DNA of 64,000 bases, taken from a virus. Below the pieces are notes generated by a model that had not been told where the DNA came from, did not search any database, and was given only the letters and a program-made list of their open reading frames with translations. Of the stretch, positions 1 through 64,000 are shown piece after piece. The stretch spans positions 1 to 64,000 of the IMG/VR virus record IMGVR_UViG_3300031857_000028, one strand, 5' to 3'. A program made the position numbers and the translations under genes. The stretch's first letter is position 1; every line of letters starts with the position of its first letter.

Positions 1-23
1 TAATGTCCATACACATACGCCAT
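1..23 (-). CDS. 5' end of a putative GIY-YIG-like homing endonuclease (runs off the window)
   Basis: ATG at 23 with upstream GGAGA RBS; MAYVYGH resembles the YVY-x-H start of phage GIY-YIG/NUMOD3 endonucleases; only 7 codons visible. Confidence 0.4.
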
Positions 24-44
24 ACTATTTCTCCGAAAAACAAA

Positions 45-144
45 ACCCCTACTTTCAGACATCAGAATGTTAGCGGCACTCTGAGCTTACTCATAGGGGT
101 AATTTTGTTATATATGAGAAGACTGCCGCTAACAATCCTCACAT
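45..144 (-). ncRNA. Structured leader RNA with two hairpins whose loops are complementary
   Basis: Hairpins 114-144 (loop UUAGCGG) and 62-84 (loop CCGCUAA); outer stem 45-51/94-100 followed by a U-rich tract. Confidence 0.55.
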
Positions 145-171
145 ATATAAGTAGTATGTTATACTAAATTA

Positions 172-723
172 TTAGGGCTTCTTATCACTACAATTCAGAT
201 TCCCTGCGGGATTTACTGCCATACAATACAGGCGTAAAGTATCTACCTTTGTAATACGAACGGTGTCTACCCGAACAACAATCGTTGGAACCCGCACGGT
301 ATCTACCTTAGTAATACGCAACGTATCCACTCTCGTTACAATCTTTGGTACATATACCGTGTCGAGGCGAGTAACTATCTTATTGACGGTATCAACGCGA
401 ACCAATCGCACTGTATCGGTTTTCGTAACAGTCCGTAGAACCGTATCGACTTTCGTTAATCGCAACGTATCTGTCTTGGTAACTGTCTTAACTACGGTGT
501 CTGTATTTGTACGAGTAATAATAACGGTATCCGTTCTAACAATTACATTGTTTACCGTGTCGGTCTTTGTCTTTACCAACGTGTCAGTCTTTTGAAGAAA
601 CACGGTATCCAACTTTCCATTTTTAAAATATACAGTGTATGGCTTCGTTGGGCCTTCATCTGCACATGCTGCACCTATAAGTACTGCTCCTACAACTGCT
701 GCTAACTTCAATATTCCTTTCAT
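172..723 (-). CDS. Lipoprotein with 14 D-T-(V/L) repeats
   Basis: Lipobox-like LIGAAC after a hydrophobic leader; repeated xDTV/xDTL units. Confidence 0.75.
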   Translation of the reverse strand: MKGILKLAAVVGAVLIGAACADEGPTKPYTVYFKNGKLDTVFLQKTDTLVKTKTDTVNNVIVRTDTVIITRTNTDTVVKTVTKTDTLRLTKVDTVLRTVTKTDTVRLVRVDTVNKIVTRLDTVYVPKIVTRVDTLRITKVDTVRVPTIVVRVDTVRITKVDTLRLYCMAVNPAGNLNCSDKKP

Positions 724-733
724 ATACTTCCTC

Positions 734-1084
734 TTAAGTTTTAAGTTTTACACATTCAAAATTTAATCCATACGATATTCTAAAAGGATAATATAACCTA
801 TCTATGTGAGGAAAGCAATACAAATCCTTTTTATATCCTCGTAATATTACCTCAACCGTATCAGCCTTTGTCGCATAGCTAATATTATTAGTTGAATCAA
901 AATTGGTAAATAACGTATGGTTTTTTTGGTAAATGGTTTTTTCATTTTTGTTTACTATAATTTCCAAACTATCTATATATTTTCTATCATAAGCATAAAC
1001 GATTCTAATAGGGCTTCCTTGTAAAGACAGCGTGGCCGTAGAAGTTAGGACACCAATACATAGCAGTACTAATCGTCTGAACAT
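734..1084 (-). CDS. Putative secreted hypothetical protein
   Basis: N-terminal signal-like hydrophobic stretch; packed in an operon. Confidence 0.55.
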   Translation of the reverse strand: MFRRLVLLCIGVLTSTATLSLQGSPIRIVYAYDRKYIDSLEIIVNKNEKTIYQKNHTLFTNFDSTNNISYATKADTVEVILRGYKKDLYCFPHIDRLYYPFRISYGLNFECVKLKT

Positions 1085-1704
1085 GTTTCATTTTGTATCG
1101 TACCCCCACCAACCGCTTGCCAATTCAAACAGACGGTATTTGCATTCCGTAGACGAGCACCGGTAGACTTTCTGATGGCTAACGGAAACTTATCATATTC
1201 TGTTAAGCACTGTGGTATGGTTCTATCTCTATCCCGCATCACAATACTACCATCATTATATTCCATGAACGCACAGAATTGAACCGTTCGTGCAGCCACC
1301 GTTGTATCCCTCACCACCACACTATCTGGCTTCACATGAAGTCTGGTGACTTTGTAGTAAGCATCTGCGTTGAAATAAAAATTGACGTTTGCTGGAAGAC
1401 TTACCAATCCCCGGCGAACATTTACCATCATAAACCTATACGTAGTCGTATCATCGGGAATCGTAAATGATACGGTGTCTGGCATCTTTGCTCTTCGATA
1501 TACTACTGGCACTGAATCTTTTGATACGAACACCAGAATCATAGTACTATCAACTGCTTGAGGTTGTACCCATGTTACTCTAAAGCTAATTTGTTTTACC
1601 GTAGACATCAACGAAACCGCCGCACTGATTTGTTGCGGCGGTGACGGCTGAGCGTTCAGATTCAATGAACAAATACACATCAATGTAGCAAATAACCATT
1701 TCAT
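1069..1704 (-). CDS. Putative secreted beta-rich protein
   Basis: Signal peptide (MKWLFATLM...LNAQ); GAGG RBS. Confidence 0.65.
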   Translation of the reverse strand: MKWLFATLMCICSLNLNAQPSPPQQISAAVSLMSTVKQISFRVTWVQPQAVDSTMILVFVSKDSVPVVYRRAKMPDTVSFTIPDDTTTYRFMMVNVRRGLVSLPANVNFYFNADAYYKVTRLHVKPDSVVVRDTTVAARTVQFCAFMEYNDGSIVMRDRDRTIPQCLTEYDKFPLAIRKSTGARLRNANTVCLNWQAVGGGTIQNETCSDD

Positions 1705-1713
1705 AAAAACCTC

Positions 1714-2349
1714 TTATTCTTTTACCAACGTGATAAATGTAATATTTTTCGTCACAAGAGTTGTTGTTCCATCTTCTTCACGAATAAACAATGACCGATA
1801 ATTTTTTAGATTGTTCGAATCGGTTGGTAAATTTGTAAAGAATTCATCGACTTTAATTGCTCCACCAATAATCGGTGCAGTCAATATGATGGTATCCACA
1901 CGAATTGAATCAGGTGGTGGCGGTGGACCATCCGCAGTTCTAATCACTACTTGTCCTTGTGCTGGAGTTGTTGATTCCAACCCACGGCGTACTGACCATA
2001 CACGAGAGGTAAGTATCAATGTATCGGTAACTGCTGGACGACTGATTGTAACAGTATCCACAAATCCGTTCACACGTTTTCTCGTTGGAAGGGTGCCCGA
2101 AACAGTTCTATTTGCAGTCATGGTATGCAAATAATATTCCGGGTCACCCAATCCATCTGATGTGGGCTTAGCCCAACGAGTTCTAATACTAATGGTACTA
2201 CTCACTAGATTGGAACTAACTAATGAAAATCCAACATCGGTTACTTCAGCAGGTGTTTTCTCTCCCGCAGGTGGTTCAATAACCCGTACCACTTCACATG
2301 CTGTTACAGCTACTACCAGTAATAATACTAAGTATTTTAGTTTGTTCAT
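1714..2349 (-). CDS. Putative lipoprotein
   Basis: LLVVAVTAC lipobox. Confidence 0.7.
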   Translation of the reverse strand: MNKLKYLVLLLVVAVTACEVVRVIEPPAGEKTPAEVTDVGFSLVSSNLVSSTISIRTRWAKPTSDGLGDPEYYLHTMTANRTVSGTLPTRKRVNGFVDTVTISRPAVTDTLILTSRVWSVRRGLESTTPAQGQVVIRTADGPPPPPDSIRVDTIILTAPIIGGAIKVDEFFTNLPTDSNNLKNYRSLFIREEDGTTTLVTKNITFITLVKE

Positions 2350-2390
2350 TGCAAAATCTCGACATAAGAATGAACAAAACCTTTAGAATG

Positions 2391-3527
2391 TTACGGTGTA
2401 ACCCTTAGTCCACGACGAGTAACCTTGTCACCAATCCATACTCGGAACGTTGCATCACCAGTTGCAACGCCCAACGTCAATCCACCATTCGATACCGACA
2501 AGAGTGACGGTGTATCAGACGCCCAATTAAATGTACGACCGGCCAATGCCGCAGTTTCAATACGACCACCATCTCGGTCAAAGGCTGTTGCGCTAAACTG
2601 ACGAGTAAATCCAATACGCAGGGATGTAGTATCACTTGGCGTCACAACAATCGTATCAATATCTACAATTCCAACTGTAAGATTAAATGTTGCCAATCGA
2701 CTGTCTACCAATGCCGCAACGGTCGTTGTACCCGTAAACAATCCAGTAACTACACCCGTGTTTGAAATCGTGGCAATCGATGGATTGCTCGTTGTCCATG
2801 TAACAGAACGACCAGCCGTACTCAGTAAATTCCCAACACTGTCACGAATGTTTAACGACAACTGTGTTGACCGACCGATAAAGAAATTATTAGTTGCTGA
2901 AATACTTACACTTGATGCGGGAACCACATTTACTGTCAATGTAAAATTTGCAGACCTACCTTCACTGGTTGCACGAATAGTCGTAGTACCCGGCCCAACT
3001 GCGGTAATAGTTCCCAACTGCGTTACGGTAGCTACTGCTGTATTGAGTGAAGTCCACTCGACAAACCGATTCGTAAGCAGTTCGTTACTCGGTCCCCTAA
3101 TTTCAATTCGGGGCGTAGTAGTCTGTCCGATAAACAGTGCAGTAGAACTCGGTGTCAGTACTACCACGGATACGGGAATATTAATAACTGCGGCAACAGT
3201 CTGTCCCGTTACATCACCTGACGTTGCATAAATAATGACTGCACCGGCAGATACACCCGTAACTACACCGGATGGACTTACTGTTGCGCGTGACGGGTCA
3301 GAAGAGCGCCACGTAACAGTCTTACCAGTTACGGTACCACCGGCAGCATTAAGCAGTGTAGCCGTAAACTGTTGCTGCTGTCCCACCGTCAACGTAAAGG
3401 CATTTGGACTTACCGTAATCGTAGTAACGGAGTCTGCCACCACGGGCGTCTTTACTACTTCCGTCACCTTACATGCGGACATACCACTAAACAAACTCAA
3501 ACCCAAAACCAACAAAACTTTCTTCAT
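2391..3527 (-). CDS. Ig-like (Big_2) repeat lipoprotein
   Basis: Lipobox MSAC; four repeats of the type VTWxSSxPSxATVSxxGVVTG. Confidence 0.85.
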   Translation of the reverse strand: MKKVLLVLGLSLFSGMSACKVTEVVKTPVVADSVTTITVSPNAFTLTVGQQQQFTATLLNAAGGTVTGKTVTWRSSDPSRATVSPSGVVTGVSAGAVIIYATSGDVTGQTVAAVINIPVSVVVLTPSSTALFIGQTTTPRIEIRGPSNELLTNRFVEWTSLNTAVATVTQLGTITAVGPGTTTIRATSEGRSANFTLTVNVVPASSVSISATNNFFIGRSTQLSLNIRDSVGNLLSTAGRSVTWTTSNPSIATISNTGVVTGLFTGTTTVAALVDSRLATFNLTVGIVDIDTIVVTPSDTTSLRIGFTRQFSATAFDRDGGRIETAALAGRTFNWASDTPSLLSVSNGGLTLGVATGDATFRVWIGDKVTRRGLRVTP

Positions 3528-3561
3528 GTAACCTCTCCTAGTTAATTTAATATAAATAGTC

Positions 3562-4437
3562 TTACTTTACTACAAACGAACAAAGGTCGGGCTTATCTCG
3601 GAAACTACACCAACGACATGCCTCTTTACTGGGTGATGCGCCTTGTTCGTGGACATATTCACCTTCAGAATTAAAAGCGGTACTCACAAACTTTTGAAAA
3701 CGGTCCCAACTCTTATTCACACTTGGAGTACCGTTCGATGGTTCGAACTTACTTACTCGTGGAATAGTAAATTGTGCATTCTCAAAAATTGTACGTTTCA
3801 GAATAACAAATTCAACCTTAATATTCTTTTCATCAATACCCAATTGCTGAGAAAAGAATCTCTTATACAAGAGCAACTGTCCTACCTTCGTCGGGTCTTT
3901 CTTCTGTGCATCCGTCCACCCCGAACGTGACGTTTTCAAATCATACAGGACGTATTGATTACTCACCGTGTTATGGGTCACGATGTCAATGTATCCCACG
4001 TAATTAACGCCCTTACGTACTTCCGCATTTAATTCATATTCAATTCCAAAAAGTCTGGTATTTTCTGTTGGGAATATTTTCTTATAATTATTTTGGATAT
4101 ATGTAAGGATTCCACACCCATGTTCATAAAACTCCATGAGTGTTTTCTTATCGGCAAGAAAGATTTTCTCACCCGATTCATTCACGACGGTATTTTCTTT
4201 AAAAAGATTCAAAAGCTTTTCTTTGAATCCGTCGTGAAGGTACATCGTCTTTGCCATCGTTTCACTTTTATTATATAGAACGTCCAGCCACTCTTGGATA
4301 GCTTCGTGCATACTCGTACCAAAAATGGTATGAATAGACGTATCATCCAGTTTGTGGCCGTCCACATATTTTAGTTTCCATGCATGTGCACAGTTTTCCC
4401 ACATTGAATATTGACTATAACTAATTCTTTTGCTCAC
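3562..4437 (-). CDS. PD-(D/E)XK nuclease, Cas4/AddB-like
   Basis: SYSQ..C start, GYIDIV, YDLKTS, QLLLY and C-terminal CRWC..C Fe-S staple. Confidence 0.85.
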   Translation of the reverse strand: MSKRISYSQYSMWENCAHAWKLKYVDGHKLDDTSIHTIFGTSMHEAIQEWLDVLYNKSETMAKTMYLHDGFKEKLLNLFKENTVVNESGEKIFLADKKTLMEFYEHGCGILTYIQNNYKKIFPTENTRLFGIEYELNAEVRKGVNYVGYIDIVTHNTVSNQYVLYDLKTSRSGWTDAQKKDPTKVGQLLLYKRFFSQQLGIDEKNIKVEFVILKRTIFENAQFTIPRVSKFEPSNGTPSVNKSWDRFQKFVSTAFNSEGEYVHEQGASPSKEACRWCSFRDKPDLCSFVVK

Positions 4438-4646
4438 GTAAACCCATCCAGTATCTTGGTAAATTTAGCTTGTTCTTTCTTATTATAAGAACTCACGGGC
4501 GTAGTATCATTTACTGCATCCAGTATAATTCCCACAACATCTTTTACTACCTGCAAGTCATTCACATTGTATACGATTGGCCCATGTTCTTCCACTTCAA
4601 TCAATATACTCATCTTACCTGTAAAGGTAAAATTAATCTCGCCCAT
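4434..4646 (-). CDS. Hypothetical protein
   Basis: GAGG RBS; 4-nt overlap with the next gene. Confidence 0.6.
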   Translation of the reverse strand: MGEINFTFTGKMSILIEVEEHGPIVYNVNDLQVVKDVVGIILDAVNDTTPVSSYNKKEQAKFTKILDGFT

Positions 4647-4652
4647 ATTTCC

Positions 4653-5015
4653 TCACGGAGTAATAATTGGTAAGCCATCAGCATGGAAATCGCATAGTGT
4701 TTTGTAGTCTGGAAGAACTTCATGTCGGGAACGAAGGTTGCCCGGTCTACCGCATTCTTCGCAAATCTTGAAACTTTCTAGTTCGACACTAATAACAAAC
4801 CTATCAAAATCTTCATGCATGGGTGCGGTATAAATACGCAGTCCACCCCATTTCTCTTTCACCGTATCAATAATAATATTAGGATACTCTTCCAATTTAT
4901 CAAATACTTTATGAATCAATCGTGCCCAGCCATGACCTACAGACCGTAGGGCTTGCTCTCTATTATAACCTTTTAAGTAGAAACAGCCTGGTACGAATTC
5001 TACATCCTTTTTCAT
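4653..5015 (-). CDS. Phage hypothetical protein with CxxC
   Basis: GW...KEKWGGLRIY...ICEECG...TLC pattern; GGAG RBS. Confidence 0.7.
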   Translation of the reverse strand: MKKDVEFVPGCFYLKGYNREQALRSVGHGWARLIHKVFDKLEEYPNIIIDTVKEKWGGLRIYTAPMHEDFDRFVISVELESFKICEECGRPGNLRSRHEVLPDYKTLCDFHADGLPIITP

Positions 5016-5041
5016 AAACGTCTCCGAGAGATGATGTATTA

Positions 5042-5070
5042 TATATACACAATAATCTTGATATTGTCAA
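5042..5070 (-). promoter_or_regulatory. Sigma70-like promoter
   Basis: TTGACA-N17-TATATA upstream of 5015. Confidence 0.5.
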
Positions 5071-5080
5071 GTGGTAATGA

Positions 5081-5088
5081 TACTTATA
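5081..5088 (+). promoter_or_regulatory. TACTTATA promoter-like motif
   Basis: About 25 nt upstream of 5113; same motif precedes many minus-strand genes. Confidence 0.55.
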
Positions 5089-5112
5089 TAAAGATTCATT
5101 ACCGAGAAATAT

Positions 5113-6474
5113 ATGTCACAACATAAAATTATTAAAATACCCGACTGGAATACGCCGGAGGCCGAAACATTTTTAAATACAATCGGTAAAGAAGGATGGG
5201 AATTATTACATATATATAATCAACATGCCTTTATGAAGACCTCAACGGGCGGCTCCGTTGCCAGTGGGTCGCTTAATGCTGCAGTTGATGCGTTTGGAAG
5301 AGTTCGTATGTCCGAACCATTTACATTAGGTGATTATAAACCCAGTACGATTGATGATGCGTTTATCAATAAAGTAAATGGGGATGGTAGTATTACCGGT
5401 AACATAAATCGTGCATCAGTAATCCTTGCAGCAACGAGTAGTACGAGTTATGCAATTCACCAAACCAAAATGTATCATCATTATATGCCAGGAAAGAGTC
5501 AAACAATTCTTTCCAGTTTCATATTTGGTACACCGGTCAGTGGGTCTATAAAACGGACAGGGTACTTTGATGACCTCAATGGTATCTTCTTAGAACAAGA
5601 TGCGACGGGAAGTTTACAAATCGTAATTCGTTCTGCCACCAGTGGTACAGGGTCGGTTACAGAACAACGTGTCAAACAAGAAAACTGGAATGTGAATACC
5701 TTATTAGAAGGCGATTTCACGTTGGATGTAACGAAAACCCAATTATTCTATATAGACTTCCAATGGTTAGCGGTTGGTCGTGTTCGATGCGGATTCGTAC
5801 ACAGTGGTGTTACGGTTATTACCCATGTGTTTGACCATAGTAATATTTTAGATGTTGCCTACATGCAAAACCCCAATCTTCCGATGCGATGTGAGATTAG
5901 AAACTCAGTCACTACTGCATCATACATGGAACAAATCTGTTCTACGGTGGCAAGTGAAGGGGGATATGTAGAAGCAGGTCGAGCATTCTCGTTTGCCAAT
6001 CCATCGTTCCGAACGTTGGGTAGTGGGTCAACACTTCCCGTGTTAGCAATTCGTTTAAAGAATTCTGTGGGCGGTTTACCCAATCGTGCATATGTTCGTA
6101 TTAACGATTCGTCCGTATTTACTGACCAACAATCTGTTAGATATGTACTTACCAAGTTAAACAGTGGTTCCATGTTAACTACGGCAAGTGCATGGGAATC
6201 CGTAGATAACCAATCGGTGGTAGAATATAATACATCTGCCACGGGATATACGAACGGAAAAATTTTACTGTCGGGATTCGTCGGAGCAAACTCCCTGAAT
6301 ATCAATCAAGCCAACCCACTGGTACAATCTCATGCGGGTGTTACCAATAAACAAAACTTTATTGCACAGAACTTTGACAGTAACGACAGTGAGATCTATG
6401 TCTTAGTTGCCAAAAATATGACTGCCAATACAACCAATGTCGGCGGTTCTATGTTATGGTCTGAAGTCTATTAA
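5113..6474 (+). CDS. Putative virion-associated beta-sandwich protein
   Basis: 453-aa ORF with DAFGRVR and IDFQWLAVGRVRCGF motifs seen in phage proteins; SGS-rich. Confidence 0.65.
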   Translation: MSQHKIIKIPDWNTPEAETFLNTIGKEGWELLHIYNQHAFMKTSTGGSVASGSLNAAVDAFGRVRMSEPFTLGDYKPSTIDDAFINKVNGDGSITGNINRASVILAATSSTSYAIHQTKMYHHYMPGKSQTILSSFIFGTPVSGSIKRTGYFDDLNGIFLEQDATGSLQIVIRSATSGTGSVTEQRVKQENWNVNTLLEGDFTLDVTKTQLFYIDFQWLAVGRVRCGFVHSGVTVITHVFDHSNILDVAYMQNPNLPMRCEIRNSVTTASYMEQICSTVASEGGYVEAGRAFSFANPSFRTLGSGSTLPVLAIRLKNSVGGLPNRAYVRINDSSVFTDQQSVRYVLTKLNSGSMLTTASAWESVDNQSVVEYNTSATGYTNGKILLSGFVGANSLNINQANPLVQSHAGVTNKQNFIAQNFDSNDSEIYVLVAKNMTANTTNVGGSMLWSEVY

Positions 6475-6492
6475 CTTTTATAGAGTACACGT

Positions 6493-6696
6493 ATGCCTTT
6501 TAGATATTATATTGCTGCAATGCCATCCGGTTCAATGAACGGTGCATGGTTAAATCAAATCGGTTCAAACGTTTCCCATTCTCTTACTGGTGCGCCAAGT
6601 GGCAGTTGGAACTTAGTTAATGTAGTTCCGATGTCATCGTTAAACGAAACGGGCGGTGGTTCTGTTATGTGTTATTTTGTATCGGGTTCGTATTAA
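6493..6696 (+). CDS. Small hypothetical protein
   Basis: Co-oriented with 5113; SGS-rich. Confidence 0.55.
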   Translation: MPFRYYIAAMPSGSMNGAWLNQIGSNVSHSLTGAPSGSWNLVNVVPMSSLNETGGGSVMCYFVSGSY

Positions 6697-6889
6697 TTTT
6701 CATTTCCAATTCCGATTCTAACGCCTCAATGTGTTCGTGTAATGCATGGACACTTGATGGCGCTTCTATAAAATCATAACTGACAAAGTTTCCGATACTC
6801 ACACTCACATGAAATGTTGAGGGGGAGTCTTGATAAATAACATACGTGTTTCCTTTAGAAGTTTTTTTGATTTCCTTTCCGGTAATCAT
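6665..6889 (-). CDS. Hypothetical protein
   Basis: Start MITGKE immediately follows the upstream stop. Confidence 0.5.
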   Translation of the reverse strand: MITGKEIKKTSKGNTYVIYQDSPSTFHVSVSIGNFVSYDFIEAPSSVHALHEHIEALESELEMKINTNPIQNNT

Positions 6890-6890
6890 A

Positions 6891-7157
6891 TTACTTCTCA
6901 CGCATGTTACGCATTAATAGAATAGCTTCCCACCGAATTTTATCTTCCGACCAAACTCCAGTTAAGCCAGGAAATAATTCCCAAAACATTCCAGATGCAA
7001 GTAATTCCGCATATTCCTTGTCAGGCTCATCATAACTAGAAGTATTCGGTAATCCACTATACTCACACATATCTTTATTGAAGATACGTTCCCAGTTATT
7101 TTTATATGTTTCTTGGTCTACGCTAAACGGTCGTGGAGTATCGCCTTTACCATTCAT
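6891..7157 (-). CDS. Hypothetical protein (GKGDTPRP motif)
   Basis: GAGG RBS before ATG 7157. Confidence 0.6.
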   Translation of the reverse strand: MNGKGDTPRPFSVDQETYKNNWERIFNKDMCEYSGLPNTSSYDEPDKEYAELLASGMFWELFPGLTGVWSEDKIRWEAILLMRNMREK

Positions 7158-7596
7158 AATACGCCACCTCAACCCCAGCTTCTTCAAACATAATCAGACT
7201 ACGTTTGGCGTGTTCATACCACTTCTGCGTACTTTCTCCAAACGTTAGATGGTTCTCGCAGACAATTTTGGAAATACCAGAGTTAATAATTCCCCGGGCA
7301 CAGTCGGCGCACGGAATACCACAGGTTAAATACATAGTACATCCCTTTGTACTTACACCAATTCGTGCGGCATTGTATAATGCATTACGTTCCGCGTGTT
7401 CAAACCAGAAATACTTCTCAGGACGTTCTTGCCGACTGTCTACGTTGTCGTCAATTCCACGAGGAAATGAATTATATCCAGTGGATACAATTTCATTATC
7501 TGACCCTACGATTACTGCACCAATTTGCGTGTTCTCGTCCTTAGACTTCATCTTCACTTGGTTTGCTATCGAACGAAAATATTGTTCCCATTTCAT
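7147..7596 (-). CDS. dCMP deaminase
   Basis: HAERNA and PCADC zinc motifs, TGYN. Confidence 0.93.
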   Translation of the reverse strand: MKWEQYFRSIANQVKMKSKDENTQIGAVIVGSDNEIVSTGYNSFPRGIDDNVDSRQERPEKYFWFEHAERNALYNAARIGVSTKGCTMYLTCGIPCADCARGIINSGISKIVCENHLTFGESTQKWYEHAKRSLIMFEEAGVEVAYYEW

Positions 7597-7715
7597 TTAA
7601 GAATCTCCTGACACAGTTCAATAACTACCTGTAAGTGTCTAATACGTTTCACTAGACGAGGAATGTCCTCACGGTTGCAATTAATTTCAATTTCTCGTAA
7701 TTCTTCTTCTGTCAT
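7593..7715 (-). CDS. 40-aa hypothetical protein, not in the ORF track
   Basis: MTEEELREIEINCNREDIPRLVKRIRHLQVVIELCQEILK; ATGA overlaps at both ends. Confidence 0.6.
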   Translation of the reverse strand: MTEEELREIEINCNREDIPRLVKRIRHLQVVIELCQEILK

Positions 7716-8173
7716 AGTTTTACCTTCTTTAAAGTTTTACTGTCAATTCCATATTTCTCACACAGTTCCCGCAAACCAGACTTATCATGCAAATAATATA
7801 TTTCGATGTATTGTATTGCTTCCACAGTGGATACATGGAAGTGTTTAGCAACTAAGTCCACCAACCACTTTTCATATTTTCCTTCTTTATTGCCTTTAAT
7901 ATATTTATTGAACTGTCTACCACGAGGAAGTATGTTCGTAAGAAACAAGTAATGACACCGGTCGGGAATCCCTGTATACTTTTGTAGTTCATCCACGACC
8001 GGTAAGTAATTACTATTCATAGACAGAAACCTGTGAATCATATACCGAGAAGCCTTATATTTCTTTCGTTCACTTTCGGTTAATGAATCAAAAAATTCTG
8101 TTGTTTGATTTTCGGTGATACCGGCAATAAAATCGAACAGTTCTTTTCCTTGGTTTCCGTTAGTCTTTTTCAT
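7712..8173 (-). CDS. Clamp loader small subunit (T4 gp62-like)
   Basis: YMIHRFLSM...FNKYIK pattern; near gp44/gp45-like genes. Confidence 0.7.
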   Translation of the reverse strand: MKKTNGNQGKELFDFIAGITENQTTEFFDSLTESERKKYKASRYMIHRFLSMNSNYLPVVDELQKYTGIPDRCHYLFLTNILPRGRQFNKYIKGNKEGKYEKWLVDLVAKHFHVSTVEAIQYIEIYYLHDKSGLRELCEKYGIDSKTLKKVKL

Positions 8174-8177
8174 AGTA

Positions 8178-8765
8178 TTATCGTAGTTCCTTTACGGAAT
8201 CAGTAAGATTATATTTCTTTGCTTCTTGAGCAGACAGCCAAACGTCTTGTGGTGGAAGTAACTTTTCACGAATCGTTTGTTCATCCAATCCCGTACACTT
8301 CTTATAATGAGCAATCATACGTTTGGTTGTCAAGTCAAACTGACGACCCGTTGCAAGAAGTTCATGCTCCTTACCAAAGGCACCGGCTGACCACTGATGG
8401 GACAAAATACTCGTATTTGGTGTAATGAGTCGATGGCCCTTCTCACCGGCAATAAACGTCATGAGTCCCGCACTGGCAATCACACCCAACCCAATCGTAT
8501 GTACAGGAATGGCACTTCCTCGCATCACATCAATAAGAGCAAATGCAGCCATGAGGTCGCCGCCGTAACTAGTAATCATCAACGTCAACTGTTCAAACTT
8601 ATTCGTCTGGGACAAATTACTATCCAGAATCCACGTAATTACTTCTTTCGTAGTTGATGTCGAAAATTCGTTTGAGAAATAAAACACACCATTATCGGAC
8701 AATGTACTGGGACGATAATCTTGCATGATATATCCTTGGATGTCCTGCATATTATTGGCTAACAT
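8178..8765 (-). CDS. clpP: ClpP-like protease
   Basis: ITSYGG, IASAG, ILSHQ, DVWLSAQEAKKYNL motifs. Confidence 0.88.
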   Translation of the reverse strand: MLANNMQDIQGYIMQDYRPSTLSDNGVFYFSNEFSTSTTKEVITWILDSNLSQTNKFEQLTLMITSYGGDLMAAFALIDVMRGSAIPVHTIGLGVIASAGLMTFIAGEKGHRLITPNTSILSHQWSAGAFGKEHELLATGRQFDLTTKRMIAHYKKCTGLDEQTIREKLLPPQDVWLSAQEAKKYNLTDSVKELR

Positions 8766-8766
8766 C

Positions 8767-9039
8767 TTACTTCTCTAACTTGATACGAGAGGTAGTATCT
8801 CGCGGCGCTTCTTCGCTATCCGAAATTTTTACTGGTAAAAACTGTTTGTTGATAAATCCACACGCATTACACGAAAAGGTTGGAATAGGAACAATAGCTT
8901 CCTTACCGGTTGGCGAAACGAGTGCAGAAATACGCTTCATCAATACAACTTCAGTAAACGTATAATTACCACAATTATCGCACACAACATCTTGTGCATT
9001 GCTAAGATCTAAATTAACAGGTGGTTGCTGATTTTTCAT
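8767..9039 (-). CDS. Zn-ribbon hypothetical protein
   Basis: CDNC and CNAC pairs. Confidence 0.7.
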   Translation of the reverse strand: MKNQQPPVNLDLSNAQDVVCDNCGNYTFTEVVLMKRISALVSPTGKEAIVPIPTFSCNACGFINKQFLPVKISDSEEAPRDTTSRIKLEK

Positions 9040-9052
9040 AACGTACTCCTTA

Positions 9053-9967
9053 TTAGTTTGTTAATATTCTATATAATGTTGCCATAAAAGTAATTTCTTT
9101 ATCCGGCACCTGTCCATCACGAAACTGCCCGTCGTCAATTGCAACAACTGCTTGAGGTATTTTTGTTGGTGCATATATTTCAACGTTTTGATACAACGTC
9201 TGATATAATTCAGTGAAATCTTGTATCTGTGCATCTGCTACAATTTTACGTATACCAGTTATCTTATCCTTCAATGGAAGGTTGCCGGTAAGTACATCAA
9301 TAACTTGTAGTTTTACATCTTGACCAATCAGTTCTTCAACACTGATATGGAGTTTCTTATCACGAGTCTGTAACTGAGAAGTATTAATAATCTTACGAAT
9401 ATCTGGATAGTACGCGTTTACGATTTGTGCAATCGTCTTCGTATCATATTCCACGCCCTCGTTCTTTAGGATATCCGCCATTCGTTTGGCGGCTTCCTTC
9501 TTCGACGGTGGTGTAAGTTTATACACCTGCGTTCTACTCACCAATGGTTCGATGATTCGTTCAATATAATTAGCAGTAAGAATGAACCGAGTGGTGTCTG
9601 AGTAAGCTTCCATCATGTTGCGGAGGGCACGTTGACCATCGGGTGTCACTGCATCCATCTCGTCCAATACAACAATCTTCAATGATTTGAAACCCGTTGT
9701 GGAGGCAAAACCCTTCACCTTCTCACGCATTGTATCAATACCACGTTCATCGGATGCATTAATGAACATATAATCACAATCAATATTCTTGATGAGAATC
9801 TTTGCTGCAGTCGTCTTTCCAGTTCCCGCAGTACCATAAAACAAAATATGTGGAATATCTTGTGTTGTGATATACTGTTCCAGCTTGGAACGAAGGATAT
9901 CATTCCCTACATAACCTTCAAGTGTATCCGGCCTATAACGTTCTACCCACAAACTATTTTCACTCAT
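9053..9967 (-). CDS. Clamp loader large subunit (gp44/RFC-like AAA+)
   Basis: LWVERYRP, GTAGTGKTT, NASDERGID, LDEMD. Confidence 0.93.
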   Translation of the reverse strand: MSENSLWVERYRPDTLEGYVGNDILRSKLEQYITTQDIPHILFYGTAGTGKTTAAKILIKNIDCDYMFINASDERGIDTMREKVKGFASTTGFKSLKIVVLDEMDAVTPDGQRALRNMMEAYSDTTRFILTANYIERIIEPLVSRTQVYKLTPPSKKEAAKRMADILKNEGVEYDTKTIAQIVNAYYPDIRKIINTSQLQTRDKKLHISVEELIGQDVKLQVIDVLTGNLPLKDKITGIRKIVADAQIQDFTELYQTLYQNVEIYAPTKIPQAVVAIDDGQFRDGQVPDKEITFMATLYRILTN

Positions 9968-11181
9968 ACCTTTCTCCATAACCAAATTGGTTCACAGAAC
10001 GTTTTATTTATTGAATTATCTGCACGGTTCATTGTATCATCCGTCCATTCATTTGGAGCACTTCCTTGAAATACCATACCTGCTCCAGCACTGTTGGGTC
10101 GTTTCGACATTTCCATACCAATAGCACCCATATATTCCATACCCAATGATTTTAAATGGTCATTCATAGGATTCGTAATTTCTAACCACCGTTTCATTCC
10201 ACCATCCGATGTGGAGAATACATCCGCAATATTAATTGCGACCACTCCTTGTAGTCTAACTGATTGGTATAGATTAGTCAATACGTTGTGTAAAAAATTT
10301 GTGTTCCAATCACTAATTGTTTTATATCGTTTAAAACTTTGGGTATCATCCTGACTATAATGTTCTACATTATAATATGGTGGTGAAGTAAATACCACAT
10401 CGAAATAATTATCATATTTATTGAAATCGAATTCTTCCGCAGGAATTGCATAAAAATCACTCCGTTTATTGTTTTCAAAGAAACTGGTATGTTTATTATA
10501 AAAGTCTCGTTGTTTATTATACAATTGATGATTATCTGTCTTCGGGTCTAATCCGACATAATGCTCCGTCGTGTTCCCCGCATAGAAGGCTGCAAGTCTG
10601 TCACCCCATCCCATAGAAAAATCTAATACAGTCTTCGCCTCAAACTTATCATACAGTGCCTTTGCCACACTCGGTCTGAATTGCGAGCACGTATATTTTC
10701 TGAGGTGGAGGCAGCCACGTAACGTTCCTTTATCAATACGAGCCACCTTCAATGTGAACAACGACCCCATAAGGGTAATCATGTTCTTCTTCGTACGCCA
10801 CGTCTTTGCTGGCCCAGGACTTCTGTTAGAGTTTGCCTCCCACCGATTCTCTTGCTGAAAATAATTAGATGCAACACTTCCCACATTCGTTTTTGAAAAG
10901 TATTGCGTGCTCAAATCATATCTGGAATTCGTGGAACGATAGAACCATTCGCCATCCTTCAACAACTCATTCCATCGAATTCCCTTCAAATCCATATAAC
11001 TTTTATATGCGTCTTCTTCCGTTAAATCATTATATGGAATAGGATACGTCATGCAGATGGTAGCCATACTTTCTTTAACATCTTCTACGGAAAACGTTTG
11101 TTTAATATGTTCCCATTCCTCCTCACCTATTTCTAGGTAAGGTGTCATGTTCAGGAATTTGTCAAAGTATGATTGATACAT
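9964..11181 (-). CDS. DNA amino-methyltransferase (N4-C/N6-A type)
   Basis: LDFSMGWGDR SAM-binding motif and FTSPPYY catalytic motif. Confidence 0.82.
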   Translation of the reverse strand: MYQSYFDKFLNMTPYLEIGEEEWEHIKQTFSVEDVKESMATICMTYPIPYNDLTEEDAYKSYMDLKGIRWNELLKDGEWFYRSTNSRYDLSTQYFSKTNVGSVASNYFQQENRWEANSNRSPGPAKTWRTKKNMITLMGSLFTLKVARIDKGTLRGCLHLRKYTCSQFRPSVAKALYDKFEAKTVLDFSMGWGDRLAAFYAGNTTEHYVGLDPKTDNHQLYNKQRDFYNKHTSFFENNKRSDFYAIPAEEFDFNKYDNYFDVVFTSPPYYNVEHYSQDDTQSFKRYKTISDWNTNFLHNVLTNLYQSVRLQGVVAINIADVFSTSDGGMKRWLEITNPMNDHLKSLGMEYMGAIGMEMSKRPNSAGAGMVFQGSAPNEWTDDTMNRADNSINKTFCEPIWLWRKV

Positions 11182-11182
11182 A

Positions 11183-12064
11183 TTATGTTTTCAAAATTGG
11201 AGTTTGTTTGTAATCATTGAAAAATTTACGTACATGTTGCAGTCTCCATCTTTTTATGGAATCGGGGTATTCCTTTACTGCAAATCGTCCCGGCCAAAGT
11301 TTACTAAATGCTTCGTATGCCAATTTACGATTGTCACCGGCGTATACGGTGGTAGTAGCGCCACCAGGAAGTTTCATTGTAGGCGTACATTGTTGCATAA
11401 TATGATGAAAGGCTAATGTACAATATCCTGCCTCCAATACACGCAACGTATGGTCCCAATCTTCAATAGCACATGCACAGTCATCTTCAACACTCACGGA
11501 ATTATCAAATAGTACACATTGGTATACGTGTCTATTTTTTTGTACTGCATAGTTTTTTGAAAATGCATATGCATAACTACATATTCCACTGAGTGCGACA
11601 TTAGAAAACATGTCCATACAATACTCTACGATAGACATACACAGCAATGGGTCCGCTACTACATTTTTTGTTGAACCTTTGGGTCTAATGAAAAATTTTT
11701 CTACATCATCGTCCAGTTCCCAATGCTTTTCTTCACCAGCGGCTCTGGAATATCGTTTTATAAACTTACGTGCATATCGTAATCCCCCGTCATTTTTATC
11801 CAATACTACTATTTTATCGGGGGAATGTACTTTGCAGTAACTATCGTAATCTTGTGGTTCTATAACCAATTTATAATCCAAACCAATTTTACTCAACACC
11901 GTGGCAGTTGTGGTTGATGGTCTACCTTTAGACGGAACATAGATAGTATATTTGTTTTTAGATGCTAAAGGTTTCCCTGCGTCCATAAAATTATATACCA
12001 TTTCATTTAAATCGATTAAATCAAATGGTTTCCCCGTGTCGGTAAAAGAGTATATGTCTACCAT
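11183..12064 (-). CDS. TAGT/GREB1-like glycosyltransferase
   Basis: IYVPSKGR, VIEPQDY, WELDDDV, EDWD, GG.TT.VY. Confidence 0.75.
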   Translation of the reverse strand: MVDIYSFTDTGKPFDLIDLNEMVYNFMDAGKPLASKNKYTIYVPSKGRPSTTTATVLSKIGLDYKLVIEPQDYDSYCKVHSPDKIVVLDKNDGGLRYARKFIKRYSRAAGEEKHWELDDDVEKFFIRPKGSTKNVVADPLLCMSIVEYCMDMFSNVALSGICSYAYAFSKNYAVQKNRHVYQCVLFDNSVSVEDDCACAIEDWDHTLRVLEAGYCTLAFHHIMQQCTPTMKLPGGATTTVYAGDNRKLAYEAFSKLWPGRFAVKEYPDSIKRWRLQHVRKFFNDYKQTPILKT

Positions 12065-12068
12065 AGTA

Positions 12069-13289
12069 TTACCTCTTAACGAATGTCATATTATATTCAT
12101 TAATGGTTGGAGTTTTCTCAATGCCAGGTTTTAATACCAAATCCTGTTTAAACAATCTGGTGTATGGAATGTAGTGGTGCGGACGGCCATCCACATGCAT
12201 TTCATTTGTAAGTTTAACAATCTTACCCCAATTCTTTTTTAACTCATCAAACTTTTTTTGATAACCAGAATTCGTGCCGCCTTCATAAATCGTGTCTGTG
12301 TTACCACCTCGCATAGTTCCCGTAGTTTGTTTACCACTGAGAAGACTATTGAAGTTCACCGTACACAAATCACCCGTTGACAATACACGTAAAGATAAGT
12401 CCGTATCTTCGTTATACGTACCACGCCACCGTTCATCTAACCGTTGGTCTAATAGTTCCGTATTAATTAGAATACAACTATAGACACGAGTATTCTTAAT
12501 AAATTGGCCTCGACCAGGCTCAGTTGCAGGTACGAACGATGCATACTGACACCCTACCAATCCTAGATTTTCATATCGGTCACTGAAATCTTCCATGATT
12601 CTAAAGAACACACCATCACGAATACGCTTTTTCATATTGTGATTCCATCGGAAGAAGCCAAGAATATTGTCATCAATTACCCAATGCTTCTTATGTCCGT
12701 GGTCAACGGAGTGCTGCCAGACAAAGTTACGCACCGGAATACTTCCCCGTTTTTGTTTACTAAAATTCTCTGGGAGTTTGATAATTTTATTTACATCCAC
12801 ATTAGCCGCATAACTATCGTATTCGTCGGGTTCCACGCAAATATTAAAATCAATACCCATTTCCTCTAACGTATCAATTGTAAGTGTGCGTTCCCAACGA
12901 CCCTTCGTAATAACATAAATTGGATATTTCGGATGAATCTTATGCGTGTATTCATACTCATAATCCTTGAATGGATTGTCTTCCAATTCAAAATGAACAT
13001 ATCCAGTTTTGTTTTCTTTGATACCTAGCGCATTAAAAAGAATATCTTTTTCTTGTTGACTTTTTACAGTGACCACCATTAAATGTCGTTCTTTTAAATA
13101 CGGCGACCAAACAAACTCTGGTAGGTTAAAATAATGTTCATTATCTAAATCATAGAAATCATGATTTTTGAAATCATATTCATACGACAACGTGTAATCC
13201 CAGAAGTCGCCTGGGATTACCGTTGTATTCAGTATGTGTTCTAATTTTTCTTTGTTACTCGTATGTATCTTTACAACTTCCACAGTCAT
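12069..13289 (-). CDS. TAGT/GREB1-like glycosyltransferase with N-terminal extension
   Basis: YPIYVITKGR, RNFVW, HWVIDDNI, RVYSCILI, YNEDTDLSLR, MRGGNTDTIY. Confidence 0.8.
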   Translation of the reverse strand: MTVEVVKIHTSNKEKLEHILNTTVIPGDFWDYTLSYEYDFKNHDFYDLDNEHYFNLPEFVWSPYLKERHLMVVTVKSQQEKDILFNALGIKENKTGYVHFELEDNPFKDYEYEYTHKIHPKYPIYVITKGRWERTLTIDTLEEMGIDFNICVEPDEYDSYAANVDVNKIIKLPENFSKQKRGSIPVRNFVWQHSVDHGHKKHWVIDDNILGFFRWNHNMKKRIRDGVFFRIMEDFSDRYENLGLVGCQYASFVPATEPGRGQFIKNTRVYSCILINTELLDQRLDERWRGTYNEDTDLSLRVLSTGDLCTVNFNSLLSGKQTTGTMRGGNTDTIYEGGTNSGYQKKFDELKKNWGKIVKLTNEMHVDGRPHHYIPYTRLFKQDLVLKPGIEKTPTINEYNMTFVKR

Positions 13290-13292
13290 AAA

Positions 13293-14009
13293 TTACTTCT
13301 CTTGGACGAGATAGTATACAGTTGAAATATTATCGACTTCAAAGGTAGCACGTGCCAATCCCTTTGAAGAAACTTCAAGAGTTCCATTTGTAGCATCTTT
13401 ATTTGCTACAAGAATTTCCTTGAAATACTTCGCAGAAAAATTAATCGGAGTAAGTTCAACCGTCTTGTCAGTAGTGGCGTTAATTGCAATGCGATTGGTA
13501 TTGAGATTGGAGTGTCCAATCACCACCGTTGCAGTGGTATCCTTTCCTTCGCTAATCACCGTAAACGTATCCACTTCACTCAATGCACCTTTTGCTCTGA
13601 TAAAGGTGTTAACAAACTTCTCGTCCAATGTAATGGTAAAGTCCATGGGCGGAAGCTTCTTCAGTTCTGGTACAGCTGGAACCACGGAGATATCCGCAAG
13701 AACGAACGTTGCCTTCGTAGCACCATCCGTGATATTCAGACCCGTGATTTTCTCGTTAGCCGAACTGGTTTTGATTTCCAAATTTTCATCAAGAACACTT
13801 AGAATTGAACGCAGTTTCTTTGTTTCATATACACCAAAGTCACCTTCAGGGAAAGTAGCATTCTTAAATACAACTTCACCCAATACATTCTTATCATCCG
13901 AAATTGCTCTGACCGACAGGTCCGTTCCGTTTGACTTGAACACTACACTTTCACATGACCCACCAAGATTGTACTTACTAATAAACTTTTCAAACTTTGT
14001 CTTTTGCAT
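13293..14009 (-). CDS. Sliding clamp (T4 gp45-like)
   Basis: FGVYE..L, VSSKGL, YYL C-terminus; size and context. Confidence 0.8.
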   Translation of the reverse strand: MQKTKFEKFISKYNLGGSCESVVFKSNGTDLSVRAISDDKNVLGEVVFKNATFPEGDFGVYETKKLRSILSVLDENLEIKTSSANEKITGLNITDGATKATFVLADISVVPAVPELKKLPPMDFTITLDEKFVNTFIRAKGALSEVDTFTVISEGKDTTATVVIGHSNLNTNRIAINATTDKTVELTPINFSAKYFKEILVANKDATNGTLEVSSKGLARATFEVDNISTVYYLVQEK

Positions 14010-14026
14010 AACCGTTCCTTTGTTAT

Positions 14027-14389
14027 TTAATATTGTTTATCTTCAAACCAAATTCTTGATAACTTACCGTCTGTAAATCGTGCATGGTAATCGCGCCACA
14101 TACGATTTCCATCCATCGGTTTACTTGTATAAAATATAATATCCCCATGAAAGTCTGTCAAGTATTCACGACGATATGTTCCATCAACTTTTTTAATATA
14201 TCCCTTTAAAAGAGAATTTAAATCGTCCACCCATTCATGGTCCCAATCTTCCCTATATAATTCACCATTAGCAGTTATTACATACTTATATAATGCACAA
14301 TCTAACGATTTCGTCTGATACCACGTATCGGTAATTTCGTATTCACCGGGCAGTATCTGCTGCACCCGAATTTCATCAAACATTCCCAT
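14027..14389 (-). CDS. Hypothetical protein (MGMFD...YQTK family)
   Basis: ORF with GGAG RBS. Confidence 0.7.
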   Translation of the reverse strand: MGMFDEIRVQQILPGEYEITDTWYQTKSLDCALYKYVITANGELYREDWDHEWVDDLNSLLKGYIKKVDGTYRREYLTDFHGDIIFYTSKPMDGNRMWRDYHARFTDGKLSRIWFEDKQY

Positions 14390-14390
14390 A

Positions 14391-14915
14391 CTACATCTCC
14401 TGTGAATTCAATAAGATTGATAATTCTTTCCAATCAAAGTTACGTCCAGGGTCATCTTTACGTCCTAATGGTAAAGCAACATCTGAATGTCCTACGACAG
14501 TATACGTTGTTGTATCTTTATATCGTGTTCTTAGTTGCTTTATGAGCCATGCAGTACTTTGATATTGTAACTGTGTATATGGTTTTGTTATACCATTTTC
14601 TAAACAAATACCAATACTGTATTTATTGATTCTAAACAGCCCTTTCCATACAGAGTATCCAACATGAGATGCTACATATTTCGGGTCTAACAGTTTCATT
14701 ATCGTCCCATCACGTTTTACATAGTAATGATAACTTAATCGACGTTTAATTAATGTTGCACGAGCCGAATTGTATCCACCAGAGCCACCATCATTATGGA
14801 TAATAATATAGTTTCTACTTGTATCTCGTATTTGTACCCTTCGTTGTGGTAATAACTGTTCTACAACTTTTGGTTGTGTTCCAGTTAATTGTAACAATAA
14901 CATCAGTTTAATCAT
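14391..14915 (-). CDS. N-acetylmuramoyl-L-alanine amidase (Amidase_2)
   Basis: IIIH, SYHYYV, ASHVG, SIGICLE, GHSDVA..RKDDPG; GGAGA RBS before ATG 14915. Confidence 0.88.
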   Translation of the reverse strand: MIKLMLLLQLTGTQPKVVEQLLPQRRVQIRDTSRNYIIIHNDGGSGGYNSARATLIKRRLSYHYYVKRDGTIMKLLDPKYVASHVGYSVWKGLFRINKYSIGICLENGITKPYTQLQYQSTAWLIKQLRTRYKDTTTYTVVGHSDVALPLGRKDDPGRNFDWKELSILLNSQEM

Positions 14916-14930
14916 ATAATTCTCCAAAGA

Positions 14931-15032
14931 GGCAGTGGAGGATTCGAACCTCATTCCTTGGCCTAGCGTAGTAAAAGTTATAACGAGTAGCGAACCCAAT
15001 TTACTACCGACTTCCCGACAGTCCGCACTGCC
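14931..15032 (-). ncRNA. tRNA-like RNA with atypical anticodon arm
   Basis: GGCAGTG/CACTGCC acceptor stem, GACT/AGTC D-stem, GAGG-TTCGAAT-CCTC T-arm; 8-bp stem with 24-nt loop; no encoded CCA. Confidence 0.6.
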
Positions 15033-15039
15033 ACACTTA

Positions 15040-15840
15040 TCATGAAATACTAAAAAATTCTTCTGCCACTTTATTTACCTTATACTTTTGATAATTGTGG
15101 GTGAACACGTTCATATTAAAATTTGGTTGTGGAATGACTTCATATTTACCCGTCAGTACACGTTTTTCAAATACCAAATCTTTTTCTTTTGGATTCGGTT
15201 TGTTTACATATTCTGGATAACTGTCCAACATCTTACGTGCCTTCTTATCCAGTGGATACATATATCGAAACATCAGACCTCTAATTCTATCAATTCCTTT
15301 AACTTCACAGAAGTCTGGTGTCAGCCAAAAAACCTTGTCCTTTCCAATCATTTTGGCATTTTCTATATGTAGTGGTTTAATACTTCTAGGGTGCATTTTT
15401 TCACCCGTAATTCTATCCATATAGACATCGGTTTTAAAACTTCCAAGATATCGAAAGTTTGCTGCCTGATATACGAACCCACATTTGCCCATAATACCAT
15501 CTGCCATCGTATAAATAAACTTGACAGTCGTATTCTGTTTAGCCCAATCAATCAACAGTTTCATTGCAAACGAACCGAAATTACTTTTGTTCTTTTCTGG
15601 TAAGAAACACATCTTACCAATTTCGTAATAATCGGTAGTAATTACGTCATGCTTGTATAGAATTTTTTTGATTGTCTGTAGTGGCTGAGTTCCCCACCCA
15701 AGTGTTACCACGCCCACCAGTATATCATTTTCAAAATACCCTAAATAATATTTAGTGAGTCGCGGGAGAATTTTACTATAATGATAGCGGTGAATAAAGT
15801 CTACTGCCTCATTCTTGGGAATTTGCCGCACCATTAACAT
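15040..15840 (-). CDS. Mom-like GNAT-fold DNA modification protein
   Basis: FI..YHYS, GVVTLG, YEIGKMC, YTMADG...GFVYQAANF.YLG. Confidence 0.7.
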   Translation of the reverse strand: MLMVRQIPKNEAVDFIHRYHYSKILPRLTKYYLGYFENDILVGVVTLGWGTQPLQTIKKILYKHDVITTDYYEIGKMCFLPEKNKSNFGSFAMKLLIDWAKQNTTVKFIYTMADGIMGKCGFVYQAANFRYLGSFKTDVYMDRITGEKMHPRSIKPLHIENAKMIGKDKVFWLTPDFCEVKGIDRIRGLMFRYMYPLDKKARKMLDSYPEYVNKPNPKEKDLVFEKRVLTGKYEVIPQPNFNMNVFTHNYQKYKVNKVAEEFFSIS

Positions 15841-16940
15841 TAAAACTCTCCGTATTCTCGGATACTCACACCCACAGGGAAAATTGGAATACCATCCTTA
15901 CTCAGCTCAAAGAATCGTACAGTGAGAAACTTGCCGACCAGTTCCTTACGGTTCTTATAGAGTTCAGCACGATTCTCCTGCGAACCCTCCGGGCGACAAT
16001 TAAACCGTGCACCAGAATCAGTCTCCAATTCAAAAATTGCGAGGCCGGTATCAGAACCGTCGCCGTCAACAACATTAACAATACGATATTCTGCATCAAC
16101 AAAATCCTTGAGTTTCAAAAGTGAATACGAACGTTTACCGATTTCATAGAAAGATGCGGGGTCACGAACCATTGTTCCCTCAAACCCATCACTCACAAAC
16201 AATCGGTGAAGATGCATTACTTGTGATTCATCGTCTGCTCGTACCGTATTAACAATCTTGATATTCTCCGGCGCATTCCGACAAATATCTTCGATAATTC
16301 GATACCGTTCTACATACGGCAAATCGGCATCTACAATATCATACACATGATAGAGCAACTTAGAAGACAGTTCTGGACGATACTTCTTGATTGCCTTCAT
16401 ACTTTCCTGTAGGAGTTGATTACCCGGTAGCATGAGTTCACCATCCAAAATAAATCCCGCCGTATCGAACGCGAGGTGCTTAATTACATCGGGAATCACC
16501 TGCTTATTACCCCGACTCCATCCCTCAAATCCATCAAACAGCATACGCATGCCATTCAGTTTGGGTTGCACGAATACAGGAAAATCCATCTTACCCTTAT
16601 GGTCAGAGAACTTGTGTGCTAGCATCGGCATGGGATACATCTGACGAGTTTCCCCGTCATATCCGAATCCTCTGTCTCGTTGCTTCTTGATAATAGCATC
16701 AAACTCAAACTCAGCCTGTTCCTTACTATCACGAGCGTTTGCACGACCCTCATTAGTAGGTGTAGCGTAGTAAGGTTCCGAAAACTGGCGCTTAGTTTCC
16801 TTACCTGTCTTACTGATTTGATACCATTCAGTCTGTGTGAAGTACTGGTCGCCGTCCAGAAGAATGTGCAATCGCCAGAACTTTTTTCCGCCGGACTTAT
16901 TTTCACCAATCAGCCAATCACTGGTTTTGATAATAACCAT
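15840..16940 (-). CDS. lig: ATP-dependent DNA ligase
   Basis: QPKLNGMR, LDGEL, EGTMVR, LLKLKDF, IPIFPV. Confidence 0.92.
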   Translation of the reverse strand: MVIIKTSDWLIGENKSGGKKFWRLHILLDGDQYFTQTEWYQISKTGKETKRQFSEPYYATPTNEGRANARDSKEQAEFEFDAIIKKQRDRGFGYDGETRQMYPMPMLAHKFSDHKGKMDFPVFVQPKLNGMRMLFDGFEGWSRGNKQVIPDVIKHLAFDTAGFILDGELMLPGNQLLQESMKAIKKYRPELSSKLLYHVYDIVDADLPYVERYRIIEDICRNAPENIKIVNTVRADDESQVMHLHRLFVSDGFEGTMVRDPASFYEIGKRSYSLLKLKDFVDAEYRIVNVVDGDGSDTGLAIFELETDSGARFNCRPEGSQENRAELYKNRKELVGKFLTVRFFELSKDGIPIFPVGVSIREYGEF

Positions 16941-16970
16941 ATAATATTATCCTTGAAAGGGTTACACTGT

Positions 16971-16999
16971 AATATACTGAATATGACCTAGAATGTCAA
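16971..16999 (-). promoter_or_regulatory. Sigma70-like promoter (ligase)
   Basis: TTGACA-N17-TATATT. Confidence 0.7.
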
Positions 17000-17001
17000 G
17001 G

Positions 17002-19512
17002 TTAGAATGCGAAGAAATCACTCGCATTTTGATTTACCTCCGTGGGTATGTTCCCCCAATTTAATGCGGTATAAAAATCTTCTAATTTATTTTTTAATTC
17101 ATTATCGAATAGGGCATCAGTATCCATGAATTTATCAACTAAGTCAATAATTTCTTTCGGGTCATGATATCCCTTAACAGCAACCGCATCGATTTGTAAT
17201 GGATTATTTTTCAGATATACATATTTGATTTTTTCCCCATCAGAAATCTTTTCATACTGTGTATGAATACCATAATACTTTAATAATCTATTGTATACGA
17301 TTGCCGCCTTAATGTGCGCAGGTGTTCCTTTCCTAAACTTATTTAATGCATTCGTGGGCTCCGAATCATATTCCGATATGTTGTTTGCCGAAGTATTTCT
17401 TGCAACTTCCAAGTAATTAACCGTCTCCAAAGATTGTTTCAATTCCAATACTCTGTTATCAATAATATCTTTGGAAACTTTTTTAAGAATATCCTTTAGA
17501 AGTTGCGTCATGAATTCACGGAACACTTTAGGAAAACTGGAACGTACTACGTCCAACCCTTTCACCACCATTTTATTTACGTCTTGGTTTGTTTCCAAAT
17601 CATACACCTTATCAAGAGCATATCGTTTCTTGGATACCCAGAAGCCGGTCGAGGCAACTGATTCACCCTTAATGAATAATTTGTGATTATCACAGTTAAA
17701 TGCTTTCTTAGCAAATGTATCATAAAAACGATTTAATGTAGCTTCCATTTCCCGAGCCTTATCAATCGTAAACTGCTTGCAATCACAACCATTGGGCATG
17801 ATGGGCGTTGCAGATGCATAGATGGAATCAGTATCAATATATGTTACATGGTCCCCTTCCATACCCAATAACTTCTCGTAATGCTTATTTACCACCTTAG
17901 CAGTAGATTTAATTACGTCTTGACCCGTAATCGTTACGGCGGCGGCATTATCAACGTCATAGAAACGGAAAACGGGAAGACCAAGAACACCGTATAGAGA
18001 ATTCAAGAAAATCTTTTGAATATGCTGACGACGGTCATAATACGATGCCTTGTCCTTATCACCTTCGTTTACATACTTCTTCATTAGATTCTTATACTCA
18101 ACACGTTGTGCAAACCATGTTTCAAGAATTTCTGGAATGATTCCCCGTTTCTGATTGGAATACAGCACCCCGTTCGAACTAATCGTTAGATTATTCTCTG
18201 TGAGAAATTCCATGAACGTGTTGTAATCCATTTCCATCGATGCAGTTGTTCCCTTCTCCTCCACAACATACGCAACAATTTCTTTACGGAAATGTTGTTC
18301 CATATTCCAATTTCTCACAAACCCAATCTTCGTTTCAGGACTAATGTTGAGACTCATAATAATACTTGGATACAGAGATTGTAAGTCGAGTGAATACACC
18401 CAATCATACAATCCAGGAATAGGGTCTTTTACAAATGCTCCAACGAACCCGTCGCCCTCTGACTCCATCTTATCACGACCGCCGTCGGGTTTATCAGTTA
18501 CAACAATCCCTTTGCGATGTAGATAGGTAACGATAGTTCCTTCTAGGAAACGGGATGACATGTTATAATCTTCATACGGAACATGACCGATATGGCAAAT
18601 GCCACGTACCAATTCAATTAGATTCAATTTCTTGTCAAGGTCTACAATAAGACGCACGTCTTCCAGGTTATATTCAATAAACTTATTGAGGTCATCACGG
18701 AATAGTTGGTCGAGTGAACCATCGTATTCTACCTTACCTCGTCCTAGTTCTGTGCGAGCAACCGTGTCTAAACGATAATTCTGAAGTTGCGTGTAAGTAA
18801 ATTTCTTATACAAGTCGAGATAGTCCAGACAGGATACGCCAGCAATTCTGTAACGTTCTAATCGTTCAGAGTACTTTACCTTTCCAATAGGACTGAGCCG
18901 ATTTGCAATACCGGTTCCACAAACTTGCTTCAAACGATTGTACAAATACGGTACGTCGAATCCATTACTATTCCAACCCGTCAAAATTGTGGGCTGAATT
19001 TGTTCGTACACGGTTATGAACTTATGTAATAAGTCTTGTTCAGAATGGCAGAACATAATATCTGCTACTTCCGTGTTTCTATCCGTATACAGTTGTTGCG
19101 CGTCCAACACAAATACGGAATATTTTTCTATCGTTGGGTCGTATACCGCAATAGAAGTAATTTCGTTATTTGGATTCTGAGTATTTGGGATGCCGTTTGC
19201 CATCGACACCTCAATGTCAAAATACATAATAACGTTTCCTTCGGACGGATTATCTTCGTGTAAGTATAAATCAGTTAACACACGAGTTTCCTTACTCAAA
19301 TCACTTTCGAACACACTTGGATGACCCTTCGTAAATCGGCGAGTCTTAGACACTCGTTCACCGGTCATACTCAGATATTTTCCACTCGGGTCTTTTACGT
19401 ATGCATAATTAAATTCTGATAACGGACACGTTACCAATCCTTTTACATCGTCCCATACATAAACGGTTTGTTCATCGGTGTTTTGGTCAATATAAATATT
19501 TTGATATGCCAT
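17002..19512 (-). CDS. Family B DNA polymerase (gp43-like)
   Basis: FDIEV exonuclease motif, DLQSLYPSII, KIFLNSLYG, YIDTDS. Confidence 0.96.
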   Translation of the reverse strand: MAYQNIYIDQNTDEQTVYVWDDVKGLVTCPLSEFNYAYVKDPSGKYLSMTGERVSKTRRFTKGHPSVFESDLSKETRVLTDLYLHEDNPSEGNVIMYFDIEVSMANGIPNTQNPNNEITSIAVYDPTIEKYSVFVLDAQQLYTDRNTEVADIMFCHSEQDLLHKFITVYEQIQPTILTGWNSNGFDVPYLYNRLKQVCGTGIANRLSPIGKVKYSERLERYRIAGVSCLDYLDLYKKFTYTQLQNYRLDTVARTELGRGKVEYDGSLDQLFRDDLNKFIEYNLEDVRLIVDLDKKLNLIELVRGICHIGHVPYEDYNMSSRFLEGTIVTYLHRKGIVVTDKPDGGRDKMESEGDGFVGAFVKDPIPGLYDWVYSLDLQSLYPSIIMSLNISPETKIGFVRNWNMEQHFRKEIVAYVVEEKGTTASMEMDYNTFMEFLTENNLTISSNGVLYSNQKRGIIPEILETWFAQRVEYKNLMKKYVNEGDKDKASYYDRRQHIQKIFLNSLYGVLGLPVFRFYDVDNAAAVTITGQDVIKSTAKVVNKHYEKLLGMEGDHVTYIDTDSIYASATPIMPNGCDCKQFTIDKAREMEATLNRFYDTFAKKAFNCDNHKLFIKGESVASTGFWVSKKRYALDKVYDLETNQDVNKMVVKGLDVVRSSFPKVFREFMTQLLKDILKKVSKDIIDNRVLELKQSLETVNYLEVARNTSANNISEYDSEPTNALNKFRKGTPAHIKAAIVYNRLLKYYGIHTQYEKISDGEKIKYVYLKNNPLQIDAVAVKGYHDPKEIIDLVDKFMDTDALFDNELKNKLEDFYTALNWGNIPTEVNQNASDFFAF

Positions 19513-19551
19513 AAATTATAAATGCTAGGGTATAGTATAAACATACAACAA

Positions 19552-19574
19552 AGGGACTTGAAACTCAAGTCCCT
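19552..19574 (-). terminator. Hairpin / putative intrinsic terminator after dUTPase
   Basis: AGGGACTTG-N5-CAAGTCCCT followed by TTGTT. Confidence 0.5.
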
Positions 19575-19984
19575 GTTGAACCAAATCCCTTATCATTTCT
19601 ACCATCAGAAGATTCTAATTGCGTCACTTCTTCTACAATAAAATCCACCGTAGGTACTAGAATTAACTGTGCAATCTTTTCTCCGTGGCTAATCCGTTGA
19701 ACATCTTCACCCGCGTTGTGGAGAGCAACTTTAATTTCTCCCGTATACCCATTGTCAATGACTCCTGCGACAACAAACAAATTTCGTTTAGTTGCCACAC
19801 TGGAACGGTCACGGATAAGTGCTCCGTATCCCTCTGGGAATTGAATACACACTCCTGTACCCACCAATTCCGTTTGGCCCGGATAAATCGTGGTGACTCC
19901 CAAACTAAATAGGTCATATCCCAAATCACCGGCATGTGCTTTTTGCGGTAGTCCTGCATCAAAAAATAACTTTTTAACCTTCAT
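19565..19984 (-). CDS. dut: Trimeric dUTPase
   Basis: GYDL, RSS, GVIDNGYTGE, AQL, RNDKGFGSTG. Confidence 0.95.
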   Translation of the reverse strand: MKVKKLFFDAGLPQKAHAGDLGYDLFSLGVTTIYPGQTELVGTGVCIQFPEGYGALIRDRSSVATKRNLFVVAGVIDNGYTGEIKVALHNAGEDVQRISHGEKIAQLILVPTVDFIVEEVTQLESSDGRNDKGFGSTGT

Positions 19985-20357
19985 TTATTTTACCCCCATG
20001 TTGTTTAAACACTTCATCTATTACTTCATATATAAACTTTTTCATTGTAGCCTCATCACCACCACCAATTTTTTCAGTAGCATTCTGGCCACGAAAAAAC
20101 GACTTAAAGTGAGGGACTCCATTGATTCCATACGTGGTAGACACAAACTCCTTTTGTTCTACAGGTTCCCACGCATTTATCTTAAAAAATTGAATATCAA
20201 CTGGCATACCTTCAAACAAGGTTGAAACTGCCTCGTAGTGGGGCATAGTAGCTTTACAGGGACCACATGTGGGACCATAAAACATTACTACCCTAATTAT
20301 ACTATCTTGGTATGGAAGAGGCTCAATCATCTCAGCCATGGTAATTTCCGTGACCAT
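19974..20357 (-). CDS. Thioredoxin-like protein
   Basis: FYGPTCGPCK, GVPHF. Confidence 0.85.
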   Translation of the reverse strand: MVTEITMAEMIEPLPYQDSIIRVVMFYGPTCGPCKATMPHYEAVSTLFEGMPVDIQFFKINAWEPVEQKEFVSTTYGINGVPHFKSFFRGQNATEKIGGGDEATMKKFIYEVIDEVFKQHGGKINEG

Positions 20358-20361
20358 ATTA

Positions 20362-20724
20362 TTACTCCAAATAACGTTTGAGTTTTGATTTTATTTTTTT
20401 GGTATTACTATTAATATCAGCTTCCCAGAGATGGATAAATTTATAACCAAGTTCTTGAAATCTAGTTTTTCTTTCTAAATCTCTAACCCAAATTTCTTGA
20501 GCAGTTTTCTTTTTTCCTTTATTAAAATAACTCGGTTTATATTTTTGTGGATTACAATGCCAGAAATCTCCATAACATTCAATAATATACTCGCCATTCA
20601 CCAAGAAGTCAACATTGTATTTATCAATCTCTATCTGTGCCTCAAATTTTACATTCAACCGTTTCAAAATATCATAGACTTTTTGTTCAATTTTATTTAA
20701 CGATGAACGTTTTTTACTACACAT
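20362..20724 (-). CDS. Vsr/DUF559-like endonuclease
   Basis: VDFL, IIECYGDFWH, LGYKFIHLWE. Confidence 0.75.
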   Translation of the reverse strand: MCSKKRSSLNKIEQKVYDILKRLNVKFEAQIEIDKYNVDFLVNGEYIIECYGDFWHCNPQKYKPSYFNKGKKKTAQEIWVRDLERKTRFQELGYKFIHLWEADINSNTKKIKSKLKRYLE

Positions 20725-20727
20725 ATA

Positions 20728-20994
20728 TTAGTCACTTAAAGCCGAAGTAATTGCATCAATATATTTTTGTTTTGATTGTAGTCCAACCATTCTATCTATC
20801 GTCTGGTTGTCTTTCTCAATAATTACCGTTGGAACATTTCTAATTGCATAGAGTTGTGCAATCATCGGCTTCTCATCAACATCTACGGTAATAAATTTTA
20901 CATCGGTAAATTGTTCTTCCAACTTTTTAAACTCGGGTGCTAAGAGTTTACAAGGGCCGCACCAAGGTGCGCTAAATCGTGTTACATGAATCAT
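20728..20994 (-). CDS. trxA: Thioredoxin
   Basis: FSAPWCGPCK, VDVD, NVPT. Confidence 0.9.
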   Translation of the reverse strand: MIHVTRFSAPWCGPCKLLAPEFKKLEEQFTDVKFITVDVDEKPMIAQLYAIRNVPTVIIEKDNQTIDRMVGLQSKQKYIDAITSALSD

Positions 20995-23669
20995 TGTTTT
21001 ATTGAAACTCCAAATGAAAGTGTTCGTCCTGCATTAAATCCTTCACGCTCCATAGTTCCTTGTGTATAACTATAACGAGCGTCCAACAAATTACGCATAT
21101 CTAATCGTGCGGTGACATTGTGAGCCACCGGCATTTTAACTGTGACATCTAACAAGTTTCTGGCCTTTTCCACGATATTGGGAAGCGGCATAACACCTGC
21201 TGCAAAGATTCTGTCACCCACTCTATTAAAGAGAATGGTTGCGTTGGTTTTACCATCCAATGATGAATACGTCAATCCCGTGTTCATGACATACGGTGCT
21301 TGTCCAACCAAGGCTCTGGATTTGTCCGTCACCGTTAATGCTTGCGTGGTATCTAATTGTACCAACGAATGCATCAAAGTAATATTACTAAATGTACTCA
21401 CATGTGTCAAGAGTTGTTTACGAAGTTCTAGTTCCACGCCATAATTTGTTGCAGAGATGGCATTCTGGAATCGTGCTTGGTATGCCCCAGACGTTGCCTG
21501 TTCCAATCGTTCTATGGGGTTGATAAAGTGTTTGCTGAATACACCAACACTTATGACTTCATAATTCGTTGGAAACCATTCGTAACGAATATCTACATTA
21601 TTAATGAGTGCTCGTTGGAGATTACTATTTCCAGTAATACTCACACCACCTAATACGTCACGGAATGTAACCGGTGATAGTTCCCGATACTCTGGACGAG
21701 ATAGTGTGCGAGACACAGCAAATCGAAGATTTTGTGCGTCTGTTAATTTTGTATTAATTAATAATGACGGTAATACATCCATGTTTTCTAACCCAGACCC
21801 AGCTTCAAATCCACCTTGGGTTCTGGTATTTACTTTGATGGTTGCTGATTCCAAACGTCCACCAGCAATCATTCGTACCTTATCCGTTAATTGCCATTCT
21901 GACATTGCATAAGTAGCTTGTGTTACGTCGGATGCGGTATATGAACCGGCTTGTCCGATAGGTTGTACATTTACCGTAGTAGCTTGTTCTTTACTGAAAA
22001 TTACATTAGCAGGTTGTGCAGTAATCTCTTCGTTTGCTCTGGATATAAATGCATATATCGGTGCCTCTGCCGTTCTATTCGTGGTTCTACTATATAGTCC
22101 CACCTTAATAAGATTTTGATTCAACGTAAACGTGTGGTCTACTTGTCCTACGATATTGGTTTCTCCCAAATCGAAATAGACACGACGAGCACCGTCTAAC
22201 GAAGACAAAATACGATAGGTACCAGCAGATACACGAGAATATACCACATCAGAACGGTCGGGTTCTTTTCGAACAGTGTTACCATATGTCAATGACCATG
22301 CAGTTTTATTTGCATTGGATACTTGATGTTCACCCAGTGCGGTCATGTTCACCACTCCACGGGCAACATATCGTAACGTGGTACGAGCAATACTGTCATT
22401 TAGATTTTCATCAAATCCACCGTCTACTCGTGCTTCATTATCAGCATTTCTGGTAAGGGTAGTGTTCAATGCTATACGAGAGTTTTGACCTAACATTGCC
22501 GAAAGATTTGCTATTCCTCCCCACTGTACACCAACTCTGCCGGTGGTACCTTGTAACGTGGTAAGTGGTACCACGGTATTGTTTGCTCCTTGATTACCTA
22601 CGGCAGTAACTTCATCAGCCTTTCGTTCTTCAGAATATCCATAATTGGCACTAACAACATATCCAATACGTTTTCCAAGAATACTGTTTCCACCGGCAGA
22701 TACCCCCACTGACCCATTTCCCATTCCATTTCGATAAATGGGTGACCAAACATTACGTTGCTGAGTTACAATATCCTGCATCTGCTGTGGAGTTACTGTA
22801 CCAAAAAAATTTGCTTGCTGCAATGCGGTTGGCATGTTACGTGATGAACCGACTAATCCAAGTCTTTCACCGCCAACTCGTGGAGCAGTCGGCATATATT
22901 CATTGAGTACCACCGAGTTTCCACCAAACCCAACTGAATAATTCACTTCACGATTTGCAGGAAATTCCTTCGTACGAATATTAATATTTGCTCCAGCAAA
23001 GTCACCAGGTTGGTCTGGAGAGAATGTTTTACTGGTACTAATATCTTGAAGTAGTGATGTAGGAAATAAATCTAACGGAACAACTTTACGTTCTGGTTCT
23101 GGGCTTGGAATACGAACACCGTTTAATGCTGCCGTCGTATACCGTTCACTTAATCCACGAACTTGTAAGTATTTCCCATCTTGTACCGTAACACCGCTAA
23201 TACGCTGTGCTGCTTGTGCCGCATCTCCATCGGGGGAACGAGAGATTTGTTCTGCGGTAATAGCATTGACCACATTTGTCGAATTTCTTTGTTGATTCAA
23301 TGCTTCACTAATCGTTCCCTTTTCTTTTGCTGCCGTGACACTCACTGCCGCGAGTTGAATTTTTGCAGCAGTCAGTGACACATCTTGATTAATAATACCA
23401 TCGACGGGGACAACAATCCCAGTGATAGTCTTTGGGGTGTATCCAATACGACGAACTTGCAGGGTTACGGTGCCAGCTCCTACCTTCAACCGATACCGTC
23501 CGTCCAAGCCGGAGGCACCACCCGTTGTGGTACCTACGACTTGAATTCCTGCGTCCACGATACCTTGACCTGTCGTAGCGTCAAGGACTTTTCCAACAAT
23601 CTGACCAGTTTGTGCCTGAACCAATGTTGGACACAATATGAAAACAGCAGTTAATAATTTTCTCAACAT
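20991..23669 (-). CDS. TonB-dependent outer-membrane receptor
   Basis: Signal peptide, carboxypeptidase-regulatory-like N-domain, plug (VRGLSERY..LNG..LDLFP), barrel strands, RNLLD near C-terminus. Confidence 0.9.
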   Translation of the reverse strand: MLRKLLTAVFILCPTLVQAQTGQIVGKVLDATTGQGIVDAGIQVVGTTTGGASGLDGRYRLKVGAGTVTLQVRRIGYTPKTITGIVVPVDGIINQDVSLTAAKIQLAAVSVTAAKEKGTISEALNQQRNSTNVVNAITAEQISRSPDGDAAQAAQRISGVTVQDGKYLQVRGLSERYTTAALNGVRIPSPEPERKVVPLDLFPTSLLQDISTSKTFSPDQPGDFAGANINIRTKEFPANREVNYSVGFGGNSVVLNEYMPTAPRVGGERLGLVGSSRNMPTALQQANFFGTVTPQQMQDIVTQQRNVWSPIYRNGMGNGSVGVSAGGNSILGKRIGYVVSANYGYSEERKADEVTAVGNQGANNTVVPLTTLQGTTGRVGVQWGGIANLSAMLGQNSRIALNTTLTRNADNEARVDGGFDENLNDSIARTTLRYVARGVVNMTALGEHQVSNANKTAWSLTYGNTVRKEPDRSDVVYSRVSAGTYRILSSLDGARRVYFDLGETNIVGQVDHTFTLNQNLIKVGLYSRTTNRTAEAPIYAFISRANEEITAQPANVIFSKEQATTVNVQPIGQAGSYTASDVTQATYAMSEWQLTDKVRMIAGGRLESATIKVNTRTQGGFEAGSGLENMDVLPSLLINTKLTDAQNLRFAVSRTLSRPEYRELSPVTFRDVLGGVSITGNSNLQRALINNVDIRYEWFPTNYEVISVGVFSKHFINPIERLEQATSGAYQARFQNAISATNYGVELELRKQLLTHVSTFSNITLMHSLVQLDTTQALTVTDKSRALVGQAPYVMNTGLTYSSLDGKTNATILFNRVGDRIFAAGVMPLPNIVEKARNLLDVTVKMPVAHNVTARLDMRNLLDARYSYTQGTMEREGFNAGRTLSFGVSIKQ

Positions 23670-23686
23670 AAGATTAGTATAAAGGT

Positions 23687-25537
23687 TTAAATAACCTCAC
23701 ATCCTCCAGCACCACATGCAACTTCACCGGCAAGGTTTGTTACGTCTTCCAATTCAACCACTTGCGTTAAATCAATCATATGTAAGTGTGTTAGAAGCTC
23801 TTCATACTTTTCCTTCGTGATGTCTTCAAATGGGGCCTGCACATAGCTATGGTCAGAGAACGGTAACACACTGAGTGCCGTGAAGTTTTCCTTATTGGTC
23901 CACATCCATTCTCCAACTTCTTCCCACTCCCCATCCTTGATGGACACGGTGACCGAAACATTATTCTTGTTCTCACCCTTACGATGGCCCGTCTTCACCC
24001 AATCCTTCCAAACCTTACTTACTCTACCAAGTAAATCAAGTGCCGTTTCTTGACGGGTAACTGCTCCTTCTGGAGCACGTTGTGGGATACCGATAACGGC
24101 TTGAATGTTCGGCTTGAAGTAATCGTCTTCCAAGAGTTCTGGGTGGTTGAACAACAAGTACGAGTAAATACTTTCATTCTTACCGACACGAATACGACGG
24201 ATGTAATACTCGTTATGCCAAGCATGAATTCCAGAGGAAGTCCCAAGTACCAGCGAAGAGGTACCTTCGGGCTTGACCGTAGTAGTACGGGCAGCTTTCT
24301 TGATGCCAAGTAATTCCGCTACTCTTTCGTTCTCCGCCTTCACTAGATTTGCTGCTTCCTTCATATCCAGCTTTAGTACCGCACCAGAGGCAATACCGGT
24401 CATAGATACGCCAATCAGTGCTTCGCGTTCGGTAGTCTTTTTCCATATATCTCTCAAATAGTGGAAGTTCGTATAACTTGCTTGAAGGGTACCAATAAAG
24501 GCGGCTGCCCGTGCACGGGCATTCAGGTCATCTTGGTCTACCACACTTCCTGCATCAATGGTAGTAAGATTACAGAACTGAAAGGGACGGAGAGAAATTT
24601 CCGCACACGGGTTCAGCCCCCAACTTGCATCGTTCGTGAAGAAAAAGCCCGGTTCACCAGAACCACTCAATTCAATCTTTTTCCAGAGTTCCAAGAATGT
24701 TTCCTTTTCAATCTTGTGACGAACGATAACAGCACTGTTATTAGCACGAGCGCGTTGTGGATTATTCTCCCACCAATTACCGAACTTACATGTGAGCATG
24801 TCATCATCGTCCAAGTCAAACAAAGAGATCATAGCGGAACGACGAATACCACCAGAGAGTACTGCATCAGCAATGTAGCAAAGAATATCATGCACTTCAA
24901 TCGTACTAAGTTGTTCACCGTTCTGTTTACGATCAAAAATCTTTTGGATATTGTGAAGTGCATCCTTCAACGGTTCTGGACCAGGCGCCTTCCCACCCGA
25001 CGTAAGAAGTAATGCACCCTTCTGACGAATGTCACGGAAGTCAAATAATGGAAGAGGCTTGCCCTTTAAATACGAAGCTACCAATACCTTGACTGCATCT
25101 GCCCATCCTTCAATACTATCACCAACGAGATAGCGACGAGTCTTGGATGGCTTCGTAATCTCTGGTAACTTTTCAACGTGCTGTCTCTGTACTGAATACC
25201 CTACACCTGTACCAGACAACAATAAAAACATGACTTCACTAAAGGCATCTGGATGGTCTATAGGAAGAAAGCAACAATTATACAATCGTGCATTATTAAT
25301 TTCAATTGGTTTACCAGCAAACTGCAACGAGCGCATACTGGGGAGAATCTTCTTCTCGTAGACAAATGTATATGCGTCTTCGATTTCTGCACTCAAGTGC
25401 GGAAACTTCTGTAGGTGCATATTTTTGTTACGGGTCACCAATTCTTCCCATGTTTCTCTGCGTTGTAGTTCTGGTATGTACTTCGCATATTTCATAAATG
25501 TCGTAATTTCCGACAATAGCTTTGATTCTAACAACAT
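23687..25537 (-). CDS. nrdJ: Class II (adenosylcobalamin) ribonucleotide reductase
   Basis: LPSMR, NC, GGIRRSA, NPCAEI, CNLT, TTVKPEGT, C-terminal CGAGGC. Confidence 0.92.
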   Translation of the reverse strand: MLLESKLLSEITTFMKYAKYIPELQRRETWEELVTRNKNMHLQKFPHLSAEIEDAYTFVYEKKILPSMRSLQFAGKPIEINNARLYNCCFLPIDHPDAFSEVMFLLLSGTGVGYSVQRQHVEKLPEITKPSKTRRYLVGDSIEGWADAVKVLVASYLKGKPLPLFDFRDIRQKGALLLTSGGKAPGPEPLKDALHNIQKIFDRKQNGEQLSTIEVHDILCYIADAVLSGGIRRSAMISLFDLDDDDMLTCKFGNWWENNPQRARANNSAVIVRHKIEKETFLELWKKIELSGSGEPGFFFTNDASWGLNPCAEISLRPFQFCNLTTIDAGSVVDQDDLNARARAAAFIGTLQASYTNFHYLRDIWKKTTEREALIGVSMTGIASGAVLKLDMKEAANLVKAENERVAELLGIKKAARTTTVKPEGTSSLVLGTSSGIHAWHNEYYIRRIRVGKNESIYSYLLFNHPELLEDDYFKPNIQAVIGIPQRAPEGAVTRQETALDLLGRVSKVWKDWVKTGHRKGENKNNVSVTVSIKDGEWEEVGEWMWTNKENFTALSVLPFSDHSYVQAPFEDITKEKYEELLTHLHMIDLTQVVELEDVTNLAGEVACGAGGCEVI

Positions 25538-25587
25538 CTATACTTCTCCAGATTAGTTAAGGTATGTAGGTTCATATAAGTAGTGGG

Positions 25588-26973
25588 TCACTCGTCAGAA
25601 AAATCGTCATGTAACTCTGAGAATTTCTTAGCCAGTGTCTTTTTTAGTAGGGTTTCACCGGACTGCATCTGCTTCTTCAACAGCATGCCCTTCGATGAAT
25701 TTTCGTCATAAATTTCAATTTTACCGATAGAAGTATTCATATACACCGGAAGTGTTACACCATCCGAACCAAATCGGTTCTTCATCACATGCGCTCGTCC
25801 AGTATGATTTGCCTTATCTTCCAGTTTACGTGACAATGAAATCACCAAGTCTGCATTCATAATCTTTTCATATGATGACGCAATCTTATCGGCTTCAATA
25901 ATATCATCTTGGATAGAACTACGTTGTGTCTGTGAGGCCGTCCAAATCGGTACACCCAATTCACCCGACATACCACGAATTTCTTTATAGATTTCTCCAA
26001 GTTCTTGGTGTCGTGCTTCCACTCTGTCGGCTGACCGCATCAAGTCCGCATAGTCAATAATTACCAAGTCGGGCTTCATCTTCGAAGCAGTCAAGTTATC
26101 CAAGTGGGCACGAATGGTGTGAACCGTGATGGCGCTTGCGGGATAGTATTTGATGATAATATCACCGGCAATACTATCAACCGTCAACCGTACACTGTCC
26201 GCATTATCGGGAATACTACTCGGTTCAATTCCCGTAAAAATGGTATCAAACCGTAGTCCCACATAATTCTCATTCAGTTCCAACGTATAATACACCACAC
26301 GTTTTCCGTTACGAGCAGCATTGGCACCAATCGTAGCAAGTGCCCAACTCTTACCAATACCAGAGGGAGCAGCAATAACACCCAATTCACCGGCAGCAAG
26401 TCCGCCACCAATCAACGTATCAATTGCATCCCATCCCGTAGCAACAGTATTTCTCGACTGTCCTGCCAATCGTAGTTCAATATCCTTTTTCCAATCATGT
26501 CCGATGTTTCGGGGCTGACCAGACTTCAACGCAGCATCTACGAGGGTTTTAATATCGGAATATCGTCCCATCTGTAGAAGGTCTACGGACCTCACGATTG
26601 CCGACTTCAATGCTTGATTCTTTGCGAAGTCTAAGAAACTATCTTTGACGTATTCAAGGTCATCATCGTTCTTTCTCTGAAAGGCCATTTTCAGTTGTTC
26701 TTTCACTGCAACCTTCAGAACGTCATCCTTCTGCTTGTCCAGTTCAATCTTGAACACTTCCAGTGTTGGAATTGCCTTATAATCTGTATAATAGTCAATA
26801 GTCTTTTCTACAATCCACTGACCAGCATCTGATTCAAAGAATTTCGGATTTAATACATCTAACGACTGCTGTAGAAACTCGGTAGAAGAAAAAAGATTTG
26901 CTAATACTTTAGCCTGAAAGGTTGGTCCGTATTTTGCTAGGTTATCTACGTTTGTATCAAATGTTGCTGTCAT
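25588..26973 (-). CDS. Replicative helicase (gp41/DnaB-like)
   Basis: APSGIGKS, YTLEL, IIDYADL, WTASQ, KNRFG. Confidence 0.92.
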   Translation of the reverse strand: MTATFDTNVDNLAKYGPTFQAKVLANLFSSTEFLQQSLDVLNPKFFESDAGQWIVEKTIDYYTDYKAIPTLEVFKIELDKQKDDVLKVAVKEQLKMAFQRKNDDDLEYVKDSFLDFAKNQALKSAIVRSVDLLQMGRYSDIKTLVDAALKSGQPRNIGHDWKKDIELRLAGQSRNTVATGWDAIDTLIGGGLAAGELGVIAAPSGIGKSWALATIGANAARNGKRVVYYTLELNENYVGLRFDTIFTGIEPSSIPDNADSVRLTVDSIAGDIIIKYYPASAITVHTIRAHLDNLTASKMKPDLVIIDYADLMRSADRVEARHQELGEIYKEIRGMSGELGVPIWTASQTQRSSIQDDIIEADKIASSYEKIMNADLVISLSRKLEDKANHTGRAHVMKNRFGSDGVTLPVYMNTSIGKIEIYDENSSKGMLLKKQMQSGETLLKKTLAKKFSELHDDFSDE

Positions 26974-28009
26974 GAGTAAATCTGTTTAGAGGAATAAAGT
27001 TTTGTGTAATCCACGAATCATAGTTCGGGAACGCACTTAGTAACTTAGAACGCATGAGTAGTTGTGTCAAGGTGTATTTCTGTAGTTCCACGGAACTGTC
27101 ACGGTACTTACCCGCCACTTTCATACGTGCATCTACTGACATTATTCCTTCGTGTAAGTTCATCAATACCAAATTACGTTCTACTACATCTTTATTATTT
27201 AGTATATTCTCAATCATTTTCGGAATTTTCTTCTGACCCGTATATTTTTGCTGTATCATGTCAAAAGAAATTTCCGTTGTTGGGTCGGCAATTTCAGGCA
27301 AATACTTTTTCAAAGTTACTTCACCAACGCCTTTCACGCCATCAATGTTGTCACTCTTATCTCCGTTTAATGCACGGAAGAAATGAAAATGTTTTGGATG
27401 AATACCATAATCTTCTAGAATAACCTGTTCATCAAAGGTCTTCTTTCGAACAGGATTATAAATCTTTACCGACTCTGATGCCAGTTGGAAGAAATCTTTA
27501 TCGGTAGAATAAATAATACTCTTACCACCGTCTGCAGTAATTAACTGCGTTAGGTACGCAATCACATCATCCGCTTCCACGTTATCTATAGCAGAAATCG
27601 TTACTGGAAGGCATTCTAGTATCTGCACCAGTTCGACCAACTGCCACTTCATGTTCTCCCGTTCTTGTTCGTCGGTCGTCATGTCGTAGGCACGATTCAA
27701 TCGTACGGCAGGTTTTCTGTTTGCCTTATACTGTGGGTAAATCTTTCTTCGACGCTGACTACCACCCTTCCCATCAAATACAATAATACAGCGGGTAGGT
27801 TTAAACGTTCGTATAGCAAGACCAAGACTTTTCAAAAAGCCTATCATGCCACCGATATGATTACCGTTATCGTCCATTGACGGTACTGCCGTATAACTTC
27901 TGATAAAGAGATTCATTGCATCGACCAACAGGACACGACTATTATAAGTCATGCCCTGTTCGTCGTTTTCAAACTTCATATTTTGAAAAACTTCGTTGAT
28001 GTTAACCAT
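26957..28009 (-). CDS. 5'-3' exonuclease / flap endonuclease
   Basis: LLVDAMN, VFDG, YKANR, EADD, STDKD, GDKSDNIDGVKGVG. Confidence 0.92.
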   Translation of the reverse strand: MVNINEVFQNMKFENDEQGMTYNSRVLLVDAMNLFIRSYTAVPSMDDNGNHIGGMIGFLKSLGLAIRTFKPTRCIIVFDGKGGSQRRRKIYPQYKANRKPAVRLNRAYDMTTDEQERENMKWQLVELVQILECLPVTISAIDNVEADDVIAYLTQLITADGGKSIIYSTDKDFFQLASESVKIYNPVRKKTFDEQVILEDYGIHPKHFHFFRALNGDKSDNIDGVKGVGEVTLKKYLPEIADPTTEISFDMIQQKYTGQKKIPKMIENILNNKDVVERNLVLMNLHEGIMSVDARMKVAGKYRDSSVELQKYTLTQLLMRSKLLSAFPNYDSWITQNFIPLNRFTHDSNI

Positions 28010-28244
28010 TTAGTAATTGGCTAGTGGATGGTGGACATTCCCGCGTAGTCCATTTTCCGGTAACAGTTCCGGGATTAATTGTATAAGTGTGAGTAGTTTT
28101 CTGCGATGTATCATTACAATAACACTGCATCAAATTTCTACGAAAATGTAATTCAAACAACTTTATTTGTTCACTTGTTCCATATACACTCTCGTGTGAT
28201 TGCAATGCAATCTGCACCAATCTTTCCAGTTGTGTATTAATCAT
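28002..28244 (-). CDS. Hypothetical protein
   Basis: Fills the gap between recA and the exonuclease with short overlaps. Confidence 0.5.
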   Translation of the reverse strand: MINTQLERLVQIALQSHESVYGTSEQIKLFELHFRRNLMQCYCNDTSQKTTHTYTINPGTVTGKWTTRECPPSTSQLLNG

Positions 28245-29373
28245 CGTCCGACGCCCCCATAATACTAATGGTATCAGGGTCAAATTCCGACTGATATTTC
28301 ATAATCAACGTATCACAGATTTGATTATATAGATATTCCTTACGTTCCTTATTCTCTTCCAAGAACTTGGCAAACTCCTTCGACTGAAACTTGGTTTCCT
28401 CACCAGTGGTCGGGTCAACGTAGGTATACCACGCACCTGCCTGCTTCACCAACTTGTTTTCTTTCATGATAGTCAACCAAGCACCCGTATCATCAATTCC
28501 ACGGTTAAAATAAATTTCAAACTCGGCCGTACGATGTGGCGGTCCCAAACGATTCTTTACAACATTTGCCTTGACCTTTACACCAATCACATCACCAGCA
28601 GAATTACTAATCTTACCAGTGGTTGCAAGTCGAAGTCGTGTCGAGGCGTGGAAAGCAATTGCCTTACCACCCGAAGTCGTCCACGGGTCAGAGAATGCCA
28701 TTGCATTCATCTTCTGACGGAGCTGATTCGTGAACACCAGTGCAATTCGTTCACGACCAAGAAGGCCCGTAATCTTACGCATTGCCTTACTAATAATGAT
28801 TGCCTTATCGGTGGCGTATCCATCCTTTCCGAAGTCTGCTTCCATTTCCTTCTTGGTAGAAGCAGCAGCAACGGAGTCTACTACAATCGTAACCAGTTTG
28901 TTCTTGTCCTTCCCAGTACGAACCTTTTCGATAATGGTGGTAATAGCATCAAAAATTTCTTCAACCGTCTGTAACTGGACATATACTAACTTAGTAATAT
29001 CGATACCCACCGCCTTGAAAAATTCTGCATTTACGGCGGTTTCAGTATCAATAAGTACCCCTACTCCACCCCTTGCTTGCGTATTTGCAATCAATTGTGC
29101 CCCCAATAGCGACTTGCCTGACCCCTCTAAACCAGTGAGTTCCGTGATACGTCCAACTGCAATACCCCCATGTGGGCGATTACTAATTGCTACGTCTAGG
29201 ATGGTTGCGCCGGTGGAAATAAAGTCTGTGAAATCGGTGGGAGTTTCTTCACGACCATCTAGAAAGAATGCAATCTGGTCGCTGTCCTTATTCATTTTAT
29301 TCAATGATTCTGCAATAAGTGATGCTAATTCATCACGATTTGGTTCATCAATAGTTTTCTTTTCTTTTGCCAT
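28237..29373 (-). CDS. recA: RecA/UvsX recombinase
   Basis: GLEGSGKS, IDTE, VDSVAA, FTNQLR, SGGKAIAFHAS, KNRLGPP. Confidence 0.93.
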   Translation of the reverse strand: MAKEKKTIDEPNRDELASLIAESLNKMNKDSDQIAFFLDGREETPTDFTDFISTGATILDVAISNRPHGGIAVGRITELTGLEGSGKSLLGAQLIANTQARGGVGVLIDTETAVNAEFFKAVGIDITKLVYVQLQTVEEIFDAITTIIEKVRTGKDKNKLVTIVVDSVAAASTKKEMEADFGKDGYATDKAIIISKAMRKITGLLGRERIALVFTNQLRQKMNAMAFSDPWTTSGGKAIAFHASTRLRLATTGKISNSAGDVIGVKVKANVVKNRLGPPHRTAEFEIYFNRGIDDTGAWLTIMKENKLVKQAGAWYTYVDPTTGEETKFQSKEFAKFLEENKERKEYLYNQICDTLIMKYQSEFDPDTISIMGASDDD

Positions 29374-29411
29374 AGATTATTCCTATAAATAATGTAAAGA
29401 CCCACTACAGT

Positions 29412-29440
29412 AATATAGTGGGCCTTTAGATTATAGTCAA
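29412..29440 (-). promoter_or_regulatory. Sigma70-like promoter (recA) with inverted repeat over the -10
   Basis: TTGACT-N17-TATATT; CCCACTA/TAGTGGG at 29401-29422. Confidence 0.65.
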
Positions 29441-29446
29441 GTGTGA

Positions 29447-30232
29447 TTAGTTAAATACTTCGTCAAATTCGTCAATCATATCCTTGACGGCGGTTGACTT
29501 CATCTCAACGGACTTTGTTGCGGTAGGCGAAGTAGTCTTTGTTTCTACTTCGGTATTAACGGCCACTGGCCCTGTGGGTGCGCTCGGGTCAAGGTACCGT
29601 TCAAGAGCGACCTTCATTTCCTCATACGAGGGTTCCTTGAAAATGGAACGAATGTCCGGCTGTTCACTGAGAAACTGCTGAATCTGAGCAGCGTCTGGGA
29701 CAAGTGGCGTCTGATTCGGCTTAGGACGAACCATCGTCTTTGCAAAGCTCGTGTCACTCTTTTCCTGTGGGATGTACTCCACCACAATATCACGACCGTT
29801 CTTTACATCGGTAATATCCCCGTAATCGGGGTCGGAGATGATGGAAAGAAGTTCCGTGTACACCGTCTTACCGAACGACATGAAACGAACGCCCTTAGAT
29901 TCCTCTCCACGTACGATGATAGGAACAAAGGTACGAAGCTTTGGACGGAAGGGACGGGACTGTGCCCAATCATCCTTCGTACCACCTGCGGCAAGTGCTT
30001 CGGCAAACTCCATGATAGGGTCACGGTTGCCGTTTGAGGTGGGGGAGAGATACGTCTTATTTCCGAGATAGTGGAAATACAATTCGATAAAGGGATTTTC
30101 CCGATTTTCCTTCCACGGAACGATACGAATGACGTGCTTACCTTCCGTGGGCTTCCACAGTGCCTCACTTGAAGAGGTCTGCTTGGTGAACTGATTCAGT
30201 TTAGCCTTGAGTGCTGCGATGTTTAGCGACAT
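29447..30232 (-). CDS. ssDNA-binding protein (gp32-like)
   Basis: LWKP, IRIVP, FGKTVY, GRDI and acidic C-terminal tail. Confidence 0.85.
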   Translation of the reverse strand: MSLNIAALKAKLNQFTKQTSSSEALWKPTEGKHVIRIVPWKENRENPFIELYFHYLGNKTYLSPTSNGNRDPIMEFAEALAAGGTKDDWAQSRPFRPKLRTFVPIIVRGEESKGVRFMSFGKTVYTELLSIISDPDYGDITDVKNGRDIVVEYIPQEKSDTSFAKTMVRPKPNQTPLVPDAAQIQQFLSEQPDIRSIFKEPSYEEMKVALERYLDPSAPTGPVAVNTEVETKTTSPTATKSVEMKSTAVKDMIDEFDEVFN

Positions 30233-30288
30233 AGTGTACTCCTTTTAGTGTTTAGAATGTTTAGTGAGTTTAAAACTCCCTATACTGT

Positions 30289-30317
30289 ATAGTAATAGGG
30301 CCCTGCTTAAATGTCAA
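30289..30317 (-). promoter_or_regulatory. Sigma70-like promoter (ssb) with inverted repeat over the -10
   Basis: TTGACA-N17-TACTAT; CCCTAT/ATAGGG at 30278-30300. Confidence 0.65.
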
Positions 30318-30323
30318 GTGGTC

Positions 30324-30731
30324 TTATATAGTAATGATACTTGATAATTTTGTGTTTACGATTTTTAACTTTCCATACGCAGTTACTAATATCATATTTT
30401 TCAAATCATTCCAATCAATTCTAAATGATTTGTCTAATATACCATTATTTTTTTCTTCAATTAATCTATTGATTGCATTAATCGTGTAAATCGTATTCGT
30501 TTGCTTTTTACGATGGACGGATATAGTTGACAAAGGAGGAACCGCAGTCAACAAATCACGTTTTTCTACATTATATGTTAATACCAACTGAGTTTCATCG
30601 TTGATGTTTTCTAAGACATATATTTTATTAAAAGCCAAGGTGTACGTGTTTTGTATCTGTTGTATAATTTCGTTCAAATTATTCGTATTAACAAATGTAC
30701 ACAATAATTGAGTGGTAATTTCCATCGGCAA
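30324..30731 (-). CDS. Phage hypothetical protein
   Basis: TQLLCTF...HRKKQTNTIYTINAIN. Confidence 0.7.
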   Translation of the reverse strand: MPMEITTQLLCTFVNTNNLNEIIQQIQNTYTLAFNKIYVLENINDETQLVLTYNVEKRDLLTAVPPLSTISVHRKKQTNTIYTINAINRLIEEKNNGILDKSFRIDWNDLKNMILVTAYGKLKIVNTKLSSIITI

Positions 30732-30794
30732 TATCCATTAAAAGTAAATCTCTTAATAAATATTACCGACGTATGAAAAACCAATAATTAATTA

Positions 30795-31652
30795 CTAAGA
30801 AATTGCTCTACCTTTTAACGTTTCCCAATCACGTTCTGGACGGTCTACAATAACATTTCTATTCCATGCTGCACGTAAAAGTGGGGTCTGTACGTCTTTT
30901 GTTTTTGCATAGTTAATTAATGCCGAAATATCTTTCGGGAAACACGTGCCACCAAATCCTCGGTGGCCATCGGGACCTGGAACTTTCCAGTGACTCTTAC
31001 CCAAACGAGCATCCTGGACTAACAACGATTGTAGAGTTTCCCATTCAACTCCTGCGGCTGTTGCAATATCGTACAGTTCATTTGCAAACGACACCTTCAC
31101 TGCAAGAAATGTGTTTGCAGTGTACTTCAGTAGTTCAGCTGTAGTTGCTGTAGTGATTTGTACGAATCGTACAGAGTTAATTACCCGTACTTGATTCATT
31201 AATACTGCTTCAGCAATATCATGAGGTGTATTGTCAGACTTCCCCATGACAAGCACATCTTGATTTAAATAATCATCCAAATAGTTTGCTTCTGTCAAAA
31301 ATTCTGGATTGAATAGAATATAATGATTTGGATATCGTTCCTGTAACCGCTCGGTGGTACCAGGCGGAACTGTGGACTTAATGATAATTACCTTCTGCGA
31401 ATCCGTCATACAAAGGTCATGAACCACCCGTTCTACTATAGACGTATCACATTCACCAGAACTATTCATCGGTGTTGGTACTGCAACATAAATTAGATTT
31501 GCGTTCGTTAAAAACTCCTCAAACGAGGAGCATGTTGGATTTTTACTTACATCGACATCGAATGTGTGTACATGATGTCCTTTTAGTTGGTATGCATTTA
31601 AAACTGCGCCACCAACAAATCCTAATCCAATAATTCCAACTTCAAAGTTCAT
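30795..31652 (-). CDS. ugd: Short UDP-glucose/GDP-mannose dehydrogenase family protein
   Basis: GLGFVG, VPTP, IKSTVPPGTT, NPEFL, GFGGTCFPKD. Confidence 0.85.
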   Translation of the reverse strand: MNFEVGIIGLGFVGGAVLNAYQLKGHHVHTFDVDVSKNPTCSSFEEFLTNANLIYVAVPTPMNSSGECDTSIVERVVHDLCMTDSQKVIIIKSTVPPGTTERLQERYPNHYILFNPEFLTEANYLDDYLNQDVLVMGKSDNTPHDIAEAVLMNQVRVINSVRFVQITTATTAELLKYTANTFLAVKVSFANELYDIATAAGVEWETLQSLLVQDARLGKSHWKVPGPDGHRGFGGTCFPKDISALINYAKTKDVQTPLLRAAWNRNVIVDRPERDWETLKGRAIS

Positions 31653-32908
31653 AACCGTATCTCCGTGATATTATTATATGTATTTCCCGCATGAATTCTT
31701 ACCGGAAATTTTTTATTTTCTTCTAGAATTTTCACAACCTCTTGAATGATATTCTTATCAAGCGTCTGCATATCCAGTAATATACTATCATAAGTATACA
31801 ATACCAAGTGGTTCGTTGTATTTTTAAGTAGTTCCAACACTTTCTGTAATTTCGGTAGTGTTTTCACTATCTCAAGTGATTGTACATGATAGTTAAACAT
31901 CTTACTTATGTTAGGTTCAGTAAAATTGACGGTAACGCCACTTGGTAATACAAATGGCCCAGTTACATCTTTGTAGAATCGTCGGATATGTACGATACTC
32001 TCAAAGAGTTCCACGCCATACGTTTCATCGGACATGCCATACATAATTTCAAACGTTTTTTGCTTACTTGCTGCATATAGTTCGTCTGTAATATCATTAG
32101 TATCAAAATACTTTTTAGCCAATTCCATATGCAGTGAACCCGTGGGAAGTGTAATCTTGTGCTCGTCTGCAACTAATCGCAAATGATATGCTTCAAAATC
32201 AAACTGTACGAGTACACCGTCTGTATATCTACTAATAAATACTTCTCTACTTCCATCACTCTTATTTAAGGCAGAGAAATTAATTCCCCCAAATCGGTTA
32301 CTAGGCCGTCCCGTTGTGGTGAAAACATTATACTGCGTGTATACCATGTCATGTTTAAAATGTCGTTTCACGCGCTTATCATAATACTGTTCCAACAATT
32401 CCGTATTTACCTTGATTCCAGCAGTTTCAATTTCTTTCAATGTATCCGATAATTGTTTAACAAAGATGTATGCTGGTTCATTTATCGTATTATAATACTC
32501 TCTTAATACGCCAAGTAGTTGCGTGTGATATTCCCGTAATACGTTGGTCCACACCATAAGCGGTACAATCTTGTTCGTATCCCTAATACCAGAAAATTGT
32601 TGATACGTATTTGTTATATATACGGTTAATTGTTTTTGTAGTATTGGTTGATTATTCACATATGCAAGAATTTGAATGTCCGTGTCCGACAATACTTTAC
32701 TACCCACAGGAATGTTAAAGGTGGGCGCATCCTCATGTGATATAGAAACAATATAGGTACTATTATCTATAAAAGTAACTCCAGCACATAATAAAGTATT
32801 CTCCGTTTCATGATAATATGGGTCACGAAAAATCGGGGTAAGTATACACTCATCCCGATTCATTCGTTCTAATAATTCTGTATATTCTTGGTGTGTTGTT
32901 ATAATCAT
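31649..32908 (-). CDS. Minimal family A DNA polymerase-like protein
   Basis: TTTGRPS, motif A FDFEAYHLR, motif B KQKTFEIMYG, motif C YTYDSIL. Confidence 0.75.
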   Translation of the reverse strand: MIITTHQEYTELLERMNRDECILTPIFRDPYYHETENTLLCAGVTFIDNSTYIVSISHEDAPTFNIPVGSKVLSDTDIQILAYVNNQPILQKQLTVYITNTYQQFSGIRDTNKIVPLMVWTNVLREYHTQLLGVLREYYNTINEPAYIFVKQLSDTLKEIETAGIKVNTELLEQYYDKRVKRHFKHDMVYTQYNVFTTTGRPSNRFGGINFSALNKSDGSREVFISRYTDGVLVQFDFEAYHLRLVADEHKITLPTGSLHMELAKKYFDTNDITDELYAASKQKTFEIMYGMSDETYGVELFESIVHIRRFYKDVTGPFVLPSGVTVNFTEPNISKMFNYHVQSLEIVKTLPKLQKVLELLKNTTNHLVLYTYDSILLDMQTLDKNIIQEVVKILEENKKFPVRIHAGNTYNNITEIRL

Positions 32909-32936
32909 ATTATGATGTAATCATAGTGTACACCAT

Positions 32937-32965
32937 AATATAAACAGAACAAGGTATCTTGTCAA
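32937..32965 (-). promoter_or_regulatory. Sigma70-like promoter (polA-like/ugd)
   Basis: TTGACA-N17-TATATT. Confidence 0.7.
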
Positions 32966-33795
32966 GATTCAAATTGTGAGTAATTCAATTTTGCTCGTAA
33001 GGTAAATGCAACAGAAGTATACGATGTGGATGCATTAACCGAAACCGTGCCGCCACCAGAAATTGAACCGGTAACTGCGTTTGAATCATGTATGGCGTAC
33101 AATCGGGAGTTCGGGGTGGCAAGACTTCCAGAATACCCAATCAATCTATTAACAAATCCGCCACGTGGCACTTCTGCGGGCGTTAGTGAATTTACTACAT
33201 TTGTTGCACGTTGTAATATCATTATCCAATGGTTTCTGTTATCTGTAAAATCTGTTGGAGACGTGGCCCCAAATTGCATCGTTGAACAATTATTACACGA
33301 CACTGAACCACCTATGTTAATATTGTCCACATTTCTATATACCACGACCGCATTATTTATAGGTGGTCTAGCTGCAAATGATGGAAACGTTTCTGCACTT
33401 GATGATGCAATCTTGGTTGCGAAAATTGTAGAGGGACTTGATGTAGAAGATACCACTACCCAACCGGTTCCCGCCGATAATAATGGAGCTGACGATGCCG
33501 TGGTTTCACCATATAAAATAATAAAATCACCGGTTTGATGGCTTGGAAACGTGGGTGAACCGGATGGATTATGTGCACTACCGATAAACTGTATGTTATA
33601 CGATGGTACTGTGGTGAATTGTCCATTATTATCTAACGTTGACCCTGTAGACCCGCTGGGTCCAACAAATCCCGTTATGAAATCTGCTAATGATGCAGTT
33701 TGTGTAGAAATAACACTTGCAGTTAGTGCATAACTTGCAGTTAGTGCATGTGAACTACTAAACGGTATGCCATACGGAAAAGATTTTATTGTCAT
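32962..33795 (-). CDS. Putative virion fibre/decoration protein
   Basis: FPYGIPFSSS start, TASYA repeats, GPSGS, beta-rich C-domain. Confidence 0.55.
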   Translation of the reverse strand: MTIKSFPYGIPFSSSHALTASYALTASVISTQTASLADFITGFVGPSGSTGSTLDNNGQFTTVPSYNIQFIGSAHNPSGSPTFPSHQTGDFIILYGETTASSAPLLSAGTGWVVVSSTSSPSTIFATKIASSSAETFPSFAARPPINNAVVVYRNVDNINIGGSVSCNNCSTMQFGATSPTDFTDNRNHWIMILQRATNVVNSLTPAEVPRGGFVNRLIGYSGSLATPNSRLYAIHDSNAVTGSISGGGTVSVNASTSYTSVAFTLRAKLNYSQFES

Positions 33796-33802
33796 ATTTA
33801 AC

Positions 33803-34213
33803 TCATACTAACGATTCAGAAAACCAAAATTCTAAATAGTCACTTATATAGGTTTTTAATCCACCAAAATTCAAATCTACGTTTGCAACTTCTATTCTAT
33901 TCATATCACCTATGCCATAAATAGTAATACCCGTTAGTAACGTTCGTGTTTCTTTAACGCCCACAATTTTCCATTTAACCGACGCAGTTATAAACCGTGT
34001 ATTTGATTTTAAGTTTTCATATTGATTTTTATCAATTTCCATAACAACAGTCTTATCATTCACGGGTCGAATGAAATACCGCATAATATATCCCAATGTA
34101 ACATCTTTCTGTGTTACTATCGGACGTATTGATGTTGGATATATGTTTAATAGCTCCTTCAATTTCTGTTCTTTCTTTTTATATAATTCTTCAACCACTC
34201 TGGGTTCTAGCAT
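33803..34213 (-). CDS. Hypothetical protein (baseplate region)
   Basis: GYIMRYF...EID...WKIVG; likely start MLEPR. Confidence 0.6.
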   Translation of the reverse strand: MLEPRVVEELYKKKEQKLKELLNIYPTSIRPIVTQKDVTLGYIMRYFIRPVNDKTVVMEIDKNQYENLKSNTRFITASVKWKIVGVKETRTLLTGITIYGIGDMNRIEVANVDLNFGGLKTYISDYLEFWFSESLV

Positions 34214-37200
34214 TGTTTGTTTCTCGTCTAAATTTTTCTGCAATAGCAGTCTTCCAATTATTACCTAGAAAATTAAATCGTGCATGAATTTTAGTTTTCC
34301 ACCCAGAAACGTCGATAACATCTTCAATACTTAATATTTGGAATGCGCCGAACACTTTATAAAAAGATGGTAATCTATCTATCCAGAAGAGTTCCCCGAC
34401 GCGTAATCCACTAATTCCAGGTAATATGAGATCGCCGCCGATAGATAACGCTCCAGGACTTGCTCCAAACGCATTTGCAAAATTGCCATTTGCTGTGTCG
34501 GTTATTTCAGCAACCATATATTCAGGGAACATTTCTACATACCTGAATATAGCTTGTAGATGTGGAAAGTCTCTAAGTTTTTTCTCTATTATTTCTTTTA
34601 CTTTTTCTTCTTCTTGCATAATCTGGGTAGTTTGTTTAACCGTTTGTTTTGCACGTTCGCATTTCTTGCACAATTCTTTTCCATTGGCAATGTCAACGTC
34701 CGAGGTCGGACCTAGTGCTAACCCAAAATTATTGGCAATTGAAATATTCAAATATTGCTGGTCAGTGCATCCAGTATTTGCCGGAACTTGGTTATTTGGA
34801 CTGGGTTGAGTGGGTGTCGGTGTAGGCGCAGGTGTAGATGCAGGAACAGGTGTAGGTGTAGGTGCGGGTGTAGGTACCGTGACGCCGCTCAACGTTTGAG
34901 GAGTTATTCCAAATTGAGTGGCTTTTTTATTTGTTACTTGTGTCAAATCTTCTACAGTTATAAACCCATCGCCACCAACATCCAATCCTCTATTTTGTGT
35001 GTAAAAATCCGGACGACTAATTTCATATTCACTGGTCAATACTATGCCGGAAGGAATCGATGGGCTATTAGGTCGCAAATTACTCTGTTTTAGTGGGGTT
35101 TGCAATCTTCCCGGTAAAAAAGTAACCGCATATAATTTTCCTGCACTATCCAATTTCACGCCACGTGGAGTAAATCGTTTGTAATATTGAAACACATAAT
35201 CTAATTGTTGTACTCTAGTCATTCTTCTGAGAGCGTCGGTTGTTGTATTTAACGCAAGTGCGGTCTTCGGCATGAATTGTATCAATCCACTGGCGCCGCC
35301 ATTCTTATTAAGTGCATTTGGTAGTATACCAGATTCATTTGCCATAACCTTCAACATGTCTTCCGGTCTACATCCAAGCTGATTACAAATTTGTACAAGT
35401 TTTTCTTTAAATCCTGGTTCACTGAGGGCATTTTGTAATGCATTCTTGCCTGCTGCCGTAGGACTATATCCAGTGGGGGCAGTAGGAGTTGGTGGTGCAC
35501 ATTGTTCACATTTCTTACACACCTCACCATCCAATAATTTCTGTGCTTGTTCTTTTTCATCGTTCAACTGTTGGGTACGTTTATCTGTGGACGATTCTTC
35601 GGTAGAAATACCAGCTGCTTTACTACCTTGACCAGCAGTTTGTGCAGGCGTCTGTGAGTTTGCTTTTCCACATACACCATTTGCTGCCAATTGTGCAGCA
35701 CGTTGAGTTCTTGGTAAGATTGTCAAGTCCGGGCCCTGAGTACTATCTCCCTTTGGAGATAGTACTGTAATTGCATATAATTCACGTAACGTGTCATTAG
35801 GGTCGGATATCTTTGCAGTTTTTTGATTTGTATAATCGGCGGGGTCATCTGCACTACCGGTAGTAATTCCTACTTTATCCAAATCTTCCGGTTGTACAAG
35901 TCCTAATGTAGCTATTTGTGAAAATAATCGTTTTGGTAACGACAAATCTATATTACATTCTATTAATTCCGATCCTACCAATTGACCGCTTTTAGTATCC
36001 GTTCTAACGTATTTGTTAAATACATGTACTTTATCAATAAATTTAGAAACTGCATCTTGTGAGTTTTCTTTTACGTTGGAATCAATAACAATGTAATTAT
36101 ATGACGGTTGTTTACTACCCAATGGTTCCACGGTGTCTAACGTTAAATCCCAATAATTTAACGTAGCTTGATTCATACGATCTAATAAATTAGTAATTCC
36201 ACGTACTATGGTATCGCCGCCAATCATCGACTCTACCACAGTTTTATGATTCAACCAAACCCCCGTACTTAAAAACGAACGGTCTTTCATCGGTTCTCCT
36301 TTTGAATCCCGTCCTTTATTGTAGTCCGGTGCTGCAGTATCGTACTGTCCAATTGCTTTGAATTTCTCCGATTCATCTGTAGGTTCCAGTAAGTTCCTTC
36401 CTCCTAATGCGGCAGATTTATACTGGTCATTTGCAGCCGCCAATTCTGCCGCTTCTTCGTTTACAATAATCATAATCGACGGGTCAATTGACCGTAAATA
36501 TTTATTGTATCCAGCAAACGGTTCTAACGGATCGTCGATTGCACTATTTGTTGCAACAGGACCATCTCGTTCAGGACCATTTGCATATGGTAACAACATT
36601 CCAATTTTTTCTAAAACATCTTTTTCTACGACGGTAGTAAAAATACGTTTTAAACCAAATTCCGCGTTATTCAATACCACATTTACAAAAAATCGCCACG
36701 TCATGAAATAGGCATCTTCCAAATCTGCAAAGGTATTTTGGTTAACGGTGGGTTTCTTTTTTTCTGCGTCAGGAGCTTTAGGATCACCTTCTTTCACGTT
36801 TCCTTGTGCAAAACGTTGCACGTGACCTTGCCACTCTTTTAATTTACTTCCAGCTTCAACGTCGTCTAATAATGTTTTTAAATTTAGGCCTGTTGCAGTT
36901 TCTGCAAAATACGAGTATACACTATTCGTGTCCGACGCACAGAAAAATTTAGTTGATGCATCTTTTGCAGGAACTACGGTATTTTTTGTTGAGTAGGCCC
37001 ATGAATCCTCTGAGGAGCCAACGATTTTAACTATCGATTGAAAAGACCCATCTGGTAATGTCGTGATTGTAAAGTTTGAAACTCGGCCGAACATCCACAT
37101 GTATTGTCCGCTTGATGGATACACATAGTTCTCTAAAATATCTTGTAGTGAAAAATTATTTTTAGCAATACGAGTTAATATATCTAGTGTTCGATTTTTG

Positions 37201-37817
37201 TCGTGCCATGGGAACATTGCATAGGAAATATCAGGCAATTCCCCGGTCGCATCCATTCCTATAGATTCTAAAGCAAATTGTTGCCCCCATTCCACTATCA
37301 TACCCACACCGGGTATCAAGAACGTTTTTTGTAAACTTTCCAATTGTGCTAATGATGGAATATTGACGGTAAGTTGTGCATGTGCCAGTAATCCATTCTT
37401 GTTTCTGCCAACAGTTAGATTAGTTATACCAGGCGGGGGAATTCTTATAAATTCTTTTGAATTTGTGAATAGTTCTGCACGATAATCGAACACTTGTGAT
37501 GCAATTACGTCTACGTCATTTTTAGCGTAAATACGTCGAGTTTTTCCATTTGCATACGTATAGCCAATTAACGGTGAATCACTTCCCTGCGACGAATATA
37601 TATCTTCATATTTAACGTCTTGGTCAATTGCATGTAATCCTAATGTAAATCCTATACCACCATCTAATAAGGGTACACCGGGACCACCAATTGTCGTAGT
37701 AGCTTTAACGAACGGCATTCCCACCTGTGTCGTGTTATTTAACTTCGAGCGTGCACGTAGTATTGCTTGTATATTTTCGTTTATTACTTTATAGTCAAAA
37801 GAACCGGATGTGTGCAT
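34191..37817 (-). CDS. Putative baseplate hub protein with lytic transglycosylase (SLT) domain
   Basis: MANESG..PNA.N..GASGLIQFMP; location between baseplate genes. Confidence 0.7.
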   Translation of the reverse strand: MHTSGSFDYKVINENIQAILRARSKLNNTTQVGMPFVKATTTIGGPGVPLLDGGIGFTLGLHAIDQDVKYEDIYSSQGSDSPLIGYTYANGKTRRIYAKNDVDVIASQVFDYRAELFTNSKEFIRIPPPGITNLTVGRNKNGLLAHAQLTVNIPSLAQLESLQKTFLIPGVGMIVEWGQQFALESIGMDATGELPDISYAMFPWHDKNRTLDILTRIAKNNFSLQDILENYVYPSSGQYMWMFGRVSNFTITTLPDGSFQSIVKIVGSSEDSWAYSTKNTVVPAKDASTKFFCASDTNSVYSYFAETATGLNLKTLLDDVEAGSKLKEWQGHVQRFAQGNVKEGDPKAPDAEKKKPTVNQNTFADLEDAYFMTWRFFVNVVLNNAEFGLKRIFTTVVEKDVLEKIGMLLPYANGPERDGPVATNSAIDDPLEPFAGYNKYLRSIDPSIMIIVNEEAAELAAANDQYKSAALGGRNLLEPTDESEKFKAIGQYDTAAPDYNKGRDSKGEPMKDRSFLSTGVWLNHKTVVESMIGGDTIVRGITNLLDRMNQATLNYWDLTLDTVEPLGSKQPSYNYIVIDSNVKENSQDAVSKFIDKVHVFNKYVRTDTKSGQLVGSELIECNIDLSLPKRLFSQIATLGLVQPEDLDKVGITTGSADDPADYTNQKTAKISDPNDTLRELYAITVLSPKGDSTQGPDLTILPRTQRAAQLAANGVCGKANSQTPAQTAGQGSKAAGISTEESSTDKRTQQLNDEKEQAQKLLDGEVCKKCEQCAPPTPTAPTGYSPTAAGKNALQNALSEPGFKEKLVQICNQLGCRPEDMLKVMANESGILPNALNKNGGASGLIQFMPKTALALNTTTDALRRMTRVQQLDYVFQYYKRFTPRGVKLDSAGKLYAVTFLPGRLQTPLKQSNLRPNSPSIPSGIVLTSEYEISRPDFYTQNRGLDVGGDGFITVEDLTQVTNKKATQFGITPQTLSGVTVPTPAPTPTPVPASTPAPTPTPTQPSPNNQVPANTGCTDQQYLNISIANNFGLALGPTSDVDIANGKELCKKCERAKQTVKQTTQIMQEEEKVKEIIEKKLRDFPHLQAIFRYVEMFPEYMVAEITDTANGNFANAFGASPGALSIGGDLILPGISGLRVGELFWIDRLPSFYKVFGAFQILSIEDVIDVSGWKTKIHARFNFLGNNWKTAIAEKFRRETNNARTQSG

Positions 37818-37819
37818 AA

Positions 37820-38083
37820 TTAATATGTTTGAGGTATTGTAATCAATGTTCCTGGTTTAATAAATATTGAACCATTTAGTCCATCATTAGCATTAGCAAT
37901 GACATACCATAAGGTTGCTGAACCGAGATACTTGTAAGCTAATGTGTCCCATCTATCACCCATCCGTGCTTCGTGTACGTATTCCAACTCATCTTGTTTT
38001 GGGTCTAATGGGATAGCAGAACTATAGTATCGTTTTCCTGCATCGGTTCGATTGATTCCTATATTATTTAAATATCGTGCCAT
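37820..38083 (-). CDS. LysM-like / tail X baseplate protein
   Basis: GDRWDTLAYKYLGSATLWYVIANAN...PGTLITIP. Confidence 0.8.
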   Translation of the reverse strand: MARYLNNIGINRTDAGKRYYSSAIPLDPKQDELEYVHEARMGDRWDTLAYKYLGSATLWYVIANANDGLNGSIFIKPGTLITIPQTY

Positions 38084-38084
38084 A

Positions 38085-40334
38085 TTAGTTTCCACTCATC
38101 CTATTTGCTGCGGCAGTAATTGCCATAGTAGCCCGTCTAAATTCTTCTCGGCGATTAGCCTGTGTAAGTCCAATGTTTTGCACCGTTACTGTATCCCCTC
38201 GGTTATTTGCAGCCACTATTGCCGCGGTATAATCTCTATCTTGCTGGTCAAACCCCTGTAATGTTCGGGTTAGTATGTTATCGGAAATTGGTTGATCATT
38301 CTTGGGTAGTGTATCATCATTAGCACCGGCAGTTGGTATTCGTTCCGAGAATCCGTCCAGTTTCTCCGTTATACCATAGAACGGCGAATCTGCTATTCTT
38401 GACGCCTTCTCAACCAACGTGAAGTTCATAGATACAACCGCAGAAATAGGAACCTGTTTACCGGAATCCAATTCCCATGTTTCCGAGAGTTCCGAAAAAT
38501 TTGTATTTACTGCCGTAATATACGCAGGTTGGTCTACGTATACATTTCCTACCGTCATTCGAACTATGTTGGGTTGGAAGATGCCTTTATTAAATCCATA
38601 CGGATATGCCATACCGGTTAGATAATTTAATCTTCTCCACATTCCATCCAATTCCTCTTTGGAAAATGCAACTAGTCCTAGTTTAAATGAAACATCACGT
38701 TGCACCCCCGTGTAATAAATAAATTGCTCCATTCTACCAATATATTGCAATGGATTGTATTTTGGATTTACCGTTTGTTGCAAATCTCTTATATATGCAC
38801 GAAATCTAACATGTCCATCCTTTCCCATTGCAAACGATACAACGATGGGATCATCAAAATCATTATTTATTCGATTATACGCTTCTTTTGAAACTGCAGA
38901 ATTTTTCGCACCAGTTACTATGTTTGAGTCATCTTTTATGTAAGATATTTTTCTTCGTCTAAAATCACTCCCTAATGCAACGAATTCTGCATTCGTAGAT
39001 ACGCCGTCTTTAATTGCATCAGAATTTGCCAATCGTACAGTACCCTCACCGTATGTAAAATATTTTACATATGATATCGCGTCACCAATCAAATGTGTTG
39101 GAATTTGACCAACAGTTGGTTTTAACGTTTCATTGATATATGCAGCTTGATTACCTTCTAACGCAATAGTTTCTAACGAAGAACTAGATTCATATTTTTC
39201 TTCTAAAACCTTTCTGTCTGGTATTACTTTTGGTCGTATTTCTTTTAATCCTGCTAGGGTGGGTGTTCTTTCATACCGCACCCCCGTTCCATAATCAACA
39301 TACTTGTCTATAGGTATATTTTTTTCTAGGATCGTCTGAGTATTTGATCGTTTATACGTTTCTAACAGATCAACTTTTTTAGCAGCGGCCGTTCTTGATT
39401 GTCGAAAAACGTTTAAAAGTAATTTACCCGAAGAACTTCGGATAGGATATTCTACTGCAGCAATATATAAGTTTCCAGTTTGTCCAACATGTGTCCAAGT
39501 AGACTCTCCATCAGTATTTCTAAGATATGTGACATACGTATCATTTAATTTTGGATAGTAGTTCGGCATGTAATTAGTAACATATTTGTTATCTAATTTA
39601 GAATTTAATATTACTTGATTGGCCATTGCATAGCCACTTTTCGACGTAGTGTTACCACTGAATAATGTGGTTATTGCTCCCCGTAACCCAAGTTTAGACA
39701 GTTCTGGACGAGATTCGTCAAAGTCTTTTATGCCGTCACCAACACTACGTTTTGATTTTACTGCAGAAACTACTTGACCGATGACAGGAATTTTTTTAAT
39801 TAAACTTTTTATACTAATTGCTTGTGTTGCTTTATTATATGTTTCTTCTTGTAACTGTCCAATTTTTCGTAAACTAGCAACATCCTTCTTCTGTGCACCA
39901 GAACCAAGCAATCTGTTAGTCAGTGCATTACTACCCAATAATGCACGAGCAATTCCACGAGCAGTTATTGGAATATCAATCATTCGCTTCGTGTGAATGA
40001 ATGGAACTGCGTTGGATATGTGAAATGCAGGATTTATAATACGTGTAGATTCAAACGTATTGCCTGTCTGTAATAATTGTTGCTTGGCTAAAAATTTCAA
40101 TCCACGGGTACTGGCAGTAAACAACGTCATACGCTTTACATCATTAAACGCACTTGCTACAGGTGTAGAACGACTTTCGGCCGGATTCCAGTATCCGTTT
40201 CCTGGTGCACGGACAATCAATGGATCATCATTGCGACCCGAACTGGGTTTACCGTTATCGAATTTAGTTTTTGCACCTGAGTACAAATCACTTACTTTTT
40301 CATTGAATCGCTGTTCTAGATTCTTTAACGACAT
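38085..40334 (-). CDS. Putative baseplate / tail-tube initiator protein
   Basis: C-terminal FRAYI, YIGR, Y.G..R.VSF, RMTVG, WE motifs; follows the tape measure gene. Confidence 0.55.
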   Translation of the reverse strand: MSLKNLEQRFNEKVSDLYSGAKTKFDNGKPSSGRNDDPLIVRAPGNGYWNPAESRSTPVASAFNDVKRMTLFTASTRGLKFLAKQQLLQTGNTFESTRIINPAFHISNAVPFIHTKRMIDIPITARGIARALLGSNALTNRLLGSGAQKKDVASLRKIGQLQEETYNKATQAISIKSLIKKIPVIGQVVSAVKSKRSVGDGIKDFDESRPELSKLGLRGAITTLFSGNTTSKSGYAMANQVILNSKLDNKYVTNYMPNYYPKLNDTYVTYLRNTDGESTWTHVGQTGNLYIAAVEYPIRSSSGKLLLNVFRQSRTAAAKKVDLLETYKRSNTQTILEKNIPIDKYVDYGTGVRYERTPTLAGLKEIRPKVIPDRKVLEEKYESSSSLETIALEGNQAAYINETLKPTVGQIPTHLIGDAISYVKYFTYGEGTVRLANSDAIKDGVSTNAEFVALGSDFRRRKISYIKDDSNIVTGAKNSAVSKEAYNRINNDFDDPIVVSFAMGKDGHVRFRAYIRDLQQTVNPKYNPLQYIGRMEQFIYYTGVQRDVSFKLGLVAFSKEELDGMWRRLNYLTGMAYPYGFNKGIFQPNIVRMTVGNVYVDQPAYITAVNTNFSELSETWELDSGKQVPISAVVSMNFTLVEKASRIADSPFYGITEKLDGFSERIPTAGANDDTLPKNDQPISDNILTRTLQGFDQQDRDYTAAIVAANNRGDTVTVQNIGLTQANRREEFRRATMAITAAANRMSGN

Positions 40335-40347
40335 AATGTATTCTCAG

Positions 40348-43300
40348 TTATCTTGATTGTACTCTAAACACCCCTGTGGACGCCGCAATTTCTGCAGTAT
40401 TCACCAATACTTTACCCACTTTATTACCATCCATATTTATTTGAATACCTTGTAGTGCATTAATAAAATTATTTAGTTTTTGTTCTATTCCACTAGTGTC
40501 TACTTTTATTGTCGGTTGTTGTGTAGTTCCTTCACGAGACTGTGGGAACATTCCACCGGCCAACATTGCTGCCAAATTAGGAAGATTTCCAGCCGTCATC
40601 ATTTCAGGAGTAATTTGTGGTACTGTTTGTTTTTTCTTCCCAAACAATCCACCCACAAATTTACCTACCTTTGACCCCATCATAGAACCAATCATTGTAC
40701 CAACACCAGGAATTGGAATTGCACTTCCAAGTGCACCACCAATAAACTTTCCAATCCCACCTTTAGCCAACGAACCTAACGCACCACGTACTCCACCCGT
40801 TTTATAAGCAGAAAATACGTCCATGGCATCTGCTACCATTGGTGCCTTACGAGTAGCCATTCCAACTCCCCGATTAGTAAGATAATCTTTTAGTCCACCC
40901 GTCCCACCTTGTCTATAAGTACCGATTAGATTTGACGCTTCTGGCATATACTTGGAAAAGCCTGGTACTCTACTATTAAGTAGATTCAATCCTTTATCTT
41001 TTGCACCTGTACGAGACATTAATTTAGAAATCGTTCCTATTGGAAGTTTTTTACTTCCCACCAAATCATCTGCATATGTTATTTTACGACCTTTCAGATA
41101 TGCCTCACCAGCTAACGCACTGCCGACGGCTTCTGCTATTACTGCACCAGGACCGGTAGGACTTGCTAAAGTGGCCGCTTGAGCGCCACCGACAGCCGAT
41201 GCTGCATAATATCCGAGTGCTACTTTAATTGATTTTTTGAGATCTTTGGTCGTCTTATATTCATCATTAGCTACCATGATTGCTGATACAACATCCCCGA
41301 GTAAAGGAATCGCATTGGTCGCCATTCTGGCCGTTGCATTACTGATGGCTTTTCCTGCTGCTTTTGCCGCAGTGTCACGAGTAACGGTAACTACCGTATC
41401 CTTTGCCACATCCTTTGCTGATTGTGCAATAGACCCATATGGACGTTTTTCTGTTCCTACTAAATCGTCTGCATAGGCAATAATATTATCTTTATCGTTT
41501 AATGCAATAATACCGGCAGGCGTTACTAATGAACGCTTCCCATAACCAGGTTTGGCAATAACGTCATCGCCCGTTGATACTTTTGGTTTGGCTGCGGCTG
41601 GTTTAGTACTAAACCAGCTGGTGAAGGAATCCCACATTTTACCTACGGAATTACCTGCAGAATCTAGAGCTGTAGAAAATCTTTTCGTGATATTCGTGTT
41701 CACCCACGAAGCCAACTTATCACCTAAAATTGCTCCGCCTAGACCACCTAAAAATCCACCTATAGCTATTCCCCAAGGACCGCCGATTGCACCTAATTTA
41801 GCTCCAAGAAGAGCGCCACCGTATGCACCTCCAAATGCTCCCCCCGTTGAGAGTGCGGCTGCCGTAGCTGCCGTTCCTTTACCAGTTCCTTCGGCACGTT
41901 CTTGCTGGTAAGTTTGATATCCACTGTACAATCCAGCAGCTGCACCAAATAGTCTTCCTCCCAAACGGGTTGCTTTAGATAAAGGAAGTTTTGTACTTGT
42001 ATCAAGTTTAGTTGCTAATTTACTTGCAACTGATGCAAACTTACTTGAACCCACTCTTGTTGCTATTCTACTTGATAGAATTCTCTTACCCAATTTACTG
42101 CGTGAAAAAAACCTTCTAGCAAGTCGGCTTCGTGCACGTAAACGAGTTCCCTTTCCTCTGGGCCCCTGTCCTCTGGATCCAGTATCCACGTCCGGTATAT
42201 TAGTTACATTACCGAATTTAGTGTTTCTTTCAATCAACCTTAATAATATATTTGCTAGTCCTATTCCACTAGCCACTGCCTGCACTGCTTTAACAGTTGC
42301 TTCGGCACGATCAACTGCAGTACTTAACCATTCATTCGTCTTTTTTTGCAGGTCTACGGTATCTTCACCCCCGCCGTCCACCGTCTCTCCACTCATTGCC
42401 AACATATCGCTGATATTTAGACCGAATGCATTTTCCAACGCCAATCGTTCAGACCGACGAAGTTTCGTAATATCTTTTCCGGTGGCCGCTAATTGTGATC
42501 GAAGTTCATCAAATAATGCAGCATCGTCCCCAGTTTCGGCAATTTCTGCCAATCGACTGGAATCAAATCCGAATCCCATTGCTCCCAGTTCGGCTTGACT
42601 TTCTAGGAATCCTTCAAAGTCATTAATCAGATTATCACCGAATTGACTAATCTTACTGAGTTCGACACCTATTTTCTTTGCATCTGCTAATGCACGTATC
42701 ATCTGTGTGGAGAAACGTGCCCCATTTTTTGCTAATAGTTCAGAATTCTTTGCAATTTCTTGCATAGCAACTTTAGACGACAATCCTTTCTTGGCAAATT
42801 CAGAAACAAATTTGTCAGTCTGTTCTTGCGCTTTATTTGCATCACCTCGGGTTTGTGTTAAGAATACACGACGAGCAGTTGCTAATTGCTCCGTAGTTAC
42901 ACCCATCTTTACTGCTTCCTGTGCCATCTTGGTTGCAGCTTCCGATGTGAGTAGTCCACCAAATTGATCTTGGAAGTCTTGCTGCGCTTGTGCAATTTGC
43001 TCCATAGTAACACCGGGACCAGACTTTCCACCCGGTAACAATGCACTTGCAAAACTGTCTACGCTTGATTTTAAATTACTAAAATTTATTTCTGTTGCAC
43101 GAGCGGCAGAAATACCGAACTGTTGTTGGGTTTTTCTAACCGAAGCCACTAATCCTTCAAACGTGTCGGCAACTTTTAAAATACCCTCCGCCATCCGTCC
43201 AAATTTTAAGTTTTTAACTTCTTCGGATTTTAGTTCAATCTGGTTTGTAAATTTATCTACGGCATCCGTAGATTTTTGATACGCCGTGCGAGCTTTTTTT

Positions 43301-43719
43301 TTCGTCTCTGCTAATGTTTCATTATCTTTCAGTAACGTTTTAAGCTCGTCATTTTGTGCTTGAGTTCTTTGAGTACCAAGTTTGTGTAAATCGGTAAGTT
43401 TTTGTTTATTTGCCGCCTTAAAGTCATTATGAGCTTTTTCGGCATCTTTGAAATGTCGTTCGTCTTGTTTTAGTTTTGCCCTTGCATAGTCTAACTGACG
43501 TTGTTTTAATTGAATACTTTTTTCTTTTAATTTGATATCTTCTGTATCGAATCGAATTCCCTGTATTATACCAGCTATACTTTTTGTAACAAAGTCAGCC
43601 TTTCGTGTTAACGTATTCGTAAGTCGTTGCTGTGAGGCCGTCATCGAACGTGTCATTTCACTCGTTCGACGTAATTCTCTTTCAAGTCTCTCCAGTTCTT
43701 CCTTAACTCTATCGGCCAT
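40348..43719 (-). CDS. Tape measure protein
   Basis: 1123 aa; coiled coil plus Gly/Ala-rich hydrophobic repeats; INMDGNKVG end. Confidence 0.75.
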   Translation of the reverse strand: MADRVKEELERLERELRRTSEMTRSMTASQQRLTNTLTRKADFVTKSIAGIIQGIRFDTEDIKLKEKSIQLKQRQLDYARAKLKQDERHFKDAEKAHNDFKAANKQKLTDLHKLGTQRTQAQNDELKTLLKDNETLAETKKKARTAYQKSTDAVDKFTNQIELKSEEVKNLKFGRMAEGILKVADTFEGLVASVRKTQQQFGISAARATEINFSNLKSSVDSFASALLPGGKSGPGVTMEQIAQAQQDFQDQFGGLLTSEAATKMAQEAVKMGVTTEQLATARRVFLTQTRGDANKAQEQTDKFVSEFAKKGLSSKVAMQEIAKNSELLAKNGARFSTQMIRALADAKKIGVELSKISQFGDNLINDFEGFLESQAELGAMGFGFDSSRLAEIAETGDDAALFDELRSQLAATGKDITKLRRSERLALENAFGLNISDMLAMSGETVDGGGEDTVDLQKKTNEWLSTAVDRAEATVKAVQAVASGIGLANILLRLIERNTKFGNVTNIPDVDTGSRGQGPRGKGTRLRARSRLARRFFSRSKLGKRILSSRIATRVGSSKFASVASKLATKLDTSTKLPLSKATRLGGRLFGAAAGLYSGYQTYQQERAEGTGKGTAATAAALSTGGAFGGAYGGALLGAKLGAIGGPWGIAIGGFLGGLGGAILGDKLASWVNTNITKRFSTALDSAGNSVGKMWDSFTSWFSTKPAAAKPKVSTGDDVIAKPGYGKRSLVTPAGIIALNDKDNIIAYADDLVGTEKRPYGSIAQSAKDVAKDTVVTVTRDTAAKAAGKAISNATARMATNAIPLLGDVVSAIMVANDEYKTTKDLKKSIKVALGYYAASAVGGAQAATLASPTGPGAVIAEAVGSALAGEAYLKGRKITYADDLVGSKKLPIGTISKLMSRTGAKDKGLNLLNSRVPGFSKYMPEASNLIGTYRQGGTGGLKDYLTNRGVGMATRKAPMVADAMDVFSAYKTGGVRGALGSLAKGGIGKFIGGALGSAIPIPGVGTMIGSMMGSKVGKFVGGLFGKKKQTVPQITPEMMTAGNLPNLAAMLAGGMFPQSREGTTQQPTIKVDTSGIEQKLNNFINALQGIQINMDGNKVGKVLVNTAEIAASTGVFRVQSR

Positions 43720-43723
43720 TTAT

Positions 43724-44092
43724 TTACTCAAATAAAACGTGATATGTTGCCGCAAACAACGTCACAATATCACCAGAAGGAACCGTAACTAACGAAGTTC
43801 CCGATGGTGATATTCCTTTATATGACCTATTACCTTGTAGTTTGGCAATGGGAGAGCCAGACACAGCAATCCCCTTAAATATCAAATCACCAACCAATGT
43901 TGCTAATGGTTTACCAGTACGTGTTATTCCTGCATACAGTTTATTTCCTGATATGGTGTATAACGGACTTCCGGATACCGAAGCACCTTTGTATGCACGT
44001 GAATTTACTACCGTAAGAACCGGAGTTCCCGATACCGACATTCCCGCATATGCTTTAGTATTTTCTTCCAAAAGTTTCCGTAATAATATCAT
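43724..44092 (-). CDS. Hypothetical beta-repeat protein
   Basis: Five (Y/F)xGxxxSGxP-like repeats. Confidence 0.6.
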   Translation of the reverse strand: MILLRKLLEENTKAYAGMSVSGTPVLTVVNSRAYKGASVSGSPLYTISGNKLYAGITRTGKPLATLVGDLIFKGIAVSGSPIAKLQGNRSYKGISPSGTSLVTVPSGDIVTLFAATYHVLFE

Positions 44093-44295
44093 TTTTTTCT
44101 AGCCTTATCAATTTCTCTATTCTCTTGTTCTTTTAGTTTAACAAACTCTTTGATATAGAAATTTCTCATATAAATTGGCATATGATATAAATCCATAACA
44201 CTAAAAGCACCCTTCGAATAATGAGATATAGTTAACATATTTTTAAATACATCAAGTTTATACTCTGGCGTCAGGCCAAAAAAAGTCGGCGCCAA
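44089..44295 (-). CDS. Tail/baseplate chaperone C-terminal segment, probably a frameshift product
   Basis: LYHMPIYMRNFY; no ATG start; overlaps the upstream gene at a T7 run. Confidence 0.6.
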   Translation of the reverse strand: MAPTFFGLTPEYKLDVFKNMLTISHYSKGAFSVMDLYHMPIYMRNFYIKEFVKLKEQENREIDKARKK

Positions 44296-45031
44296 TCGGC
44301 AACCTCATCGTTTGAATATTTCCGCATGAGCAATCAACTGTTATATTAAAGTTAATATCAGGAACCAAACTTCTATATTTTTCACGAAGATATCGAGCAT
44401 CTCGTACTAGTAAATTGTCAACAAATGACCAGATGGCTCCGGGTGAAGAATCTCCGTCTACTGAGGTAATAATTGCTTTCAGTCGTGTGGTAGTTTCTGC
44501 GTCAACGTCACCGTTGACTTTTTTCAACGACTTAATCTCCTTTTCAACACGCAATTCATCGCCACGAGTCAACAATTTCAACACCACTTGTTTTTTCGAA
44601 ATAGGAAGTACTACACTGAACTCTGGTTTATTTCCATCAGTCGGTTCATTTTCATTTTCCAATTCAGATAAATTTACAGTTTGTTCGACCAATTGACTGC
44701 ATGATGGACATTCTAAAGAAACTTCATAATCCTTACCATACCCCAAAATACGTGAAGCAACCATGACCGCATTTAAATCACCAAGTAACAAGTCTGCCGC
44801 TTTCACCCCCTTTGTGGCAATTAAGGCATCCATTAATTTATCTAATACCAATCCTTTTTGAATTAAATTGGTGGATGTTAAAATATCTTCGTGTTTTGCG
44901 GTCATATAATGTAATTCAATTTGACCACTACGTAACGGACTATTTTCTGGGTAAAACACTCCTTTTGATGGGAGGTCAATTACTTCTGTTGGAAACGTAT
45001 TCTGATTAGTTGTAACTTCTTGGTCTACCAT
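44258..45031 (-). CDS. Baseplate hub assembly / tail chaperone (T4 gp26-like)
   Basis: IDLPSKGVFY, MTAKHEDIL, RILGYG, CPSC, FFWP end. Confidence 0.75.
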   Translation of the reverse strand: MVDQEVTTNQNTFPTEVIDLPSKGVFYPENSPLRSGQIELHYMTAKHEDILTSTNLIQKGLVLDKLMDALIATKGVKAADLLLGDLNAVMVASRILGYGKDYEVSLECPSCSQLVEQTVNLSELENENEPTDGNKPEFSVVLPISKKQVVLKLLTRGDELRVEKEIKSLKKVNGDVDAETTTRLKAIITSVDGDSSPGAIWSFVDNLLVRDARYLREKYRSLVPDINFNITVDCSCGNIQTMRLPIGADFFWPDARV

Positions 45032-45067
45032 AAAACCCTCTTAGTTAAAGTTATACTTTAATAAATA

Positions 45068-46951
45068 TCATTCTTCTGTATTTTCACTATCAAATTCTTC
45101 TCGGTACCCCATATTGATTCGCTTGACGAATTCCTTAAACATGGATTTGTTACGTTGCGGTGTCACTAAGGCACCGTCTACAATCACATCTGCTATATCT
45201 TGTTTTTCTTTCAAGATATCCCGCATATATTCGTCAATCGTTCCTTCACATATCATATAATATGCTTGGACTTGCGATTTCTGTCCAATACGATGCGTAC
45301 GGTCTTCTGCTTGTTCATGTTCTGCTGGTAACCATCCCATGTCGATAAATACTACCGTATCCATCACGTGCTGTAATCCGTCAATACCCATACCTGCCGC
45401 ACGTAAACTGAACAGTCCAACTTTAGCCTGTTTACTCGTTAGTCTATCAATACTTTGTTGGCGGTCGTTTCTACCCATTTCGCCGGTCAATAGCGCCGCT
45501 TTATCCCCATAGTGTTGTAATAGTGCTTTCAACGGTTTAATATAACAACTGAAAATGAGTATCGAACGGTCATTGTCAATAAACTCATCAATCATTTCAA
45601 TCAATCGTGGTAATTTCTTTTCAATTAAAAATCCTTGGAGTTTGGGCATGTGTTGAACGGATGGTTTACCGTCCATCTTCCACTTTCCAAACATTTCACG
45701 CAGTAATTGATTATATTCCTTCTTCTCGTCTTTTGTGAGTTCCACATACAAATCGTTACGTTGTTTCTTTGGCATCTCCGTCAAGACTTGTTCTTTCTTT
45801 CTACGAATAACCAAGTCTTTGGTGCGGTCATGAAGGTCTTGAAGATTCATCGGTGCTGCACCTTTCCATCCACCATACCGTTGGGTAAAATGAAAGAAAT
45901 TATTGAATCTATCTTTATCCAGAAAGTTTAATAATGCAAACGCCTCAATTGGGCGAGACATGACAGGTGTGCCGGTGAGAAAAATGCAATATTTCGTTTT
46001 GATGCCGGGATACTTTCGTCGTTCTTTATACGAACCCAAGATAGACTTTGCACGAATTGTTTGACGGTTTTTGAGATAGGTTGCCTCGTCACACACAAGT
46101 AAATCAAATTGCTGGTCACGAAGCCACTGATGATTTTTAGACACAGCATCGTAATGGCTAATATGAAATTGATTTCCGAGTTTCCCGTCATATCCTTTTG
46201 AATCCCATATGGTACTCTCCTTTCCCGTAAATCGTTTAATTTCACGTTGCCAATTGACGACAACTGATAATGGGCACACGATAATTGTTTTTAAATTATG
46301 TAATTGTGCATAAGCAATTGCTTGCATGGTTTTTCCCAAACCGGGTGCATCGGCGATGAGACAACGCCCACCGGCTCTATCCACGAATTGTACGCCCACT
46401 TTTTGATACGGATAAGGTTCTACTTTCATACCCTTGATTTCAAAATCCGTATCGTCTTTCTGACGAATTTCGTCTAAGTGTTCTCGACGTTCAGTGAGTT
46501 TATTTAATAATTTAATTGCTTGGTCGGAGAACGTTGCTGTCGGGAATATTTTCTGTATTTTTGGTAAGTGAACTGCCGGAAACTCCCAATACTTTTCGTC
46601 ACCGTTCCACTTTCGTCCATCAATTTCATACTTAAACTGTTCCAATAATAGTTTATTATACGGCATATTAATATATGCAGTTTTACTATCTTTTAAGGAT
46701 ATTTCTATTGGACCAGTTTTTTCTTCTTGTTGTACTTGTGGGGTGTGGGATAATTTTGTACGAGGTAAGGATAAATCTGATACATCATCGTCGGTTAATG
46801 CTCGTTTAGCAGCTTCTACCCATGCAGGTGGGATACCTACCGTTGTACTCATCCATTGGAGGTATTGTGGGGCAATGCGTCGAACACTCCCCAACGTATG
46901 CCCCTTATACTTTCCCCACGTAAAAATTACTGCATCTAACGACGGATGCAT
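45068..46951 (-). CDS. SNF2-family helicase
   Basis: ADAPGLGKT, CDEA, LTGTP, QAEDRTHRIGQ; N-terminal WGKYKG motif. Confidence 0.9.
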   Translation of the reverse strand: MHPSLDAVIFTWGKYKGHTLGSVRRIAPQYLQWMSTTVGIPPAWVEAAKRALTDDDVSDLSLPRTKLSHTPQVQQEEKTGPIEISLKDSKTAYINMPYNKLLLEQFKYEIDGRKWNGDEKYWEFPAVHLPKIQKIFPTATFSDQAIKLLNKLTERREHLDEIRQKDDTDFEIKGMKVEPYPYQKVGVQFVDRAGGRCLIADAPGLGKTMQAIAYAQLHNLKTIIVCPLSVVVNWQREIKRFTGKESTIWDSKGYDGKLGNQFHISHYDAVSKNHQWLRDQQFDLLVCDEATYLKNRQTIRAKSILGSYKERRKYPGIKTKYCIFLTGTPVMSRPIEAFALLNFLDKDRFNNFFHFTQRYGGWKGAAPMNLQDLHDRTKDLVIRRKKEQVLTEMPKKQRNDLYVELTKDEKKEYNQLLREMFGKWKMDGKPSVQHMPKLQGFLIEKKLPRLIEMIDEFIDNDRSILIFSCYIKPLKALLQHYGDKAALLTGEMGRNDRQQSIDRLTSKQAKVGLFSLRAAGMGIDGLQHVMDTVVFIDMGWLPAEHEQAEDRTHRIGQKSQVQAYYMICEGTIDEYMRDILKEKQDIADVIVDGALVTPQRNKSMFKEFVKRINMGYREEFDSENTEE

Positions 46952-47217
46952 TATTTCTGTCCTTCGTCTCCCACCGCAAACCCATCGGGGTCTGTAACTG
47001 CGGTTGGTTCTGATTGGTCGATACGAACGTATACCATGTTATCCATATCTAACCGCCACCCGTTTCGTGGATCTATTTGCAATATTTGCATCAGTTGTAT
47101 ATTAGCTTGTTGTACTTCTTCCATCAATCGTGATTGATATGATTTTAATAAAGCGTTGTTTGCTTTTATTAAATTTTGTAGTGCTATTGGTACTTCCATA
47201 GTAACTTGATTACTCAT
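46951..47217 (-). CDS. Hypothetical protein
   Basis: GAGG RBS; abuts the helicase start. Confidence 0.65.
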   Translation of the reverse strand: MSNQVTMEVPIALQNLIKANNALLKSYQSRLMEEVQQANIQLMQILQIDPRNGWRLDMDNMVYVRIDQSEPTAVTDPDGFAVGDEGQK

Positions 47218-47234
47218 TATTCACCTCTATAAAT

Positions 47235-48053
47235 TTATAGGAAAATACTAAAATACTCTCTCCACCCACATTTAATTAAATTATACATATGTTTATTTCG
47301 TGTATAAGAAATATCGAAGATTTTTTCATCACTTCCGATATATCCATGTTGAATAGATTCATCTACCGTATCACAAAATTCTTTAGTTAAGAAATCTATT
47401 AAATGCGAAGGAACTATAAATGCTGTTCCTTGAATGTTTCTTATTTGAGACAACGAGTGAAATCTTTTATCTGATACATCAAACGATTCGTTGTGACTGA
47501 AGAATGTGATTTTGTTTAGATCTAAATCATTTATTTTTTGTATATTCGGCCAGGTAATTCCAGAATAATTCTCGATAGCTTCTCGTAATCCTCCTGCATC
47601 GGCCCAAATAACCAGTTCATTGTCAAAATATTTATTCTCAATACAGTCTCGTATCCAAAATATTTTATTGAACATTATAACATTATACAACGGCTTACTC
47701 ATTTCAGGTACGTCTGGAAAGCTGAGTTTGCTTATAAATGATTCGGAACTCATTAATGTTTCCAATTTTTGATTGTACATTTTATACGCGGGAAGCTCTT
47801 CCAATTCCTGCGTGATAATAATAGTATCGATTAAAGTTGGATCATACTTTTTTCTAATAGTTTCTATCCTATCTTTGAATTTCAACTGCGTGTAAATAAC
47901 CAATTTAGTATGCAACGATAATGTTTTTTCCATCCAATGAATGTATCCATCATATGACTGACGAAACTGTTCCCATGTATCTCTTCCGATATCATATAAT
48001 GCAGTAACTACTGTAGTATTCTTTATAAGTGGGTGTGCTAAATCCATTGCCAT
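47235..48053 (-). CDS. HtrL/WlaTC-like glycosyltransferase
   Basis: TVVTALYDIGR, Y..IMFNK, WADAG, SDEKI. Confidence 0.75.
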   Translation of the reverse strand: MAMDLAHPLIKNTTVVTALYDIGRDTWEQFRQSYDGYIHWMEKTLSLHTKLVIYTQLKFKDRIETIRKKYDPTLIDTIIITQELEELPAYKMYNQKLETLMSSESFISKLSFPDVPEMSKPLYNVIMFNKIFWIRDCIENKYFDNELVIWADAGGLREAIENYSGITWPNIQKINDLDLNKITFFSHNESFDVSDKRFHSLSQIRNIQGTAFIVPSHLIDFLTKEFCDTVDESIQHGYIGSDEKIFDISYTRNKHMYNLIKCGWREYFSIFL

Positions 48054-48793
48054 TTCACCTGTATGTTTTTGTGTTTAATTTCAACTTTGTCCGTATCAAA
48101 AAATTGCGATGTATTATCTGAATTAATTAATGTTGCTAATTTCATTTCATATTTGTTTAGTATGGTTGGTACAAATCCCTCGGAATATCCATAAATCCCT
48201 TCTCTATGAACTTTCAATAGAATTTCCATTGCACGTTTAGAAAACCTAACAATCGGAAAAAATGAACCAAATAATTCAGTAACATCATTTGGTATGATAT
48301 CACCATCACCTGGAAATCTATAAAACCACTGTTCATTTGAATATGTATTGTGGTCTATGTGGGGAATCGTAGGCTGTGATGATACGTCTTTGTGTTTAAA
48401 TATAAAATACGAAATAAAATCACTATTATCGGTATCAACATTAGCAAAAAATGCATTCCAATCACCTACACTTACATCATCATCAAAAAACCAATAATAG
48501 TCATAATTAGGATGTGTTAAATAATAATTCAACATTCTGAAATGTGCATAGAACCAAATAATATTTCGATTGCCGATGCTATTCCAAAAATGCTTCGTAC
48601 TCACTTGACGGTCGAAATTAAGATTTTTTCTAACATCCGATTCAGTATACGTAAAACCAACGTCAAAGGTACTATCTCTTGTCACATCCGCTATAACTGT
48701 TAGATGTTTGTCAGTTTTTCTAAACTCATCCCAGTTTGCCTCAAAATGTGGATACATATCCGGTGTTGTACAAACGCAGTATGCACTATTCAT
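48038..48793 (-). CDS. Putative GT-A glycosyltransferase
   Basis: YDYYWFFDDDV DxD motif; FFPIVRFS, EGFVPT. Confidence 0.6.
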   Translation of the reverse strand: MNSAYCVCTTPDMYPHFEANWDEFRKTDKHLTVIADVTRDSTFDVGFTYTESDVRKNLNFDRQVSTKHFWNSIGNRNIIWFYAHFRMLNYYLTHPNYDYYWFFDDDVSVGDWNAFFANVDTDNSDFISYFIFKHKDVSSQPTIPHIDHNTYSNEQWFYRFPGDGDIIPNDVTELFGSFFPIVRFSKRAMEILLKVHREGIYGYSEGFVPTILNKYEMKLATLINSDNTSQFFDTDKVEIKHKNIQVKWQWI

Positions 48794-49604
48794 ATGAATT
48801 TATTAAAATTTTATGCCAGTGTGGAACTCTATTAAATTGATGTACAATATCATATATTTTTTCGTCCGACGTACATATTCTATCATTGAGTAATTGCGGG
48901 ATTCCATATCTTGTTTCGATTATACCTTTAAATCCCCATGCATCAAAAAAATTAGTCGGGCCTGCTGCGGCACAGTGCATTGCCCAGCCATCAGTTAAAT
49001 TAAAAATTTTAACATTTGGAATTTTTCCATTTGCTAACAATATAATTAGTGCAGCTTGGTCACGGATGTTGTGATTATTAACACCAACTTCACACAACTC
49101 ATGCATTTGTTGTAACATGTGTATTAGTTGTTCACGTTTTCCCGCCATCACGCCCGAACATATTACCTCAAACGACCGACATTTTTCCATTTCTTCTGGA
49201 TAGCATTTATTCAATACATCGGAGTTCCAAGGTTCCTCGTTGACCAGCACTCCTTCTCCGCTAACAAATATATCATATGTATGTAAATCCATTTTCAAAA
49301 ACGGATCTGCCTGAAACACTACATCGAACACATCTGTAACCATGAACAAATCTATATTACTTTGTTTTAAATAGTCAACCGTGTGCTCCAATCGTTTATT
49401 ATTAATGTACCACGTATCTTCTATTTGAACTGGATGGCACGCTATATTCAATTCCTCACACACCTTGATATCATCTTCATTAGTATTTACTGCTAGTAAT
49501 ATAACATCGCCATCGGAAAATTTTCTAAAACTTTCTGCCCAAATTTTAATTTTTGCTTTGTTCTGTACTATATTGTTTGATGTTCCTATTAATGCTTTTT
49601 TCAT
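48786..49604 (-). CDS. Putative GT-A glycosyltransferase
   Basis: TDVFDVVFQADPF, ICSGVMAG, DQAAL, VHQFNR. Confidence 0.65.
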   Translation of the reverse strand: MKKALIGTSNNIVQNKAKIKIWAESFRKFSDGDVILLAVNTNEDDIKVCEELNIACHPVQIEDTWYINNKRLEHTVDYLKQSNIDLFMVTDVFDVVFQADPFLKMDLHTYDIFVSGEGVLVNEEPWNSDVLNKCYPEEMEKCRSFEVICSGVMAGKREQLIHMLQQMHELCEVGVNNHNIRDQAALIILLANGKIPNVKIFNLTDGWAMHCAAAGPTNFFDAWGFKGIIETRYGIPQLLNDRICTSDEKIYDIVHQFNRVPHWHKILINSYE

Positions 49605-49605
49605 A

Positions 49606-50175
49606 TCAACAAGTTCCCGTACCCACAACTAACGTTTCATTAAATCCAAGTATCGTGGGCCACAGATATTCAATCAAGTAGTTAATTTGACTCTTCACTT
49701 CCAATGGAATTGATTTTTTTATTTTTTCATACGACTCTTTACTTCGTTGTAAAATTAATTTTTTAGAAACAATGCATTGTGCCCCACTTATAAATTTTAT
49801 GGGTAGATTATATTCAATGTGTACGTTCTCTGCATACTGCACAGTTTCTTTAACGATAGAATCAACATCTCTGATATACGAGATTCCCAATGGATAAAAT
49901 GACTGAGTTGTGTCAAAATTATTAACATTGTTTATAAAATTTGGACAATGCGTAAACGGGTCGTCTTGACTGAAACATACGAAATCCGGTAAATTATCGT
50001 AATTGTCTATGATGTATGTTAAATATGCGATTGCATCATATCCAACATTAGGTAAATTTTTTTCATATAAATTATTTTTGTCCGGATTTTTGTTATATAC
50101 CACAACGGGATACTTTATTTGTTTAATCCAATCCAAATTTTCTTGAAAATGACAAACAACAACGGTTAGGTTCAT
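49606..50175 (-). CDS. DUF3431-family protein
   Basis: ENLDW, LPNVG, YLTYIIDNYDNLPD, QDDPFTH. Confidence 0.75.
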   Translation of the reverse strand: MNLTVVVCHFQENLDWIKQIKYPVVVYNKNPDKNNLYEKNLPNVGYDAIAYLTYIIDNYDNLPDFVCFSQDDPFTHCPNFINNVNNFDTTQSFYPLGISYIRDVDSIVKETVQYAENVHIEYNLPIKFISGAQCIVSKKLILQRSKESYEKIKKSIPLEVKSQINYLIEYLWPTILGFNETLVVGTGTC

Positions 50176-51437
50176 ATAACCACACTCCTTCTATCCAACC
50201 ACCCCTTTGTTTCTGAGTGGGGCCAGAAAATATATTTATACGGTTTTTTAACCGTATTAAATTCTCTCCAAATTTTTATATAAGGGTCATTAGTAGATTT
50301 TAACTGTTGTATCTCGTCTTTTAGTACGTCTTTTCTATACAATTCTGTACCAGTTTCATCTTCAAATGCAACAACCCATACATTATAATCATTTTCGGGA
50401 ACTTGGTCAAGTGGTATATCTAGACAATATTTAAATATTGATACCCAATTTTTTTCATATTGTTCTTCCGACAAATAGATAGGATTTGGTGGAAGATTAT
50501 TTTCAATTGTGTATTGCTGAACTGCTCTCTTCTTAAAGTTTATTCCCGCATATCGTTCATACTGCTGTAATGTTCTTTTTGTTCCGAACCCGTATATCCC
50601 AAAATCAATATCTTGAGCTTCACCATCCATACCAAATAATTTTCTATTTCTTAGATGTGATTTTGAATTTTTTTCCCACCACGTTTTGTCGTCATCCCAC
50701 TGCTTAGTTCTATTCTTTCTAGTGTATTCATGCCAAGCTACAATTTTATGCGGATGAAATATATCATATCCCCACGTATATGCTCGTACCGCAATTGAAA
50801 TTTCTTCGCCGTGAAAATAGTAATTAGGGTCGTGAGGAACTTCTTTACAAAATTGCCCCAACGTGAAGGCAAAATGTGCCGAATAAAATCTCCCAGGTAT
50901 AGGAGATTGTAAATTTTTATAATTGTCAATTCCGGCGGGTATAAAAAATATTGCACCTTCTGGAATGAATCTATCAAAATTCATTTTCCAGGGAATCTGT
51001 ACCCGACCGTCTGGGTCGTTTTCTGGGTCGTATGATGGGATGTAACTTGTCAGTAACGGTTTTTTATATCCATCGTTTTGCAATTGCTCAATCATGTTAA
51101 TACATTCTACGTCCCAATTTTGTACAAATCTATGATGAGAATCTAATTGAAGGGTATATTTTTCATCATTATATAGTTGCTGTATTTTATTTCGTGCCCA
51201 GCACGCACCATTCGATTCTTTATAGGGAATATCTATTATACTAAATCTAGAATCTTCTTTAAATTCATCTAAATTATCCCACACATCTTCTTCAGAATGT
51301 TGCCACGCAATTCCAAATCGTAAATGTTCTGGATGTTTTGCCTTAACTATACAATCTCGTATAGTTGGAACTAACTCAGGGTCACGGTACGATGCAATTT
51401 GTACAAATATAGTATTTTTCATAAACCTTTCCTTCAT
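50172..51437 (-). CDS. GT60-family polypeptide alpha-GlcNAc transferase-like
   Basis: IFVQIASYRDPE, GACWAR, LQLDSHHRF..NWD, FHGEEI, AYTWGYD. Confidence 0.82.
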   Translation of the reverse strand: MKERFMKNTIFVQIASYRDPELVPTIRDCIVKAKHPEHLRFGIAWQHSEEDVWDNLDEFKEDSRFSIIDIPYKESNGACWARNKIQQLYNDEKYTLQLDSHHRFVQNWDVECINMIEQLQNDGYKKPLLTSYIPSYDPENDPDGRVQIPWKMNFDRFIPEGAIFFIPAGIDNYKNLQSPIPGRFYSAHFAFTLGQFCKEVPHDPNYYFHGEEISIAVRAYTWGYDIFHPHKIVAWHEYTRKNRTKQWDDDKTWWEKNSKSHLRNRKLFGMDGEAQDIDFGIYGFGTKRTLQQYERYAGINFKKRAVQQYTIENNLPPNPIYLSEEQYEKNWVSIFKYCLDIPLDQVPENDYNVWVVAFEDETGTELYRKDVLKDEIQQLKSTNDPYIKIWREFNTVKKPYKYIFWPHSETKGWLDRRSVVI

Positions 51438-51456
51438 ATGTTTTATTTATTAATTA

Positions 51457-52881
51457 TTATAATACACAGACATTCTCTAAACAAGTTAAGCCATTACAAC
51501 ATGATAATGATAAACAACTTTGGCCCTGATCTGCACATGGTTCTGGTGTAGCCGTTGGGTCAGGTACTGGTGTCGCTGTTGGTTCTGGTACTGGTGTCGC
51601 TGTTGGGTCTGGTACTGGTGTCGCTGTTGGTTCTGGTCCCGGTGTAGCCGTTGGGTCCGGTACTGGTGTCGCTGTTGGGTCTGGTACTGGTGTCGCTGTT
51701 GGTGCCGGTGGCCCACCACCCTGACACGTACTGAGGTTACCATCCACTTCAACGCAATCCAATCCATCACAGCAAGTTCCTACTGGAGAGCCACTGACTA
51801 TACATGCATTACCTGACGTAATACACGTTGGTGTAGCGGTCGGTGCTGCTGGTGTAGCAGTTGGTGCTGGTGTAGCAGTTGGTGCCGGTGGTCCACCACC
51901 CTGACACGTACTGAGGTTACCATCTACCTCGGTACACGTTAATCCATCACAGCAAGTTCCTACTGGAGAACCGCTGACTATACATGCGTTACCTGACGTA
52001 ATACACGTTGGTGTAGCAGTTGGTTGTACTGGTGTTGGTGTTGGTGACGGCGGTGCAGCAGTTTGACACGTACTGAGGTTACCATCTACCTCGGTACACG
52101 TTAATCCATCACAGCAAGTTCCTACTGGAGAACCGCTAATTACACACGCATTACCTTCCGTAATACACGACGGCGTAGCCGTTGGTGTTGGTGTAGCCGT
52201 AGGTGGTAATGGTGTCGGTGTAGCAGTTGGTTCTACTGGTTCTGGTGTAGCCGTTGGTGTTGGTGTAGCCGTTGGTGTTGGTGTAGCAGTTGGTGTCGGT
52301 GTAGCAGTTGGTTCTACTGGTCCTGGTGTAGCAGTTGGTGTAGCGGTTGGTTGTACTGGTGTTGGCGTAGCCGTTGGTGGTACTGGTGTAGCCGTAGGTA
52401 CTGGGGTGGCGGTTGGTTGTACTGGTGTTGGCGTAGCCGTTGGTGGTACTGGTGTTGGCGTAGGTGCTGGTGTGGCAGTTGGTGGTACTGGTGTAGCCGT
52501 AGGTACTGGCGTGGCTGTTGGTGGCACTGGTGTAGCAGTTGGTGTCGGTGTAGCAGTCGGTGTAGCGGTTGGTGTTGCTGTAGGTGTTGCTGTAGGTGTT
52601 GGGGTTGGGGTTGGTGTGGCACTTGTTGTTGGTGTAGGTGTTGGTATTGGGGAGTGACACAGAAAATAATTGCGGGGACGATAGGCAATTAAACTGTAAT
52701 TCACTTCCGTGTATCCAGCAGGACATCCTGCTGCAGCCGACCCAGACGGACCTCTATTTCCGAAACTACCCGTAAGTGCATATAAAATACTATATCCAGG
52801 ACTGTTAACGGTAGTAACAATACTGGCAGAAATTGCATATGAACTGGATGCTGGGATAGCAAACGGAAAAAATACGGACAT
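51457..52881 (-). CDS. Pro/Thr-rich mucin-like protein with cystine-knot-like repeats
   Basis: Long PTATP tracts; three CIT.GNAC...GTCCDGL.C...C units and a terminal [24 protein letters not shown]. Confidence 0.75.
51721..52172. repeat. Three near-identical Cys-rich DNA repeats
   Basis: Units at about 51721-51830, 51901-52010 and 52064-52172. Confidence 0.8.
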
Positions 52882-52918
52882 TACATTCTCATTCTAAATT
52901 GGATATACACGCAACACC

Positions 52919-53773
52919 TTAAGTTTCTAACGAAAATACGTGAACCGATGCGGTTACACTTTGAGAAGAACCTACTGATGCAAGATTCTCTATCATATAG
53001 TAAATTTCATGTTTTCCCGCAAGTGTGGAAAAACTATTCTTAATAATATTCAAGTCCGTTCCCATATTTTGTATATTTGCTCCAATAATTTTTGGTACAA
53101 AATAGGTAGTCTCACTTCCCGTTAAAATTGCATCTAACAGTAACGTGTTTGTTTGTGTTTCCGATGCATACGGTCTATTTTTTTCGGTAGTATTATTTAA
53201 GATTGGTTGTGTATTATAAAATCGTACTCGTATGGGTGCCGAAGTGTTACTAACTGATGCACTTACAAATAAGTAGGTTCGTGGAATATCAGCATTCGTA
53301 ACTGAACCACTTGCTAATTGTCCTGGTGACAGTGATACTTGTATTGATGGTAATTCTACACGACTATCTGTACTAATTACTGAATCTTCTAATAAGTATC
53401 TACCAAATGTCAATCTAGGTACTGATGGTGCGTTATCTATTTTATAATAGGTTAATTTTGTTGATGGTGTACCAACCACACCATATAGTGCGGGGTCAAT
53501 CGTATATGTGCCCGCAGCCATCGTAAAATCACCTATTAATGAAATCGATGCAGGAATATTTGTATCACCAAATGCACGTGACTGCTCTGTCAAATTATTT
53601 AGACTATCTAAATTGTCATACAAACGCAGTCTACATGACGTATTTGACTGAATTGCATATAACACGTATGCAGAACCTAAATCAACAGATCCTGATCCTG
53701 CTACGTCTGTTAATATTTCGATATTATCCCGTGTTAAACTTGCACCGGCTTGTAAATATTCTTTTAATCCCAT
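52919..53773 (-). CDS. Putative structural protein with internal duplication
   Basis: RLRLYDN..LNNLTE.SR and RVRFYNT..LNNTTE.NR halves. Confidence 0.6.
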   Translation of the reverse strand: MGLKEYLQAGASLTRDNIEILTDVAGSGSVDLGSAYVLYAIQSNTSCRLRLYDNLDSLNNLTEQSRAFGDTNIPASISLIGDFTMAAGTYTIDPALYGVVGTPSTKLTYYKIDNAPSVPRLTFGRYLLEDSVISTDSRVELPSIQVSLSPGQLASGSVTNADIPRTYLFVSASVSNTSAPIRVRFYNTQPILNNTTEKNRPYASETQTNTLLLDAILTGSETTYFVPKIIGANIQNMGTDLNIIKNSFSTLAGKHEIYYMIENLASVGSSQSVTASVHVFSLET

Positions 53774-53852
53774 GGAGTTTTATATTTAATGTCTGTATAT
53801 AAATATGTACTCATGTCCATATCCTACAGAATTTACTCATAAATATGTTAAT

Positions 53853-54053
53853 TTAAAATGGCGTAGTTATCCACGCAGTTCCATTCCAATACTTCACAGG
53901 TTTAATTTGCCACGTAGAACCGTCCCATACTTTCATGGGCTTTGCTATCCATTGTGCACCATCCCACACTTTAATTTGTCCCGTGGTTCCAACGACTGCA
54001 CTTTGTAAATCTGCGGCCGCAGGAAGCAGTGGTTGATAAATCCATGTAGACAT
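53853..54053 (-). CDS. Small W(D/N)GxxW-repeat protein
   Basis: KVWDGAQW, KVWDGSTW, KYWNGTAW. Confidence 0.65.
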   Translation of the reverse strand: MSTWIYQPLLPAAADLQSAVVGTTGQIKVWDGAQWIAKPMKVWDGSTWQIKPVKYWNGTAWITTPF

Positions 54054-54054
54054 A

Positions 54055-54408
54055 CTATGCTACTCTTCGGATTGACCAGAGAACTGTGATAGTTCCTCCT
54101 GCAATCGTGGTTAATGTGACATCCCACCCATGTAATAGTATCAACGAAGGGCTAACCCATGTATCGGTCATGGTTCCCGTAATAAACGATTCGTAAATAA
54201 TACGCTGTGCGTCACCAGCGCCTGTGCATTTTTCATATACACGAATACGTAATTCGTCTCCCGCAACCATATCTGATGTATCTAAAAAGACTTGATACAC
54301 TCCGTCATCTACTTCTGCGTTAATGGCAGAATAGGTTGCGTTATTTGGCGCAGAAAATTCGGTTGCACCAATTGCTGCCGTTCCACTAAATGCTTGCGTT
54401 ATTGCCAT
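54055..54408 (-). CDS. Hypothetical structural-region protein
   Basis: GGAGG RBS; tight packing. Confidence 0.65.
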   Translation of the reverse strand: MAITQAFSGTAAIGATEFSAPNNATYSAINAEVDDGVYQVFLDTSDMVAGDELRIRVYEKCTGAGDAQRIIYESFITGTMTDTWVSPSLILLHGWDVTLTTIAGGTITVLWSIRRVA

Positions 54409-54411
54409 ATC

Positions 54412-55272
54412 TTACCCTCCAGCCGCAACTACGACGGCATTATAGTTACCTGTTTCGTTGGCACCACTGTTTTGTCCACGTATATAAATATTACTTCCTG
54501 CGGGAACTGGGAATTCACATGCACCTAGTAACGGGATATTATTGAAAGATTCTGCGGTTGCCCCTTGACGTATTGGTACGTCTTTTAAAATAACTCTGGT
54601 TCCCGCCACTGTTCCATCCCCGACGCCTACGTCAACGAGAATCGTAGTGGTTGCAGCATATGAAGTATCACTTGCCGTTCCTTGAACGCCTACTTGCCAC
54701 CACCATAAGTCTCGTATAGTAGACCCTAATAACGTCCATGTTCCATTTGCCGCTGTAACCGATGGGACAAAGTTTGTTCCTTCAAATGTACTTTCACCAA
54801 TAGATTCTGCATACGTAGCAATACGTTGAGCGGATGGGTTCAGTGGTTTATGATAGAATTGAGCAAACACACGAATTGCGGTATTCACCGACCCAAACGC
54901 TTGTGCTCCTACCGCTGACCCCGAGGGGATAAAAATGGGAAAGAAATAGTATTGTGCATTTCCTTCAGTTATGAACGTGGGAGCGCCACCGGCTACTAGA
55001 TTCGGTATTACTGTAGTGAATGTGGTACCACCCGCTAAATCGACGCCAATATTTACCACTGTACGTCTAGATGCGTTGTTCGCACTGTTAGAATTGACAC
55101 CGATTAATATTCCATATGAATCATCTGTCAAGTCTAATCCAACTTGTGCATAGGCACCAAACCCAACCGTACCTGGCGTAACTGATGTTCCTTGTGCGGC
55201 AACGGGTCGAGTTCCCGCCGTTGATGCTGATACGAATCCAAAGACGTTTCCACCACCTGGCACATATAACAT
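54412..55272 (-). CDS. Putative structural protein with two similar halves
   Basis: VNIGVD...FPIFIPSGS and VDVGVG...FPVPAGS. Confidence 0.6.
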   Translation of the reverse strand: MLYVPGGGNVFGFVSASTAGTRPVAAQGTSVTPGTVGFGAYAQVGLDLTDDSYGILIGVNSNSANNASRRTVVNIGVDLAGGTTFTTVIPNLVAGGAPTFITEGNAQYYFFPIFIPSGSAVGAQAFGSVNTAIRVFAQFYHKPLNPSAQRIATYAESIGESTFEGTNFVPSVTAANGTWTLLGSTIRDLWWWQVGVQGTASDTSYAATTTILVDVGVGDGTVAGTRVILKDVPIRQGATAESFNNIPLLGACEFPVPAGSNIYIRGQNSGANETGNYNAVVVAAGG

Positions 55273-55541
55273 TACACACTCTCCTTGTTTCGTATATAGG
55301 TAATAAAATCTGCTATTTTATCTACGGTTATAAATCCCAGTACGTCATCACTACTATTCTCAAATATATAGGGAGAATTTGTATTGTCCCACGCACGAAT
55401 TTCTGCGTTGGTGGAATCGTTATATTCTGTTTCAAATTGGTTATCACTCAACGTATTTGGTCCAAATTGTATAGACACTTTCCATCCATTAGAGAATGTC
55501 ATGTCAAAACCACTATAATCTGTTTGATTAATATGTAACAT
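55272..55541 (-). CDS. Hypothetical protein
   Basis: GFDMTFSNGWKVSIQFG...AEI. Confidence 0.6.
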   Translation of the reverse strand: MLHINQTDYSGFDMTFSNGWKVSIQFGPNTLSDNQFETEYNDSTNAEIRAWDNTNSPYIFENSSDDVLGFITVDKIADFITYIRNKESV

Positions 55542-55552
55542 ATAGTATCCTA

Positions 55553-56902
55553 TTAATTAGTATCTACCCACAAATCGTTGATTGCGGGACTTGATGGGGC
55601 CGTGGTACCTACGGTGATGCGTAGTGCTACGGGATTGAATTGTGCAAGTGATCCAGTAAACGACCCCGTGAATGATCCAGTAATCCCAGCGGAAGCACTA
55701 ATACTTCCGTTCACCGATAGTGTGTTACGTAAATTGGTCGTAGTATTAATGCCAACGTTTCCACTGGAGCTAATGAATACTCGTGTTGTTGCCGTGCTGT
55801 CTCGACCACCAGCAAACAATCGAATATTACCAGTTGAAACAGGTGAGGCATTCCCGATATCTAATTCACCCACACTAGAGGTAAAATATACATACCCGTC
55901 CGATGGACCACCAACCAATCCTCCATTATACGTGGTGCTATTAATACCTAAATCAATATAATTACCAGAATCCGTGGTATTATTTGATGATACTACAATG
56001 TCCGAACTTGCATTATTTCCCGCCGAAAAATTGACTACTTCTAATTCAAAAAAGCTATCTGTGCTACCACTGATAATTACTGGACTGTTATTATTTGAAC
56101 TTGACATTAACAATGATCCGCTAATTTCTTGATTCCCGATAATATGGGATGACCCTGTAATCTTCAATGATCCAGAAATGTTTACTTCTCGTCTATTGTT
56201 TACCTTAAACACATCAATACTAGCAGATGTTAATGTAAACAAATCACTAGATGAATCATCCGTAACTTCAAACAATTGCCCATCATTACCAATTATTGTA
56301 AATAATGCAGAACCACTTCCACGTAACACCGTGGAACCAGTTACTCTCAATGCGGGAATTATTCCACTTCCAGAAAGAATTAATGAACCTGAAATTACGG
56401 CGGGAGTTGTTCTTCCATCATACGGGAACGTACTGCCACCCGGACCACCACCGGTACCAACTGATGCAGTCGTAAAGATTTGGTTTGTTGCCGTATTCAA
56501 GACCAATACTTTGTTTGTTGCGGTCGTATCAGCCAAATTATTTAATTGAACATTTGACGAAGTGATATTTCCAATAAATGACCCTGTAAAACTTCCGGTA
56601 TTAATTTGTGCGGAAGAAGATACCACTCCCGATGGAAGTATGTACGTTGATGCAAACGAGGCAGTGGTTGCGAAGGACGCCGTTGTCGCAAACGAAGCGG
56701 TAGTTGGTGTAAATGTAATAGAGGTTGCCGCTGACGCAGTTATTGCATTATTTGCCCAACTACTCGTTCCGAACAACGACCCAGTAAGGCCCCCGTTAGC
56801 AAATTGCGAGGCACCTGAAATAATCAAGGAACCCGAAAGTATCGTGCTCCCAGTGACTTCTAATTGGTTGAAACTACCTGTGTCCGTAAAAAATATTGGC
56901 AT
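55553..56902 (-). CDS. Tail-fibre-like protein
   Basis: SGSL/TGSF/TASFA repeats, GNVGINTT, terminal TAPSSPAINDLWVDTN. Confidence 0.65.
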   Translation of the reverse strand: MPIFFTDTGSFNQLEVTGSTILSGSLIISGASQFANGGLTGSLFGTSSWANNAITASAATSITFTPTTASFATTASFATTASFASTYILPSGVVSSSAQINTGSFTGSFIGNITSSNVQLNNLADTTATNKVLVLNTATNQIFTTASVGTGGGPGGSTFPYDGRTTPAVISGSLILSGSGIIPALRVTGSTVLRGSGSALFTIIGNDGQLFEVTDDSSSDLFTLTSASIDVFKVNNRREVNISGSLKITGSSHIIGNQEISGSLLMSSSNNNSPVIISGSTDSFFELEVVNFSAGNNASSDIVVSSNNTTDSGNYIDLGINSTTYNGGLVGGPSDGYVYFTSSVGELDIGNASPVSTGNIRLFAGGRDSTATTRVFISSSGNVGINTTTNLRNTLSVNGSISASAGITGSFTGSFTGSLAQFNPVALRITVGTTAPSSPAINDLWVDTN

Positions 56903-56944
56903 ATCTATATGTTGTATTAAATGTCTATACGATAAATAGTAGTA

Positions 56945-58168
56945 TTATCTGTAACTAATACGAATTAATCCTTGTGCTCCTGCTCCACCTGAACGGTTTG
57001 CTCCGGATACTTTTGCAGCGCCGCCGCCAGCACCACCATAATTTTCTCCTGGATTTCCGTTGACTCCTTGTGTGGATGCAAGTGCAAAGGTACCTCCAGC
57101 CCCACCGAAATCAAACGAGGTACCGGAAATACCATACGAACCAGCTCCAAGTCCACCACGACCCCCTCCTTGTCCCGAAGGAATACCCGTACTACCGGCT
57201 TCTCCGTTTTGATCAAATCCTGAAAACACCACATCACCAATTCCTCCATTTATAGAACCTGTGGGTACGTTTTCAGTTATATCAGAACTGTTGGCTGGAC
57301 CTCCAGTTCCTCCTTTTGCCACCACAACATTCGTATCCCACGTTGTATCATTACCAGTTGCCCCATTTCCAGTAGTTCCTGCAACCGATGCTGCCACAGA
57401 ATATGAAATAGATTGCTGTGCAGACCCGTATGTTATCGTTTTTCTAGCGTATTGACCTCCCGCACCCCCGTGCCCCGCCTGATTATTAAGCGTTGCACCG
57501 CCACCAGCACCGCCACCACCCCAACATTCCACGATAACTTCCGTAACTCCCAACGGTTTGGTCCAACTTCCAGCACCTGGTGTGGTGAACGTTTGTACTG
57601 TATATGCACGAGTTTCTATTGGTGTCCCGATTATACCTACCACTTGAGCCGAATATAATTGATTTATAGGCGTTAAAGTTGCTGGATCTGAAAAATTTTC
57701 TGGACCCAAGATAAGCCAATATGCATAAAATCCATTAATAATAGTTGGTTGCCACGTTGATGGTGAACTGATAAATATATCTACCTTACCCGAAGGTGGA
57801 TATGCATCTGCTGATAACTTGGCTGGTGTAGAACGTATATCCCAATTAACTCCGTTGTAAAAATACGTTGTTAATTGACGAGGTGAAAAAAAATCATCTG
57901 AAAGGTTATTCGTGAATGTAAATTGTATTGTTTGTACCCTTGCATTAAAACCTAATATATTATATTGTCCATTCAAATAAGTATTATCAAATGAAATTCC
58001 ATCTGATGGAAACGTCCCTGTGTTTGGTGGAGACAAGTTTACAGTATTATATGTTTGTAGCGTAGAATACGCATAGGTAAAATTTGTTGGAGCTATCGGT
58101 ATATTTGAAAAATCACATATAACAGATTTATTAGAAATTTTAACTCCTTTAGATAATCGTATACCCAT
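56945..58168 (-). CDS. Glycine-rich domain tail-fibre-like protein
   Basis: WTKPLGVTEVIVECWGGGGAGG...GGAGAQGLIRISY. Confidence 0.7.
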   Translation of the reverse strand: MGIRLSKGVKISNKSVICDFSNIPIAPTNFTYAYSTLQTYNTVNLSPPNTGTFPSDGISFDNTYLNGQYNILGFNARVQTIQFTFTNNLSDDFFSPRQLTTYFYNGVNWDIRSTPAKLSADAYPPSGKVDIFISSPSTWQPTIINGFYAYWLILGPENFSDPATLTPINQLYSAQVVGIIGTPIETRAYTVQTFTTPGAGSWTKPLGVTEVIVECWGGGGAGGGATLNNQAGHGGAGGQYARKTITYGSAQQSISYSVAASVAGTTGNGATGNDTTWDTNVVVAKGGTGGPANSSDITENVPTGSINGGIGDVVFSGFDQNGEAGSTGIPSGQGGGRGGLGAGSYGISGTSFDFGGAGGTFALASTQGVNGNPGENYGGAGGGAAKVSGANRSGGAGAQGLIRISYR

Positions 58169-58171
58169 ATG

Positions 58172-61100
58172 TTAATTTTCTCCGTATGCGGTTGCAATCC
58201 AATACGTAGTACCAGCTAACCCAGTGTTACTATTTGCATTAATTACGAAACTTCCCGCAAGTTTACTTTCAATCGTCCATGACCGTGCATCTTCTCCAGT
58301 AACCGTGATTGCGTAATTTGTATTCGGAAACGCCGTGGTAAACGTCACCGTTGCTTTTCGTGGGTTGCCGGCAAACGAGGTATTTGTCACATTTCCTGCT
58401 TTGGAGCGTAAGACATTTGATGCAAATGATGAGGTAGTAGCAAATGAACTACTACCTAACAACGAACCGGAGAAAGACCCAGTAAACGACCCCGTACTGA
58501 TTTGTAACGAACTTGATACCGTGCCTACTGGCAAGAATGCAATTACTTGAGCAGAACTACTAACAATATTAGCTGGAATATTTTGGAGTTGCGTGTAACT
58601 AATTTGTGTTGAAGAAGATACCACCCCCTCGGTATTTAATTCCTTTTTCACACCGTCTAGGAAATGAACTGAACTTGTATCCAGTGTAATAGTTCCTGTA
58701 GAGTTGATAGTACCGCCTGTCAATCCATTACCTGCCACTATTGATGTAACTCCACCAATACTCGGAGCCCATGACGCCGATGTGGCAAATGACGAACTTA
58801 CAGAATTACTTGCCCAACTTGCCGTGGCAATTAATGAACCAGTAACGGTTAATCCATTAGTAAAATTACCACTACCCGAGACATCTAATGTGTACTGTGG
58901 AGTGGGAGTTAATATACCTACTTTTGCTTGTGCGGATAAACTGGATGTTACCGTTGTTGGCGAATTAACAAAATCACTGGAGCTGTGGATACCTGTTGCA
59001 AATAATAATCCGCCCAAATTCATGAAATTTGTAGAATTATTGGGTACTGCTATTCCATTTCCAATAACAATAGTATTACTACCCGTTAAAATTGATGACG
59101 TTGGTTGTCCGGCGGAAACTCCAATATTAATTGAAAATGGAGTACTGGCATTTTTCCCCGCCCCATGACCAATATTTGTGGAATAATTTATTGATTTACT
59201 GTTATTGGTGGCATTACCAGTAAACCTTCCAGCGTCACGGCCAATATTTATTGAACCAGCAGATGAACTGACCCCCAATCCTGCAAGGGTGCCAATATTT
59301 ACGGAATATTCCGACAGATCTGTATATGCTCCCGCATATTCACCTATTGCAATTCTTCGTGAACCACTATTACCGAATTCGCCTGCATAATATCCTATAT
59401 TAATTGCATAAGTGGCACGTTGTACATTACTACCGGCGTACTCTCCTATAGAGATAGCATAATCTACATATTTTGAAAATACACCCGGTCGTGAACCGAT
59501 TGATACTGTGTTTCCTGAACCCGTGGTATTTGCGTTTGCCGACAAGCCTATTGCAACCACCTGACCGGCGCCAACGTTTGAGTTGGCACTTGCGAGTGGT
59601 CCAATTATAACGTCACTAAAAAATGTACCTCCCCGAGCTGCAGTCCCTGCACCAATATATACTCCAGAATTGGTACTGTTTGTAAGGGAAGATGAAAATA
59701 ACGAATGTGAACCTATAACAATAATGCCGTTGGGGTTGTTAGTCAACAAGCCTGCCGCATTGGCACCAAGTATTACTGAGCCCGTTGGGATAACGCCCGA
59801 CCTGCTAACTTCAAAAGATACTAATGAACTATTTACTACCTGTAGTGGATATGATGACGATACTGCATTTGTTGTAAATGATGACGATATACTAAAACTT
59901 GATGTAACTGCTCTACTTGAACTTGTAGCAAACGATGCCGATATTGTTAGACTTGATGTTGGCGCAAAGGATGCAGTTGCTGGAGTAAAGGTGATGGAGT
60001 TGGCCGCACTTGCCGTAATTGCATTAACTGCATTAGTTGCCCAACTTGCCGTCCCAAACATCGTACCAACATTTGTAATATCATTTCCACCCAACGACAG
60101 AGTTCCTGCCATTGCACGAGCACCGTTGACCAACAAATATTGTGTGTGGTCATCGGCATCTAATCCTAAGAGATTTCCGTGAACAGATGAAGCATTTACA
60201 CCGGTTGCTCTAAATCCAATTATTGGACGGATATCTTGAATTTGAGTAATATTTGCCGAACCGGATTGTACATACACTGCGGCCAACGGTACCACCCCAT
60301 CATTAAAATACGATGGAATAGATGGTAAGTTTGCATTTTCCGCTTCAACAAGGGTAGAATATTGATTACTATTTAATATCAAGAAATATTTTTCATCAGC
60401 ACCATCACCCACCAAGTAGACTGTATGCTTCGTATAAGCAGATGCGGACATTGCAACTAGGGCACTACTTGATGCATATACATTATTTGGAACGATTGAT
60501 GACGTATATCGTGCCCATGCCGATGCACTTGGATAATATTGCGTAAGATTTATAGAGGATGTTCCTATCGGAGTAAACTCGTTTTCCGAGAAGAAATACG
60601 TTCCTTGTGTAACATCTAATTTAAATGGGGTTACGTTTTGTGTTACTGTTGATCCTGCGGCAAATACTGGTCCCAAGGCTTTTCTATTGAACGTAGAAAG
60701 CTTGTTAGCCATGTGTTCACCGTTATACAACGTTTGGTCAATAAATTCTACCTTTGTATCGTTGGTGACAACTCTTCCAAGAATAATATTCGTTTCATTA
60801 TCTGGAATTGTACCCGCAGATGTTAATGTTCCAGCATCCGTAATGTAAATATAGTTATTGGAATTTGCCGTTAATGTAAGAGTACCATCCACCCAATCCA
60901 ATCTCTTGTATACATCTGTATCTATGGTATCTTGTAAGTATCCGAATCCACTTGCCGCAGTAATACCAAATCCACTTCCAGTAGTAATAGTCCCACCTTG
61001 CATGACACCCATTGGTGAACCCTTAAAGATAAGGGTTGTTGCGTCCGTATGCGTACCATCAGCAAAGGTGACGGATAACTTACGAGTTACGTCATTTTCA

Positions 61101-63499
61101 CCGTCTTCATCGTCTAAGAAGTTCCAGTAAAAGTTTTCACTATTATTATTAATTTTTGTGTGATTGGATACACCTTGATATCGTCCACGAGTTGATGAAT
61201 TTTGAACATCAAAATCATAGGTGCCCGTATCGTGAATCATACCACCAACAATTCTAAATTCTGGTCCATTTCCTCCTGCTGGAATAACTAGTCCATAGTC
61301 AGGATTTTGAATGTCTACTGCGGCGGCTTCTAATACCGCCCCATTTTCCATTCGTATCGCCGTGGAATTTGCTGTACCGTCACCTTGGTACTTTGCCGCA
61401 TATAAACTTAAACTTGCACTTGGTCCCGCTATATAATTACCAATAACAGCACTTGCCGATGGGAACAAGTAGTAGTTTTCCATATTGGCATCAACTACGG
61501 TACCGTTACTTGACGATACATACGTACCGTAACTGAATGTTCCATTCATATCGACATATTCACCGAAGAATGATGTTGCTGCTGTATTACCAATTACTTT
61601 AACACCGTAATCACAATCATAAATGGATATTTTGTGAACCAGTGCAAATCCATCCAAATCAGTTGCATCAAACGCCGCACATCCAACACCGGAACCTCGC
61701 AGTGTCATAAATGATACTTCACTCGTATTACCGAGTTTGAAGATGTTATGATTGCTTCCAGAGGCAATTACTTCTGTGGCTTGAATGTCCGACCCGAATA
61801 TACTGACATATGGTTTATTAGTTAAATCAATTTCACTTTCAGTAAATTGACCAGGACCAACTTCAATGATATATCTATTATTTTCAGATGAGTCGGTGAT
61901 ATATGCTACGGATGCACTGATAGAGGTGAAGTCTCCACCTTTCTTTGCAACGGTAATCTTTCGTGGGTCTTGTCCGACTTCGTATAGTGGAGCATTTAAG
62001 GCAATTTGTGTCTTTAAGAAATTGTCCGTACCTTGTACTTTACCCAACGACCCCGTATGTTCAATTGCTACGTCTGTCGTACAATTTTCAAAGTTTAAGG
62101 CAATTGCGTCAATACTTGGCGCAGAACCAGTCTGTGGTGCCCAAATACCCCGTATCCAACGTTGGAAGTTGACGCCTGTTAGTCGAAGTTGTCCACCATT
62201 ATATACTTTAAACCCCGTTCCTCGTGCCGCACCTGTTGCACGGGTTAACAAACATCCATTAACAATGAACGTACAGCCTGGTGCATCAGCAAGAGCAAAG
62301 ATTTGGTCATTGTCAGTTCCTGCAACACCACCGTTGGTAGACGTAACGTTACGTAATTGCATACGTCCGATACCACCATCGGACCCAGATGTCACGTAGA
62401 AACCAACATCAAATGATTTACTTCCCGAAGTGAACCCACCGTACTTGACGTTGGAACATTGGAGGATACAATTTCCACTACTTCCACTACCCACAACTTT
62501 TGCGTTTGTATAGTTGGTGCCAAATCGAACGTTTTCTACATACGCAATAGCGTTCGTTTGTGGTGTTGTTGGTGAAGAATATACGACAGCGGAGGTATTT
62601 GCAGCAGTAGACCCTTGTATCTGCATGTCAATGACCATTGTTTGGTCAGCCATGACGAAGATGGTATTTGCAGGGTTTGATGCAGAGACAACTGTGGAAA
62701 TAGACGAATCACCCTTAATTGCAATATACGGTTTTAACGTAATCGTATCTTCAATGTACACGCCGGGATATACACGCACCGTGTACGTATTTGCTGCAGA
62801 AGCGTCTGTAATGCTATCAACCGCTGCTTTGATTGATGTATAATTCGTGTTACTACCGGCAAGTCCCACCGTTACATAATTGTCAATAAATGATGGCGGT
62901 GTGTATGACGCAGAAGTTGCAAATGATGCACTTATTACATTACTTGCCCAACTGCTCGTACCAATCAATGTACCTGTGAATGAGCCGCTAAAACTACCAG
63001 TATTTATTTGTAATGACGATGATACCAATCCACTCGGTAATGTTAGCGGGGCAAAGGATGCAGAGGTAGCAAACGATGCCGTAGCAGGAGTAAAGGTAAT
63101 AGAGGTCGCCGCACTTGCCGTGGTAGCAAATGATGCCGTTCCTATCAATGAACCACTGAATGCACTTGCTGACACCACCCCTTGTACTTGCAACGGTGTA
63201 GTTGGTCGAGCCATACCAATACCAACACGACTTCCGGTCACCACCAACGTATTTTGGTTCAATGTTCCCATCACCACTCTATCATCACTAAATACTTCAA
63301 GAATGGGTAATCCTGAAATATCATTGACGCTCATGAGTGAGCCAGAGAGTTGATCAGTAATAGAGAATAATGACCCGCTGTTGCCGTAGAAAGCTACACC
63401 ACCGGACGCTTCTACTTGGAGACGAATCGTATCGTTATTTGCTGACCCACTAAATTGTATACTGGCGGCACCAGGTGTGATAAGAATATTATTTGGCAT
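58172..63499 (-). CDS. Large tail fibre/spike with beta-helix regions
   Basis: Two pectinesterase-like starts (YTSIKAAV..PGVY, FTSISASV..PGQF), AINIG repeats, TASFA repeats, DDHTQY. Confidence 0.7.
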   Translation of the reverse strand: MPNNILITPGAASIQFSGSANNDTIRLQVEASGGVAFYGNSGSLFSITDQLSGSLMSVNDISGLPILEVFSDDRVVMGTLNQNTLVVTGSRVGIGMARPTTPLQVQGVVSASAFSGSLIGTASFATTASAATSITFTPATASFATSASFAPLTLPSGLVSSSLQINTGSFSGSFTGTLIGTSSWASNVISASFATSASYTPPSFIDNYVTVGLAGSNTNYTSIKAAVDSITDASAANTYTVRVYPGVYIEDTITLKPYIAIKGDSSISTVVSASNPANTIFVMADQTMVIDMQIQGSTAANTSAVVYSSPTTPQTNAIAYVENVRFGTNYTNAKVVGSGSSGNCILQCSNVKYGGFTSGSKSFDVGFYVTSGSDGGIGRMQLRNVTSTNGGVAGTDNDQIFALADAPGCTFIVNGCLLTRATGAARGTGFKVYNGGQLRLTGVNFQRWIRGIWAPQTGSAPSIDAIALNFENCTTDVAIEHTGSLGKVQGTDNFLKTQIALNAPLYEVGQDPRKITVAKKGGDFTSISASVAYITDSSENNRYIIEVGPGQFTESEIDLTNKPYVSIFGSDIQATEVIASGSNHNIFKLGNTSEVSFMTLRGSGVGCAAFDATDLDGFALVHKISIYDCDYGVKVIGNTAATSFFGEYVDMNGTFSYGTYVSSSNGTVVDANMENYYLFPSASAVIGNYIAGPSASLSLYAAKYQGDGTANSTAIRMENGAVLEAAAVDIQNPDYGLVIPAGGNGPEFRIVGGMIHDTGTYDFDVQNSSTRGRYQGVSNHTKINNNSENFYWNFLDDEDGENDVTRKLSVTFADGTHTDATTLIFKGSPMGVMQGGTITTGSGFGITAASGFGYLQDTIDTDVYKRLDWVDGTLTLTANSNNYIYITDAGTLTSAGTIPDNETNIILGRVVTNDTKVEFIDQTLYNGEHMANKLSTFNRKALGPVFAAGSTVTQNVTPFKLDVTQGTYFFSENEFTPIGTSSINLTQYYPSASAWARYTSSIVPNNVYASSSALVAMSASAYTKHTVYLVGDGADEKYFLILNSNQYSTLVEAENANLPSIPSYFNDGVVPLAAVYVQSGSANITQIQDIRPIIGFRATGVNASSVHGNLLGLDADDHTQYLLVNGARAMAGTLSLGGNDITNVGTMFGTASWATNAVNAITASAANSITFTPATASFAPTSSLTISASFATSSSRAVTSSFSISSSFTTNAVSSSYPLQVVNSSLVSFEVSRSGVIPTGSVILGANAAGLLTNNPNGIIVIGSHSLFSSSLTNSTNSGVYIGAGTAARGGTFFSDVIIGPLASANSNVGAGQVVAIGLSANANTTGSGNTVSIGSRPGVFSKYVDYAISIGEYAGSNVQRATYAINIGYYAGEFGNSGSRRIAIGEYAGAYTDLSEYSVNIGTLAGLGVSSSAGSINIGRDAGRFTGNATNNSKSINYSTNIGHGAGKNASTPFSINIGVSAGQPTSSILTGSNTIVIGNGIAVPNNSTNFMNLGGLLFATGIHSSSDFVNSPTTVTSSLSAQAKVGILTPTPQYTLDVSGSGNFTNGLTVTGSLIATASWASNSVSSSFATSASWAPSIGGVTSIVAGNGLTGGTINSTGTITLDTSSVHFLDGVKKELNTEGVVSSSTQISYTQLQNIPANIVSSSAQVIAFLPVGTVSSSLQISTGSFTGSFSGSLLGSSSFATTSSFASNVLRSKAGNVTNTSFAGNPRKATVTFTTAFPNTNYAITVTGEDARSWTIESKLAGSFVINANSNTGLAGTTYWIATAYGEN

Positions 63500-63532
63500 A
63501 GTGTTTCTTAAAAGTTACCTATATAAATAGTT

Positions 63533-64000
63533 TTAAGTATTGAAACGTGACCGTAATGCATTGTAGTTTTGTAGAATTTCTAATGCGGATAATACTCTAT
63601 TGTATATTTTAATACTTGCTATATTGCCTGCAAACGGAAATTGCGTAGTTCCAACATCATATCCAGAACCAATTCGAAGTGATGTGTCGGGTGTAGAAAT
63701 TGTTCCAGCTATACTAGTGGAATGTTTGAATTGTCCATCGTAATATAATTCTATTCTACTTTGTGCAATATCTGTAATTCCAACTATTTGATGCCATGCG
63801 TTGTCACCGTTCGTTATCCCAAGTGATTCTTTCGACCATGTAAAATACGGGGTAGTTCCGTTCGATGTAGCATATATCAATACCATTTGGTCCGTTCCAG
63901 ACGAATTCCATGTTCTTACGACCTGTCTATCATCTAAATAGAATGCAAAGTTTGTTAATGAATCACTATTATTTCTATTTGTCATAATAGCATTAAATGT
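63533..64000 (-). CDS. LamG/concanavalin-A-like domain protein (5' part outside the window)
   Basis: WHQIVG, LYYDG, LRIG, FAGNIASIKIYNRVLS..EILQNYNA; frame open to the window edge. Confidence 0.8.
   Translation of the reverse strand, partial: TFNAIMTNRNNSDSLTNFAFYLDDRQVVRTWNSSGTDQMVLIYATSNGTTPYFTWSKESLGITNGDNAWHQIVGITDIAQSRIELYYDGQFKHSTSIAGTISTPDTSLRIGSGYDVGTTQFPFAGNIASIKIYNRVLSALEILQNYNALRSRFNT

Follow-up and report, generated by a model that had tools for sequence, protein, structure and literature searches.

The phage whose DNA we analyzed probably encodes a cytoplasmic, mucin-type O-glycosylation system that modifies phage proteins carrying proline/threonine (Pro/Thr) tracts, the 474-aa protein PT474 being one substrate. 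An earlier note on this DNA had proposed that an initiating transferase, its extension enzymes, and its substrate are encoded together. This reading now has strong comparative support, short of proof: the linkage of the genes recurs in relatives, while the acceptor, the donor, and attachment to the virion are still what we infer. By their gene content, the relatives suggest a widespread and hitherto unrecognized glycosylation by phages of their own proteins.

The cassette and its candidate acceptor

The window, by which we mean the whole 64,000-nt stretch analyzed, derives from an uncultured, T4-like freshwater phage, and the contig is ~76% complete. PT474 and the five cassette genes are six minus-strand ORFs at the coordinates that the earlier note had given them, with a 19-nt gap between PT474 and the first cassette gene, GT60, and overlapping or abutting genes at the remaining four junctions. 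This upheld the description of five glycosyltransferase-like genes behind a Pro/Thr protein, except that glycosyltransferase activity of the DUF3431 protein is putative. The proposed location within a structural gene block was correct for the upstream side, which has tail-fibre-like genes; directly downstream comes an SNF2 helicase gene, and baseplate hub and tape measure genes follow it. Two minus-strand genes outside the system mark its borders: an upstream gene for a 284-aa protein (52919..53773), kept in GT60-positive and GT60-negative relatives, and a downstream 88-aa ORF (46951..47217) next to the SNF2 gene, kept in GT60-negative relatives.

PT474 (51457..52881, minus strand), recognized as an ORF and by its composition, contains 105 Pro, 105 Thr, 30 Ser, and 26 Cys residues, Pro and Thr together making up 44% of the protein. 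A conserved N-terminal module (aa 1-76; 52654..52881, minus strand; MSVFFPF...SSYA..AS...C-P-x-GYTEVNY-x-LIA...RNYFLC) precedes long Pro/Thr tracts with four six-cysteine modules in between, all on the minus strand. The first (52066..52167) has the pattern C-x6-C-x9-CC-x4-C-x9-C, the second (51904..52005) and third (51724..51825) are 91% and 86% identical to it, and the terminal one (51466..51537) is shorter (C-x6-C-x4-CC-x4-C-x4-C). Their resemblance to knottins (tachystatin A, spider toxins) was weak and non-significant, with Toxin_7 at E 2e-4 (Pfam, below the cut-off) and PDB knottins at E 0.15-0.9. No sulfhydryl oxidase was found in the contig, though the six-cysteine modules would need oxidation. 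A sequence scan of PT474 revealed neither a membrane segment nor a signal-peptide-like start. Five other phage contigs encode the N-terminal module at 54-66% identity, and over the first ~45 residues it is similar to the start of a fibre-like 277-aa ORF at 32962-33795 (E 0.04). It is probably a docking module, this motif in common with a fibre-like protein being the sole basis on which we would place PT474 on the virion.

GT60 (50172..51437, minus strand), the proposed initiating polypeptide alpha-GlcNAc transferase, matched PF11397 at E 8.2e-75 (252.9 bits; cut-off 21), covering profile positions 1-44 and 97-351 of 352, and matched phrog_24687 at E 2e-180. The protein is predicted to be soluble, continues for ~120 aa beyond the Pfam domain at its C-terminus, and carries an LDSHH sequence (aa 99-103), a candidate, judged by position, for the metal-binding DxH/DxD motif that follows the fourth strand in GT-A enzymes such as the related GT27 family. 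The next gene, encoding the 189-aa DUF3431 protein (49606..50175, minus strand), overlaps the GT60 stop codon by 4 nt; its product matched PF11913 (E 2.6e-16, 60.4 bits; cut-off 25), a domain that many homologues from phages carry in fusion with HtrL domains.

Two candidate extension enzymes follow. GT280 (48786..49604, minus strand) begins with an ATG at 49604 in its Atlas record, an alternative TTG start extending it to 49628. Its one Pfam match, to GT_PLOD, is weak, and a Foldseek search with its AlphaFold model (pLDDT 97.4) retrieved retaining GT-A enzymes (GT6 alpha-1,3-GalT, ABO, and the UGGT catalytic domain; E 1e-10, TM ~0.57). D91 and D94 of its TDVxDV (DxxD) motif are invariant across 50 homologues. 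GT251 (48038..48793, minus strand) has no match in Pfam; its Atlas model (pTM 0.82) is GT-A-like, resembling DUF707, DUF3405, and Branch-type beta-1,6-GlcNAc transferases (TM 0.61-0.75), with an FFDDDV (DDD) motif at aa 101-106. Among the Atlas clusters nearest to GT251, several come from Nucleocytoviricota.

The last gene encodes a GT-A-like protein of the HtrL/YibB family (47235..48053, minus strand), which matched PF09612 at E 1.2e-24 (87.8 bits; cut-off 24.1) and TIGR02192 at E 3e-30. Since the latter score, 105.9 bits, falls far under the NCBIfam equivalog cut-off of 264.9, we regard the protein as a family member and not as a YibB equivalent. Its model (pLDDT 95) is nearest to XXYLT1, GT6, and LARGE1 (E 1e-6). 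HtrL is usually the final cassette gene and accompanies GT60 in most related cassettes. All three profile assignments that had been suggested beforehand (PF11397, PF11913, and PF09612) were confirmed above Pfam thresholds. None of the five cassette enzymes has a membrane segment, no hydrophobic segment of 19 residues exceeding 1.24 (Kyte-Doolittle), which fits glycosylation in the cytoplasm, the site of phage protein synthesis.

From this gene content we infer an acceptor residue, an order of extension steps, and a biological role. The cassette and PT474 genes would be transcribed together, late in infection. Soluble GT60, drawing on a UDP-sugar from the host pool, would attach the first sugar to Thr (and Ser) within the Pro/Thr tracts that PT474 contains, and further phage Pro/Thr-tract proteins would probably be modified as well. 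By family precedent this sugar would be alpha-GlcNAc, both the GlcNAc donor and the linkage being read solely from family membership. GT280, GT251, and HtrL, with the DUF3431 protein, would lengthen it into a short oligosaccharide; swapping of the extension genes, we propose, makes its composition vary from phage to phage. Probably docked on the virion through its N-terminal module, PT474 would then display its small disulfide-knotted modules on a glycosylated spacer that is stiff and resists proteases. The bottle-brush stalk of the earlier note serves as an image of such a spacer and does not count as a finding. A dehydrogenase gene at 30795 had been put forward as a source of donor, a suggestion that our results do not support: the gene (30795-31652) is truncated, encoding 285 aa without the C-terminal UDP-binding domain, which is absent throughout the contig, and it lies 17 kb from the cassette in the company of replication genes and does not belong to the conserved gene set.

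Linkage of GT60 and Pro/Thr-tract genes in relatives

Linkage of the two genes across related phages had been named beforehand as a test, and it was found both in a comparison of loci and as a phyletic association. GT60 was next or next but one to the PT474-family gene in six of six informative loci (the window, L005, L018, L112, L123, and the first cassette of G013), with extension enzymes that varied each time. L005 carries a second GT60, DUF5672, GT25, FkbM, GT11, and an epimerase; L018, an epimerase and then an O-FucT+GT60 fusion; L112, GT32; and L123, FkbM and a UDP-galactopyranose mutase. GT60 is the sole gene common to all cassette variants. PT474 homologues with the same N-terminus, a Pro/Thr tract, and a Cys-rich C-terminus occur in L005, L018, L021, L112, and L123.

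Pro/Thr-tract proteins unrelated to PT474 were also encoded near GT60. They lie directly upstream of it in L009 and L010 (an N-terminal domain plus a P-domain) and in the second cassette of G013 (1549 and 1534 aa), within 6 kb of it in L007 and L013, and downstream of it in L010 (an RCC1 propeller) and G009. One relative has GT60 fused with HPAT (Hyp O-arabinosyltransferase family) and O-FucT domains, both named for protein O-glycosyltransferases.

The GT60-negative relatives G018 and G019 keep both flanks, the 284-aa gene on one side and the 88-aa gene with SNF2 on the other, and three small ORFs occupy the slot of PT474 and the cassette, indicating that these are gained and lost jointly. In about 8 of 19 distinct GT60 loci (~40%; L006, L008, L012, L015, L113-L115, and the XacN1 group), the nearest 10 kb contain no Pro/Thr-tract ORF, so adjacency is frequent but not obligatory, and the enzymes probably have substrates besides the product of the neighbouring gene. 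GT60 and Pro/Thr genes both lie in a plastic accessory region near fibre genes, which inflates their co-localization.

A Pro/Thr-tract DNA pattern was present in 12 of 14 GT60-positive vs. 2 of 17 GT60-negative phage records (Fisher p 5e-5), counts that are phylogenetically non-independent (roughly two lineages) and include many contigs that are fragments. Complete cultured jumbo phages with GT60 had 86 (XacN1), 69 (Xoo-sp13), and 38 (CM1) Pro/Thr-tract matches, and six GT60-negative jumbo phages (2.2 Mb in total) had none. The cultured carriers of a GT60 homologue and many Pro/Thr-tract genes are XacN1, Xoo-sp13, and CM1/RAS14; one Xoo-sp13 gene is annotated as mucin-16-like. XacN1 virions contain Schiff-stained glycoproteins, for which the authors proposed ORF328/ORF334 as the source, the bands not being assigned to particular proteins or enzymes (PMC5852040). 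We found ORF334 to be a GT60 homologue with 51% identity.

Other possible targets of the cassette

The enzymes could glycosylate other phage proteins (capsid, sheath, or other fibres), with PT474 an unmodified neighbour. We consider this unlikely. Mycobacteriophage glycosyltransferases set a precedent, modifying C-termini of capsid and tail-tube subunits (Freeman et al. 2023, as cited in PMC12619734), and both the unassigned XacN1 bands (PMC5852040) and the cassettes without an adjacent Pro/Thr-rich gene are compatible with such targets. The genome-wide association between Pro/Thr tracts and GT60, the repeated placement of tract genes directly upstream of GT60, and the preference of characterized GT60 enzymes for Thr in Pro-rich repeats (PMC8724618) nevertheless argue for the tracts themselves.

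It also seems improbable that the cassette is an auxiliary gene set for altering a surface glycan of the host (LPS core, O-antigen, or capsule) during infection, PT474 being adjacent as a by-product of their both lying in the variable accessory region. This is the usual literature view of aquatic myovirus glycosyltransferase clusters (PMC12801897), and the name HtrL/YibB derives from an Escherichia coli LPS-core locus, many GT60 homologues bear the JGI label "glycosyltransferase involved in cell wall biosynthesis", and ~40% of cassettes lack a nearby Pro/Thr-rich gene. However, Pfam searches of the cassette and flanks revealed no lipid-carrier priming transferase, flippase, or polymerase, the enzymes are free of membrane segments, GT60 has no known lipid or polysaccharide acceptor, and the phage looks strictly lytic and T4-like. 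Nor would host-glycan remodelling explain the six-of-six linkage of the PT474 family to GT60, the joint insertion and deletion, or the absence of tracts from GT60-negative relatives.

Glycosylation of hydroxylated pyrimidines in hypermodified phage DNA, as a means of evading restriction, is very improbable: phages commonly glycosylate DNA, the cassette of the Xanthomonas phages XacN1 and Xoo-sp13 adjoins DNA polymerase, RNase H, and NUDIX genes, the G013 GT60-domain fusion has a weak, sub-threshold match to a TET-associated glycosyltransferase family (E 2e-4), and SNF2 lies downstream of the window cassette, but PF00303 (thymidylate-synthase-type hydroxylase/hydroxymethylase) is absent from the contig and from the GT60-positive relatives G001, G003, and G004 (one 90% complete), TET/JBP (PF12851) was not found in the contig with a profile that matched nothing in control genomes either, and the two known routes to 5hmC/5hoC require one such enzyme (PMC13326640; bioRxiv 10.1101/2023.12.21.572611). 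Furthermore, the five window proteins had no TAGT/JGT or T4 alpha/beta-GT match at E 0.1, and cassettes with 5-8 sugar-tailoring enzymes (sulfo-, carbamoyl-, and methyltransferases) surpass any known DNA modification.

Implications and comparison with known systems

Glycosylation of phage Pro/Thr-tract proteins may extend well beyond the window. Our tentative broader reading is that GT60-initiated mucin-type O-glycosylation could be modular and widespread among large myoviruses of water and soil, building phage "mucins". GT60 has thousands of metagenomic homologues (we counted >7600), and the lineages concerned are unrelated and number at least two. On this reading, fibre, adhesin, and decoration proteins would contain glycosylated Pro/Thr spacers, with phage-specific glycans made by swappable extension, sulfo-, carbamoyl-, and methyl-transfer modules. 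To our knowledge, glycosylated virions have been documented for very few phages, and GT60 is regarded as an enzyme family of protists; phage GT60-type genes are usually annotated as cell-wall/LPS genes or guessed to act on DNA. If the broader reading is true, it would provide the first example of a non-eukaryotic GT60 system, and a large class of phage "cell-wall/LPS" glycosyltransferase genes would be reassigned to virion glycosylation. If the window cassette glycosylates Pro/Thr tracts, many "PT-linker" proteins of large phages would become candidate glycoproteins, a gene family with thousands of environmental phage copies would gain a function, and the glycans could influence host recognition, resistance to proteases and grazing, adhesion, and antigenicity. 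Because the initiating family is abundant in bacterial viruses, the system is also relevant to the origin of mucin-type O-glycosylation. Three cultured GT60 phages, one of which (XacN1) already has glycoprotein staining, offer a direct test of the hypothesis.

Characterized GT60 activities act on polypeptides only, at Thr of mucin repeats (Dictyostelium, Trypanosoma cruzi) or at hydroxyproline (Hyp) of Skp1 (PMC8724618). These protist enzymes (Dictyostelium pp-alphaGlcNAcT2 and Gnt1; T. cruzi OGNT) belong to the same family as phage GT60, PF11397; the candidate phage acceptor is a Thr/Pro-rich repeat resembling protist mucin domains, and phage GT60 is soluble, as is cytoplasmic Gnt1. A search for a prolyl hydroxylase found none, making a Hyp linkage unlikely. 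Unlike the protist enzymes, phage GT60 is phage-encoded, would act in the bacterial cytoplasm without a Golgi anchor, has a C-terminal extension that is phage-specific, and has an activity that is predicted.

The serine-rich-repeat adhesins of Gram-positive bacteria likewise combine cytoplasmic O-GlcNAc initiation on a long, low-complexity Ser/Thr-rich stalk, by GtfA/GtfB, with extension transferases, which are variable and encoded alongside the substrate, as in the phage cassette. There, a GT-B (GT4) GtfA/B pair starts the glycan and an accessory Sec system exports the protein, whereas in the phage a GT-A enzyme, GT60, would initiate and release would be by lysis, with no export genes in the cassette. 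Phage DNA glycosyltransferases (T4 alpha/beta-GT; TET-associated GT-A) are also phage-encoded and soluble, some with a GT-A fold, but belong to other families and require a hydroxymethylase, hydroxylase, or TET partner, not found here.

Giant viruses likewise encode sets of enzymes that build glycans on their structural proteins (capsid glycans of chloroviruses, fibrils of mimivirus), but infect eukaryotes and use other linkages, such as the atypical N-glycans of chloroviruses, and other enzyme sets (PMC9614988). In mycobacteriophages, too, glycosyltransferases encoded next to structural genes act in the host cytoplasm on virion proteins of the phage itself. There, the glycosyltransferase families differ and the targets are the C-termini of capsid and tail-tube subunits (Freeman et al. 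2023, Cell Host Microbe, via PMC12619734), whereas the candidates here are long Pro/Thr tracts in separate fibre-like proteins, served by a variable, multi-enzyme extension and tailoring set.

Organization of the six-gene block

The window makes up the first 64 kb of an IMG/VR contig of 145.7 kb that is ~76% complete by CheckV, and the source phage is a T4-like myovirus, since it encodes a T4-type portal, a gp32-like protein, and a T4 baseplate hub and tape measure. Six closely packed genes occupy 47235-52881 on the minus strand, and the gene anatomy put forward in the earlier note proved to be real: PT474, a 474-aa Pro/Thr-rich protein and the candidate acceptor, comes first (51457-52881, –), followed by a cassette encoding GT60, a DUF3431 protein, GT280, GT251, and an HtrL/YibB-family protein. 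The placement of these genes inside the structural gene block held only in part because an SNF2 helicase borders them on the downstream side, ahead of the baseplate genes. A nucleotide search revealed no match to the region among cultured phages, and scans for promoters and terminators gave no useful signal (34 promoter-like sites vs. 32 expected).

The GT60 gene starts nineteen bases after PT474, and its product matched PF11397 with 252.9 bits (cut-off, 21) and phrog_24687 with an E value of 2e-180. All five of the genes described as GT-like are present, but the DUF3431 protein, which matched PF11913 (E = 2.6e-16), is at most a putative transferase. Since sequence searches of PDB chains with GT60, GT280, GT251, and HtrL returned nothing useful, fold comparison was needed. 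GT280 is a mechanical ORF at 48786-49628 (–) with a TTG start at 49628; its homologues and the Atlas record begin at the ATG at 49604, abutting the DUF3431 stop. Its AlphaFold model (pLDDT, 97.4) was matched by Foldseek (E = 1e-10) to GT6 alpha-1,3-GalT, ABO transferases, and UGGT, which are retaining GT-A enzymes, and its TDVxDV motif is invariant. GT251, for which we found no Pfam match, carries an FFDDDV motif, and the fold in its Atlas model is similar to those of DUF707, DUF3405, and Branch-type GT-A proteins. The HtrL protein (PF09612, E = 1.2e-24) gave a GT-A-like model with a pLDDT of 95, nearest to XXYLT1, GT6, and LARGE1. No membrane segment was found in any of the five enzymes.

A UDP-glucose dehydrogenase-like gene at 30795-31652 (–; 285 aa) had been proposed as the source of a sugar donor. 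It encodes NAD-binding and central domains only, and the UDP-binding C-terminal domain (PF03720) is missing from the entire contig. The gene lies among replication genes, flanked by a gp32-like gene and a minimal PolA-like gene, and belongs to no related cassette. We rejected the donor-supply role because the gene is truncated and did not count it in the system; it may encode a degenerate or repurposed enzyme.

Features of PT474

PT474 contains 105 Pro, 105 Thr, 30 Ser, and 26 Cys in its 474 residues, laid out as an N-terminal module of ~76 residues, long TPTATP-type tracts, and Cys modules, three of which are near-identical (C-x6-C-x9-CC-x4-C-x9-C) and are joined by one shorter terminal module. 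The six-cysteine modules fell into no known family: they matched Toxin_7 below threshold and knottins in the PDB only at E values of 0.15-0.9. An Erv1/ALR sulfhydryl oxidase, sought as a possible explanation of cytoplasmic disulfides, was absent from the contig in a search that was also silent in control genomes. In one relative, a lone GT60 gene and a 2267-aa ORF neighbour an Erv1/ALR-type sulfhydryl oxidase gene (L115:11472-11924, –), whose product may let Cys-rich phage modules form disulfides in the cytoplasm.

An exact-peptide scan with the PT474 N-terminus gave no match; an alignment-based scan recovered it at four loci, and a large protein database supplied one further homologue. The first ~45 residues resemble the start of a fibre-like ORF at 32962-33795, beside the baseplate hub. 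This 277-aa minus-strand ORF adjoins the baseplate hub/SLT gene and starts with FPYGIPFSSSHALTASYALTAS, as in the PT474 N-terminus. Such likeness in sequence suggests a putative docking motif common to fibre-like proteins of the source phage, and from it, together with the fibre-like neighbour genes, we infer that PT474 is virion-borne. Two other ORFs of the contig, both beyond the window, have related compositions: G000:C1:125137-126114 (–; 325 aa) has two N-terminal Cys modules and a Pro/Thr tract of ~120 residues, and the product of G000:C1:86977-87228 (–; 83 aa), near the portal gene, is hydrophobic at its N-terminus and carries a knottin-like module with a short Pro/Thr linker.

GT60 and Pro/Thr-tract proteins in relatives

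GT60 homologues number >7600 in metagenomes, many of them ~68% identical and on contigs of 100-300 kb; among cultured phages, the carriers are limited to four jumbo phages, XacN1, Xoo-sp13, CM1, and RAS14. We compared linkage at 19 distinct loci, where GT60 was the sole constant cassette gene and mostly stood in first place. The variable genes encode carbamoyltransferase, sulfotransferases, FkbM methyltransferases, GT11, GT25, GT32, DUF5672, UDP-galactopyranose mutase, epimerases, DUF3431, and, most commonly, the HtrL domain, which is often fused to DUF3431 or FkbM.

The linkage of GT60 to PT-rich genes expected from the earlier note was confirmed in relatives. PT474-type proteins, which share its N-terminal module and have a Pro/Thr tract as well as Cys-rich ends, are encoded in the window and at L005/L011, L018, L112, L123, and L021, and PT678 of contig G013 has the same arrangement as in L018. 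At all loci extending far enough, the GT60 enzyme is encoded by the next or next-but-one gene. In L018 and G013, this enzyme is a divergent multidomain O-FucT and GT60 protein that follows an epimerase and the Pro/Thr-rich protein (1268 aa at L018:8199-12005, +; 923 aa at L108:9621-12392, –, on G013, with an added domain of the Hyp O-arabinosyltransferase family, HPAT). Pro/Thr-tract proteins unrelated to PT474 lie immediately 5′ of GT60 in L009 and L010 (a ~240-aa N-terminal domain, the tract, and a proprotein-convertase P-domain), as do non-homologous ones of 1549 and 1534 aa in a second cassette of G013. Others occur within 6 kb of GT60 in L007 and L013 and downstream of it in L010 (with an RCC1 propeller) and G009. 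Eight loci had no Pro/Thr-tract ORF within 10 kb. As 2-3 of the 154 ORFs in the source genome bear such tracts, chance adjacency would be ~2% per locus. On the 224-kb contig of L013, Sulfotransfer_3/Sulfotransfer_4 genes (L013:1717-2514, +, and L013:11301-11816, +) sit between Pro/Thr-rich ORFs and within the GT60 cassette; together with the carbamoyltransferases of other cassettes, they hint at sulfated or carbamoylated glycans.

PT474 and the cassette are also gained and lost as a unit. Two portal-related contigs without GT60 (G018 and G019) keep the tape measure, hub, SNF2 helicase, and an 88-aa gene on one side and a 284-aa gene on the other, and three small ORFs stand where PT474 and the cassette would be. 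We then scanned for tracts with a DNA pattern for TPTxTPTxTP (≤1 mismatch), for which reversed-pattern controls gave 0-1 hits. Among 14 portal-related contigs of 35-99 kb, tracts were present in 3/3 GT60-positive and 2/11 GT60-negative records. Complete cultured jumbo myoviruses gave 3/3 (XacN1, 86 hits; Xoo-sp13, 69; CM1, 38) and 0/6 (RsoM2USA, Phosso, XbC2, Vibrio 2.275.O, pEa_SNUABM_47, and 121Q; 2.2 Mb in total), and all records 12/14 and 2/17. Of the two tract-positive, GT60-negative records in the portal-related set, one (G021, a fragment of 36 kb) shares an identical tract with GT60-positive contig G001. The pooled Fisher p of 5e-5 is computed on phylogenetically non-independent counts from roughly two lineages, and the association agrees in both.

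Interpretation and alternatives

The most likely reading, which we hold with moderate confidence, is that the cassette carries out mucin-type O-glycosylation in the cytoplasm, with Pro/Thr-tract proteins of the phage, PT474 among them, as its substrates. GT60 would act as initiator, and a swappable extension set would then act on these proteins. The contig lacks a prolyl 4-hydroxylase-type domain (PF13640), and therefore a Thr/Ser linkage is more likely than one through Hyp; a Skp1-type hydroxyproline linkage is unlikely. Schiff-stained glycoprotein bands were seen in purified XacN1 virions, and the phage’s two glycosyltransferases were suggested as their source (PMC5852040). One of the two, ORF334, is a GT60 homologue. 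Other virion proteins may well be glycosylated in addition to those with tracts.

Remodelling of host LPS or capsule is the usual reading of such clusters (PMC12801897), but the cassette encodes neither a membrane enzyme nor a lipid-carrier enzyme, and the association with Pro/Thr tracts would go unexplained. Glycosylation of DNA by the cassette would require a thymidylate-synthase-type hydroxylase/hydroxymethylase or a TET enzyme (PMC13326640; bioRxiv 10.1101/2023.12.21.572611), and against it stand the absence of PF00303 from the contig and three GT60-positive relatives (one 90% complete), the absence of Tet_JBP from the contig with a profile likewise silent in control genomes, and the lack of any match between window proteins and a DNA-glycosyltransferase family.

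The proposed GT60 O-glycosylation of tract proteins would be widespread and is open to direct test in cultured relatives. In Xoo-sp13, the annotation of a gene at L111:19650-22640 (+; MN047793.1 108649-111639) reads "mucin-16-like protein," and Thr/Pro tracts occur in several further large ORFs, in at least four genome regions. In protists, the GT60 family starts mucin-type O-glycosylation by placing GlcNAc on Ser/Thr-rich domains (reviewed in PMC8724618). The related known kinds of system are virus-encoded virion glycosylation and this GT60 mucin-type initiation.
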